From Mobula hypostoma (taxonomy: Eukaryota): DNA of 64,000 bases. Location of the stretch: assembly GCF_963921235.1 (NCBI RefSeq), contig NC_086097.1, positions 94,428,001 to 94,492,000 of the forward strand, written 5' to 3'. Below, piece after piece: positions 1 through 64,000 of this stretch. Both the position numbers and the translations under genes were made by a program. Within the stretch, counting starts at the first letter, position 1, and each line of letters begins with the position of its first letter. A model generated the notes under the pieces. That model made no database searches. It worked only from the letters and a program-made list of their open reading frames with translations, and had not been told where the DNA came from.

Positions 1-654
1 GTCAGGATCACTGTATTGTTGACCAAGTGCTAACTCATTCAGGGTGCTGTTTGCAGAAAGATCATTCCTTGCACCATCCACTCTGTCATACTTTGTCCCA
101 CTCTGATATTTTATGCTCGTCACTGTATTTATCAAGACATTTAATTTTAATTTTTGTACTGTTTATTCTGGGAATATCAGGCAAACATCATTCTGGTGTT
201 TATGACATTAAATTAACCCGAATCTAGACTCCAGCACTTTCATACCATTCTTGTTGGGCTAACTCCTCTGTGTTTCCCGCTTTACATACCTTCCTTTAAA
301 AGCAGTTCCCATCACCCCTAACTTCAAATCTACGAAAATCATTCCATAATCTACAGCTAATTAGAAGATGACAACCAATGCATCCACCATTTCCATGGCA
401 ACCTCTGAGAACTCTGGGATGCAGGTCATCCAGCTCTCAGGATTTATTGGCTTTCAGTCCCATTAATTCCCCCAGCACTTTTCTATTTATGAAGACTAAT
501 TTCCTTTCTTTACACAAGACTCCTGATCCACTACACAGGACAATGTGCTTGAGATTAACTCACCCTCTCATAGTTCTGAGCAGAATAGATGTGAGGCCCC
601 ACACTGCAGTCCTCCCCACTGTCCCAGAGCCACCACTGCCATTTGAGCTCTGAA

Positions 655-1590
655 TCAGAATCACCTTTATTATGACTGAAATAGGCTGTGGAATTTTGTT
701 TAGCAGGAGCAGGTGAGTGTAACGCATGAAAATTACAAAGTTACAGAAATTATATATAAAAAAAGATCAAAAAAAGTGAGGAATGTTTGTGGGTTCAGAA
801 ATGATGGCGGAGGGGAAGCAGCTGTTCCTAAAACAGCGAGTGTGCATCGTCAGGCTTGTGTACCTGCTCCCCGATGGTAGTAATGAGGAGGGCTTATTCT
901 GACTGGCGAAGGTCTGTAACGATGGATGCCCCCTTCATGAGGCATCACCTTTCGAAGTTGAGAAAATGATTGAGTTGGCCAACCCGTGCAGCTTTTTGTC
1001 GATCCTGTGTACGGCAGTCTCTATACCAGATGGTGATACAGCAGTGAGAGTGTTCGCCACGAAACATCGGTAGATATTTACTAGTCTTTGGTGACACACA
1101 AAATCTCCCCAAGCTCCTGATGAAGTACAGCCAGTGGTGTGCCTTTGTGATGGCATCAATGTGGTGGGTCCAGGAAAGATCACGGGGCTGTCGACACCCA
1201 AGAACTTGAAACTGCTCACCCTTATCACTGCCGATCCCTTAATGAGCATTGGCGTTTGTTCTCCCTACTTCCCTTCCTGAAGTCCACAATCAATTCCCTG
1301 ATCTTACTGCTGAGTATAACGTTGTTATGACACTGCTCAACCGGCCGACCTACCTCACACCTGTACACTTCCTTGTCACCACCTGAGATTAGTCAATAAA
1401 CAGCAGCCTGCATAGGTATTGCTGTTGCTGTTGTCTAAGGCAGAGTGGAGAGCCAGTGCAATTGCATCTGCCATGGGCCTATTGTCACAGTATGCAGACT
1501 GCACTGGGTCCAGGGTCCTTGCCTGGGGAGGAGGTGATTCTACCCACGAGTTAATGAGCTGAGGGAAGAAGCAGGACCACGTGGCTAAGG
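655..1590 (-). mobile_element. Rex1/Babar-type LINE, degenerate RT and 3' end
   Basis: Minus-strand peptides VSSFKFLGV and DAIALALHSALD; multiple frameshifts. Confidence 0.75.
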
Positions 1591-3331
1591 AAGAGAAAAG
1601 TAAAGCTGGGAAGGAATCAGGCTGCTCACCAGTTTCCAGTGCCTGTGGGAGGTCTGGCGAGTAGTAAAGCTCCATTGACATGGGTTTGATCCCAACGTCT
1701 GGCACTGTCTGTGTGGAATTTTCATGTTCTCCCTGTTGGGCCTTTTTCCAGATTTCCTGCCTCGTCCCAAAAGTTATTATCTTAAGAATGTAAGTTACCC
1801 CTAGTGTGGGTACGTAGCAGGGGGTTAGGAATGAGAGACAGAACAGGTGGTGGAGGGGGTGGAATTCAGACTGATGGTAATACTGCATTAGCTGGCATAG
1901 ACTTGATGGGCCAAATGGCCTCCTTGACAAATATATACGTTACACTGTCTGGGCTTGTGTTCGCTTTAATCGAACACTGAACAATATAACACACTTTTAA
2001 CAACTTAACTACACCATTTCATCTTCAAGAGCAGGCAAATCTAAAGGCTGACCAGCATTTACAGGTAGACACGAAGGAAGTCTTTACTCTGACGTCAGTG
2101 TCCTGAACAAAGGAGCACACCCTTAAAATTAGGGGAGGGGTGTGGATGGGTTGGAACTTGCAGTGCTGATCTCTTCCCGGGAGAGGGGTAAGTGGGAATG
2201 TGGGACCACCCCGCCCCCCCCCCGAATGAACTGCAAGGCAGAGTAGAGTTGACAGCTACATCCCTTAATCTACACATCACGTTCTTTCAGTGCTGGAAAG
2301 AGGAAGGAGAATGCATACAGGAATTAGTATACAACAGTGGTAGACAAAACCCGATTAAACACGTGCGTTGGCTTGTGTTTTTAATCTGATGAATTACTAT
2401 TGGTTGCAGTGGTGGTGTTGGGAAATGCCCAGCCCCACGTGGTGACACAAAAGCTCAGCTTAGGTGCTGTCAGCGGTTGGCCAGCACACTGATTTTTAAC
2501 TGCTCAGGCTCCCACGTGGAAGTTGTGAGCCAGGGAAGCTGCACAGGAGGCGGCCACTATGGAGAGACAACAGGAAGGAAAGAGATATACAGAGGGCAGG
2601 GTTTCCACCCCCAAGGTTAACGGCCTGCCTGCCTAATAATATTTTGACATCCCAGGAATGCAAGTTACTCATCCCATGATAACAGAGGGCCAGAGGTCAA
2701 GGAATATGCTGAGATTCCACAGTGATTATGTAGTGCTCAGACCGTGCCCCTGGTTTTCTGGCAGCAAGGGCCCAGTTACGACTCTGCTCCATGTCGAATC
2801 GACCTAAGGAATCTGGGAAGAGGGGGAGAATGTGGCTGGGCCCGTCACTGTCCAAAGACTTGTCTGGTGGAAGATGTGTGAGTGAGGAATATGAAAGGAT
2901 CCTTGTCATGAGGCAAAGTTGTCCTGTGACGAGCCGGAGAGGAAACCGTCCTCTCCTTCGCATGCTGAATGACACCCACTCTGTCCCTTTGACCTTCCTC
3001 ACTGGTCGTGCCAATCAGTCCTCCATGAGAAGAGACTACAGCTCCTGTACAGGGGCGGGGGAGTCCCTGGAAATAATCCAGGAGCAACAGACTTCTGCCC
3101 CAGTCTTCATTTTATTGAAATGTCAATCAGGGAGTATGGGCACTGGTGGCATTGCAAGTCTTCGAGTCATACAACATGGAAGCTGGCCTTTGGACCAACT
3201 GGTCCATGCCAACTGTGATTCTCATCTCAGAGTGTCCCATTTGCCCATGCTTGGCCCATATCCCTCCAAACCTTTCTTATCCATGTACCAGTCTTACAGT
3301 CTTTTCAATGTTGTTGAGGCAGGCATCATAT

Positions 3332-3615
3332 AAATAAACATAGAAATTTACAGCACATTACAGGCCCTTTGGCTCACAGTGTTCTGCCGACCACATAACC
3401 TACTCTAGAGACTGCCTAGAATTTCCCTAGTGCATAGCCCTCTATTTTTCTAAGCTCCGTGCACCTATCTAAGAGGCTCTTAAAAGATCCTATCGTATCC
3501 GCCTCCACCACTGCCGTTGGCAGTGCATTCCACGCACCCACCACTCCCTGTGTGAAAAACTTACCCCTGACATCCCCCCCTTGTACCTACTTCCAAGACC
3601 CTTAAAACTATGCCC
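3332..3615 (-). mobile_element. CR1 LINE 3' end
   Basis: (catagaa)-type tail and CR1 3' coding remnant similar to 40668-41000. Confidence 0.75.
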
Positions 3616-3619
3616 AAAG

Positions 3620-4220
3620 AATACTTGCAAAGAAAGCACAACAGTGCCTTTACTTCCTCAGGAGTCTGCAGAGATTCGGCATGCCATCAAAAACCTTGGC
3701 AAACTTCTATAGATAAGTGGTGGAGTGTGTGATTACTGGCTGCATTATGGCCTGGTATGGGAACACCAATGCCTTTGAGTGGAAAATCCTGAAAAAGGTA
3801 GTGGATTTGGCCTGGTACATCACGGGTAAAACCCTCCCAACCATCGAGCACTTCTACATGAAACACTGCTGTAGAAAAGCAGTATCCATCATCAAAGGTC
3901 CTCACCACCCAGGCCATGCTCTTTTCTTGCTACTGTCATCAGGTAGAAGGTACAAGAGCCTCAGGACTCTCACCACCAGGTTCAAGAACAGTTACTACCC
4001 CTCAACCATCAGGGGATAGCTACACTCATTTAAAGACTTATTATTTTATGCTCGTTATTTATTGCTATTTATTTATAACTGCATTTCAGAGTTTGTTTAC
4101 AGTTTACATATCCTGTTTACAGTTAGTTCTATAGATTTGCTAAGTATGCCTGCAGAAAAAGAATCTCAGGGTTGTATGTGATGACATGTATGTACTCTGA
4201 TTAGAAATTTTACTTTGAGG
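3620..4220 (+). mobile_element. Rex1/Babar-type LINE 3' fragment
   Basis: ORF 3717..4019: GCIMAWYGN...HHPGHALFLLLSSGRRYKSLRTLTTRFKNSYYP, the typical Rex/Babar C-terminus. Confidence 0.8.
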
Positions 4221-4674
4221 TACATTAATCACTTCCTCTGGCAGCTCATTCCATGTACTGACCATCCTCTGGATGAAAAAGCTGCCTATTAGGTTCTAAT
4301 TAACTCTCACCCCTCTAACCTTAAACTGAAGCCGCTAGTTCTCAATTCTCCAACCCTGGGAAATAGAAATAGACTGTGTGAATTCACCCTATCTATGTCC
4401 TTCATAGTTTTACACACCTCTACAAAATCACTCATATTCGCTACACTCCAGTGAAAGAAGCCCCAACCTGCACAACTTCTCTCCAGAAGTCAGCCCCTCG
4501 TGTCCTGGTAACATCCTCTGAAACCTCTTCTTCACTCTTTCCAGCTTAACGGCAATCTCCTACAACAGGAAGAGCACAACTGAATACAATAAATGTGGAG
4601 ATGCAAGTGAACGTCACATCACAAGGCTCCTGTCTTGATCTTCAAGGCAGACAGCACAGGGGTGTGGTTAGAAG

Positions 4675-4938
4675 GAAGTCCGGCACAGATGGTCCAAGCC
4701 CGGCTGCAAAAGGAGGGTTGGGCACTGGGCTAGCAACCCCATCCCATAAAACCTAGCAACCCCATCCCATAAAATCTAGTGCTATAGAAATGCCAACAGA
4801 AGCTTCAAAGACCTCACCCTGGGAGAGGAAGAATCTTCGAGGAGTTACACCTTGAAAGACCAAGGACATGCCCAGGACAAACTCCTCTGGCGAGCTGCTG
4901 TTGGAGGCCTATGCCCCAGTAGTGACGGGCTTCAGTAG
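4675..4938 (+). mobile_element. Non-autonomous RTE-derived element with an internal 23-bp tandem duplication
   Basis: RTE 5'UTR-like motif GGGTTGGGCACTGGGCTAGCAACCCCATCCC joined to an RTE-like 3' end (GCCCAGGAC...GGCCTATGCCCC). CTAGCAACCCCATCCCATAAAA occurs twice at about 4730-4774. Confidence 0.55.
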
Positions 4939-4944
4939 CGGTTA

Positions 4945-5250
4945 GAAGAGCCAGGCTTCTCGGCTCCAGCGGACCGGGTTCAACCTTGGCCTCTGCTGCA
5001 ATCGGTGTGAATTATCCCTGTAACTACATTAGTCTCCCTCGGGAGCTCTGGTTCCCTCTCCCCCCCGCCCCCCCCATATTCCAGAGAAGTGCACGTTGGT
5101 AGGTTAATTGGCTGTTTTAAGTTGTGGTGGAATCTGGGAGAATTTGGGGGAATTGATGGCAATGTGAGAGAATTGGATCAGTGTAGGATTAGTGTGAATG
5201 GTCAGTACAGAGTTGATGGGCCGAATGATCTGTTTCCTTGCTGTTTGACA
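4945..5250 (+). mobile_element. tRNA-derived SINE (HE1-like), degenerate
   Basis: B-box-like GGTTCAACC, central GTAGGTTAATTGG motif, and CR1-like tail GATGGGCCGAATG. Many similar copies occur in the window. Confidence 0.6.
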
Positions 5251-5338
5251 CTAGTGGGTTCATTACATTGTGGGAGATTATTCTGTGTTTTTCAAGCATT
5301 GCAAAAATCACATCAAGGCTGCACCATGAGCCAAATCA

Positions 5339-5527
<189 letters not shown>

Positions 5528-5780
5528 TCACAGGCTGTTCAAACATTAAAATAACTAACAGCAGACACACCCAGACACTGCAAAAACATGCATTGCTGTT
5601 TGACAATCAGTAATGTTGAACATGATTCTCCGGTCATTGGGCATCAAGCACCAGATACTTGGAAAGGAAGCAGGCAAATGGCACAGTGTGCTCAGAGTCA
5701 CAGCTCCAGCAACAATGGTTTGATTCTGACCTCCGGTACTATCTGTGTGGAGTTTGCACATTCTCCCTGTAATTGTTCTG

Positions 5781-6420
5781 CTCTCATTTCATTTTTTAAC
5801 TCTTTTTATTGATACATAATCTCCTACAGCTTTAAAATGGTACAAGATTACAGCAAATTGATATACAATTAATAAAGCTGAAGAAAAAAAACTTGAAGGA
5901 AAAAAGAAATGAAGGAAAAAGAGAACCCCAACTACTAAAAGAAAAAAAACCAGTAACTGCAAGAGAAAGAAAAAGAAAAATGAAGAAAAAAAGAGAGAAA
6001 AAAACCATTAGGACCAACTCCCAGAGCAATAAGTCTTACAATTATATATATATATAAAAATGTGAATTGGCAGTTGATTTTTTTTCATAAATAAGAAAAA
6101 TCATTAACTGTCAATTCACATTTATATAAAATAAGATTGGAAGGAAACTATATAAATTAATTCAAATTAAATGAGCAACACACTTTATCAAAGTTGCTGG
6201 TGAATGCAGCAGGCCAGGCAGCATCTCTAGGAAGAGGTACAGTCGACGTTTCAGGCCGAGACCCTTTGTCAGGAAGGGTCTCGGCCTGAAACGTCGACTG
6301 TACCTCTTCCTAGAGATGCTGCCTGGCCTGCTGCATTCACCAGCAACTTTGATAAAGTGTGTTGCTTGAATTTCCAGCATCTACAGAATTCCTCTTGTTT
6401 GCGTTTTCAAATTAAATGAT
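5781..6420 (-). mobile_element. A-rich retroelement 3' fragment (possibly L1/Tx1 type) inserted in a SINE
   Basis: 9-bp direct repeat ATTGTTCTG at 5772-5780 and 6421-6429; minus-strand AATAAA followed by an A-rich end. The SINE halves continue on both sides. Confidence 0.5.
6175..6405. mobile_element. Palindromic PLE-derived element, perfect 93-bp inverted repeat
   Basis: Arms 6174-6266 and 6274-6366 are exact reverse complements. 14-bp TSD TTCAAATTAAATGA at 6161-6174 and 6406-6419. The sequence matches the PLE 3' end at 24974-25070. Confidence 0.9.
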
Positions 6421-7125
6421 ATTGTTCTGGTCCCCTACCACATCCCAAAGGCATGTGGGTTGGTAAGCTAATCGGCTACCCTGGTGTCTAGCTAGACTTT
6501 GGCATGGGGGAAGGGCGAGGAGATGGGGAGAATAAAATGGGTTCTGTGTAAATAAATGCATGATGGGGTCAGTGCAGATTTGATGGGCCAAAGGGCCTGT
6601 TTTTGGAAGATTTTATTCTTGCCTCGGGCATGGAGTCAGGCAGCACAAAGGAAAATAGTGTAATGTCACAGCTGGGAACAGGTTGTCTGAGCCTAACGCC
6701 GAAGAGATGGATGGAGTGCTGCCTACAATATGTGAGACACGAGTCACTGCGCACTTCTAATCCAAAAGAGAAGGTTGTAGAAACGAGCCCCACACCAGAC
6801 ATTTGTGCAGAAGATTTTATCTCTGCAGTTCCGAGGAAGTGCTTCAATGGCTCTGTGGTTCAAGGAAAAAAAAGATCCCTTGAGACCTTTCCAAGGATGG
6901 GGCAAAGTTTTCAGGTAGCAAGCAAGAGAATGAAATTGAAGCCCTTGTCTGAGACACCCTCCATCAGTATAGTGAGTAAACCAAGTCAGTCCAACTTGGT
7001 AGAATTATAAAAAGAAACATTTTTTTCTTTAAAAAGATTGACAAGGTCTTTCCTTTACTCCAAAAAACTGAAGGATTGATTACAATTTATGGAGTTTGTC
7101 TCGGAAAGAAAACTTGCTAAGACAC

Positions 7126-7275
7126 CTGCTTGTCCAACTGTTGTTCCAGCCTCTGAATCATGTCGTCCTTTTCCTGTAGTGTGTTGGTCACCTCATGGTA
7201 CCTCCTGAGTAAACCATTCTCTGATTCGCTGGTGTGGATACTGGCTGCTTTCAGCTTCTCCCTCAAAGCCTGTAC
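7126..7275 (-). CDS. PLEKHH1: PLEKHH-family coding exon 3 (VQALREKLKAASIHTSESENGLLRRYHEVTNTLQEKDDMIQRLEQQLDKQ), 150 nt
   Basis: Acceptor ctcaccag|, donor CAG|GTGTCT. Coiled-coil peptide within ORF 7117..7350, similar to the PLEKHH1/2 segment (KLKAANIQTSESE...QEKDDVIQ.LE.QL). Confidence 0.88.
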
Positions 7276-7629
7276 CTGGTGAGGTTCAAAAGAAAAGCAC
7301 ATTTTAGTGGAAGAATGCTGGCTTGCAGATGTCACAAGATACAACTTCATGTGAATGAAATGACCATGTCAGGTGAAACTATGGAAAACAAGGAAAGGAC
7401 AAAGCCTAAAGACAAATAGCTGTAGGGACTCAGTGAGACAGGCAGCATCTACAGAGGGAAATGGACTACTGCTGCTTTGCGTTGAGATCCTTCATCTGAA
7501 CCCTACTTTGGTTTAGACTTCTGGCAACTGAAACCTTACAATATAGAATTATTGAAGAGCGAAAGAATGCGAAGGGCTTGGAACTTTTTCCTCTTTTTTT
7601 TTTACCCCAAAGAAGAACATGGTAAACTG

Positions 7630-8730
7630 CTCACATCCACAATGATTAAGTATTTTGAATGGTTGGTGATGAAACACATGAGCTCCTGTCTGAGAAGCGA
7701 CTTGGATCCACTCCAATTTATTTACCGTCACAACAGATCCTCAGGAGATGCCATCTCACTGGCTCTTCACTCAACCCTGCAACATCTGGACAGCAAAGAT
7801 GCTCTTCATCAACTACAGCTTGGCATTCAACATAATCATCCCCTTAAAGCTGATCAATAAGCTTCAAGGCCTTGGCCTCAATACCTCAATTAGACACTCG
7901 ATTTGCTCACTTGCAGATCCCAGTCAGTTTGGATCAGCAACAACTCCTCCACGATCACCATCAGCACAGGTGCACCTCAAGGCTGTGTGCTTAGCCCCCT
8001 GCTCTACTCACTTTATGTGGAACACAGTACAGTTCCAATGCCGTCTTTAAGTTTGCTGGCGACACACTGTTATTGGTCGAATCAAAGGTGGTGATGAATC
8101 AGCATATAGGAGAGAGGTTGAAAATCTGGCTGAGTGGTGTCACAACAACAACAACTTCTCACTCAATGTCGGCAAGTCCAAGGAGCTGATTATTGACTTC
8201 AGAAGGACACCAGAGGCCTACGGGCCAGTCCTCGTCGGGGAGTCAGAGGTGGAAAGGGACAGCAGATTTAAATTCCTTGGTGTTATCATTTCAGAGGATC
8301 TGCCCTGGGTCCAGCACATAATTGAAGTTACAAAGAAAGCACAGCAATGCCTCTATATCCTTTTAAGTTCGCAGAGATTCGGCATAATGTCTAAAACTTT
8401 GTCAAACTTCTGGAGGTGTATCATGCAGAGTATATCGACCTGTTGCATCACATCCTGTTGTAGAAACACCAATGCCCTTGAATGGAAAATCCTACAAAAA
8501 GTAGTGGATACAGCCCAGTCCATCAATGGCTAAAGCCCTCCCCACCATTGAGCACATCAACATGAAACCCTGTTGCAGGAAACCATCAAGGAACCCCACC
8601 ACCCAGGACACACTCTCTTCTCACTACTGCCATCAGGAAGGTACAGGGACCTCAGGACCCACTCCACCAGGCTCAGAAACAATTAACCCCTCAGCCTTCA
8701 AGCTCTTGAACCAGAGGGAATAACTTCACT
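7630..8730 (+). mobile_element. Rex1/Babar-type LINE RT fragment
   Basis: [16 protein letters not shown] and FKFLGVIISEDLPW motifs, frameshifted. Confidence 0.85.
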
Positions 8731-10177
8731 CACCTCATCACCCCTCTCCATCCTCCAAAGATCCCATTTCACCACGTCACAAAAGGATTTCACTACAATA
8801 TCCTACCACCATTGCCCTGAGAGCAGATTATTTTATCAGTTTTGCTTTGTCATTGATGGGATGTCTTTGCACTTCTCTCATTGCACACTGGCTCAATGAC
8901 CCAGATTCTCCACGGTCAATAAAGGATTTTGTTTTAAAAGGGCAGCAGAGGTTGATACACGCACAGTAAGATCCCCAGTGAGAGTGAGCGCATCATGTCT
9001 AAGTGCGGTAGCTTGGTCTGTGCAGCAACTCCCTAAACCCCGCAGTTTCAGCAGGAGAACAGCCCAGCTTCTCTCCCACTGATTCAGCTCTGTGTCCCCT
9101 GGTAGTTCAGGCATCAGGTGACCACGAGGGCCTACAAGATGTTGCGACACTAGACTCCCAAAGGCTCTACTGGGTGCGGTCTCCATGGCATAACCAGAGG
9201 CCTGGTGCACCATTCTATTCACAACACAGAAATTAGATATTGTAGCTGACAGTCCACCTCATTGTTTTAAGCTTCACTACCTCTCAACCCCGTCAGTAAA
9301 CCTTTCCTCTACCTTCCCTTTCCACGGCTATCCATCTTCACGTAGAAGGACCAGTGATAATTTGTCAGATGCATCCTCTGTGGGAAAGGATTTCCTAATA
9401 TAGACAGATTCAGCAGGGACCATTGTATACTGATTCCCCTTTTGTTTTGGGTGAATCAATCAGCAACAGCACATTCTCCACCTTTACCCAATCACAACCC
9501 TTTGTCAAGTCAGCATTTTTATCCACATCTGCCAACTCTTCTGGTCAGTCTTCGGCCCAGGGAAGGGGAACTAAAAGTTAGAAGGCTTGGGGGAAAGATT
9601 TAAAAGGGGAAAGAATTAAGATGATGAGGCAGGTACAATCACCACATTAACAATATTTGGATGCATGAATAGGAGCCAGGCTCAAACAAAAGGGGCTGGC
9701 TTGATGGACACCATGGTCAGCATGGACTGGATGGACTGAAGGGCCTGTTGCCATGCAGTATTAATCTATGGCATTCCCTTCAAGGAGAGAGCTCCAGCCT
9801 GTTTTTCTTTCCCTGATGTTTACAAGGGTAAAGCATCAGAGCAAAGGCATAAATGACCACCCAAGTTTGTTTAAAGTCTGCCATTAACATCGGCTAAACA
9901 AAGCCCACACTGGCAGGTAACCTGCAGCCGTCTATTCTCCCAAGGTCACAGTCCAAAATACCCCGAAAACTCCACCCACCCCCCAACACACACACACACA
10001 CACAAAGAAAACAGACGATGGTAAATCTGTTTTGCAGACAATAATAGATCAAGGTAGGGGGGCCTCCCTGGTGTTGACACAATACCACCCTGTGGGGGCC
10101 GACTGCCAAAGACAGGTATTGACACTTAAGTCACACGAGTGTGGGAAAGCCACCTCCTTTACCATCCCCCGCCCTCT

Positions 10178-10204
10178 CACACACACACACACACACACAC
10201 ACAC
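10178..10204. repeat. (CA)n microsatellite
   Basis: Read directly. Other (CA)n tracts at about 9986-10003 and 13917-13940. Confidence 0.95.
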
Positions 10205-11209
10205 AGTCTCAATAATGGGCCAAGCTGCCCTTCTGACAACCCAGAGCGCAAACCCTCACAATTCTTTCTGTCATCCGTCCCCATGGATGATGAGGGGGTC
10301 ACAAAGCTTTGAAGTTCCACTGGATGTCTTGGGGCCTGCTTTAAGTTCCGACTCTGGCTCCAGGAGGTATCCGACAAATAACTGGCTGGGTGGGTGGTGG
10401 AATGGGGATATATAGTGTGGGAATGCAAGCAAGTAACCTGGATCAGAAGTATAGTCTTGCCTGCATTGAGGATTTTGACAGTGTAAACATGGAGCCTCTG
10501 TGGATTCTCACTGATCTGCCTCTCACTCCAGTGCCATCAGAATCCCAAATTCGGATCTGATTTCCTCGAGAAGGATTTGAATGAGGGACACCCGCACCGC
10601 TTGGAAGGTTTCAGCCAGCGGGTGGCCTGAAAATAGAACAAGCTGCCAGAGGATATGGCTGGTACACTGACAATAGTCAAAATTCAGATCTATTATCAGA
10701 ATATACCATTTACACACTTGAGATTTATCTTCTTGCAGGCACCCACAAAAAAAAACAGACTAACAAATATCGACTGTGCGAAAGAGGAGAAATCAAATAG
10801 TTGAAACAAGAAGGTGAGATGCAGATTCTCTGAAAGAGAGTCTACAGGCTGTGGAGTCAGCTGAGCAGTGGAGCGACTGAACTCAGTCCAGGATCCCAGT
10901 GGCTGTAAGGGCAACAACTGCTTCGAGCCTGGCGGCATGCGATCCAAGACTCCTGCACCTCTGGCCCGAAGGTACAGAGGGAAAAGTCACTGAACACCAG
11001 TTCATTTTCCACTCTCGGGACCTCAGTGTCTTAATCTGGCTCATCACTGTAATTGGCGACAGAGCAATAAACCCAAGCACCAGTTCATTTCCTGTCCTTG
11101 GCCCTCGCTGCAGTGTCCTCTCCCAGCAATGACCGTATGTATCTGCATTCTCGAGAGCCAACTTCACCGAATTCTTCAGGAGAAAGTAAATTTCTCAAAG
11201 GGAAATTAC

Positions 11210-11430
11210 AGACTGCAGATGCTGTGACTGTAGTTCACCAGTATACCTGGCTTCACCTATCATCTTCCAGCTAGCCTCATTCCCCTCCCCTCCCACCTTT
11301 TCATTCAGGCGTCTTCCCCCCCCCCCCCCCGCTTTCAGTCCTGAAGAACGGTCTCAGCCTGAATCATCGACTATACTGGTTTCCACAGATGCTGCCTGAC
11401 CTACCGAGTTCCTCCAGCAGTTTGTTTATT
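11210..11430 (+). mobile_element. Degenerate PLE 3' fragment
   Basis: CAGTCCTGAAGAACGGTCTCAGCCTGAATCATCGAC (decayed hammerhead) followed by AGATGCTGCCTGACC. Confidence 0.65.
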
Positions 11431-13736
11431 GCATGATGTATCTAGGAGCTTTGCGAGGTGCATCCAGGAGCTTTGTCAGTTACTCACAAGACATTGCCAC
11501 GTGACCAATGCCATTTTGGACACCTGATGACGTGTTACATGACACTTTTTAGAGAGTTAAAAGTCACGTGGAGAGCTCAGTAACGCTTGGACAGGTATGT
11601 GGATAGGAAAGGTTTGGAGGGATAAAGGCCAAACTTGGGTAAATGCAACAAACTTAGATGGGCATCTTGGTCACCATGGACAAGATGGGCCAAAGGGCCT
11701 TTTTCCATGCTGCACGACTCTAATTGCAGGGCAGAGGAGGAGAATAGCCAATCAGCACTCTTTCAGGGCTAACCCTGCTCCATTTGGACCAATGGCCTCC
11801 ATCCATCCGATCCAAGCAAACCGCCTCGAAATAAAGCATCCAGAACAAGGGGGGAAAGCATTCCTTTAGAAATGTTCTGCCTCATTTGCTTGTGTTGTTG
11901 TTAACCCCACTCCTGCATTCTCAGGGGTTTCAGGGGTTACCTACCTGGGACCCACGGACCCTCAGTTAATGGACCCTCAGTCCATTGGAGCTGGGAAGCC
12001 CTGATCAGGGTAACTCTGTATGGTGGAGATCGCAAAGTGAACGTGGGCCTCCCTTTGGGTTGCTAAACCTCTAGCAGTGAACCGGAGTCTCTATAGTTGA
12101 AAGTAAATCTCCAGGACACTACAAGCAAACTAGGAAAGAAGGAACACTACCAGAAGTTAAAAAAACATATATATCCTGAGTACTTGTTAGCTAGGAAATG
12201 AGAGGCACGAGAGGCCATTTGGTCGACAGCGAAGAACCGTTTAATTGGGAGCAGAAATGCTCAGTAGGTCAGGCAGCAGCTGTGGAAAGGGAATCAGAGT
12301 TAATGCTTCAGGTCTGGATCCATCAGAACTGGGTGAGAAAGAAACACAAGTTAGTTTTCAGTAGCAGAGGTGGTGGTGGGGCGGGGGGGGGGACATTAAT
12401 TAATTCTCTTTCCACAAACGTTGCCTAACCTGCTGAATAATTCCAACATCTCCCACTTCTATTCCAGATTTCTAGCATCATTTGATTTTTATTTAATTGG
12501 GGAATGCTCCCAATTCACCTGGGAAGAGGAGGAACACCAGGAAAACGTGGCGGTTGACTGAGCTAACAGCGGGAGAGTGAAGGCAGGTCATATAAAGAAG
12601 CCAGTGACATATACAATCACAGGGGGCATTCCTAGCTGGTGGTCCAAGGATCCCTGAAGGTGTCCGTGCCTGTGGATAGGAAGAAGGCATACGAGATGCC
12701 TGCGTTCATTAGCTGGGCCATAAAATACAATTGCAGGGAGGTCTTGGTTCAACTTTACAAAACATTGATTAGGTGACCACTGGAGTATCATACATCACAT
12801 TGTAGGAACAAGAAGACTGCACTGGAGAGGTTGCAGAGGAGATACACCGGGACGCTGCCAGGAATGGAATGTTTCAGTTACGAGAGACTGGATCGTCTGG
12901 GCTGGCTTTCTTTGGAGTAAGGAGGCTGAAGGAGCCTGAGAGGCATCCAATACCAGGAGAGGCATTGATAGGACAGACAGTAAGAAAGTGTTCCCCATAG
13001 CAGGTGTCCAAAAAAAAAGGACAAAGGTTTAAGGGACAAAAGATTTAGAGGTAAACCTGGTGAGATCCTTCCCCCCAGGTTGCAATCTAGAATGCACTGC
13101 CTGAGGAAAGAACTCTCAGAATTAAGCACAAATTCAAGCACTTGGTGCGTTGTCAACCAAGCCTTGGCAATTCAAGTGCTGGTATAAGATAGTCACAGGG
13201 ACTTGGTGAGGTGAAGGGCCCGTTTAAGTGGAGTACTCACCAGTAGACTTGGCCATGACAGCTGGCCAGATGCTCCCACTAGGGACCATCTACAAACAAC
13301 CTACCGACCTGCAAGTAGGATGTGGGAGGCAACAAGAGCATCCACGTGGTCAGAGCAAGAGCATGCCGACTCCACAAAATCAGCGTCAGAGGCCATGCCG
13401 AAACCGGGGTCACTGTAGCTCGCTGTGCTGATCTGGAGTTTCGTGCAATGAGAGCTGACTTTCATCAGCAGATCAGAGGGGAGGTGTTCTCCTGGACAGT
13501 CAGTTTATGATGGAGCGGGGTGAGAGGGGACAGCTCACAATTGTGTTCAGCAGCAACTCCTTTACACCAGGAGTTCCAAATTGACCCAGTGTTCCATTCA
13601 TTAATCACATTGACGAATGAGATGGATTTTCTGAGGCTCAAGAGAAAACACAGGGTATGGGCAAGAGGTGGAGATGTTCCAACACGTTCTTTCAGGATGT
13701 CCTCAAGGGCCCCTAAGTTTCATTTTCTTCTCAGTC

Positions 13737-13812
13737 AGGGATTCCCAACCTTCTTCATGGCATGGACCAACTCCATTAAGCAAGGGGTCTGTGGACTCCA
13801 GCTTGGAAAACC
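13737..13812. mobile_element. About 75-bp hAT-type MITE (related copies at about 11922-12003 and 63073-63142)
   Basis: CAGGGATTCCCAACC-like terminus and a shared GGACC...CATTAA...GGTCTGTGGAC core in three copies. Confidence 0.5.
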
Positions 13813-15799
13813 GTTCAAAACTGAGGCTGATACGTGTGCAGAGATTGCACAGCTAACTAACAGGGTAGGGGAGAGAGAGGAAGGGAGATTGAGTGGTTCA
13901 GGAAGGGAATGAGAGATACACACACACACACACACACACAGACAAACGTGTTATATGTGCAAAGAGACTGGTAGAGTAAGGGGGGTATATTCAGGGTCAG
14001 AGGAGGGTGATCAATTAAGAAAGAGACCAGGCTAAGGAGGAATTCAAAAACAAGGGGGAGAATATTACACTTGCCATATGGAGTGTTGGGTTAGGGCTGC
14101 GATGGGTTAATGAGATGAGGGGAATTGATATAAAGGCTGTGCAAGTTTGCAACAATTGAAGTTTACGCAGAGGCCAAGAGACAGGAGAAGAGGAGGGGGT
14201 GCTTTAATGACTGCTGAGAGGGGAAGGGTTCTTTCTGCTTGGATGGGGTGGGTTGGAGGTGAGGAGAGATGGTGTAGGGCAGGCCCAGCTCATTAGTGCC
14301 AATAAAGCAGTTCTTTCTGGCGAAGCCTGCACTCCTTTCCTCGCCCCAGGACTGTTCCCAGGCGTGCCCATTGAAGCAAGCTAGTGAACCATGAAGCAGG
14401 GGATTCCGCTCGCTGGGGGTTTAATCATTTATCCGTTGCTGGGGAAGCTGTGGGAACCTTGCCCTGAGCTGGGCTCTGTCACCTAGGTAACGGCAGTCTG
14501 CTACAGAATCAGTACACGGCCTGACACCAGTCTCCAAATTACCACACTGGCCAAAGCAAGACCCACACAGCACCGACAACATAGGTATACCTTGCACACA
14601 GCCCAATAGAACATGTGGTTTACTTGCTTACTCACTGAAACAGGAGGGACTATTCAGCCCTCCAGATCCATGCTGGCTCTCAGCAGAGCAATCCCATCAG
14701 CCCCCACTCCATCTCTCCTTATTCCCCCTTAGCCCTGTAACTTACAGTCCCCACATTCTCAGCAACTCTCCTGTGGTTCATCTTTGCCACTGACACTCAC
14801 ACTGGCTGACTAGCCCACCGACCCTGCTCTTTGAGATGTGCATGGTGACGGAGAGAACAGGCAAACTCCGTGCAAACTGTACTGGTGATCAGGATGGAAG
14901 CTGGGTTGCTGAAAGTGAGAAGCCGCAGCACTACTGGCTGTGCCACTAAACACCACTCTGTACAGGGCTGTACCCACCAGCACTGGAGAGTTATAAGGCC
15001 ACAGAGAGGCCGAACTGGTGGACCGGAAACCAAGGCTTGACAAGTCAATGCAGGGAAACGGCATGGTGTTACACGGGACACGTGAGCCCAGGATGCGGAT
15101 CGACTCCCTGACAAACAGCCTACCTCTTCAACGGCTGATCTGCAGATAGAGGAGTGTGAAATAACAGGTTCCATAAAGCTCTTGATGATGAGACCCTGGC
15201 CCATAGCGAGTTGGCTCAGCCCCACTGAATAACAGTGAGAGGAACGCCCCTGGATCTGAGCACAAGATCAGGAGGAGGAAAAGTAATTCAGTCCCGATGC
15301 CCCAGACTATGTCTCTCAAGGGAACAAACTGCGAAGGGTTTACAAATTATGTGCGTGAAATGGAGGTTGTGGTAGGGTGGGGAAATGAGAATGTCACAGG
15401 TGAGAAGCAAGTTACTATGGACGAGCTTTAAGACTGGAACCTGCCTGTGCAGGTGGGGTTAGCAGACAGGATCAACAGCTGGTGTGAGCTGAGTAACCTG
15501 ATGCACAGCGAGCAGAACCCCTTCCATTGCTACCAGCACATGGACAAGGGGGGACAGCTCATCGCACAGTGCCCTACTTCGAGCTGGTATTGTTTTAATG
15601 CTCTGTGCATTATGGAGAAAACCTTAGGCTTAATAATTCCTCCTTTCAACTCCAAAGAAACACTTCCATACTGTTAAACACAAGAAAAATGCTTCGCCCA
15701 GTTCTGGGCAGCTTAGCCTCTGGGACACAACCTTCAATTGCACCAGGACTTCTCTCAGCCCAAACCCTCCCAGATCAAACTCAAACTTAGACAAGTTAC

Positions 15800-16230
15800 T
15801 GACAAACGCTGTGAAGTTTGTTCTTTTGCGGCAACAGTATGTTTAAAAAAATACTAAGTGACAATATTAAAAAATAAACAGTGGGAAAAGACAGCAAAAT
15901 AGTGAGACAGTGTCCATGAGTTCATGGACTACTCGGAGACCTGATGGCGGTGAGGACGGAGCTGATCGTTAAAACGTTGGGTGTGGGTCTTCAGGCTCCT
16001 GTACCTCCTCCCTGACAGTAGTGATGAGAAGACGACATGTCCTGGATAATGAGGGTGCTTAATGATGGAGGCGAGCTTCTTGAGGGAGTACTTTTTGAAG
16101 ATGTCCTCGATGGTGGGGAGGCTGCTGCCCACGATGGAGCCAGCTGAGTGCACGTTCTCTCCAGTGCCTTTTGATACTACGCATTGGAGCTTCCAGACCA
16201 GACAGTGGAAAGCTGTCCACAAAAAATCTA
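15800..16230 (-). mobile_element. Rex1/Babar-type LINE 3' fragment
   Basis: ORF 15929..16222: SIIKHPHYPGHVVFSSLLSGRRYRSLKTHTQRFN. Confidence 0.8.
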
Positions 16231-17365
16231 TAGAAATTATACTTTATTGTCGCCAAACAATTGATACTAGAACATACAATCATCATCGTGATAGTTGATT
16301 CTGTGCTTCCCGCTCCCTGGATTACAAATCAATAGTAAATATTAAAATTTTAAATTATAAATCATAAATAGAAAATAGAAAAATGGAAAGTAAGGTAGTG
16401 CAAAAAAATCGAGATGCAGGTCTGGATAGTTGGAGGGTATGGTCCAGATCCGGGTCAGGATCCGTTCAGCAGTCTTATCACAGTTGGAAAGAAGCTGTTC
16501 CCAAATCTGCCCGTACGAGTCTTCAAGCTCCTGAACCTTCTCCCGGAGGGAAGAGGGACGAAAAGTGTGTTGGCTGGATGGGTCATGTCCTTGATTATCC
16601 TGGCAGCACTGCTCCGACAGCATGCAGTATAAAGTGAGTCCAAGGACGGAAGATTGGTTTGTGTGATGTGCCATGCCGTGTACACGATCTTCTGCAGCTT
16701 CTTCCGGTCTTGAACAGGACAACTTCCATACCAGGTTGTGATGCACTCTAGAAGAATGCTTTCTATGGTGCATCTATAAAAATTAGTGAGGGTTTTAGGG
16801 GATAGGCCAAATTTCTTTAGTTTTCTTAGGAAGTAAAGGCACTGGTGGGCCTTCTTGGCAGTGGACTCTGCTTGGTTGGACCAAGTCAGGTCATTTGTGA
16901 TATTGACCCAGAGGAACTTAAAGCTTTTGACCTATTCCACTTGCGCACCACCGATGTAAATTGGGTCGTGTGGTCCGCTACTCCTTCTGAAATCAACAAC
17001 CAATTCCTTTGTCTTACTGACATTGAGGGATAGGTTATTGTCTTCGCACCATGCCACCAGGTTCTTAATTTCCTCTCTGTACTCAAACTCATCATTACCT
17101 GAGATACGGCCTACAATTGTTGTGTCACCAGCAAACTTATGTATTGAGTTCGATGGAAACTTGGCTACACAATCATGGGTGTACAGTGAGTACACAGCCT
17201 TGTGGGGCACCGGTGCTCAGAGTGATTGTAGAGGAGAGCTTGTCCCCTATTTTTACAGCCTGGGTCCTGTCTGTGATGAAGTTGAAGATTCAGCTGCAGA
17301 TCTGAGTGCTAAGACCCAGGTTCCGGAGCTTAGGAATCAGTTTATTTGAAATGATGGTATTAAAC
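16231..17365 (-). mobile_element. Younger Rex1/Babar-type LINE (RT to 3' end) nested in an older copy
   Basis: YSLYTHDC...HKFAGDTT...WCEDNNLSLNVSKTKELVVDFR and HPANTLFVPLPSGRRFRSL, with few disablements. Confidence 0.85.
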
Positions 17366-17472
17366 ATTCAGTGAAATACCAAATCTCCTCAAACTCTGAA
17401 TAAAGTATAACTGCTGGCAAGCCTTCTTTGTAATTGCATTAACAGATTGGGCCCAGGATTGACCCTCTAAGG

Positions 17473-18624
17473 TGGGGGTCCCCAACCTTTATCGCACTGC
17501 GGACCGGCCGATCGGGGGGCCGGGGGGTGGTGGTGGTAGGGTTGCCAACGAACAAGAGTAGCAGTCATATACGTTGGGTTTACCCGGAGAAAGACTACAA
17601 TGACCATGAAGCCTTGTGCGGGAACCAGTGTGCATGCGTGATTTGCACGTGTGTGCGTGCCGATTTCCTTCTACAAATCGTTTTTGGCGATTCTGTTCGG
17701 GGGGGAGGAGTGTTAATCACGAACGCAATATAGGTACTAAGTGGCTAATACACTCAATTTCGTTTTTAAAAGTGTTTATCTAACAATTTAATATTAAACA
17801 CACAGCGCATTTTTTCTTCACATTAATATAGTGATAAGTCAATTATCAGGGGAGGACAGGGGAGCTTGAAGTAAGTGTTGAACGAACTTCCAGTAGAAGT
17901 GGTAGAGGCAGGTTCGATATTATCATTTAAAGAAAAATTGGATAGGTATATGGACAGGAAAGGAATGGAGGGTTATGGGCTGAGTGCAGGTCGGTGGGAC
18001 TAGGTGAGAGTAGCGTTCGGCACAGACTAGAAGGGGAGAGATGGCCTGTTTCCGTGCTGTAATTGTTATATGGTTATATAAGTCAATAGCATCATACCAT
18101 TTAAAGTAACGCTTGGATTTTAAACACACAGCACATATTTTCCCCATATGAACATATAAAATCATTGCAACACACCAATATCGCTGAATCAGTGGGAGCC
18201 CTGGGCTTGTTTCCCTGCAACAAGACTGTCCTATTGAGGGGTGATGGGAGACAGCGATACTCGAAGGGGGTTCCTTATGTCCAGTCTATTCCGCAATTTA
18301 GTTTTCGTTGCATTCATTGCAGAGATATGTTGGAAATGGAAGCAACGTTTTCAATGCTTTCGTGGCTATCTCAGGATATTCAGCCTTGACTTTGATCCAG
18401 AATGCTGGCAGAGATGTTATGTCAAACATGCTTTTCAGCCCGCCGTCATTTGCAAGCTCGAGGAGTTGATCTCCTTCCTGCGCTGACATGGATGACGCAT
18501 GCGTAATGATCTCGCTGTGCGTTCAAGTTCAATAGTGAGCGTGACAGGGAATGAGGAAAGGTGCAGCTGACTCATATTGCCGAATCACATCGTTTCCTCA
18601 CGGCCCGGTGGTTGGGGACCGCTG
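17473..18624 (-). mobile_element. Non-autonomous hAT (Charlie/Buster group) DNA transposon with a transposase C-terminal remnant
   Basis: 8-bp TSD CTCTAAGG at 17465-17472 and 18625-18632. TIRs (tg)GGGGTCCCCAACC and GGTTGGGGACCGCTG. Remnant DGGLKSMFDITSLPAFWIKVKAEYPEIATKALKTLLPFPT...TKTKLRNRLD...AGKQAQGSH* is the hAT dimerisation domain. Confidence 0.92.
17844..18077 (+). mobile_element. CR1 3' fragment nested within the hAT element
   Basis: CR1 C-terminal/3'UTR sequence (GTGGTAGAGGCAGG...TTGGATAGGTATATGGA) flanked by ATAAGTCAAT at 17834-17843 and 18078-18087. Confidence 0.75.
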
Positions 18625-18632
18625 CTCTAAGG

Positions 18633-18965
18633 TGTTGACACCTAGAACTTAAAGTACCCCTCAATAAGCACTAATTTGTGTGTTCCTCCAACTTCCCCTT
18701 CCTGAAGTCCACAATCAATCCCTTGACCTTACTGACGTTGTGTGCAAGATTGTTGTGTCAACACTCAACGAGCTGATCTGTCTCGCTCCTGTACGTCTCC
18801 TTGTCATCATCTGAGGTTCTGCAGGTAACAGTTGTATCATTGGCAAATTTACAGATGGTGTTTGAACTGTGCCAGGTTACTGTCATAAACATAGAGCGTA
18901 GAGCAGTGGGCTAAGCACACATCGTTGGGGTGTGCCTGTGTTGATAAGACAGCGAGGAGGAAATA
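18633..18965 (-). mobile_element. Rex1/Babar-type LINE fragment (host of the hAT; continues at 17370-17464)
   Basis: The RT remnant is contiguous across the hAT TSD. Confidence 0.7.
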
Positions 18966-19727
18966 CTATTTTCAATCCAAAGTCAACACTAGTGCAACAC
19001 CCAAAACTCACTTCCGGTGAGACCTCCAGTTTTGCTGGTCTGAAGTGTGACTCCATCATCTACTGAAGAGCCAGGTTTTATGATTCCAATGCTCCCCAAA
19101 ATGGCACACTTTGAAGGACCAAAACTCAAACTGTGGTCTCTGTCCTCACTGATGGGCAACCTCCCATGACCTCTGCCCTCAGGTCATGGCAATTCTCAGC
19201 TTATGGACCCCAGGATCATTTCATTGTGCAGATATGGGCGAGTAAAGTGGTGGCTATTTAACTCCATATACAAGGTAAGGGGACCATCAACCTTTCCTTC
19301 ACACCATAGAGAATACTGCTGCCTGCACTGCAGACTTCCTCCAAGACTGTCCTCGTGTTATATTACTCTCTGCAGAAATCAGCTTGGAAATCCCCCGTCA
19401 GGAGCCCTGGCCGAATGTCTTAGAAGGTTTCGGTGTCCCTTTCACAGAGGACAGGTCTCCTGTTGGCACAAGGTCTTCACTGGCCTGACCAGGATCTACT
19501 AGTCCCCTGGTAGCCCCCTTTCCCCACACTCTCCCCAGTATCCATTCACTAGGCAGCAGCAGCACTCTCTAGGAGATGGAAGAGTGCTGGTTGTAATGTG
19601 CAATGCCCCTTTGATGTCACAGCTATAATGGAAATCCAGATAGTACGATGTTACAAAGGGAAACTCAGTGGAGTAGTCTAGAACCTCACAACAGAAGACC
19701 AGGACACGGGGTGACGTAAAAGCCTAC

Positions 19728-19790
19728 CTGTTTCTCTGCGGTCTCAGCCCGCTGGTCTGCCTCTATCACTCTTTGTTCCAGCTCCTGCAT
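19728..19790 (-). CDS. PLEKHH1: PLEKHH-family coding exon 2 (MQELEQRVIEADQRAETAEKQ), 63 nt, phase 0
   Basis: Acceptor ctcgttgcag|, donor CAG|GTAGGC. Continues the previous exon in frame and matches recalled PLEKHH1 MQELEQRLLEAEQRAENAETQ. Absent from the ORF track. Confidence 0.88.
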
Positions 19791-21559
19791 CTGCAACGAG
19801 GATAGCAAGCAAGAATTAAGCAAAGTCCCAAGTAACACAAGGAGAGGCTCTTTACACAGTGTGGTTCCTCTTCTATCAAGAGTTCACCCTAGCGAAGGGA
19901 AGCCCAAGTACACAAGATTAGGAGAGGCATAGATATGTTAAATAGTCAATATCTTTTCCCCACGGTAGGAGAATCAAAAACAAGAGGGAATGGCTTTTAA
20001 GATGAACTCTCGCTCTCCCAGTTGACCTTGTCATATCACTTCCACTTTGTCTCCCTGCACTGCACTTTCTCTGTGACAAACACTCTATTCTGCATTCTAC
20101 TAGCTCGATGTACGTTCGTACGGCATGATCTGTCTGAATGACATGCAAAACAAGAAGCTTAACAGTGCACTGCAGTCTCGGTCTCGGTGCAATAATAAAC
20201 CAATCCCAAGGAAGGAGTTTCAAAGGGGAGCAGAGGATGGACGCACACTTAGGTAGGAAAGACACTGAAGAATATGGTGCTAATACTGGCAAATGGCATT
20301 TGTGTAGTTGGTAAAAAGGCTGACAAGGACCTAGCGGGACAAAGGGCCCATTTCTATGCTGTTTCACTGTATGAGACTACAACTTTAACACAGCTCTCTT
20401 ACCAAACACAGAACTCCACTGGGAATAGTTAGACTCTCATTGTGAGCCCCAACCTGTAATCCACAAGCAGGCGCTGGCCCGAGCCAGGCCTGGTGAGACA
20501 CTTCTTCAAACACATTACTTATCGAAATCCTGGGCCTTGGTACTGACTTCAGCCCTGGCCTGAGCAAGGAAGGTATTGAAGTGAATCAGGCTTGTTGAGA
20601 GTCTGGAGAGGTCGAAATGGCTGCTATTTCTTCAAAGAGCCAGCAAGGAAGGAAGGTAGGCCCCACAACAGTTACGCCTCGCATTTTCCAACTCTCCCTC
20701 CTCCCCCATTACTCTCCTCCTTCATTTAAATCTCTTTGAAACCTTTCACGTTTCTTGGGGCCACAACCACTTCCTGCCGGGATAGGATACAGCACGAGGT
20801 AACCCGTCTGTCATATTGGTAATTTAGTGGGCTAGGCACACTTCGAAGCCTGTTTTTCCTTGTTCAGAACTGATATGATGGGCTGAATGGTCTCAATCTC
20901 TGCCACTTCATTCAGTCTGCTGGCAGTCAGCACCATCCCAACAACTCTGCTCCTCAACACTCTGCCCTCCAGTAGAAGAGCTGACGGCCTCTCCAGAGAA
21001 GCGAGTACAATGTCCAACCCGGACTTCAATGGGGGTGTGGCCTTGTGGCTCTTGGACAGAGTGCAGAAGATGCCAGCTGGATCGGAGGACACATGCAACA
21101 AGGAGAGATCAGACAGCTGGTGTTGTTTTCTTTGGAGTGGGGTGAAAGCTGAGGGAAGACCTGATTGAAGTTCTTATAAGCTTCTGAGAGGCGTGGATAG
21201 AGGGCCGACATCTTTACCCCACAGCTGAAATGTCTAATAGTTGAGGGCATGTGCTTAAGGTGAGAGGGGCAAGTTCAAAGAAAATGTTCAGAGCTGGTTT
21301 TTATACAGAGTCATAGATGCTTGAATGAACTGCCAGGGATGGTAGGGGAGGCAAATATGCTAGAGGCATTAAAGAGGCTCTCGGGTGCATGAATATGAAA
21401 AATTTAATTACTGATTAGTAAGCCACAGCATCATGGGCGAGGTTCCTGTGCTCTGCTATTTTATGTTCTACCTGACCTCATTTCCAAGCTAGCAAACCTT
21501 TCTTGATGGTGCTTCTCATTAAATATTCATCCTGACCAACACTGGATGTGGGAATACAG

Positions 21560-22150
21560 AACCACAAATCCTTGAAAAAAATGGAGTCAGTTAGATAGGG
21601 TTGTAAAGATTTTTTTGTTTAAACCACATTGGCCTCCATAAATGAAGGCACTGAGTACAGGAGCTGGGAAGTTATTTTGAAGTTGTGTAAGACATTGGTG
21701 TAGCCTAATTTGGAGTATTGTGTGCAGCTTTGGTCACCTACCTACAGGAGAGATGTCAATGAGCTTGAAAGAGTGCAGAGAAAATTTATAAGGAGTTCTG
21801 GGATCTTGAGGACGTGAGTTATAGGCAAAGCTTGCCTCGGTTAGAACTTTAGTCCCTGGAGCCTAAGAGAATGAGGGGAGATTTTATGGAGGTGTACAAA
21901 ATTATGAGGGTTTTAGATAAGGCAAAAAGATAAATGTTAGCAGGCTTTTTCCCCTGAGGTTGGGTGAGACTAGAACTAGAGGTCATGGTTAAGGGTGAAA
22001 TATTTAAAAAGAACATGATAGGGAATTTCTTCACGCAGGAGGAAGTGGTAGATGCGGGTTCAATTGCAACATTTAAGAAAAGTTTGGGAGGGGTATGGAA
22101 GGCTATGGTCTGGGTGTGGGTAGATGGAACTAGACAGAAGCAAATTTACC
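21560..22150 (+). mobile_element. CR1 LINE 3' fragment
   Basis: TTGGAGTATTGTGTGCAGCTTTGGTCACC (LEYCVQLWSP) and a CR1 3' end. A further CR1 3' end lies at about 21120-21470. Confidence 0.8.
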
Positions 22151-22159
22151 ATGGGCTAA

Positions 22160-22332
22160 TCACAAACAAGAGAAAATCTGCAGATGCTGGAAATCCAAGC
22201 AACACATACAAAATTCTGAAGGAACTCAGCAGGCCAGGCAGCATCTTTGGAAAAGAGTACAGTCGACGTTTCAGGCCGTAGATGCTGCCTGGCCTGCTGA
22301 GCTCCTCCAGCATTTAGTGTGTGTTGCTTGGC
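22160..22332. mobile_element. Palindromic PLE-derived element with deleted centre
   Basis: CAAGCAACAC...CTCAGCAGGCCAGGCAGCATCT is inverted against AGATGCTGCCTGGCCTGCTGAG...GTGTTGCTTG. An older palindromic copy is adjacent at about 22460-22670. Confidence 0.8.
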
Positions 22333-23160
22333 ATGGACTAAATGGACTGTATGTAGTGCTCCAACACTCTATAACAACCATGAACTAGAGAATTAAGTCA
22401 ATGATGCAACAGCTTGGCCACAGATTACACCTCAAGGAGTAGGTATCAGGGGTGGGTACAAAAGAGACTGCAGATGCTGGAATCTGGATTGATACAGAAA
22501 TTGCTGGCGGAACTCAGCAGTCAGGCGGAATCAATGGAGAGAAATAGGCAGTCAGCGTTTCGGATCAACGTCCAGATAAATGGTCCCGACCTGAAATGCC
22601 AACTGTCCATTTCCCTCAGTATATGCTGCCAAACCCGCCGAGTTCCTCCAGCATTTTGTATGTTGCTTCAGCATCCTCGGACTACTTCAGGTGTGGAGCG
22701 GCACTACAGAAATACACTTCCAGGAGGACCACAACCTTAGGCCACAAGACCATAAGACACAGGAGCAGAATGAGACCATTTGGCCCATCGAATCTGCTCT
22801 GCCATTTCATCATGGCTGATCCAATTTTCCTCCCAGCCCCAATCTCCTGCCTTCTCCCTGTATCCCTTCAATCCCTGACCAATCACGAATCAATCAACCT
22901 CTGCCTTGAACATACATAAACGTTTGGCCTTCACAGTTGCCGGTGGCAAAGGACACCCGTCTATTCTGAGGCTGTATCCTTTGGTCTTAGACTCTCCCAC
23001 CACAGGAACATCCTCTCCAAATCCACTATCAAGGCATTTCACAATTTGACATGGTTCAATGAAGTCACCCCTCATTCTTCTGAATTCTCGTGAATACAAG
23101 CCCAGAGCCATCAAACGCTCTTCATATAACAAGCCGTTCAATCCCAGAATCATTTTCGTG

Positions 23161-23370
23161 AACACGAGGAAATCTGCAGATGCTGGAAATTCAAGCAACA
23201 CACATAAAAATTGCTGGTAAACGCAGCAGGCCAGGCAGCATCTATAGGAAGAGGTACAGTTGACGTTTCAGGCCGAGACCCTTCATCAGGACTAACTGAA
23301 AGGAGAGATAGAATGAGATTTGAAAGTGGGAGGGAGAGGGGAAGATCCGAAATGATAGGAGAAGACAGGA
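23161..23370 (-). mobile_element. PLE 3' fragment inserted in CR1
   Basis: Near-identical to 24974-25146 over the shared part; the CR1 sequence resumes on both sides. Confidence 0.85.
23258..23293 (-). ncRNA. Minimal type I hammerhead ribozyme (PLE type)
   Basis: Minus strand AGTC-CTGATGA-AGGGTCTCGGCCT-GAAAC-GTC-AACT. Core intact; one mismatch at the inner stem I pair. Confidence 0.7.
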
Positions 23371-24554
23371 CCCTCTCCAGTTTCAGCACATTCTTTCTAA
23401 GGGGCCCAAAACTGTTCACAATTCTTCAAGTGAGGCTTCACTAATGCTTTATAAAGTCTCAACATTAGATCCTTGCTTTTAAATCCTATTCCTCTTGAAA
23501 TGAATGTTGACATTGCATTTGCCTTCCTCACCACAGGCTCAATCTGCAAATTAATGTTTAGGAATCCTGCACAAGGGCTCCCAAGACCCTTTGCACCTCA
23601 GATTTTTGAATTTTCTCTCCATTTAGAAAATAGTCAACCCTTTCATTTCTTCTACCAAAGTGCAAGTCCATCTGTAGCCCCTCTACTTCCTCAAAACTAC
23701 CTACACCTCCATGTCTTTCTATCATCTGCAAACTTTGCAAGAAAGCCATCAATTCCATCATCCAAATCACTGACATATAACAAAAAGAATTGGTTCCAGT
23801 TGGACTACTGTGGAACACCACTAGTCACCGGCAGCCAGCCAGAAAAGGCTCCCTTTATTCCCACTTTTTGCTTCCTGCCAATCAGCCACTGCTTTATCCA
23901 TACTAGAAACTTTTCAGTAAGATGGGCTCGTAGCTTGTTAAGCAGCCTCATGTGCGACACCTTGTCAAAGGCCTTCTGAACATCCAAGTACACCCTATAT
24001 CCACCGATTCTTCTTTGTCTATCCAGCTTGTTATTTCTTCAAAGAATTCCAACAGATTTGTCAGGCAAGATTTTCCCTTGAGGAAACCATACTGATTGCA
24101 GCCTATTTTATCGTGTGCCTCCAAGTACCCTGAGACCTCATCCTTAATAATCAACTCCAACATCTTCCCAACCACTAAGGTCAGACTAACTGGCCTATAG
24201 TTTCCTTCCTTCAGCCTCTCTCCCTTCTTGAAGAGTGGAGTGACATTTGTAGTTTTCCAGTCCTCCAGAACCATTCCAGAATCTAGTGATTCTTGGAAGA
24301 TCATTACCAATGCCTCTACAATCTCTTCAGCCACCTCTTTCAGAACCCTGAGTCACACCATCCAGTTCAGGTGACTTATCTGCCTTCAGACCTTTCAGTT
24401 TCCCCAAGAACCTTCTCTCTAGTAATGGTAACTTCACACACTTCATGACCCCGAACTTCCACCATACTGCTAGTGTCTTCCACAGTGAAGATTGATGCAA
24501 AATACTTATTCAGTTAATCTACTATTTTGTTGTCCCCATTACTACTTCTAGCAA

Positions 24555-24910
24555 TGTCATGGTTTGGAGGCTTTCATGCCTCAGTGACCCGGAGAGCTAC
24601 GTTGGCTGGAGATACGGCTTTGTGCTTTGGCTCTTTGTAGGGTCACTCATGCCAAACAGGTCAAAGGGTAGAGGCCAGACCGGTGGTCCACTGGTCCTCC
24701 ACATTCGGGGGTTCAGCTCAGGGCTAACAACCCTGACTGGTCTAACAAAACTGTTACAGAAACCGCAATGAAGAATCCTTCTACATCCGAGTGCAACGGT
24801 ATTCCTGAGTCTCCACCCGGGATTTGCATGTCTGACAGGAGTGGAAAGCTGACGTGATGAAGGAAGCCCTGAACACTGCCAGAGATGAAGCACCTTCAGC
24901 ACTGCCCTAA
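24555..24910 (+). mobile_element. RTE (Expander/Rex3-like) 5'UTR-derived non-autonomous element
   Basis: GAGAGCTACGTTGGC...GTAGGGTCACTCATGCCAAACAGGTC...GGCCAGAC and GGGCTAACAACCC resemble recalled RTE 5' UTR motifs. Confidence 0.55.
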
Positions 24911-24973
24911 TGGACAGTGGTGTAACAAGCAGCTCAGCCAGTCTAAAGCAGAGATCTGAACAAGGGTATGGCT

Positions 24974-25621
24974 ACACACATCAAAATTGCTGGTGAGCGC
25001 AGCAGGCCAGGCAGCATCTCTAGGAAGAGGTACAGTCGACGTTTCGGGCCAAAACCCTTCGTCAGGACTAACTGAAAGAAGAGCTAGTAGGAATTTGAAA
25101 GTGGGAGGCGGAGGGGAAGATCCAAAATGATAGGAGAAGACAGGAGGGGGGGGGATGGAGCCAAGAGCTGGACAGGTGATTGGCAAAGGGGATATGAGAG
25201 GATCATGGGACAGGAGGCCCAGGGAGAAGGAAAGGGGGGGGGACCAGAGGATGGGTAAGGGGTATAGTCAGAGGGACAGAGAGAGAAAAAGGAGAGTGAG
25301 AGAAAGAATGTGTGTATAAAAATAAATAACGGATGAGGTACGAGGAGGAGGTGGGGCATTAGCGGAAATTAGAGAAGTCGATGTTCATGCCATCAGGTTG
25401 GAGGCTACCCAGACGGAATATAAGTTGTTATTCCTCCAACCTGAGTGTGGCTTCATCTTTACAGTAGAGGAGGCCGTGGATAGACATGTCAGAATGGGAA
25501 TGGGACGTGGAATTAAAATGTGTGGCCATTGGGAGATCCTGCTTTCTCTGGCGGACAGAGCGTAGGTGTTCAGCAAAATGATCTCCCAGTCTGCGTCGGG
25601 TCTCGCCAATATATAGAAGGC
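24974..25621 (-). mobile_element. Penelope-like element 3' fragment with a GIY-YIG endonuclease remnant
   Basis: 25359-25621 encodes LLYIGETRRRLGDHFAEHLRSV...HFNSTSHSH...LRLEE*QLIFRLGSLQPDGMNIDFSNFR*, followed by a pyrimidine-rich UTR and a hammerhead. Confidence 0.9.
25034..25069 (-). ncRNA. Minimal type I hammerhead ribozyme (PLE type), intact
   Basis: Minus strand AGTC-CTGACGA-AGGGTTTTGGCCC-GAAAC-GTC^GACT. Stem I AGTC/GACT, stem II GGGT/GCCC, palindromic ACGT in place of stem III. Predicted cut between 25038 and 25037. Confidence 0.8.
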
Positions 25622-26629
25622 TGTTATCAAAACTGCTGGCACGCAGCTGGTGCATAATTGTAGACTACAGCCCCAGCTTTCATCCTAAACATGTTCAGAG
25701 TGGAAGGGAAACAGTTGAAATCTTTTACGGTGATTCACTTAGAAAGAAGAGAGAAAACACACACACATGCCAGACAATGGGAAAGCATGAAAGTCTCAGG
25801 TTTCATCCATCACCTGTTAGATGTGTGTTAAGTGATTACACAGCTTGTTTGAACCAACCGGTGACTCTCTCACCCCTCCACCCCACCTCCTATTGAGGCC
25901 AGACAGCTTCTGGGGAAGTTGTTAAAGACAGAGCAGGTTTCTCTGTTGTTACTGGGCCTTTGAAGATGTGGGTGGCTGAAGGAGGGATTATATAGTAAAC
26001 AGGGAGAAGACTTAGGAACATGAGCCCCCTTCTCCAGGAAGCTCAATTACCTTCCCATCTGTTTTAAGAATAAGTTAAGCGTCTCAATTAAAAACCCAGC
26101 TGTCAGTTCACAACCTCTGGAGCCGAAATTGCATTAGCTGGAAAGTCGCTCCCCCCATCCACACTCTAGCTGAGAGTTAGTTCTGTGCACTCCCATTCTG
26201 TCCCATACAGCCTCCCCTTTAGGGTATTCCCATGCAACAGGATGGGCTGATTGTTACAACTGCACCCCTGACGCCATGACTGGAGTACTGGGCACACTTC
26301 TGATCCCATCAGCTAGTGCAGAAGCAGTCTGGAATTCAACAGGCTATTTGCCGGGATGAGGGATTCCCAGTCAAGGGCTGAGAAAGTTGGACCTACAGTG
26401 GCCTTATTGAAACATATGTCAATTAGTTTATTGTTGTCACCTGTACCAAGATACAGTGAAAAACAGTATTGCAAGCTATGTGTACAGATCATTACAACGC
26501 TTTAGTGCACCGAGGGTGTAGAAAGGAAAAACAGTAACAGATTGCAGAAAAGAGTGCAACAGTTACAGAGAAAGTGCAGTGCAGGCTGAGGTCAACCATC
26601 CAGCTCATCGTACCAGGTATTGTTCAACA

Positions 26630-29100
26630 GTCCTACAAGACCGTAAGACATATGAGCAGAATTAGGCCATTCAGCCCATCGAGTCTGCTCTGCCATTTAA
26701 TCTGCTCTGCTCTGATTTATTTGCTCTCTCAACCCCATCTCCAGACTTCTCCCTGTAACCTTTGACACCCTGACTAATCAAGAACCCATGAATCTCTGCT
26801 TTAAATATACTCAATAACTTGCCCTCCACAGCCAACTGTGTTAATGAATTCCACAGATTCACCATTCTCTGAGTAACGAAAGTCCTCCTCATCTCCATTC
26901 TAAAGGGACGTCCTACTATTCTGAGCTGTGCTCTCTGGTCTGAGACTCTCATACTTTTGAAAACATTTTCTCCACACCTATGACCTAGGTAGAGTGGGTG
27001 AGGAGAGGATTATCTACTTAGAGCAGATAATGTGGATTTCCTGGTGAATCTGTGGAATTCATTGCCACAGGTGGCTACCTAAGTCCCTTTCACCTTGGAT
27101 ATCTGAATTTTTTGGCTGTTTAGAAAATAGTCTATGCTCTTGTCCCTTTTACTAAAGTGCATGACACCATATTCCATCTGCCACTTCTTTGTCCATTCTC
27201 CAAATCTATCTAAGTTCTTCTACAGTCTTCCTGCTTTGTCAGCATTACTTGCCCCTCCACCTATCTACATATTGTCTGCAAACTTGACCACAAAGTCATA
27301 AACTCCATCATCCAAATCATTGACATCTAACGTAAAAAGCAGTCCCAATACCAGCCCGAGGAACAAAACTTGTCACCAGCAGCCAATCTGAAAAGGATCC
27401 CTTATTTGCCCTCTGCCTCCTGCAACTAAGCAAGTGGTTAATATAATCTAGTATCATTCCTGCAATGCCATGGTTCTCACCTTGTTAAGAAGCTTTATGT
27501 ACATCACCTTGCCAAAGGCCTTCTGAAAATCCAAGTACACAACATCCACTGATTCTCCTTTGTCTATCCTGCTTGTTAGTTCTTCAGAGAATTCCAACAG
27601 ATTTGTCAGGCAAGGTTAAGGAAACCATGCTGACTTTGGCCTATTTCATCATGTGCCTTTAACTACTCTGAGACCTCATCCTTGATAATCAGCTCCAACA
27701 TCTTCTGAACCACTGGGGTCAGGTTAACTGTCCGACAACCTCCCCTCCTTCCTTTCGTCTCTCCCTTCTTGAAGAGTGGAGTGACATTTCCAATTTTCTA
27801 GTCCTCCAAAACAATGCCAGAATCTAGTGATTCCTGAAGATCGTTACTAATGAGTCCATAATCTCCTCAGCTACCTCCTTCAGAACACTAGGGTGTAGTC
27901 CATCATGTCCAGGTGACCTACCTATCAGCTTCCCAAGCAATTTCTCCTTAGTAATAGCAACCGCTCTCGCTTCTGCGAGAGCAACAATCTCCAACTTCCG
28001 GGATACTGCTAGAGTCTTCCACAGTGAAGACTAATGCAAAATACTTATTTAGTTCATCTGCCATTCCCATGTTCCCGATTAGTACCTCTCCAGCGTCACT
28101 TTCCAGTCATCCGATATCTACTCTCACCTCTCTTGCCCTCTATATATCTGAAAAAACCCTCAGCACCCTCCTTGATATCATTGGCCAGCTTACATTCATA
28201 TTTCCCCCTTATGGCTTTTTTAGTTGCCTTCTGTTCATTTTTAAAATCTTCCCAATCCTTTAATTTCTTATTAATTTTTGCTCTACTACATGCTCTCTCG
28301 TTGGCTTTTATGCTGCTTTTGACTTTTCTTGTCAGCCATGGTTGTGTCATCCTGCCTTTAGAATACTGGTTCTTTTTTGGGATGTATCTATCCTGTGCCT
28401 TCCAAATTTTCTCCCAGTAACTCCAGCCATTGCTATCCTGCCATCATCCCTGTCAGTGTTCCCTTCTGACCAATGTTGGCCAACTCCTCTCCCATGCCCC
28501 TGTAATTCCCTTTACTCTACTGTAATACTGATACATCTGACTTTAGCTTCGCCCTCTCAAATTGCAGGGTGAAGTCTATCATATCATGATAAAGCCTTTC
28601 TAGGTGTTCCTTCACCTTAAGCTCCCTGATCAAATCTAGTTCACTACATAACACCCAGTCCAGAAGAGACTTTCCCCTAGTGGGTTCAACCACAAGCTGC
28701 TCTAAAAGCCATCTTGTAGACATTCTACAAATTCTCTCTCTTGGGATCCATCCTCTATGAACATACTGAAATCCCTCATGATGATTGTAACATTGCCCTT
28801 TTTGCATGCCTTTTCTGTCTCCTGTTGCAATTTGTAGCCCAATCTTGGCTACTGTTTGGAGGCCTACATACAATTCCTAACAAGGTCGTTTTAACCCTTG
28901 CAGATTCTTAACTCTACCTACAAGGACTCTACAGCTTCCGATCCTATGTCACCTCTTTCTGAAGACATGATTTCATTATTTTGTTTTAAACCAAAAGAGC
29001 CACCCCACCCCCTCTGCCAACCTGCCTGTCCTTTTGACACAATCCATATCCTTAGATGTTAAGCTCAGAACTACTTTCTTCTTTCAGCCATAACTCAGAG
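26630..29100 (-). mobile_element. CR1 LINE, long degenerate fragment (endonuclease to 3' end, with deletions)
   Basis: Remnants EPTRGKSLLDWVLC (28517..28873), QPWLTRKVK (28096..28350) and FVTQRMVNLWNSL (26671..26952). Confidence 0.85.
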
Positions 29101-29104
29101 ATGA

Positions 29105-30530
29105 CCATCTTTCAAGAGGGTGAAGCCTCAAAAGGCATCATGCCCTGGTATACCTGGTAGGGCACTGAAAACCTGTGCCAACCAGGTGGGAGGAGTGTTC
29201 AAGGACATCTTCAAACTCTCACTACTGCAGTCAGAGGTTTCCACCTGCTTCAAAAGGGCAATAATCATATCAGTGCCCAAGAAGAGCAGAGTGAGCGGCT
29301 TCAATGACTATCACCCAGTTGCACTCACATCACCGTGATGAAGTGCCATGGCCAGAATCAGCTCTTGCCTGAGCAAGGGCCTGGACCCACTTCAATTTGA
29401 CTATCACCATAACGGGTCTATAGGGATGCAATCTCACTAGCTCTCCACTTGGCCTTGGATTACCTGGTCAATAGTAATACCTACATTAGGCTGCTGTTTA
29501 TTGATTACAACTCAGGGATCAACACCATCATACCCTCAGTTCCAATCAACAAGCTTCAGAGGCCTCTGTACCTCCCTCTGAAACTGGATCCTAGACTTCC
29601 TCTTGGGAGTCCACAATCTGTGCGGATCAGAAATAACATTTCATCCTCACTGACAATCAACATTGGTGCACCTCAAGGATGTGTGCTTAGCCCACTGCTC
29701 TACTCTCTCTATACCCACAACTGTGTGGCTAGGCAGAGCTCAAACACCATTCTATAAATTTGCCGATGGTACAACTACTGTTGGCAGAATTTCAGAAGGT
29801 GATGAGAAGGCGTACAAAAGCAAGATAGCTCAGCAGGTTGAGTGGTGTCGCAATTAACAACCTCACACTCAACACCAGTAAGACCAAGGAATTCAAAAAG
29901 GGGAAGTCGACAGAACACATACCTGTCCTCATCGAGGGATCAGAAGTGGAACGGATGAGCAGTTTCAAGTTCCTGGGTGTCAGCATCTCTGAGGATCTAT
30001 CCTGGGCCCGACACGTTGATGCAGCTACGAAGAACTCATGATAGTTGCTATGTTTCTTTTCGGAGTTTGAGGGTACTTGGTATGTCACCAAAGACTCTTA
30101 CAAATTTCTACAGGTATACTGTGGAGAACATTCTAACTGGTTATATCATCGTCTGGCATGGAGGGGCCACTGCACAGGATCGGAAAAAAACTGCAGGAAG
30201 TTGTAAACTCAGCCAGCTCCACAATGGACATTAGCCTCCCTAGCATTGAGAACATCTTCAAAAGGTGACACCTCAAAAAGGCGGCATTAATCACCAAGGA
30301 CTCCCATCTCCCAGGACAAACCCTATTCTCATTGCTGCCATCGAGGTGCAGCCACAGGAGCCTAAAGACACACACTCGTTGTTTCAGGACCAGCTTCTTC
30401 CCCTCCACCATCAGATTTCTGAATGGACAATAAACTCATATACACTACCTCAATATTCCTCCCCCTCTTTTTGCACTACATATTTAAGTTAAATACCTAT
30501 TTCTTATTATAATTTATAGTTTTTTTTATT
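29105..30530 (+). mobile_element. Rex1/Babar-type LINE (RT to 3' UTR)
   Basis: [53 protein letters not shown] and SFKFLGV. Confidence 0.9.
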
Positions 30531-30532
30531 AC

Positions 30533-30840
30533 GTAGGGGATTCGCAGCCCATTCTTTAGCCAGAGCCTTCAGCAATTTGGGCATCGAGGGAGAGAGGAAG
30601 AGGAGAGCCATCCGTAGTACCACCGATGCAGCACAGAGGGCCTCAAGATGGCTGTGGCTCAAAAGAGGGGAGCCATGAAGTCATAAGTAGCTAGCCATCT
30701 GGACACAAGCTGGGGTCTGATCAGCCCCGGCTGGGTCACCTGGAGGAGGTTGTATGATGTTGAAAGACCTGAAACACCCGATGATTCCAGGAACATCACT
30801 GAAGATGTGTCCAGAGGCATCAGTAGAGGTATGTACACAG
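30533..30840 (+). mobile_element. HERO-type (restriction-like endonuclease) non-LTR retrotransposon 3' end
   Basis: Frame from 30535 reads RGFAAHSLARAFSNLGIEGERKRRAIRSTTDAAQRASRWLWLKRGEP*, matching the recalled HERO C-terminus (CRGF...AERASRWLWxKR). It is followed by a structured 3'UTR and interrupts the Rex 3'UTR. Confidence 0.8.
30698..30815 (+). ncRNA. Candidate non-circularly permuted (pseudoknotted) hammerhead ribozyme in the HERO 3'UTR
   Basis: GTA^TGATGTT (30752-30761), GAAA-CACCC (30771-30779) and AACATCA-CTGAAGA (30792-30805), with complementary helices; see findings. Confidence 0.6.
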
Positions 30841-31924
30841 CGTGCATTGCACTTTACTGCTGCTGCAAAACAACAAACTTCACGACATATGCCGGTGATA
30901 TTAAACACATTTCTGAATGACAGCCAGGAGGATACAAGGTAAAGAATTTCTAACGGGAGGTGACCCAGAAATAGCTGCTGCAGTGTTTCATTCTGGGAAA
31001 AATAGAACAAATTGATTCACTTGATACTGAAAAATGAACAGTGTTAGATAATCAACAATTGTTTCAAAGCCTTTAGTATTATTTTAACGCCAAAACCTTC
31101 ACAACTTCAGTCCCTCCTCTCCAAAGCTTCTATAGTCCAACCAACATTTGCATGTCTAGTCTCCCTCCTACTCCTTCTCATCACTCAGCACTGGTGACTG
31201 CGCCTTTTGCTGCCAAGATTCCCTCCCTACACCCCTCTCAGTCTCTCTAACGCACTTGGTCCTTTTAGAAACTCTTGCCACTTGTTGTAAAACTTTGATC
31301 TCAGCCCCGTCTCTCCCATTCTTTTCCTCCAAGTTTCTCCCACTGCTGCCTCCTCATTTCTAAAGCAAGGTAGTCCTTAGAAAGGCCCTTAATGAGCAGC
31401 AACATCTTGCATTGCTGTAACATCTTAGACAAAATTAAATACTCAAGATGCTTCAGCAGATTTTAAACACACAAGGCTGACACCAGGTCCATTAACCTGC
31501 AGATTTCCTCCCACTCCCCAGAGACACAAGGGTTGTTGGGTTAATTGACAGCTGTAATTGTCCATTGTGTGGAGGTGGGAGTGGCTGATAGGCTGTAGGG
31601 ATAGTCAGTGGGAATGGGATCGTTCTGTGAGCTGGCATTTAATAGACTAAATGGTCTCATTCGATGTCTTGGGGAAATCTGGGAAGTGGAACAAAAATCA
31701 AGGTTACAGTTTGTATTAGGTCGACAGTCACGAGAGATGAATTAGGCTCTCTACCTGGGACAGAGCTGAAACAAACTGGAGTTGTAAAACCCCCTGACTG
31801 GCCATCACTAAATCAAATTACTCCATAAAGGAGCCACAGAGACAAGACATTTCTTGTGATACTTCTCAGGAGATCAAATTCCTTTTTAAATCCACCCCCC
31901 TTTCCTCCCTGCAGTTTTGGAACT

Positions 31925-34170
31925 AGACCACAAGACCACAAGATATAGGAGCAGAATTAGGCCGTTTGGCCCATCGAGTTTGCTCTGCCATTTCATCAAG
32001 GCTGATCCAATTTCCCTCTCAGCCCCAATCTCCTGCCTTCTCCCCATATCCCCTTCAAGCCCTGGCCAATCAAGAATCTATCAACCTCTGCTTTAAATAT
32101 ACAAAAAGACTTGTCCTTGACAGCTGCCTGTGGCAAGGAATTCCACAGATTCACCACTCTCTAGCTAAAGAAATTCCTCCTCATCTCCACTCTGAAAGGG
32201 ATGCCCCTCTATTCAGAGTCTGCGTCCTCTGGTCTTGACTCTCCTACCATAGGAAACACCCTCTCCACATCCACTCATCAAAACCTTTCACCATTCAATA
32301 GGTTTTAATGAGGCCAACCCTGATTCTTCTGAATTCTAGTGAATACAGGCCCAGACTCTTCATATGACAAACCATTCAAACCTGAAATCATTCTCGTGAA
32401 TCTCTTTTGAACCCTCTTCAGTGTCCGCACATCCTTTCTAAGATAAGGGGCCCAAAACTGCTCACAATACTCCAAGTGAGGCCTCACCAGTGCTTTATAA
32501 AGTCTCAACATTACATCCTTGCTTTTATATTCTAGTTCTCTTGAAATGAATGCTAACATTGCATTTGCCTTTCTCACCACAGATATTAAGATCTCTGCTA
32601 AAATCTTGTTTTAGCCATGATTCAGTGATGCCTACAACATCATACCTGCCAATCTGCAACTGTGCTGCAAGTTCATCTACCTTATTCCGTGTACTGCGCG
32701 GTTTCAGATACAACACCCTGTATTCACCCTTTTCAATTTTGTCTGCCTTTTACATTGCAAGTCATCCTGTTGACTGCAATTTTGCCCTGTCAACAGCCTC
32801 TCCTCACTACACATTGCCTCTGTTTGCAAAGCAGCTACCTCATCGTCAGCACTATTATCCGCCTTTCCTACGATACTTGTTGCATTGAAATATATGCAGT
32901 TCAGGACACTAGTCGTACCACACTCACCTTTTAATTCCTAACTTTGTCTGAGGTCTTACCAACATCTGCTTGTACAATCTCTCCACTAACTGTTCTGGCG
33001 CTCTGGTTCCCATCCCCCTGCAACTCTAGTTTAAACCCCACTGTGCAGCATTAACAAACCTTCCCGCTAGGATATTAGTCTCCCTCCAATTCGGGTGCAA
33101 GCTTTCCCTTCTGTATAGGCTCCACCTTCCCTGAAAGGGAGCCCAAGGATCCAAAAACCTTATGCCCTCCCTCCTAGCCACATATTAAACTGTATAATCT
33201 TCCTAGTTCTGGCCTTAGTAGCACGTGGCACAGGTAGAGATCCTGAGATCACAAAAAACCCTGGAGGTTCTGCCCTTTAACTTAGCACCTTAATTCCCTG
33301 AACTCCCTATGCAGAACCTCATCACTCATCCTACCCATGTCACTGGTACCGACCTGGACCATGACTTCTGGCTGTTCACTTAATGCCTCCCACTTAATGC
33401 TGAAAACTCAACCTGAGATACCCCTGGCCCTGGCACCCGGGGGAAGCAACATACCATCCGGTAATCTACAAACGTAGTTCTTGTCCAAAGAACCTCCTGT
33501 CTCTTCTACAAACTAATGAAATCCCTACCACTAGAGCATACCTCTTCTTCTCTCCCCCCCCCCCCCCCACCGCTTCTGAGTCACAGAGACAGACACGGTG
33601 CCAGAGAACGAAACACTGTGATTTTCCACTGTTAGGTCAACACCCCCCCCCCCCCCCCCACCAACAGTATCCAAAGTGATATACCTGTTGTTGAGGGGGA
33701 TGGACACAGGGGTACTCTGTAATGGCCCCTTAACCCATTTCCCCTTCCTGTCACCCAGTTTCCCGTGTCCTGCACCTTGGGTGTAACGACCTCTCTATAT
33801 GTCCTACCTATCACCCCCTCAGCCTCCCGAATTATCCGGAGTTCATCCAGTTCCAGTTCCAGCTCCAACTGCTTAACGCAGTTTGTTAGAAGTTGCAGCT
33901 GGATGCACTTCTCACAGTTGTAGTTGTCATGGTCACTGGAGGTCTCCCTGCCTTCCCACATCCTGCAAGAGGAGCATTCCACTGTCCTGCCTGGCATCTC
34001 TACTGTCCTAGATGAGCAGATATAAAGGGAAGGGAAGGGAAAAAAAAACTTAACCCAGAGCTTTTATTTTCCTTTGCTTTCTCTGACTGAAGCCTCTTTT
34101 GGCTGAAGCCTTGAAGAGCTAAAACCTCAAGATCACCACTCTGACTCTGTCCGCTCAGATGACCGCCACT
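31925..34170 (-). mobile_element. CR1 LINE retaining 5' end, ORF1 and 3' end, with most of ORF2 deleted
   Basis: ORF1 zinc finger/leucine zipper (ECSSCRMW..NCEKCIQLQLL, 33632..33997). The APE start (RNKVDEL..YDVVGITESWL) is joined at about 32582 to post-RT sequence (KANAMLAFI..RPHLEYC). Confidence 0.85.
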
Positions 34171-34739
34171 GTTCTTTTCATTATGGTCAGGTGAGTTACT
34201 ACTATTGCCCAGTGCCTGATTCTCCCAAAAGAGAGAAGCTGCATCATAATAAAAAATCAGAAAGTGCTTAAAGGTCTCAGCAGGTCAGGCAGCATCTGAT
34301 GAGCTTGGGAAAACTTGGCCCAAAACACATGTCAGAGTAGAGAGAGAGGTGGACAATCTGAACAGCTTTTTAAGGGGAAGCAAAAGGTTGTAAACAAAGC
34401 AATGAATGAAAGACCTCAAGCACCACCTTCCTTTCCTCATCAGATTAGTCACCCGCTGCCCTTTCTTGCCTCTTGTGGCTCTCTTTAGGAAGTTAGCAGA
34501 GCACTGCCTAAGAACCTCAAGGTTGGGATAAAAGAGGATTAAAAGGCTTTATTTTAAAGCGGCACATCCACATCCAAATATCCCCTCCCTCCAGGCCATG
34601 TCACCATTTTGCAGCTACAATCAGGCAGAGGAATCTAAAGTCCCACACAGCAATTTCCCTTCAACTGTTCAGTTCTTGAACTGACTGGCTCAAACCTAAT
34701 CACAACTTAGCAACACCGGGGCCCTTTGGCAACCTTATG

Positions 34740-34975
34740 ATTGCCCCACCTGGCCTCACCTATCATCTTCTAGCTATCCTCCTCCTCCTCCTCCTCCTCC
34801 TCTCCCCCGACTTTTTATTCTGGCATCTTGCTCCTTCCTTTCCAGTCCTGACGAAGGGTGTCAGCCCGAAACGACGGCTACTTATTAATTTCAATGGATA
34901 CTGCCTGACCTGCTGAGTTCCTCCAGCATTTTGTGTGCGCTGCTCTGGATTTCCAACATCTGCAGACTTTCCATG
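34740..34975 (+). mobile_element. PLE 3' fragment with a mutated hammerhead (34844-34879)
   Basis: AGTC-CTGACGA-AGGGTGTCAGCCC-GAAAC-GAC-GGCT: the cleavage triplet is GAC instead of GTC. (TCC)n tract at about 34777-34801. Confidence 0.75.
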
Positions 34976-35672
34976 ACTATGATCACTTTGCATTAAAATG
35001 GACTAGTTTTTTTTGTTCTAATTGTGTTCTTTCTTGTAGAAAAAAAGTGTTTATTCTACATTTATGTTCTCTTGTGAATGTTGTGTACTTACACTATGTA
35101 CCTGTGAGGCTGCTGCAGGTAAGTTTTTCATCGTACCTGTGCACATGACAATAAACTCAACTTTGACCTTGAGTATTTCAGGCATCAGCCCACTATCCCT
35201 TGCAGCTGAAATGGGAGGGAGGGGTGAAGAAAACCTGGACACCAGACAGGCAATGGGGGAGGGGGTAGAGATTGAAAAGAATAATTAGGACATTAGTGGG
35301 TACTTTGGAGACAAAGTGGATGAAAGTCCCTCTGCGATGCTCCGGTGTAGGAAATGAAAAGTAGGAAATGAATCAGGTCACTGGCGGCTACCCAGTCAAA
35401 TTCACAAACTGACTTGAGAATGTTCTTCATCATACCTTCAACCAGATGAAACAAAACCAGTTGCCTAATGTTTAGAAGAAATTCAATCTCAGGGAGCACT
35501 TGTCCTTTGCTCAGCTTTCAGCCGACCCTGTCACCTTTTACCCTCTGCATTACCTAGGATGTAGCCTGACAAAGGTCAGGAGAGATTTCCGCTGAATGCA
35601 ATTCTTATTCCTTCCCTTAGTGCTGCTGCCTTTTTCATTACCACTGCATTGGCAGCATTCTCTTCCTTGGTT

Positions 35673-35964
35673 TTTGGATTAAAGTCTGTCACAAGCCTTG
35701 TGGTCCATCAGGCTGGTGCTTATGCCGGTTTCCGTGGCGTGAAGTGACTGAGAGTCCGAGACTCCCCCCCCAGATAGGATGCCAGTCTATCGCGAGGTTA
35801 ACCCCCAGCATTTTTTTGCCAGGACCCATTCTCAGCTGGGTAGACTGGAGCATTGTGTGGTTAAGTGCCTTGCTCAAGGACACACACGCTGCCTCGGCCG
35901 AGGCTTGAACCCACGACCTTCAGATCACTAGTCCAACGCCCCAACCACTTGGCCACGCACCACA
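35673..35964 (-). mobile_element. tRNA-derived SINE, family A
   Basis: A box TGGCCAAGTGG, B box GGTTCAAGCC; 13-bp TSD CTCTTCCTTGGTT at 35660-35672 and 35965-35977. Confidence 0.9.
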
Positions 35965-38900
35965 CTCTTCCTTGGTTGGGCAGCTGGTAAGACCCTGTCC
36001 TTCCCTCTTGTCTCATTAGTGCCTAACCAGCTCCACTTCCCCTCAGCACTCCTTTTCCCTTTCTGCATGTTCCAAATCCTTTTAGGTTTATTTTTCAGTT
36101 AGTTCCTCAACTATTCCCATTCTGTCTCGGTTAGCTTTTTACAACCAGTCCTACACTTTAGTCTTCAGTCCTGGACACCCGAATGGAACATAGTAGGCAA
36201 TGCGAGGAGAAACAAATAATACAAATTTTAAAGTGCGAAGCAGGAAAAAAAAACAAAGCAACCGGGAGGACGAAATTGCTTTTTCAAGCTTCATTTTTCT
36301 GTCTCATTCAGAATTAGATAACACATTAATTCTGTAAGCCTTCCCTTTGCCCTCATGAGAATGTGCTCAAAGCCCATTGCTGATTACTAATTCACTAACA
36401 AATCGAAGCTACCCGGGCCTGATCTCTGAATTATCCCTCTGCCAGTTCACTATTTTTATGCTTGTCTATTCTCTTAACCCTCCTGAAGCTATTCTAGCAA
36501 TATTATGATCACTCTTCCCCAACTACTATCCCGCTCAAACTTACATTTCCTTCCATGTTAGCCCAGTAAATGAAGTTTTTAGGAATTCATATTCCCGAAA
36601 TTCCAAATTCAGTTTTAAAAAAAAATTGGTTTTCTTGGGTTTCTAACTTTGGAAGTTAGGATTCCAAACTGAGAATTCTATTCCAAACTGTATTCAATTC
36701 CCACTCTTTGTCCTTTCTACTGTTAGCACACCTCCTGTATCAGGATAATGGAAGTTTGGCATGGCGACTACTTTCTCCTTCCTGCTGACTGGGGGCCTAC
36801 TCTGCTCACTCATTTATCTCTAAAGAAGCAACGTCCCGTGTGATATTTGTATTTCAGTTACAGCTCTAATGTACTAAACCATCCAAAGTGCTTCCTAGGA
36901 ATGTAATAAAAACCAGCAATAGCGACTGCATTCACTTCTGTTCCCCCCCCCCCGCCCCCCAACACTCCAGAATTTCTGGCATACTGCTGGTGTCTTCCAC
37001 AGTGAAGACTGATGGAAAATACTTACTCAGTTTTCCCGCCATTCCTTTGTTCCCCAGTACTACCCCTCCATCATTTTCCAGTGGTTCAATGCCCACTTTT
37101 GCTTCTTTCACTCCATAAATATCAGAAAAAACTCAATCCCTCCAGTCCCCCCCAACTGAGTCCTCATAAATCTCCTCTGCACCTTTTAGCCTCTTTAAAG
37201 GCAAGAAAGAGAGATGCAGTAGGCTCGTAAGGCCCAGTGACCTGAAACAGGCTTGTTTTGCTGCTTCTTGCCTTCTGGGTGTCCTGCCGAGCATTGTGGG
37301 TACGCTATGTTGGTGCCAGATTGTGTGGCAACACCTATCGGCTGTCCCCAGCACATCCGAGGTCGTGTTGGTTGTTAACGCAGATGATGCATTTCACTGT
37401 CTGTTTTGATAAATAAATTCGAATCTGTGGTCTGGGCCTTTTGTACCGAGATGTCACGGCTAGCCCTGTGAAATGCCGTCACTCCCCCTGTGTTCAGCAC
37501 TGACACCAGACACTACATTCCAAGCTCCATATGGGAAGGGGTTCCCCAGTGGACAAAGGAAAAGATTCAAGGCAGTGTTCAAAGCCTCCTTGGATAACTA
37601 AAGAAAATGCAATATTGCCATTGGCCCAGGACTGTTTGAAGATTTGGGGATGGTCTTGAGAAGCTCAAGGACACAGATCAGAAGTACGTAGAGGCTGGGT
37701 GTGAGTGGCAGAAAGATCACACCTACTCACAAACTACACGCCCTCTGATGCCATTAGATACCCCGTCTCATCTGTGGCAAAGATCCCAATGGCCTTGGGC
37801 ACCTCAGAAGCCACAGAGACAGAATCAAAGCAAGCCACCTTTGAACCCCAGCAGATGCTCTGGATAATGAATTCAGTGCGGCAGTCAAAGGGTTCCTGGG
37901 TCAGATGGATTGTGAGACTCTCTGCTGCTTAGCTGTCCATTCATAGCCTATGCAATGGCCGCTGCAGAGGGGCGTGAGAGCCAGCAACTGGCATTTGACT
38001 ACTTGCAGCACATGTTTTACTTACACACACACAAACACACTTACTTTACAGATTAGTGTGCCCATGCTTGTCCCTTTAACACACAGGCTACTGCAGTTGG
38101 CTCTCTCGTAACCAAGGCTACGCGTGCCTTTGGAACTTATTTCATCACCAACTTTAACTCCATTGGACTCCCTTTGTCAAAGTACAGTTGAGCTCTGGGA
38201 ATGGATACTTCTCCTCCTCCAATACAAAAGGCCACTTCCATGGTACTCCGACCCACACTAGTTTAACCCCTGCTTTACCCAGTGCCTGCAAGCACAATAG
38301 GGATATTGTTCAGCCCACAATATGCTCTCTGAGATTATTCTCCTCTGCCACTTCCACAGGCTTCCTGGGAATTGAAATGTGACCTTCTGTATGTCAGCAA
38401 AGGAGTGGAGGGGGAGAACTGTGCACTGATGTGGCTGTAGTGATCTCTTAGTATGTCTACGCTGGCAGACAGCTATACACGTTACCAGAACATCCTGTGA
38501 AACCCTCAATTGTAGAAGTTTTATGTACACCGATAACGTCCATTGGTCTCATGTAATGATTACTATTCCAAAATAGCTTCTTGACTTGGACAAATTATCA
38601 TCTACTGCATTTGGTTCTGTGTAATTTCAGTTTCTAAACTTCATCCAAGATTTTCAAACTTTTCAGAGTCATGCATGAAGGATCTTGGAAAGACGAGGAA
38701 AGTGGGATGTTTCCTGTTTCACTACAGAGGTGGTTCAGGAGAAATTAAGTGCCTGGAAACGGGAAGGGAATGAAGGAGATGATCGAATGAGGTTGTATCC
38801 ACTGGGGGTTGGTAAACAGCAGAGACGAGGAGGTGACTGACATAGAAGGGGTGAGATGGAGGGCTCTAATGTCAGGATCCGAGAGAGGAGGATATATTCA

Positions 38901-39024
38901 CCCCACGACTGGCCTCAGATTGCCTCCCACACAAGCCACGTTTCCATTCATAGGGAGGACAAGGTATAAGGGTAGCACGGTAGCATAGTGGTTAGCACAA
39001 TGCTTTATAGTCCAGGCGACACAG

Positions 39025-39497
39025 AGCATGGAGCGCAGGCATCTACAGCACATTACAGGCCCTTCGGCCCACAATGCTCGCCAAACCATGCAACCTACTC
39101 TAGAAAATGCCTGGAATTTTCTAAGCTCCATGGTCCCATCTAAGAGACTCTTAAAAGACCCTATTGTATCCACCTCTACCACCATCACTACCAGTGCATT
39201 CTACGCACCCACCACTCTCCGTGTGGAAAGCTTACCCTTTGTACCTACTTCCAAGCACCTTAAAACTGTGCCCTCTCCTGCTAGCCATTCCAGCCCTGGG
39301 AAAAAAGCCTCTGGCTATCCACATGATCAATGTCTCTCATCATCTTATACACCTCTATCAGGTCACCTCACATCCTCAGTCGCTCCAAGGAGAAAAGGCC
39401 AAGTTCACTCAACCTATTCTCCTAAGGTACGCTCTCCAATCCAGGCAACAGCCTTGTAAATCTCCTCTTCACTCTTTCTATAGAATCCATATCTTTC
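39025..39497 (-). mobile_element. CR1 3' fragment nested in a SINE
   Basis: CR1 3' remnant; SINE head at about 38972-39020 and SINE body from about 39498. Confidence 0.7.
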
Positions 39498-39611
39498 CCA
39501 GGTTCAATTCCTGCCACCGCCTGTATGTTCTCCCCATCATTGCGTGGGTTTCCCCCGAGCATTCCGGTTTCCTCGCACAGCCAATTGGTCAGTGTACACT
39601 GTGCTGTGATT

Positions 39612-39903
39612 TAAGGCATCTGTTAGTCTTGCGAGACCATGGATCTGCACCCGGAAAGTCTTCACTCTCCAGGGCGCAGGCCTGAGCAAGGTTGTATGGA
39701 AGACCAGCAGTTGGCCATGCTGCAAGTCTCCCCTCTCCACGACACCAATGTTGTCCAAGGGAAGGGCATTAGGATCCATACAGCTTGGCACCAGTGTCGT
39801 CGCAGAGCAATGTGTGATTCAGTGCCTTGCTCAAGGACACAACACTGGGACTCGAACTCACGACCTTCAGGTCGCTAGTCCAATGCCTTAAGCACTTGGC
39901 CAC
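39612..39903 (-). mobile_element. tRNA-derived SINE, family B
   Basis: Head like family A (B box GTTCGAGTCC) but a different body and tail; 11-bp TSD GTGCTGTGATT at 39601-39611 and 39904-39914. Confidence 0.88.
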
Positions 39904-40667
39904 GTGCTGTGATTAGGCTAGCATTAAATCAGGGGATTGCTGTGCACTGTGGCTCGAAGGACTGAAAGGGCCTGTTCTGCATCTCAATAAATAAAAGTCA
40001 TCTGGGGCATAATTCACAACCAAGGTTTGGACTGGGAGCCCACCTAAACCAGAGGTGGAGGCAGCTGGTGAGAGCTTTCAACAATAGAAATTCAACTCTC
40101 AGATCTAAACCATCATAAGAAGAATGTTTCAGTTTTGAGAACAGACCAGAGAGACCGGGGTTTGTTTACCTGGGTGCCGAGAAGCCTGAGGTAATTAGAA
40201 TTGAAGCTCAGAGATAGGGTAGATAGGAAGAAATCTTCCAGAGCAGAAGTACCTAAAAGTAGAGAGTGGGGTAAGAGGTCTGGAGGGGAATCTGGGGAAG
40301 ATTTTATTTTCACCCAGATGGTGGTTTGGCTTGAATCTATGACATTGAGAGAAGAGTGGAGGCAGAGTCTCTGACAAGGTTTAAATATCTCGAAGTGCAT
40401 TCACACTGCCAAAGCACAGCAGACCAAGAGCTGGCTGATTGGATTAGTGTAGTGATGTATGCCGGCCATTCGACTACCTATCTACACTCATCTCGGTGTA
40501 GAAATAGGCTGCAGGGCCGACCCTGTGCTATGACACAATGGGAAGCGGGTACAGCAGGGGTCTATCAACTCTTGAGACTGGCCTGTCCATCATTCAATAG
40601 AATCATCTCCGATTCAACTGTACATACAGTACTATGCAAAAGTCTCAGGCTAGGGTGCCCAAGACTT

Positions 40668-41655
40668 ATAGAACATAGAATAGTACAGCACATTACAGGC
40701 CCTTCGGCCCACAATGTTGTGCTGACGCTCAAACCCTGCCACCCATATAACCCCCCACCTTAAATTCCTCCATATACCTGTCTAGTAGTCTCTTAAACCT
40801 CACTAGTGTATCTGCCTCCACCACTGACTCAGGCAGTGCATTCCACGCGCCAACCACTCTCTGATTAAAAAACCTTCCTCTAATATCCCCCTTGAACTTC
40901 CCACCCCTTACCTTAAAGCCATGTCCTCTTGTATTGAGCAGTGGTGCCCTGGGGAAGAAGCACTGGCTATCCACTCTATCTATTCCTCTTATTATCTTGT
41001 ATACCTCTATCATGTCTCCTCTCATCCTCCTTCTCTCCAAAGAGTAAAGCCCTAGCTCCGTTAATCTTTGATCATAATGCATACTCTCTGAACCAGGCAG
41101 CATCCTGGTAAATCCCCTATGTACCCTTTCCAATGCTTCCACATCCTTCCTATAGTGAGACGACCAGATCTGGACACAGTACTCCAAGTGTGGCCTAACC
41201 AGTTTTATAGAGCTGCATCATTACCTCGCGACACTTAAACTCTATCCCTCGACTTATGAAAACTAACACCCCATAAGCTTTCTTAACTACCCTATCTACC
41301 TGTGAGGCAACTTTCAGGGATCTGTGGACATGTACCCCCATATCCCTCTGCTCCTCCACACTACCAAGTATCCTGCCATTTACTTTGTACTCTGCCTTGG
41401 AGTTTGTCCTTCCAAAGTGCACCACCTCACACTTCTCCGGGTTGAACTCCATCTGCCACTTCTCAGCCCACTTCTGCATCCTATCAAAGTCTCTCTGCAA
41501 TCTTTGACAATCCTCTACACTATCCACAATACCACCAACCTTTGTGTCGTCTGCAAACTTGCCAACCCACCCTTCTACCCCCACATCCAGGTCGTTAATA
41601 AAAATCACGAAGAGTAGAGGTCCCAGAACAGATCCTTGTGGGACACCACTAGCAC
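40668..41655 (-). mobile_element. Young 5'-truncated CR1 LINE
   Basis: ORFs 41195..41686 (SGVPQGSVLGPLLF..KFADDTK) and 40729..41187 (EYCVQIWS..LERRRMRGD) are nearly intact; flanked by AGACTT at 40662-40667 and 41656-41661. Confidence 0.92.
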
Positions 41656-41670
41656 AGACTTTTGTACAGT

Positions 41671-41937
41671 TTTTAAAGTCTGTCATGAGCCTTGTGGCTC
41701 ATCAGGCTGGTGTTTACGCTGGTTTACATGGCGTGAAGTGACTCCCCTCCACCCCTCAGACACCAGTCTATCGCGAGGTTAACCCTCAGCATTTTTGCCG
41801 GTACCCATTCTCAGCTGGGTGGACTGGAGCAGTGTATGCTTAAGTGCCTTGACACTCACGCTGCCTTGGCCGAGACTCGAACCCACGGCCTTCAGATAGT
41901 GAACCCAACGCCCTAACCACTTGGCCACGCGCCACAC
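41671..41937 (-). mobile_element. tRNA-derived SINE, family A
   Basis: A box TGGCCAAGTGG, B box GGTTCGAGTC; 13-bp TSD ACTTTTGTACAGT at 41658-41670 and 41938-41950. Confidence 0.9.
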
Positions 41938-44900
41938 ACTTTTGTACAGTACTGTAGGAATTTTACGCATTGCACTGTACTGCTGTCACAAAAACAAATT
42001 CATGACATATATGAGTGATGATAAACCAGATTCTGATCTGGATCTCTATTGTGGACTGAGAGTGGGAAGGGGACAGGGAGAGGGGAGTCATGGTTGGGAA
42101 GAGGGGAAGGGAGAGGGGAGGGAGCAGGAAGCACCAGAGAGACAGTCTGTAATGATCAATAAGCAATAAACCAGCTGTTTGGAATCAAATGACCTTGCCT
42201 GGTGTCTCAGGGCTGGGGGTGTCTGTGCCTGGGCCATTCCCACCCACCCCGTCCCTCCCCCCCGGTAGTCGTTCTCTGCCACCTGACCTACACCCCTCCC
42301 ATGGCACTCACCCTCACCATTCTCAACATCCTTTGCTCCCGTCAGATTTGCAAACTCCACGTTGACAAGTACAGTACTACGTAAAAGTACTTTTATAAGT
42401 ATATAAGACCTTTGCACAGTATTGTACCTCAGAACCCCTTTCACTGTAACCCTTAATCCCCTAAGTGATTAGAATCCCATCTCAACCTTTAATAGACACA
42501 AGACTCTGGCCCCACAGTACTTGGTGACAAAGAACTCCAAAGACCTGGGCCTCCTGGAGTTGAAACTACTCGGCTCTGAAGGCCCATGCAGGTGGTCAGC
42601 AGTGGGGTTCTGTCCCCGGGGACTGCTCACGAGGTAGAAATGGACATTAGCACCATGGGAAGGGATCACAGAAACAGCTGTGAGTGACAGGAGAGGGAGC
42701 AGGCACACGAGTGGTATCCAGTCAGCTTCACCTTCGCAGTTAAGTGAGTATGCTCAGATGGACTCAACCCAATTGCTGCAGCATGCCATGGTGGCATGGA
42801 GTGGGGGAGGAGAGGAGGGGGAGAAAGCACACAGAAATGCTCCTTTCCTACCCATCAGAGGAATTACGCAGCCCCTAAGTATCTGACAAGCCTATCCCAC
42901 CAGTCTCCCAAACATTCACGTGTATAATTTGGGGATTTGTAACTTGGGAAGGACTGGAAAGTGGCAAGGAGGAGGCCTTGCACCAGCTCGAATATGACAG
43001 TGCGGTCTGTGTTCTAAAACAGAAAACCTCTGAACGCAGCAGACCCCTTCAAACATTTCATCTTTGAATCTAATCTACTGTACATCTGACCTGACCCGAC
43101 CTCAATAGTATGTAAAGGAGGGAGATTAACCCCCCACACTAAACTGAACCTGTACCTGACCCAGTGTGCAACTTCCTGCAGATACAAGAGACTGCACGTT
43201 CCAGAATACAGAGCAGTGCTCATTGTTGATGAAACTTTGTGGGTCTGGCAGAATCTGTGGAGAGAAATGGACAGTCGACATTTTGGGTCCAAATGGAGGG
43301 TCTTAACAAAAACATCAACTATCCATTTCCCTCTACAAATGCTGTCAGGCTCATGGAGCTCGAGATCAGTTATCATTACTGACTTAGGAGGAGAAATTTG
43401 TGCTTTTGTGGCAGCTGGACCATGCAAAGACATAAAAATTACCAAAACATTACAAAAATATCATGCAAAAAAAAGCAGTAACATGGACCATTCAGAAACC
43501 TGATGGAGGGGAAGAAATCTCTGAGGGAATCTTTAGGCTCCTGTAGAGATCACGTTTCAGATGATGAGGATTTTTATTAATGGATGCCGCCTTCTTGAGG
43601 TACTGTCTCATGAAGGTGTCCTTGAAGGCTGTGCCCATGATGAAGCTCACCAAGTCCACATTCCTCTCCAGCCTCTTACGATCCAGTTTTCATACCAAGC
43701 AGTGATGCAAACAGTCCAAATGATCTCGACCATACAAATCTGCAAGAGTCCTTGATGAGGTACTAAACCTCCTCCTAAAGAGGTGTACCCTCTCTGTGAT
43801 TCCATCTACGTGTTGGGCCCAGATCCTTGGGAGATGTTGATGCCCAGGAACTTGAGGCTGCTCACTCTTCCCACTGCTGACTCCTCAGTGAGGACGGCTT
43901 TGTGTTCTCCTGACTTCCCCTTCCTGGTCCACAATGAACTCCTTGGTCCTGCTGACGTTGAAGCAGCTCAACCTGCTCACTGGGCACTGGCGTGGTCGCT
44001 CACATTTTGAAGCAGCTGAGAACCTCAGAGTGCAGCAGTGAGAGGTTGGAGATGTTGGTCAGATCAGGTGTTCAGTACTTAGTCAGATACGCTTTCAGGG
44101 CTCAAAGCCATGAGGATTCATCCTCTTGAAGGATGTTGGCCTCTGAGGCAGATGACAAGTTTCTCCAGCATGTTAAGTGTTGCTGCAGACCTCCTGTGGT
44201 CTCCAAACTGAGCAAGAGCAAACCCTGTAGACTTGGGGAAGGGGAGCTGCATGGTTTACACACAACCCCCGCAGTGTTGACATCTCAGTGCCCCCGTTGG
44301 CCCTCCCACCATTGGGTGAACGACATTTAAAAGCAGTTTTCCTCTCATCAGTAACCCCCCAAAAGAAATCCTTCAGAAGATCTTAAAATTTAAACAAGAT
44401 CAGGCCATGAAATCAACAAAAACAGAATGGAATAGCAAGGATGTTGTGCCTGCCCCTAGGCCCTTGGTGCTCAAAAGGAAGACCCAGCCATGGGAAGAGT
44501 AGGAGGTACAATGCCATTCTCCTGCACTTCAGTGAACAGCAGGCTTTTCTGCAGAAGAAACAAAAGGAAGCAAAAGTGATCCATCACCACATTGGCAGTG
44601 AGCCTGTCTAGACTGGACAGCAGATCTGAAGGTGTGGCATCCTTACAGTGAGACCATTGACTTCCCACCATCTCCTTGGGCATGCTCTGCTCTTTCTAAT
44701 TATAGAACGAGGACCGCTGGTATCAATCAGGAGAGGGTCATTATAAGCGGAGAGAAAGGGATGGAGCAGTGACTTCAGACCCTGCTTGAGAAGAGTTAGG
44801 ACTGGCCCAGAGGGAGGAGGTTACCACCAGTTCACTCCTGACCAAGGGCAAACATTTCAGACCACACAAGGAAGGAAAACTGATTCACATAAATGGTGCC

Positions 44901-45674
44901 TCTCACAATCTGGAGATCTTCACAGCTGCTGAAACCTTTCAAACTTGGGCTTGAATTGCAAAGGGACGGAGGGCAGGAGAGCAGGGGAAGGGGGTGCAGT
45001 AAGTGTATTACCAATGCACCCATGGGGAGTGGGATGACAATAGCTTCGGTCTCAAATGCCTTGCCCATCCTTCCTGACTAGAGAGCAATTGGCCTGTGGC
45101 TGGTCATCGAGGGCAGGGTGGTGGGAGATAGGAGAAGGTAGTGGTGGGGCAGAGGGAGAAGCACACTGATCTGGTGCTTACCAGCATTGGAATCATTCAT
45201 ACAGTCATTTGGAATTGGGATATAGAGGTGAGGGATTGGGAAGAGGAAATATCCTGGCAGCCGAATCGGGAGCAGCTGTTTATGGAAGACAGGTGACGGG
45301 AAGAATTGGGAATGGAAGCTGAGATGAATATTTGATTTTCAGGAGATTGCTGGATTGTAGGGACATTGGGGTACAGGTGCAAGGTTTGAGGGGGAAGGTG
45401 GTAGATTGGGAGGGTTGTTTTAGTATAAGAGCTGAGAGAGGCAGTACAAAGCTGGAGGAAAACACGACATATTCTACCTCTCAGGTTGGTGTTGGCGCTT
45501 TTAAGATCCTAATTGCCAGGGATGGGTGGTCTCAGAACAGCAAGATCCAAGATCTGCCCCTCTTCCCCTACCACCGTTAAACGGGGAACAACGTGATCAC
45601 ATCTCTCCCTGGTGCAGATACCGCTTGAAGTGGCAAGGTGAGGTTCTGAAAACAGAGAGGGTTCATTCACTGGC

Positions 45675-45945
45675 ACAAAAGATTCTGCAGATGCTGAAGA
45701 TCTTGAGTAACACACACAAACTGGTGGAGGAACTCAGCAAATCAGGCAGCATCTTTGAAGGGGAATCAACAGTTGACTTTTCAAGCTAAGACCCTTCATC
45801 AGGACTCTTTCTCGACTGAGATCGAAGCCAGAGACTGAGGCAATGGGGTCTGATGAAGGGTCTTAGCCTGAAACATTGACAGTTCATACCCCTCTGTAGA
45901 TGCTGCCCGATCTGTTGAGCTCCCCAAGCATCTGCGTGCAGTGCT
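45675..45945. mobile_element. Palindromic PLE-derived element with a spacer, two decayed hammerheads back to back
   Basis: GACCCTTCATCAGGAC is inverted against GTCTGATGAAGGGTC..GAAACATTGAC; CAGGCAGCATCT and AGATGCTGCC arms. Confidence 0.75.
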
Positions 45946-46944
45946 CTTTCAATGGCACACTTACACCTGGATACTTGTCACAAGCAGGACCTTCTTTGGA
46001 TTAGCTCAATTTTCAATTAACACACCAGCGCAGTGCAATTCAGCCCTCATTGAGTTGTGCACACAGCATGATCCCATGACCAGTCATGTAAATGAGCAAA
46101 TACCTTGCTCGTCAGCCGATATGAATCGGAGGGCCAGTACACCAGGGAGAAGCGTCCTTTTCCTGACTGGTAGCTGCTTCATGTCAAGCTAAGAACGTAG
46201 ACAGAATTTAGTTCAGTGTCACCAAATAGAAACACACAGCGCTTGAAGAAACTGAACAGTCCAAACAACATTCGTGCAAGGTTGCATTTTATTCTAACTC
46301 TCTTCCCCACACCCACACAGACCTGTCCGCTCTCAGCCCTTTCCTTTGCTATGGGAGGCCACACGCAAACAGGAAGGACAACATCCCATATTCCACCTGG
46401 AATAGAGAACTCAGGATCTTCCACTTTCAGATATCCCACATCCCCGGCGCTCTCTTCCCACATACACGCTTGCCCCTCCACCCGATTCTCTTCTCCCTCC
46501 ATTCCGTCCTGGTTCCATCTTCGTATCATGCCCTCCCCATCCATTGGTAAGCTCCACAGTAGGTTCCCTTAGTGGCTTTATCCATTCCCTGCCAGACTCC
46601 ATCCCAACCTCCCCTCTGAACTGACAATCTATCCTCTTCTTCTCTCTGTCCTGTCCTGATACAGGGCCTTGACTTTTGCCTCCACAGATGCTGCCTGACC
46701 CACCAAGTACTGCCAGTGTCTGCAGCCTCCATGAAGACATTTCTCCAGACTGCACTGACCCACTAGAATGCACAACGCCCTCCATAATTCTATCTCATGC
46801 ACTGACCTCAATTGCATTTTCACTCCTCACCTCGCTGATGGCTACAGAGACCACTATTAACAGAATACACTGCAAGTCCAACTCTCACAGCATGGAAACA
46901 GGCCATTTGGCCCACCAAGTCTATGCTGACCATCAAACTCCCAT

Positions 46945-47815
46945 TGGATGACTTGGTCAGGCTGGGTGAGTAGGATGATGCATAGCAGATGCAGTTTATT
47001 GTGGATAAATGTGAGGTTATCCACTTTGGTGGTAAGAACAGGAAGGCAGATTATTATCTAAATGGAGTCAAGTTAGGAAAAGGGGAAGTACAACGAGATC
47101 TGGGTGTCCTTGTTCATCAGTTACTGAAAGTAAGCATGCAGGTACGGCAGGCAGTGAAGAAAGCTAATGGCATGCTGGCCATCATAACAAGGGGAATTGA
47201 GTATAAGAGCAAAGAGGTCCTTCTGCAGTTGTACAGGGCCCTGGTGAGACCACACCTGGAGTATTGTGTGCAGTTTTGGTCTCCAAATTTGAGGAAGGAC
47301 ATTCTTGCTATTGAGGGAGTGCAGCGGAGGTTCACAAGGTTAATTCCCGGGATGGCAGGACTGTCATATGTTGAAAGATTGGAGCAACTGGGCTCGTATA
47401 CACTGGAGTTTAGAAGGATGAGAGGGGATCTGTTTGAAACATATAAGATTATTAAGGGATTGGACACGCAGAAGGCATGAAGCATGTTCCCACTGATGGG
47501 TGAGTCCAGAACCAGAGGCCACAGTTTAAGAATGAGGGGTAGGCCATTTAGAATGGAGTTGAGGAAAAACTTTTTCACCCAGAGAGTGGTGGATATGTGG
47601 AACGCTCTGCCCCAGAAAGCAGTGGAGGCCAAGTCTCTGGATGCTTTCAAGAAAGAGATGGATAGAGCTCTTAAAGATAGCGCAATCAAAGGTTATGGGG
47701 ATAAGGCAGGAACTGGATACTGATTGTGGATGATCAGCCATGATCACAGTGAATGGTGGTGCTGGCTCGAAGGGCCGAATGGCCTACTCCTACACCTATT
47801 GTTTGTTGTCTATTT
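46945..47815 (+). mobile_element. Young 5'-truncated CR1 LINE
   Basis: ORF 46989..47480 (KCEVIHFG..RPHLEYCVQFWSP..QRRFTRLIPG) and 47484..47723. Confidence 0.92.
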
Positions 47816-48651
47816 ATACCATTTGCATTTTATTCCACCGGACTCTAACACTCACTTTCCCAGAGGTAATTTACCGTGCCCTATTAACATGATTTGCCCG
47901 TCTTTAGAACGTGGGAGGAAACTGGAGATCCGGCAGGAAGCCAACGCTGTCACAGAGGGGATGTGCAGACTCCACACAGACAGTATGAGGTCAGGATCAA
48001 ACCTGGGTCAGTGAATCTGTGAGGCGGAGTCTGTACCACCCCATCCCAAAGGGAGCTCCCCAATCCCACCGTCTCCATCACTCAGGGCAAGAGAAGCAGG
48101 CGGGAGGGGTCAAAGTGCACAAGGTGCATGTCATCTTGACTCAGAAATATAGAGCTAGGCCTCCATCGCCATTGGGGTTTCGAACTATGTGAGGTCCTCC
48201 AGGAGTTTCAGCCTCTCAGCGAGAACAGCGATAAACAATAAATCTGACCTTGTGACTTTCTGGGAATGTTTTTAGTCTGGAATGGGACTCAGACTCTGAT
48301 CTGGCATGATTCAATGGCCTCTCTGATACTGTATGACTCACACACTGCTATTAGGGATGACAGGTGACAGAGGTTTGGAATGGAACTTTACCCGACAGAC
48401 ACAGAGCCAGCACACCCTGACCTCTGACACACATACAGACTTAACAAGAACTTAAAATGTAACGTGATCAGGCACTGAAACCACACAAATGGATTGCCAA
48501 CCAGACTTTCAGCTGAACTGGAAGAGTCCCAAATCTACATTAACACAGTGGCCTTAAAGACAATGAGAACTGCTGACCCTTTATGGCCACATAAACTATG
48601 ATCTTTCTGTTCTGGCCCACAATGCATTCACATGCAAAACTATTTCATAAA

Positions 48652-48953
48652 ATCAGAAGATTTAGGAGCAGAATTAGGCCATTTGGCCCATTAACTCTGC
48701 TGCACCATTTCATCATGGCTGATCCATTTTCCTTCTCAGCCCCGATCTCCTGCCTTCTCCCTGTATCCCTTCATGCCCTGACCAATCAAGAATCTATCAA
48801 CCTCTGCCTTAAATATATCCAATGACTTGGCCTCCACAGCTGCCTGTGGCAATGAATTTCACAGATTCACCACTCTCTGGCTAAAGAAATTCCCCTCATC
48901 TCCATTCTGAAAGGATGCCTCTCTACTCTGAGGCTGTGCCCTCCGGTCTTAGA
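48652..48953 (-). mobile_element. CR1 3' end
   Basis: Homologous to 22745-22990 and 31930-32240. Confidence 0.8.
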
Positions 48954-51047
48954 ATTTCAGTAGGAATTCAAGCTGGCTTCTGCCATAGCCTTTATCAAAT
49001 CAGAGTTTGCTTAAAAAACAAAAAATAAATGTGTTAATCCCTGCATAATAATTGCATTGTGTATCTCAGAGCAAACGAGCAAGATTATGAATGAACCCCC
49101 CCAAGGATCCATTTCATTCACAGGAGCTGTCTCAGTCCCACATAACTTGCAGGACTTGGTCAGATCCTGTTGTACCCAGTGGAGCCCATCAACCCTACTT
49201 TGTTCTTCATTGCCGAGAGAAGTCATTTCTACCCCATGGAGGGCAGTTACTTTTGTCCCTACCTCCTTTCTGAGATCTTCATTCCATTTTGAATTGTTTA
49301 GATTCAAAAGATTAAAGATAAGCTTTATTTGTCACATGTATATCCAAGCATCAACACATACATGTGAAAGGCATCGTTTGTGTCAGCGGCCAACACAGTC
49401 CAAGTAAGTCCCGGGGGCAGCCCACAAGTGTATCCCCGCTTCCAGTGTTGACATAGTATACCCACATTTACCAACCCTAACCCATATGCCTTTAGAATGT
49501 GGGGAGAAACTGGAGCACACAGACCCAACTCCCGGTGATGGGAACACCCCCCTCCACCACCTCAGGGTGGAGGTACAGTGAACCTCTCCTGGACCATTCC
49601 CAGTCTTGCCTGTACCTCCTTCAGTGACAGGGATCCTGAACCAAGCCCCACGCTTCAGCTGGGAGCTGCCTGTAAGGAGATTATACGTTCTCCCAGTGAC
49701 TGCACAGGTTTCCTCCAGATGGGGAGAACGTACAAACTTCCTACAGACAGCCAGTGGTGAGAATTGAACACCGATCGCTGACTGCTGGCACTGAAATTTA
49801 TTCCACCAACTGGTACACTACTGCACCACCCCAATTCCCATTCCAGTCCTTTTCTGTCAGCCTCTCATGTGGAACCAAGAGGATCCAACTTGTTCAGCAC
49901 ATTTGCCCCAACTGTAGCAGAGGAATATTGGAAGTAGGAGCCAGCCATTCAGAGTTTAGACCATGGCTGCCCTGCACCATAACCCCATTTACCTGGGTAC
50001 ATTTGCCCGACATGAGTCCATCCATCTCAGACTCAAAACCTCTGCGCATCAGAGTTGCCTCATGGTGGGAGGGGGGAGTCAAACTTGGTACCTGTACAAG
50101 ATGCTGCTTCCCGATGCCCTCCCTGAATAGCTCAGCACTTCATTTCAGGATTATGCTCCCAATCTGGCTCACACCCTCTACCATGGGCATTTCTGCTTTA
50201 TCAAGTTCTCAGAACCTCGGGTATATTGCCCCCGGGGATTCTACATTTCCACAGCACCTACCTGGATTTCAAACCTAATTCTCCTCAGTAAAACCCAGGC
50301 TGACAGAGCATCGTTTACGATCTATTTTTGCTGGATAATTAGGCTGCACAGAGACTCACTGCTGGAACAGAGGGATCACCACTGCTTTGGACTTGCAGAT
50401 CAAGGAAGATGGGGGACGTGAGCCTTTTAAACCTTCCTGACAGGATGGTGGAAGAACTAGTACTTGGTTTATTTTTGTTACATGTGCAAAACTGTTGTGC
50501 ATGCCATCCCTAAAGATCATTTCACCACATCAAGGACGCACAAGGGAAAAACAATAAACAGAATGTGCTCCTAGGGTTTGATCTTCTGTCCAACAAGAGG
50601 GGGAAGAAGAGAGAATGTCTAGGTTTTGATTACACTGGCTGCTTTTCTGAGGCAGCAAAGTGTAGACAAAGTCTATGAAAGGACTGGAACATGGACTGTT
50701 TATTCTTCTCCATAGATGCTGCCTGACCTGCTGAGGTTGTCCACCATCTTGGGTTTGTTGTTCTGGATTTCCAGTATCTGCAGAACCTTGTGTCTGGTGT
50801 TACAGAGGGAAGGCAGGCTTCTGGAGATGCTGAACTATGTCCACAACTCTCTGCAGTTTTGGGCAGAGTAGTTGCCATACCAAGCCATGGTGCATCTGGA
50901 TTGGATGCTTTCCATGGTGCATTGATAAAAATTGGTGAGGGTCTACAGAAATCTTTGAGTATTTTTAAGTGAGAGGCAGATACGTTTACTGATAAATCAA
51001 ACAAATGTGGAGTTAAGGTTACCAGCAGATCAGTCGTGACCTTCTTA

Positions 51048-51293
<246 letters not shown>

Positions 51294-52055
51294 CTGCAAA
51301 CACAGAGACAATATTGAATCACTAGTGCACAATTGGCTGGTGTCTTTCTGAGTGATAGAAGCACAAAGGCAAGCCTCCATCATCTTAGCCAACAAAGTAA
51401 GGCAACTAAAAACAGTAGAAGTTAGCCCTTCCTGCAGAACATACCAACTTGCATCTTCCCATCAGCTTCCTCCACCACAGAACACGGCCTCAGTACCCTT
51501 ACGGCAATGGCGAAGATTAGGATCTGCTGTAAGACTGAAAGATGAAGCTGCCAACTGTCCCACAAATGGCAAAGTGATCATGTTGAAGAGGATGTCCTTA
51601 TTTCTTCAGAAAGCTAAGGAAATTCAGTCTATCCCTGATAACCCTCAACAATGTTTCACAGATGCACCGCAGGAAGCAGCCTATCTGGATGCATCACAGT
51701 TTGGTATAGCAACCACTTTGCCCAAGGATGCAAGAAATTGCAGGGAGCTGTGAACACAACCCAGTCTCTCAGGAAAACCAGCCTCCTCTCCATTGTCCCT
51801 GGCAACACTTGCTGGGAAAGTAGCTGACATAATTAAAGACCAGTCCCACCCCAGACATTCTTCTCCACTTCTACTGAGCAGAGATGCAAAGGATGGAAAA
51901 CACAAACCCTGGGCCCAAGGACGGCTTTTGTTGCACGATTGTAAGAATAGACCTCTTGTACGATAAAGATGAAGTCTTGACCTCTCTGTCTGTCTCATCA
52001 TGGTCCTTGCACTTTATTTGTCTGCCAGCGCTGCACGCTCAGTAACCGTAACGTA

Positions 52056-52535
52056 CACTCAGTGGCCATGTTGTTAGGTACAGGAGCGGAACCTGGTGTG
52101 CCCTACTGCTGCCGTCCATTCAGAGACGCTCTTCTGCACACACCTGTCGTAACACCTGCCTATTTGAGTCAGTGTCACCTTTTTGTTAGCTTGAAAAAAA
52201 ACTGGTCATTCTCCTCTGACAAGGTGTTTTCGCCCACATAACTGCCACTCACTGGATGCTTTTTGTTTCTCTGTAAACTCTAGAGACTATCGTGTGTGAA
52301 AAATCACAGGAGATCAGCAGTTTCTGAGATATCCAAACCACCCTGTCTGACACCAACAATCATTCCCAGTCAAAGTCACTTAGATCACATTCTTCCCCAT
52401 TCTGATGTTTGGTCTGAGCAACTGAACCTCTTGACCATGTCTGCATGCTTTTACACATTGAGTTGTTGCCACATGATTGGCTGGTTAGATATTTGCAGTA
52501 ACAGCAGGTGTACCTAATAATGTGATCACTCAGTG
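52056..52535. mobile_element. Non-autonomous Tc1/mariner DNA transposon
   Basis: TA|CACTCAGTGGCCATGTTGTTAGGTACA and TGTACCTAATAATGTGATCACTCAGTG form imperfect TIRs. Confidence 0.75.
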
Positions 52536-52836
52536 AACGTCAGCAGTTTGTGTTTGCATTTCCAGCAACTGCGGAATCTTGTGTTTGCAATGTGCACTCT
52601 GGTTTTGTTTTCCTTCCGTACCACATTGAAGTATGGAATAATCTGTCTGGAGGGTGAGCAAACAAAATCGTTTCACAGTACGTCAGCGCATACAAACTAA
52701 TCACCAGTTTCACACCATGTCGACTAAGGGACAAATACAGGGCAGGAGCAAGCAACAAACTGTTGGAGGAACTCAGCAGGTCGAGCAGCATAGTGAGAAG
52801 GAATTGTCAAGATCCTGCATCAGGACTGATTAAATA

Positions 52837-53266
52837 CAGTACTGTGCAAAAGTCTCAGAAACATATATATAGCAAGGGAGCCCCAGACTTGTACAGTACT
52901 GTAGTCATTTTATGAATTGCACTGTACTGCAGCCGCAAAAAAAATTCATGACATACGTGAGTGATGGTAAACCTGACTCTGATCTGGGTCCCTGTTGTGG
53001 ACTGAGAGTGGGATGAGGGCAGGGAGAGGGGAATCATGGTTGGGAAAAGGGAAGAGAGCGGGGGAGTGGATAGCACCAGAGAGACATTCTGTAATGATCA
53101 ACACACCTGCAGCCGTCCCTGGCACTCAACCCTCACCATTCCCAACATCTTTGCCCTGCCAGATTTACAAACTTGCTCTCTATTCCACGTTGACAAATAC
53201 TGCACTGTGGAAATAGTGTTAGGCACCTACCTATATATATGTGCCTAAGAGCTTTGCACAGTACTG
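52837..53266. mobile_element. Composite Tc1/mariner mini-MITE element, copy 2
   Basis: Mini-MITE 52837-52901 (CAGTACTGTGCAAAAGTCT...AGACTTGTACAGTACTG) and mini-MITE 53200-53266, all ends flanked by TA. Confidence 0.8.
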
Positions 53267-55252
53267 TAAACACAGGGAAGGACTTATATAAATCAGTAGT
53301 CAAGTACATGGCTGACGGAGCCCTAGTTTCACAGTTCAGTTGAAAGTCTCAGGCAGTGCAGAATTCCCTCGTTCTGGTCTGGAATATGAAGCTGGATCTT
53401 ACATGAACTCACCTCCCCTATCACCTCTGGCGCTCCCACACATTCTCAGAGAAAAGAAACAAAATGGCAGGAAGTCGCACTCTGCCTCTGGTGGCATTGA
53501 GCAAACTGGGCTTTGGGGTCAAGGGTCTCTTTGAAAATTCAAAAGAAATTGCCAGAAAGATATGTTCAAACAAAACTTTGTATGGAACTCATAAGGCCCT
53601 GGACTTACCCAAACATTTCCACCTACTCTCTCACACTCGATGCTCGCAAACTATGTTAATTGGAATAATCAGTGCACAATGGGCCAAGTGTCTTTCTGCA
53701 TGACAGCCACATTAAGACAAGGCTTGATAATCAAACACTGTACAGAACAGTCAGCAGAGCAGCTCAGTTGTTGAGAGGCAACAGCAACTGGAGCACAAGA
53801 AGCTGAGACAAGCCCATCTGAGGACCACAAGGCTTAAACCTCATTAAACCCAACGCTGGAGCAGCACAAAACTCTGAGCCTGCGACTCAACCCATTCATT
53901 TCAGCCAGTTACAAAGCAGGAATTGCTCCCTCCTCACATCCAGTTAACTTTTACAGTGCTCTGCTTTTCTTGTCCAGCAATGACTAAACCAAGGGCAGGT
54001 CACTGATCCCAGAAATTCAACACAATTTGCACCTGCCTCACACCCTTGACCAAGGGCAGCACAGTGGTGCAAAGCACTAGATACCCAGGTTCAGTGCTGA
54101 CCTTGGGTGCTATCTATGTGGACCTTGCACGTTCTCCCTGTGACTGAATAGGTTTCTCCAGGTGTTTTCCCAGAGACATGTGGGTTCAAAGGTTAATTGG
54201 CTGCTGTAAATTTCCCCTTGCTGATGGGTAATGAACAGAATCTGGGTTGAGTTGATAATGCCCGAACCACTAAATAAAAGAATTGAGGTAGTAGGATTAG
54301 TGTAAATGGATGATTGATGGTTAGTATGGACTTGATGGGCTGAAGGGCCAATTTCCATGCTGTTTCTTCCTCTATGAGTCTATTAAATTCCAAAACGTAC
54401 ACAAAGGAACACTACTGCAAGTTCTGTTTACTCACAGCTTGAAGATGAAAGGCATTAAACTGGTCAGACCAACACCCAGATGGTGTGTTAATAGTTCTGC
54501 CGTATGACTGTGGTAACCCTGATCAAACCAGGGAAGTGTTTAGAGTGGGGGGGGGCGCGGGGTACGCTACTCTCGTTAATGAGGACTGGTAGCACCACCA
54601 CTAAAGCTCCATGCACGGTCAAGGACACCAGTGATAATGAGTGTCAAGGACTAGTGCAAACACATCTTGTTTGGGGAAAAAGCATGTTGTGATGATATAA
54701 ACTAAGACTCACTGAGTTAACCAGAACAGAAACAGGCCCCTCAACCCAAAGAGTCCAGGTTGACCCCCCACCCCCCAAGCACCCATTTATACCAATAATG
54801 CACTCATCCCTTTCAGCTTCATTAACTCCCCGCGGTCACTACCACTCACCTGCACACTAAGGACAATTCACACTGGTCAATTGAAGCCCTTGAAAAGACA
54901 GGATACACGCAGGCACAGAGAAAACAAGCAACTCCACACAGACAGCTCCTGAGGTCAGCATTACCTTGGGACACATCATACCTTCCTCACAAAGATCCCA
55001 CTAATTAACGGCATTTAATAAACTTTGTTCCTATTCTTTCACTCTTGCGTCAATTCAAAGTTTGAAGTAAATTTATTATCAAAGTACTGTAAATATGTCA
55101 CTGTATACGATCCTGAGATTCACTGTCTTGTGGACATAACTCAATAAATCCATAATAGAATAATAACCTTAACAGAATCAATGATAGACTGCACCAAATT
55201 GGGTGTTCAACCGGAGTGCAGAAGACAACAAAACCACAAATACAAAAAGAAA

Positions 55253-55545
55253 TAGGCATCCGTTAGTCTCGTGAGACCATGGATTTGTGCCTTGGAACGT
55301 TTCCAGGGTGCAGGCCTGGGCAAGGTTGTATGGAAGGCCAGCAGTTGCCTATGCTGCAAGTCTCCCCTCTCCACACCACCCATGTTGTCCAAGGGAAGGG
55401 CACTAGGACCCACACAGCTTGGCACCGGTGTCATCGCAGAGCAATGTGTGGTTAAGTGTCTTGCTCAAGGACACAACATGCTGCCTCAGCTGAGGCTTTA
55501 ACTAGCGACCTTCAGATCACTAGACCACTTGGCCAGTGCCAACAC
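55253..55545 (-). mobile_element. tRNA-derived SINE, family B
   Basis: Homologous to 39612-39903; 11-bp TSD ACAAAAAGAAA at 55242-55252 and 55546-55556. Confidence 0.85.
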
Positions 55546-55967
55546 ACAAAAAGAAAGAAAAAATAATAAATAAATGAGCAATAATTACGAGAAAGTGTGA
55601 TGAAGTGTCCTTGAAAGTGATTCCATAGGCTGTGGGAACATTTCACTGGTGGGACAAGTGTCTGATGGTTGAGGGTCAGTAACTGTTCTTGAACCCGGTA
55701 TTGAGAGTCCGGAGGCTCCTGCACTTTCTTCCTGATGGCAATAGCAAGAAGAGAGCATGGCCTGGGTGTGGGTGTCTCAGATAATGGATGCTGCTTCTCT
55801 GCAACAGTGCTCCGTGTAGATGTGCTCAATGGTGGGGAGGGCTTTACCCGTGATGGACTGGGCCATATCCACTACAATTTGGAGGATTTTCTGTTCAAAG
55901 GCATCGGTGTGCAATTCTGGCTGCAAATCACATTTATCCCTTCAATAGGGCACAGCCAACCACGCCT

Positions 55968-56426
55968 GACCAGAGGGCTTAAAAAGAGGATTTTCATAGC
56001 AGTCATAGAGTCCATTCTCACGTACGGATGCGAGACGTGGACACTCACCAAGACTATGCGAAAGTCTCTAGATGGTTGCTATACACGAATGCTCCGGATG
56101 GCTCTTGACCTGAGTTGGCAACAGCACATGACGAACTAACAACCTACCGATGCTCACCACTAAAATCGAGATGAGAAGACTGCAACTAGCGGGGCATTTT
56201 CTACGCCACCCTGAGCTACCTGCCAGCCTAGTCATCATATGGGAGCCCAAGCACGGGAGGATGAACCCTGGGCGCCCTCCCAAGACTATGGTCAACACGC
56301 TCCTAGAAGACAGCAACGTGGCTAATGTAGATGAACTGAACACACTGATGAGGGAGAGGGAGAAGTGGAGAGTCTGTCATCGTGCCCAACGCCGGCCCCC
56401 TAGGCCTGAGTCAACGTAGTAGTAGT
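55968..56426 (+). mobile_element. RTE-clade LINE, 5'-truncated 3' end
   Basis: IESILTYGCETWTLTK..YTRMLRMAL..SWQQH..RRLQLAGH..GRPPKT; (GTA)n tail; 10-bp TSD AACCACGCCT at 55958-55967 and 56427-56436. Confidence 0.88.
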
Positions 56427-57708
56427 AACCACGCCTTGTTACAGAATAAGAATGAGATAGTGAGCCCATGATGACCAGCCATATTAATTCTCTACCAATC
56501 TCATTTTTATTCTCCCCACATTTCTCATCAACTCTCCCCTTTCACCTACACACTAGGGAAAAGTTACAGTGTACCCCTAACACATTACGGCACGTACAGG
56601 ATACTGTCAGTGATGTGGGGATCTGCACTGTACGCATTTGATATACGCCGTATTTAGTTGGCAGTGATGAATGTTTAACAGAACTGCCCCCTCAACCTGT
56701 GATGCGGGCGGCCGCCTGTCTGCTGTTTATTAATGTTCACTTGCCTTCTCTTAAGGCAGGGTACTTGGGAGACAAGCAGAGAAAAAAAAATGTCCCTTTC
56801 CCATCTGCCTTTGCTGGTTAGCGAATTGGGAACAATTCATGTAAATAAACAGGATGAAGAGGTGACACTGCAAGAGAGACAGAGACACCATGATTGCCTT
56901 ATTTTTCAGTCAAGATGGTACCAATGTACACACTCCCTCGGTTAACACCTTCCACAGAGTCCACAAAACTTTTAATTCTCACTTCTTTTATGTCTGTGTT
57001 TTCATCTTAAATGTGTTTCTGGAACTGTGAGAGCCTGTGATTTACATTTTGGAGATTGATCGAGTGAAATTGCTGTCTCCGAGAAGAGAGCGTCCTCGAG
57101 GTGAAGAAACTTCCAGATGACATTCAACTCCATTTCATAGATTAAAGCATTCATTAATCGCTGGTTAAAGCGTTGAGGGAGATTGAAACATCGAGACAAA
57201 CAAATTTCAGCGCTGAATGCCTGCCTTTGGTTCGCTGATGGGATCCCTCCCCACTGGGGAAAGAGTCTGTGTCAGCCTACGTGGGAGCTCGCTATGGCCG
57301 GAGGGTAGACCTCTGTTCGAGTGGTGTCTCTCTTTCAAAGATGCTGGAGGATATTACCAAGTTGCTACGTTTATGGTTTGCACTATTGCATTCAAGGACA
57401 ATAGACTTTTTTCAGTCTCACGGCTTTTATATTCTGTTCTTGCCTGCCCTTCCTTGGTTTTTGTGTGGAGAGAGGGGGTTCGATGTTCTTGCTGTGTTTC
57501 GTGTGTGGGAAGGGGAGTTGAGGGCTGATGTTCTTGTGTGTCATGTGGTAGAGAGGGTGTTTGAGGGGCAATGTGCTTGTTGTGTGTTGTGGGGGAGGTG
57601 TGTTTGGGGTTGATGATTGTGTAGTTGTGCCTTTTTGTGTGGGGGGTGGGTGGGAATACTGTTTCTCTTTGAACGACTTTCATGGTTTTTCCTTGTTTCA
57701 TAGCTATC

Positions 57709-58390
57709 TAGATTAGATTAGATTATGAGGACACGCAGTCCTCTTTTATTGTCATTTAGTAATACATGCATTAAGAAACGATACAATGTTCCTCCAGAAT
57801 GATATCACAGAAACACAACACAAATCAAGACTGAAAAACTGACAAAAACCACATAATTATAACATATAGTTACAACAGTGCAAAGCAATACTGTAATTTG
57901 ATCAAGAACAGACCATGGGCACGGTAAAAAAAAGTCTCAAAGTCTCTCGAAATCCCATCATTTCACTCAGATGGTAGAAGGAAGAGAAACTCTTCCTGCC
58001 ATGAACCTCCAACGCCGCAAACTTGCCGATGCAGCATCCTGGAAGCACCCGACCACAGCCGACTCTGAGTCTGTCCGAAAACTTTGAGCCTCTGACCAGC
58101 CCTCCGACACCGAGCACTGAGCACCATCTCTGTCGAGCGCATCAACCCCGGCCCTGGCAACAGGCAATAGGCAAAGCCGAGGATTTGGGGCCTTCCCCTC
58201 TGGAGATTCTCGATTGCACAGTAGCAGCGGCAGCAAAGCGGGCATTTCAGAAGTTTCTCCAGATGTTCCTCCGTGCTTCTCACGTCTGTCTCCACCAAAT
58301 CAGGATTGTGCACGGCCCATACTTAACAAATACAATATAATTTCGGAGCAGCTACGCGCGCTGCGTCACGTCGCCATCTTCTCCTCCCCT
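57709..58390 (-). mobile_element. Non-autonomous LINE-like element of about 680 bp, copy 1
   Basis: Begins GGGGAGGAGAAGATGGCG; ends ATGACAATAAAA-GAGGACtgcgtGTCCTC-(TAATC)n. Homologous end to end with 61494-62160. Confidence 0.8.
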
Positions 58391-61300
58391 CTATAGAGAA
58401 GGCAAATCTCGAAGTTGTATACTGCATACATCCTTTAATAACGAACGAACCTTTGAACCATTATCCGCATGCTGTCCCTTGGGAACAATATCAGTAAAGA
58501 TGTTAATTTCCACATAGCTATTAAAAATGACTTGGTGTACCTAACAGGTACCCCTCTTGACCCCTGGCACTCCATCTGATTTGCAGCTTCCACTAACTAG
58601 GCAAAGTAGTCTCCGATCAAACCCAAGCAAGAGCAAAACCAGACTTGTGTGCAGCACAATCTCTGCTATTCAATCGCTGATCCTCCCCTCTCCCCAGTTA
58701 CTGTCTCAAGCTGAAATAGGCCAGTCGAACCTTGGCATTCCATTTGACCCAATGTTATCAATCTCACTTTCCTTCTTTAAAAACTTGTGCTTTTTTAAAA
58801 AAAACCAAACCAGTGCCACCCTTTTGCATAATCTGCTTAATTGGCAAGATTTTCATAATGTTCTTTGTTAATGCACATTGGGAGATGTAACAATGTCAAA
58901 ATGTAGCAGTTTGATAGCAAGCTGGAATTGTCAGAGAGAAGCAGAGACACAAAGCTGGCAAGGAAAAGGGATATTTCCCTGTAATCAATTCTCCCCATGT
59001 TTTCACACCTGCCCCCAGATTCCACCACTGACCAGGACCCCAGAATTCATGGCCCTGAGTTAACCTACCAACCCACACTGCTTAGGGAAGTGGAAGGAAA
59101 CTGCGGCACCCAGCGGAAACCCACACAGTCACAGGGAGGGTCCTGCAAACTCCACACAGGTAGTACTGAACCTGGGTCGCTGGAGCCACGAGACAGTAGC
59201 TCTCCTAGCCATGTCACCTCAGGTAGGGACAAACACAATCAGATCAGTTTTATTATCACCGGCATGGGTAGTGAGATTTGTTAAATTTGCGGCAACGGTA
59301 CAATGCAATACATGAGAATACAGAAAAAATGCAAGTCATTTACAGAAGGAAATATGTATAATAAACAGTTAAATTAAAAATAGCACAAAAATGGAAATAA
59401 TATAATCAGGTTTATGATCACTGACATATACTGTGAAATTTATTGTTTTGCAGCAGGGTACAGTGAAATACATAAATCATATTACAAGTTACAGTAGTAT
59501 TTATATACTGTATTAGTGGTGCAAAAAAGAGCAATGAAATAGTGAGGTATTTGTTGATGGACCTTTCAGAAATGTGATGCGGAGGGGAAGAAACTGTTCC
59601 TAAAACAGTGAGAGTGCGCCTTCAGGCTCCTGTACCTGATAGTCTCAAACCCACACACAGGGCAGAGACAGGAAACGGGGACTGGAGATGAGATCAAAGG
59701 GGAAAACAAACAAACTTACAATAGGGCTAGTTGGAGAGGAAGTAAGTAAGTGAAGATGATACTCAGAGACAGGGATATTGCATGTGCAGACACAGTCAGT
59801 GAAACAATACAAGAGCCAAGAACAGCAAAGGGAAAAGATGTAAATGTTAACAAAGAGGGCACTGACTGGGAAGTCACACTGTGATCTGGTTCACATCCAA
59901 AATAACATATCAGTGTACAGTAACAGCCAAGGAAGCGCAAGATTACGCTGACATTGAGTTTCTGCACACCTTGCACTCTTGCTAATCAGCGGTAGTCAAA
60001 GCATTCAGACAAGCCTACATTCCTGCATGCAATATGACCTTCACTGATTCTGCCAAACGCCAAAACCCCACTGGTAGTCTCCGCTCACATTTGCAAACTG
60101 CTGCCTTGAGCAAGCAGCAGCACTCCGCCCATTCGTCAGCTAGGACCGTGTCCTCGAGTTGCCGCTCTGGGAATCTTCCAGCTCCGGGGATCCATGAGCA
60201 TGGCTGTCACTCTGGGCTTGCTACCTCTCAGCCAGTTAAAGGGCTAATGAGCACAAGCTGGCCATGTGTGCACCAGAAACTTCCCTCTGTCACTGCCCTG
60301 ACCTTTGCAGAACAGATACTACACTAAGGGCACTCAGAGCCACAGCCTGAGGGGCAACTTCAGGTCCATCCCAGGAAAATTAATCTAAGTTAACACACCA
60401 GCACAGTACAATCAACTTCCGATAGCCGGGCTTGCTGAGGGCCTCGGTGATACTGCACTCTCAGATTTTACTCAAAAACACTTAATTTGTTTGTTTTTCT
60501 TTTAAAGGTTACACAGCACATTAAATTTTCCAGTGAATCCAGAGAGTTTAAGTGGGCCTAGGAAATGGGGCCCAGGTGATCCAGATGTCAAACCATCAAT
60601 AACCTGGAAAGGTCACATGGGAAATGATCCGTGTTACTGCACTGAGGGACTGCTGCATTTAGTATGATGAAACATCAAACCAAATCCTCTCCTCTCAGGT
60701 GGAAGTAGGCACGTCCTTACGACATTATTCTCTGGAAAGAGGGGGAAGGGGTGACTCTGAGGTTTTCATGTAAACGGCGATCCCTCTGTAGTCGCTGAGA
60801 GACTGACGGACCGTTATTGCAATGGCTGGAGCTCGGTGGATTCAGTGACACAAGAGCTCTTGCAGCCAGACCTGGACAGAGCTGCCAACTGACAGCCGGC
60901 CCTGTGTGTCTGGGGTTGACACTGGCACAACAGCAGCGGCGAGGTCAGCAAGCTGACAGGGGAGCAAATTACACTCAGGGATTATGACAGACAGCAAACC
61001 AGGGTGGAGCAAGCACTGGCTTATAATTAAACTGCTCTACCACCTCACACAGGGCAAAATAACGACTGGAGCAGACACACACGACTACATCAAATTTGTA
61101 TTTTTAGAAAGCCAAGTATTTTGGATGACAAACAACTCCCAGAATGTTAGCGCCTGGTGCACAAGCAGAAATGGTATCTTTGTGCACAACTCCATCCCCA
61201 GCGCAATCTCAATCTTTCTGACATGACATAATTTTGCAAATGTCCAGTATTGCAGTCCATTCTAACCTGCTGGGGTGAACTGCTTCTACCAATGCCCATA

Positions 61301-61493
61301 TGCCTGGGTTTAATGCTGGGATTGTTATGCATTTCCTCCATTGTAACACCCTCACCCTCACCACTCCGTGCAGGGTCTTGCCCTGCGTGGTTCAGCTGCT
61401 TTGAAGTAGGAGGCCACTCAATGAGGTCATAGCTGACCTGACTGCAATCTCAACTCCACATCCCCATCTACCCCCATTAATCCCTCACCCCCT

Positions 61494-62160
61494 TAGATTA
61501 TGAGGACACGTAGTCCTGTTTTATTGTCATTTAATAATGCATACATTAAGAAATGATACAATGTTCCTCCAGTGCGATATCACAGAAACAAAAGACACAT
61601 CAAGACTGAAAAACTGACAAAAACCACATAATTATAACATATAGTTACAACAGCACAAGCAATACCGTAATTTGATAGAAGAACAGACCATGGGCACGGT
61701 TAAAAAAAAAGTCTCAAAGTCTCTTGAAAGTCCCAACATCTCACGCAGATGGTAGAAGGAAGAAAACTCTCCCTGCCATGAGTTTCCAGCGCCACAAACT
61801 TGCCGATGCAGCATTCTGGAAGCACCCGACCACAGTCCGACTCTCAGTCCGTCCGAAAGTTTCAAGCCTCCGACCAACCCTCCGACACCGAGCACCACCT
61901 CTGCCGAGCGCTTCGACCCCAGCCCCGGCTGCCAGCAACAGGCAAAGCCGAGGATTTGGGGCCTTCCCTCCTGAGATTCTCGACTGCAAGGTAGCAGCTG
62001 CAGCAAACCAGGCATTTCAGAAGTTTCTCCAGATGTCCTCCGTGCTTCTCACGTCCGTCTCCATCAAATCAGGATTGTGCATGGCACCTATTTAACAAAT
62101 ACGATATCATTTCACCGGCGAGGTCGCGCGTGCTGCATCGCGCCGCCGTCTTCTCCTCCC
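61494..62160 (-). mobile_element. Non-autonomous LINE-like element of about 670 bp, copy 2, inserted in a CR1 3' end
   Basis: Same termini as copy 1; short CCCTT repeat at both junctions. Confidence 0.8.
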
Positions 62161-62719
62161 TTGCTTTATCATGAACCTCTCTACCTCTGTTCTAAAAATA
62201 CTGAAAGACTCTGCTTCCACCACCTTTTCAGGTTCCAAAAGCAGAGACAAAGAGAAAACAGTCTTGAATGGACGGCTACTACTTTCTTTAAGAACAGACA
62301 CCTTCCTAGTTCTAGATTCCCCCTCAAGAAGAAAGGCCCTCTCCACATCTACCCTGTATGTTTCCATCAAGTCCCCTCTCACTCTTCTAAAGTAGTGGAC
62401 TCAAGCTTGGCCTCTCCTACCTTTCCCCATACTACGAACCATCCAATCCCGAGCCCAAAATGCTGATGCACTTTAACGGCTACGGGGTGCATTGCACTGA
62501 CGTGTGGCTGTTCCGAAAAATGCAAGCCATTGCTCAGTGCAAGAGACCGAAAGAGAGAGCATCTCTTTGATTCAAAGGTATTACTGAAGCCAACATGGAG
62601 ATGTCGTCCATCTATGAGACGTCCAACCGTAGCATCTGCTCTCTCAGTTGGAAGAATAGGAATGCTCCCACTCATGAAAGGCAGATCAACTAAAGTATAA
62701 ACCTGCTAACGAGAGGAAA

Positions 62720-63230
62720 GATGTCATGAAGGTGGAAAGAATGCAGAGGTGATGTTACCAGGTTTTAAGGGATGGATTCTGAGCAGGTTGGGACTATTTT
62801 CTTTGGAGCATTGGAGGATGAGGGATGGTCTTATAGAAGTATATGGAATCACGAAGGACACAGTCTTTTACCCCCAGATTGGGGAATCAGGAAGTAAAGG
62901 ACTGAGGTTTAAGGTGAGAGGGGAGAGATTTAATAGGAGGTTCGGCAGCAGATTTTTCATCCAAACGGCAGTCGGTATATGGAATGAGTTGCCAGAGGTG
63001 GTGGTTGAGGAAGGTACATGGACAATATTTAAAAGGCACTTCTGCAGATACATGGATAGGAAAGGTTCAGAGCAGGGGCTCCTGACCTTATTTATGCCAC
63101 GGACCCCTACCATTAACTGAGAGGTCTGTGGACCCCCGGTTTAGAGGGATGTGGGCCAAGTACAGGCAAATGGGAAGCTGCTTAAGTGGAATTGTGATCG
63201 GCTAATGAGGCTTTTTCCATGCTGTAGGAC
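62720..63230 (+). mobile_element. CR1 3' fragment with a MITE insertion
   Basis: ORF 62749..63120: LGLFSLEHWRMRDGLIEVY..FFIQTAVGIWNELP. Confidence 0.8.
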
Positions 63231-64000
63231 TCCATCGCGAGCAATGTAGTCAGGGCCGTGATAGCTAAACTAATCAGGTGCCGCGGGAAAAAAAAATTTA
63301 CAATCCAGAAAAGAATTTGCAGACTCAAACTGATTTAGACGTGGCATTAAGCAAGGCACTTCTCTCTACTGCTGTTTCTTATAAGGAACAGATGGCAGGT
63401 AGTTTGTGACGATATAATTCAGCTCTGCAACCTCTGACCCAGTCAGGAGAGGAATAAATTGCATGCAAAGCATCAGCTCGTGGGGATATGGTTATGTGAA
63501 TGAAGGACGACCGTATCAATCAGGGGAAAGAGCACCAATATCTGCATGCCCTGTGAAATGCCAGGGTGGAGCGTATTGATGGCGTGGATTAATTTCTGCT
63601 CCACACACTGTCATCTTGATCCTTGCCAAGGAGAAGGTGTCAGCCTCACCAGCTACTCTGCCCATGTGCAAAACAAATACTCTCCAGCCACAGGGACACC
63701 CTGTTTCCCTTGGGGGAACCAGCAGAAATCTGAAACAAAAGCATGGAGCAGAGGTCAGTAATCAAAGGTCATTCACGGCCTTGCTGCACGCCCTCTTCAC
63801 TCCAATGATGTCATTCAACCTCCATCTTCTCCTGGTCCAGTGGACACTGACTATGGCCCCAAATAATAGAACATGGAACAGTAAAGCACAGGAAAAGGCC
63901 CTTCAGCCCACAATGTTGTGCTGAACCAATTGAATTAGTACTCAGATGGCCAACCTAACTACTCCCTCTGCCTGCGCAATGTCCATATCCTCCCATTTTC

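Follow-up and report, generated by a model that had tools for sequence, protein, structure and literature searches.

The 3′ untranslated region (UTR) of a HERO-type retrotransposon copy in the window (the whole 64,000-nucleotide stretch of DNA analyzed) contains, at positions 30698–30815, a domain that is probably a genuine member of the hammerhead class, a standing part of HERO-type 3′ UTRs, and self-cutting in active copies. As the original prediction had stated, the three core strands of the hammerhead follow one another as site-GAAA-CUGANGA and the fold is pseudoknotted; stems I and II cross the nested helices. All of the strings and helices named in that prediction were found exactly at their coordinates in a sequence check, with seven of seven pairs formed in stem I and five of six in stem III of the window copy. 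Resemblance in a single sequence is only suggestive, and the decisive support is comparative. The two comparative tests proposed with the prediction both gave clear answers: the core nucleotides CUGA-GA, GAA, and G-U-H are nearly invariant across 34 sequences, and stems I and III covary strongly, with none of 500 shuffles reaching the observed values. The features of the window copy are collected in Table 1.

Table 1. Features of the window copy, with predicted helices, k-turn, and scissile bond (hammerhead numbering in parentheses)
Feature	Positions	Strand	Remarks
3′ end of the single ORF	30533..30678	+	last ~47 codons, restriction-like endonuclease region
P1, 5′ strand	30698..30707	+	pairs with 30806–30815; closes the entire domain
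Hairpin HP	30708..30732	+	stem 8 bp, loop 9 nt
Stem II, 5′ strand GGGTC (G10.1–C10.5)	30733..30737	+	pairs with 30766–30770
P3, 5′ strand CCTGGA	30739..30744	+	pairs with TCCAGG 30786–30791
K-turn, non-bulged strand GGA (G2n 30746, A1n 30747)	30745..30747	+	
Stem III, 5′ strand GGTTGT (16.6–16.1)	30748..30753	+	pairs with 30774–30779
Predicted scissile bond, A17 (30754)/U1.1 (30755)	30754..30755	+	from hammerhead numbering
Stem I, 3′-product strand TGATGTT (1.1–1.7)	30755..30761	+	pairs with 30792–30798
Linker GAAA	30762..30765	+	joins the distal ends of stems I and II
Stem II, 3′ strand GACCT (11.5–11.1)	30766..30770	+	last T private to the window copy
Core G12 A13 A14 (30771–30773) and stem III, 3′ strand A15.1–C15.6 (30774–30779)	30771..30779	+	
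K-turn, bulged strand: GAU (L1–L3), G1b A2b, U	30780..30785	+	
P3, 3′ strand TCCAGG	30786..30791	+	covariation
Stem I, strand AACATCA (2.7–2.1)	30792..30798	+	
Core CTGAAGA (C3 U4 G5 A6 N7 G8 A9)	30799..30805	+	
P1, 3′ strand	30806..30815	+	directly after A9
3′ tail	30816..30841	+	small hairpin 30818–30829 (weakened in the window copy), conserved TAT, element end ...GTACACAG(C)

Host Element of the Domain

The forward-strand stretch 30533–30841 is a 5′-truncated retrotransposon copy with the hammerhead-like stretch as its 3′ UTR, in agreement with the 3′ UTR placement that had been predicted for an element of HERO type. The ORF of the copy ends with the stop codon TGA at 30676–30678, and a tblastn search with the family ORF matched 30535–30675 at 89%. 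A full-length family member has one ORF of 1166 amino acids with a match to RVT_1 (6e-18) and a sub-threshold one to zf-RVT (6.4e-05), and restriction-like endonuclease motifs were read in the family ORF by eye. The last 400 amino acids of this ORF share 60–66% identity with proteins of Takifugu and Tetraodon, which we take to be HEROFr and HEROTn; these two carry the name HERO in PMC3636483 and PMC7650587. The HERO clade of R2-group non-LTR retrotransposons is marked by one ORF in which RT is followed by a CCHC-type zinc finger and a PD-(D/E)XK restriction-like endonuclease, and by the lack of a fixed target site. Judged by its domains and protein similarity, the element appears to be a single-ORF retrotransposon of the reverse transcriptase (RT)/zinc-finger/restriction-like-endonuclease kind and of HERO type, of which the window copy is a dead, 5′-truncated fossil. 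The flanks of 30 family copies are mutually unrelated and similarity among these copies ceases past CACAG. The tail hairpin followed by G-TAT is repeated in most other lineages, as read by eye.

Recurrence, Core Conservation, and Covariation

The same domain of ~120 nt was found 3′ of the ORF in 23 of the 24 metagenome loci with sequence past the HERO-like C terminus, the HERO-like loci spanning 42–92% amino acid identity. It is absent from the most distant relative, L055 (42% identity), and the motif is thus not universal in the wider group. A covariance model built on the nested helices only, with stems I and II left out, produced 35 matches in 75 sources. Searching the window's own genome with the domain DNA of lineage L044 uncovered a second lineage there with different stems, which scores 102–106 bits with the covariance model; the domain DNA of lineage L038 gave no match in the same genome.

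Among the 34 sequences in which the core was read, U4, G5, A6, A9, A13, A14, and U16.1 are each kept in 34/34, C3, G8, A15.1, C15.2, and G16.2 in 33/34, and G12 in 31/34. N7 is free and takes all four bases, most often U (23, against 7 A, 3 C, and a single G). At position 17, 16 of the 34 sequences carry C, 9 carry U, and 8 carry A, and the lone G belongs to a decayed copy; the triplet of the window copy is GUA. The pair U16.1–A15.1 is formed in 32 of 33 sequences. G10.1 is G in 33/33 and C11.1 is C in 30/34, and the pairs G10.1–C11.1 and C15.2–G16.2 are those that usually close hammerhead stems.

In a plain MAFFT alignment, 88.5% of the cells were paired compared with 63.0% in shuffles, and 33 of the 42 pairs had double changes; 0/500 shuffles reached the observed values, and slid controls gave 36–47%. 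When all six helices were scored in 35 sequences, the paired fraction was 91.3% against 64.0% in shuffles, again with 0/500 reaching the observed value. P1, which is TCTGGACACA/TGTGTCCAGA with 10/10 pairs in the window copy, has 91.8% of its cells paired across the 35 sequences and double-sided changes at all 10 pairs, and hairpin HP has double changes at 8/8 stem pairs. P3 (94.3% of cells paired, double changes at 5/6 pairs), stem I (87.3%, 7/7), and stem III (96.0%, 3/6) behave similarly, and the four core-proximal pairs of stem I have a single unpaired cell in ~130. Stems I and II covary although they are absent from the covariance model.

Topology of the Fold

Two partners had been considered for the GACCT strand in the original prediction. 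The contiguous alternative, in which GTGTC from the strand after CUGAAGA forms stem II, was rejected, with 57.8% of cells paired versus 51.7% in shuffles and no covariation. The pairing GGGTC/GACCT was borne out (96.9% of cells paired, double changes at 4/5 pairs), and it was its description as an extra helix that had to be given up: on this comparative evidence, GGGTC/GACCT is stem II itself. P1 and the hairpin consequently separate the CUGANGA block from the stem II strand that belongs to it, and the predicted fold is that of a type-SGC-like, non-circularly permuted hammerhead. The final position of the 3′ strand of stem II, T in the window copy, is C in 22 of the 29 other family copies.

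From 5′ to 3′, the strands are ordered P1a, hairpin, stem II (10.x), P3a, GGA, and stem III, followed by U-H with the cut site, stem I, a short linker, stem II (11.x), GAAA, and stem III, and finally by the 3-nt bulge, GA, P3b, stem I, CUGANGA, and P1b. The core blocks succeed one another as S (30753–30755), G (30771–30774), and C (30799–30805) and form two pseudoknots. Continuity from A9 to G10.1, a trait of the hammerhead class, is absent, as P1b follows A9 and G10.1 lies 72 nt upstream; an uninterrupted block C, a trait of type SGC, is likewise absent in the HERO domain. At the A9/G10.1 break, P1 and the hairpin would emerge from the core in the manner of a perfect four-way junction, and in the window copy there are no unpaired linker nucleotides at this point. 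The linker between stems I and II is 4 nt long in the window copy and 1–8 nt in other lineages. P3 connects the far ends of the same two stems and would tie them together, with the k-turn folding P3 back onto stem III. The minimum free energy fold of 30690–30825 has −52.9 kcal/mol (z = −2.74).

The k-turn consensus consists of a helix, a 3-nt bulge, tandem G·A/A·G pairs, and a second helix. The internal loop GGA/GAU-GA fits this consensus and is a predicted k-turn: G1b is G in 30/33, A2b is A in 32/33, A1n is A in 33/34, and G2n is G in 27/33 sequences, and the bulge has 3 nt in nearly all rows of the alignment. The loop of hairpin HP holds a 6-nt palindrome, TGATCA at 30718–30723 in the window copy. 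A central 6-nt palindrome (TGATCA, TGGCCA, or TGTACA) was found in 28 of 32 hairpins, against an average of 4.8 and at most 11 in shuffles, which suggests that the loop may serve RNA pairing in trans, or dimerization.

Predicted Cleavage Site and Organization of the Element

From the conserved core and the hammerhead numbering, we infer that self-cleavage of active copies falls between 30754 and 30755. This site is 86–87 nt within the element, and both of its sides are present in genomic copies; the original proposal that the cut processes the 3′ end of the element is not supported. Genomic copies (30 + 20) were read for their organization and for the site. Of the full-length copies, 27/30 have an element 5′ end preceded by a partial 3′-terminal piece with a constant junction; following the 3′ ends instead, 3/30 lead to a 5′ end and 0/30 to a truncated interior. 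In other lineages, 12 of 29 matches are followed by a conserved 5′-UTR-like motif. The upstream pieces measure 35–842 nt (median ~170 nt), which is shorter than free rolling-circle copying suggests; linear templates or template jumps fit equally.

Contigs from four sequencing runs, whose RNA label was guessed, have a 3′-biased depth and loose ends into many flanks and look DNA-like. One of them joins a 3′ end to a 5′ end (4958 to 1332), which shows only a tandem junction in that organism. Terminal direct repeats of the kind that mark a circular assembly were found on none of the metagenome contigs.

What counts against cutting is that 20/20 genomic copies run through the site and 0/20 begin there; among the upstream 3′-end pieces 22/27 run through it and 1/27 begins within 2 nt. 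Fossils of cut templates were looked for among these 20 copies and 27 upstream pieces and were not found. The R2 3′ UTR is a structure that is bound by the R2 reverse transcriptase to start target-primed reverse transcription, and the HERO domain could similarly be a structured 3′ UTR handle for the RT that has the hammerhead fold and does not cut in vivo, with a hammerhead-like core retained for its shape or as a disabled relic. The intact site in the genomic copies and upstream pieces agrees with such a handle, as does the position of the domain, which is that of the protein-binding 3′ UTR in R2-group elements. Moreover, we know of no hammerhead with helices inserted between A9 and G10.1; the insertion is without a proven active precedent, and this counts against activity. 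A scaffold, however, has no need for 13 invariant core nucleotides while all of the helices change sequence, nor for the avoidance of G at position 17 (33/34) or a free N7, and binding and cutting are compatible with each other. We regard a handle that does not cut as unlikely.

A second alternative retains cutting and confines it to the upstream partial copy, where it would give the downstream full unit a defined 5′ end with no circle being formed. A complete domain with an intact CTGAAGA core lies at most 110 nt upstream of 23/30 full-length 5′ ends, and 5′ processing is the task of the R2 ribozyme in the available part of PMC13580325, both of which are in keeping with this arrangement. However, the same ribozyme at the 3′ end of the full unit itself would then cut as well, with loss of the last 86–87 nt, and full-length insertions do not start at the site, the single piece noted above apart (1/27). 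Cutting of this restricted kind appears quite unlikely.

Resemblance to Other RNAs and to Chance

No Rfam family matched the window at gathering scores or a full-length copy at E values up to 1, and around the site only two snoRNA look-alikes appeared, both with E > 6. One of these, SNORD78 (16 bits, E = 6.3, 30750–30806), together with the fit of the GGA/GAU-GA loop to the k-turn consensus, could point to a C/D-box snoRNA-like RNA or a mere k-turn protein site, with UGAUG and CUGA boxes that mimic the hammerhead core. Against this reading, the SNORD78 score falls well short of the gathering score of 38, the D′ box is CUGA in only 7/29 other copies and CCGA in 20/29, the C and D′ boxes are ~8 nt apart, less than a guide requires, and the "C box" forms stem I with the nucleotides that precede the "D box", with Watson–Crick covariation. 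The snoRNA reading is effectively refuted by the score, the missing D′ box, and the covariation of stem I, and is very improbable.

A single-sequence descriptor was run on both strands. It required CTGANGA, UH, and GAAA together with an anchored stem I and a stem III of 5 bp or more each, the latter with one mismatch tolerated, and, upstream, a stem II of 4 bp or more. The descriptor matched the 64-kb window once, at 30799, and 40 dinucleotide shuffles of the window once (three times without the stem II term), corresponding to a chance expectation of ~0.03–0.08 per window. Although this descriptor is only moderately rare, chance resemblance within an ordinary structured UTR has a negligible probability, being refuted by covariation in the MAFFT alignment and the 35-sequence set and by recurrence with compensatory changes in two genomic lineages.

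Proposed Role and Significance

The self-cutting hammerhead remains the preferred reading, and the presence of the conserved domain in the element tail suggests that HERO elements process or circularize their own RNA. The cut may serve to bring transcripts of partial-tandem copies that exceed one unit down to unit length, a role that we consider a serious possibility if somewhat short of an even chance. P1, stem II, stem III, and P3 together provide 27 bp, all of which bridge the two predicted cleavage products. Consequently, the ends would stay together after cutting and could be re-joined into a circle, and a re-joined circle would explain reverse transcripts that run from the 5′ end straight into the 3′ end.

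A more tentative extension, which we think possible and on balance doubtful, is that HERO elements are autonomous "ribozyme LINEs" with a circular-RNA cycle. In such a cycle, the permuted hammerhead would cut longer-than-unit transcripts, and the clamped product ends would be re-ligated by the ribozyme or a host ligase to give a unit-length circular RNA. This circle, possibly as a kissing-loop dimer, would be the template for target-primed reverse transcription, and copying past the junction would generate the partial-tandem genomic copies. If this were true, a retrozyme- or viroid-like RNA cycle would exist within a protein-coding vertebrate retrotransposon, and the domain would be the first hammerhead from nature whose core contains a four-way junction.

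The R2 group now serves genome engineering, and with the HERO domain it would gain a second kind of built-in ribozyme, at the 3′ UTR that the RT must recognize. Taken together with the partial-tandem organization and the palindromic loop, the domain makes the origin of longer-than-unit templates directly testable. In the literature covered, which did not extend to subscription journals, no hammerhead was found in HERO or in any restriction-like-endonuclease LINE, and the permuted strand order is not known to have been reported for animal genomes. So far, all reports of non-circularly permuted ribozymes concern environmental RNA or a small number of bacterial or soil DNA sequences; the HERO domain would place such a permutation in thousands of copies, in a genome of vertebrate size, and in a whole retrotransposon clade, with a natural covariation data set that exceeds the published one. 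Block C is taken as unbreakable in the available part of PMC10085705, and the HERO fold would break this stated rule of an uninterruptible CUGANGA block. An interruptible block would in turn mean a wider hammerhead search space, which is missed by current descriptors and Rfam models.

Comparison with Known Systems

The closest comparison is with the type-SGC (HRIMA-1) non-circularly permuted hammerheads of Eckert, Friedrich, Weinberg, and Weinberg (NAR 2023, PMC10085705), as described in the available part of that paper. The HERO domain shares with them the 5′ to 3′ order of cleavage site, GAAA, and CUGANGA, a link of a few nucleotides between the distal end of stem I and stem II, an extra helix that connects the remaining sides of these two stems and whose far end leads to that of stem III, and a pseudoknotted core that retains all classical core nucleotides. 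It differs in that the stem II strand expected after CUGANGA lies ~70 nt upstream, with P1 and the hairpin between A9 and G10.1, whereas core insertions are at most 1–2 nt in what is available of Perreault 2011 and Eckert 2023 (PMC10085705). In addition, both strands take part in connecting the extra helix to stem III in HERO, which closes this link into the predicted k-turn. The described type-SGC hosts are soil and freshwater metatranscriptome RNAs with hairpin ribozymes, in contrast to the vertebrate-type retrotransposon here, and type-SGC RNAs have been shown to cleave, whereas the HERO domain is known from sequence alone.

Hammerheads of Penelope-like elements (PLEs) and retrozymes (Cervera and de la Peña 2014; Lünse et al. 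2017; PMC7229834; bioRxiv 10.64898/2026.07.22.740005; each as far as available) resemble the HERO arrangement in their terminal location, the partial tandem copies, the ribozyme repeat upstream of a full unit, and the proposed link to unit-length or circular RNA. The minimal PLE hammerheads described there act as dimers, and the palindromic loop suggests pairing in trans for HERO. These ribozymes are of the classical type I with a nested three-way junction, in contrast to the pseudoknotted, permuted form in HERO, and their hosts are GIY-YIG or non-autonomous elements rather than an autonomous restriction-like-endonuclease element of the R2 group.

The 5′ HDV-like ribozyme of R2 is, in the available part of PMC13580325, likewise built into a single-ORF restriction-like-endonuclease element of the R2 group and acts on co-transcripts, as the predicted HERO ribozyme would. 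As described, it belongs to another ribozyme class and sits at the 5′ end, whereas the HERO domain is in the 3′ UTR, and its cut sets the RNA 5′ end that is seen in copies, whereas HERO copies run through the site. Retroviral genomes contain kissing-loop dimerization hairpins with a 6-nt palindrome in the loop. Their hosts are unrelated to HERO elements, for which dimerization is predicted from the loop; the likeness is that the HERO palindrome varies by paired central substitutions and stays self-complementary throughout.

Fold and Conservation of the Domain

Retrotransposons of a clade that occurs as partial tandems carry in their 3′ UTR a conserved RNA whose helices covary and whose complete hammerhead core has a new strand topology. 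In the window, where the RNA forms a domain of ∼120 nt (30698-30815, forward strand), a reading of positions 30400-31100 located every hammerhead string of the original prediction where it had been claimed to lie. The domain has a folding energy of -52.9 kcal/mol and is more stable than its shuffles (z = -2.74), and a descriptor for the hammerhead arrangement matched once in the 64-kb window and once in total over 40 dinucleotide shuffles. Rfam gave no match in the window at gathering scores, the sole match near the site being a 16-bit look-alike of the C/D snoRNA SNORD78. Taken by itself, apart from the comparative data, the window sequence is only suggestive.

Elements of the hammerhead-like domain in the window
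Feature	Positions	Strand	Basis
Cleavage-site strand, GGTTGTA↓TGATGTT	30748-61	+	direct reading
GACCT-GAAA-CACCC strand	30766-79	+	direct reading
AACATCA-CTGAAGA-TGTGTCC strand	30792-812	+	direct reading
P1, 10-bp helix	30698-707 with 30806-815	+	direct reading
Hairpin	30708-32	+	direct reading
P3, CCTGGA/TCCAGG	30739-44 and 30786-91	+	direct reading

Metagenome contigs were scanned with an alignment of 13 HERO-like proteins, yielding 74 loci. The domain is present, in some cases cut by a contig end or decayed, in 23 of the 24 loci that reach the C terminus with sequence behind it. The sole exception, the most distant relative (L055, 42% identity), has no such domain in the 729 nt behind its ORF, and the ribozyme may therefore mark a sub-clade and not all HERO-like elements. 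In a plain MAFFT alignment of 20 domains, fitted to no structure, the invariant columns are every position of CUGANGA except N, the G, A, and A that begin GAAA, the G-U before the site, and C15.2. The six helices are paired in 88.5% of cells in this alignment versus 63.0% in column shuffles, with double-sided changes in 33 of 42 pairs and a covariation score of 0.674 versus 0.201; none of 500 shuffles reached the observed value for any measure, and sliding the partner by 1-3 columns left only 36-47% of cells paired.

A covariance model was built from the four nested helices only, leaving out the pseudoknotted stems I and II, and matched 35 times in 75 sources, including once in the window. In the 35-row alignment of these matches, stem I is 87.3% paired, with double changes in seven of seven pairs, and stem II is 96.9% paired, with double changes in four of five pairs. 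Position H17 is A, C, or U in 33 of 34 sequences, and N7 varies among all four bases. The window's own genome holds a second HERO lineage (L137-L140, ∼1470-1611) with an identical core but a P1 of 13 bp, TGGCCA in the loop, and stems I–III of different sequence.

Stem II and Architecture

Stem II had been left open in the original prediction, either as GTGTC/GACCT or as part of a multi-helix junction. The GACCT strand does form the helix, with GGGTC at 30733-37, immediately 3′ of the hairpin, as its partner; pairing with the strand after CUGANGA was rejected, being found in 57.8% of cases in other lineages versus 51.7% in shuffles. The strand order is thus P1a, hairpin, IIa, P3a, GGA, IIIb-U-H|Ib, linker, IIb-GAAA-IIIa, GAU-GA-U, P3b, Ia-CUGAAGA, P1b. 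The single mismatch of stem III, at position 16.4 (30750), is T in most family copies and G, A, or C in 6 of 29 other copies; in other lineages this pair is usually G-C or G-U.

The window copy has no unpaired bases at A9/P1b, P1a/hairpin, or hairpin/G10.1, and P1, the hairpin, stem II, and the core G·A domain would form a perfect four-way junction, within which the stacking of stem II on the core, common to all hammerheads, could be preserved. The far ends of P3, stem I, and stem II are predicted to meet in a three-way junction, replacing the loop-loop contact of classical hammerheads. The k-turn consensus consists of a 3-nt bulge and tandem G·A pairs, and the internal loop that separates stem III from P3 (GGA at 30745-30747, GAU-GA-U at 30780-30785) conforms to it, with G1b being G in 30/33, A2b A in 32/33, A1n A in 33/34, and G2n G in 27/33 sequences. 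This loop is probably also behind the weak SNORD78 look-alike.

Host Element

The stretch around the domain is the terminal part of a repeat of probable HERO type. A query with 30533-30830 gave 2111 first-look candidates in the 3.5-Gb assembly of the same genome, with all 40 that were scored ∼96% identical, and 14062 candidates came from a query with the final 360 codons of the family ORF. Likeness among 30 copies is lost past ...GTACACAG, which places the element end at window 30840/41. The T at 30770 is a minority state, with C in 22 of 29 other copies; in these, GGGTC/GACCC has five Watson-Crick pairs and a "CUGA" mimic of the snoRNA D′ box is gone. A full-length copy contains a single ORF of 1166 aa, in which RVT_1 is matched at 6e-18 and zf-RVT only below the cut-off. 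Over its last 400 residues, the ORF product shares 85-88% identity with proteins from several teleosts and 60-66% with Tetraodon and Takifugu proteins that are presumably HEROTn and HEROFr. HEROTn and HEROFr are classed in the literature as HERO-clade, non-site-specific elements of the R2 group (PMC7650587, PMC3636483).

The same 400 residues are 82-88% identical to annotated proteins of distantly related teleosts (flatfish, conger, pipefish, herring, hake, and catfish), which is more similarity than a vertically inherited repeat usually shows, and horizontal transfer may be responsible. The window copy starts at ∼30533, within the endonuclease region. An ORF ∼780 nt upstream (29413-29754), whose RVT_1 match of 20.7 bits falls short of the 29.6 cut-off, probably belongs to another retroelement; 29413-30432 and the tail past 30841 (30842-30900) may be parts of a Rex1/CR1-like LINE that the HERO copy interrupts. 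Behind P1 (30816-30841), a small hairpin (CA...TG), a conserved TAT, and ∼8-10 nt to the element end recur, by eye, in most lineages and may constitute a priming module. The 5′ UTR carries a motif conserved at the DNA level and often repeated, CC(A/G)GTGAC...CCAGGAA(A/C)G(A/T)C(T/C)(G/A)G (L031:1340-1420), without an Rfam match, which also lies 3′ of the domain in L036, L043, L044, L046, L048, and L072 and is common to lineages whose proteins are only ∼45-60% identical.

Partial Tandems and Proposed Mechanism

The 3′-terminal part of another unit precedes the element 5′ end in 27 of 30 loci (own genome, L107-L136; L031:1106-1322), with a constant junction of ...CACAG, one C or T, then TTACACC.... 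These upstream pieces are 35-842 nt long, and 23 contain the complete domain, its CTGAAGA core string unbroken, within 110 nt of the 5′ end. Behind 30 randomly retrieved 3′ ends, the 5′ end follows in three and a truncated interior in none. Insertion of new copies beside old ones cannot explain this pattern, because truncated copies outnumber full-length ones by ∼30 to 1 in first-look counts; the tandem junction was already in the template and was copied from it. In other lineages, 12 of 29 matches show the same 3′-UTR-to-5′-UTR succession, and the domain lies upstream of the ORF in L034, L038, L042, and L053. The layout resembles the pseudo-LTRs of Penelope-like elements.

Intact copies are predicted, with good confidence, to self-cleave 3′ of position 17. 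The main rival is a protein handle that has the hammerhead shape and does not cut; the invariant catalytic nucleotides and the avoidance of G17 both argue against this as the sole role. The predicted cut site has left no mark in genomic copies: none of 20 further copies begins there, and only 1 of 27 upstream pieces begins within 2 nt of it.

If self-cleavage does occur, cuts in two consecutive domains of a transcript longer than one unit would free a unit-length RNA. Only stem I lies within a single cleavage product, whereas P1, II, III, and P3 (27 bp) bridge both, so the ends would stay together and could be rejoined. A circular or end-clamped template would then let reverse transcription run from the 5′ end into a 3′ end. 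This sequence of events is tentative and somewhat less probable than not. The short upstream pieces count against a circle and fit linear templates, or end-to-end jumps between two RNAs, equally well. A 6-nt palindrome is present in the hairpin loop (30716-30724) in 28 of 32 cases (shuffles, mean 4.8, maximum 11), and varies through paired central substitutions (TGATCA, TGGCCA, TGTACA) in the window's hairpin and its counterparts in L033-L101, as expected of a kissing-loop dimerization site. The pattern points to RNA-RNA pairing in trans, which could serve template jumps.

Comparison with Permuted Hammerheads

A literature search, with most subscription journals outside its coverage, returned no account of a hammerhead in HERO or any restriction-like-endonuclease LINE. 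Eckert et al. (2023) defined hammerhead blocks S, G, and C, which they assumed to be uninterruptible, and described type-SGC examples from soil, spruce, and freshwater metatranscriptomes and type-CSG and GCS examples from soil DNA (PMC10085705). Type SGC was shown to cleave; it has a linker of ∼3 nt between stems I and II, with a helix connecting their other sides (PMC10085705). [quoted passage not shown] It can be described formally as type SGC circularly permuted, with an opening between A9 and G10.1 and closure at the end where stem III and the joining helix lie. The ribozyme class is already known; the novelty lies in the topology, the integration of a k-turn, and the host element.
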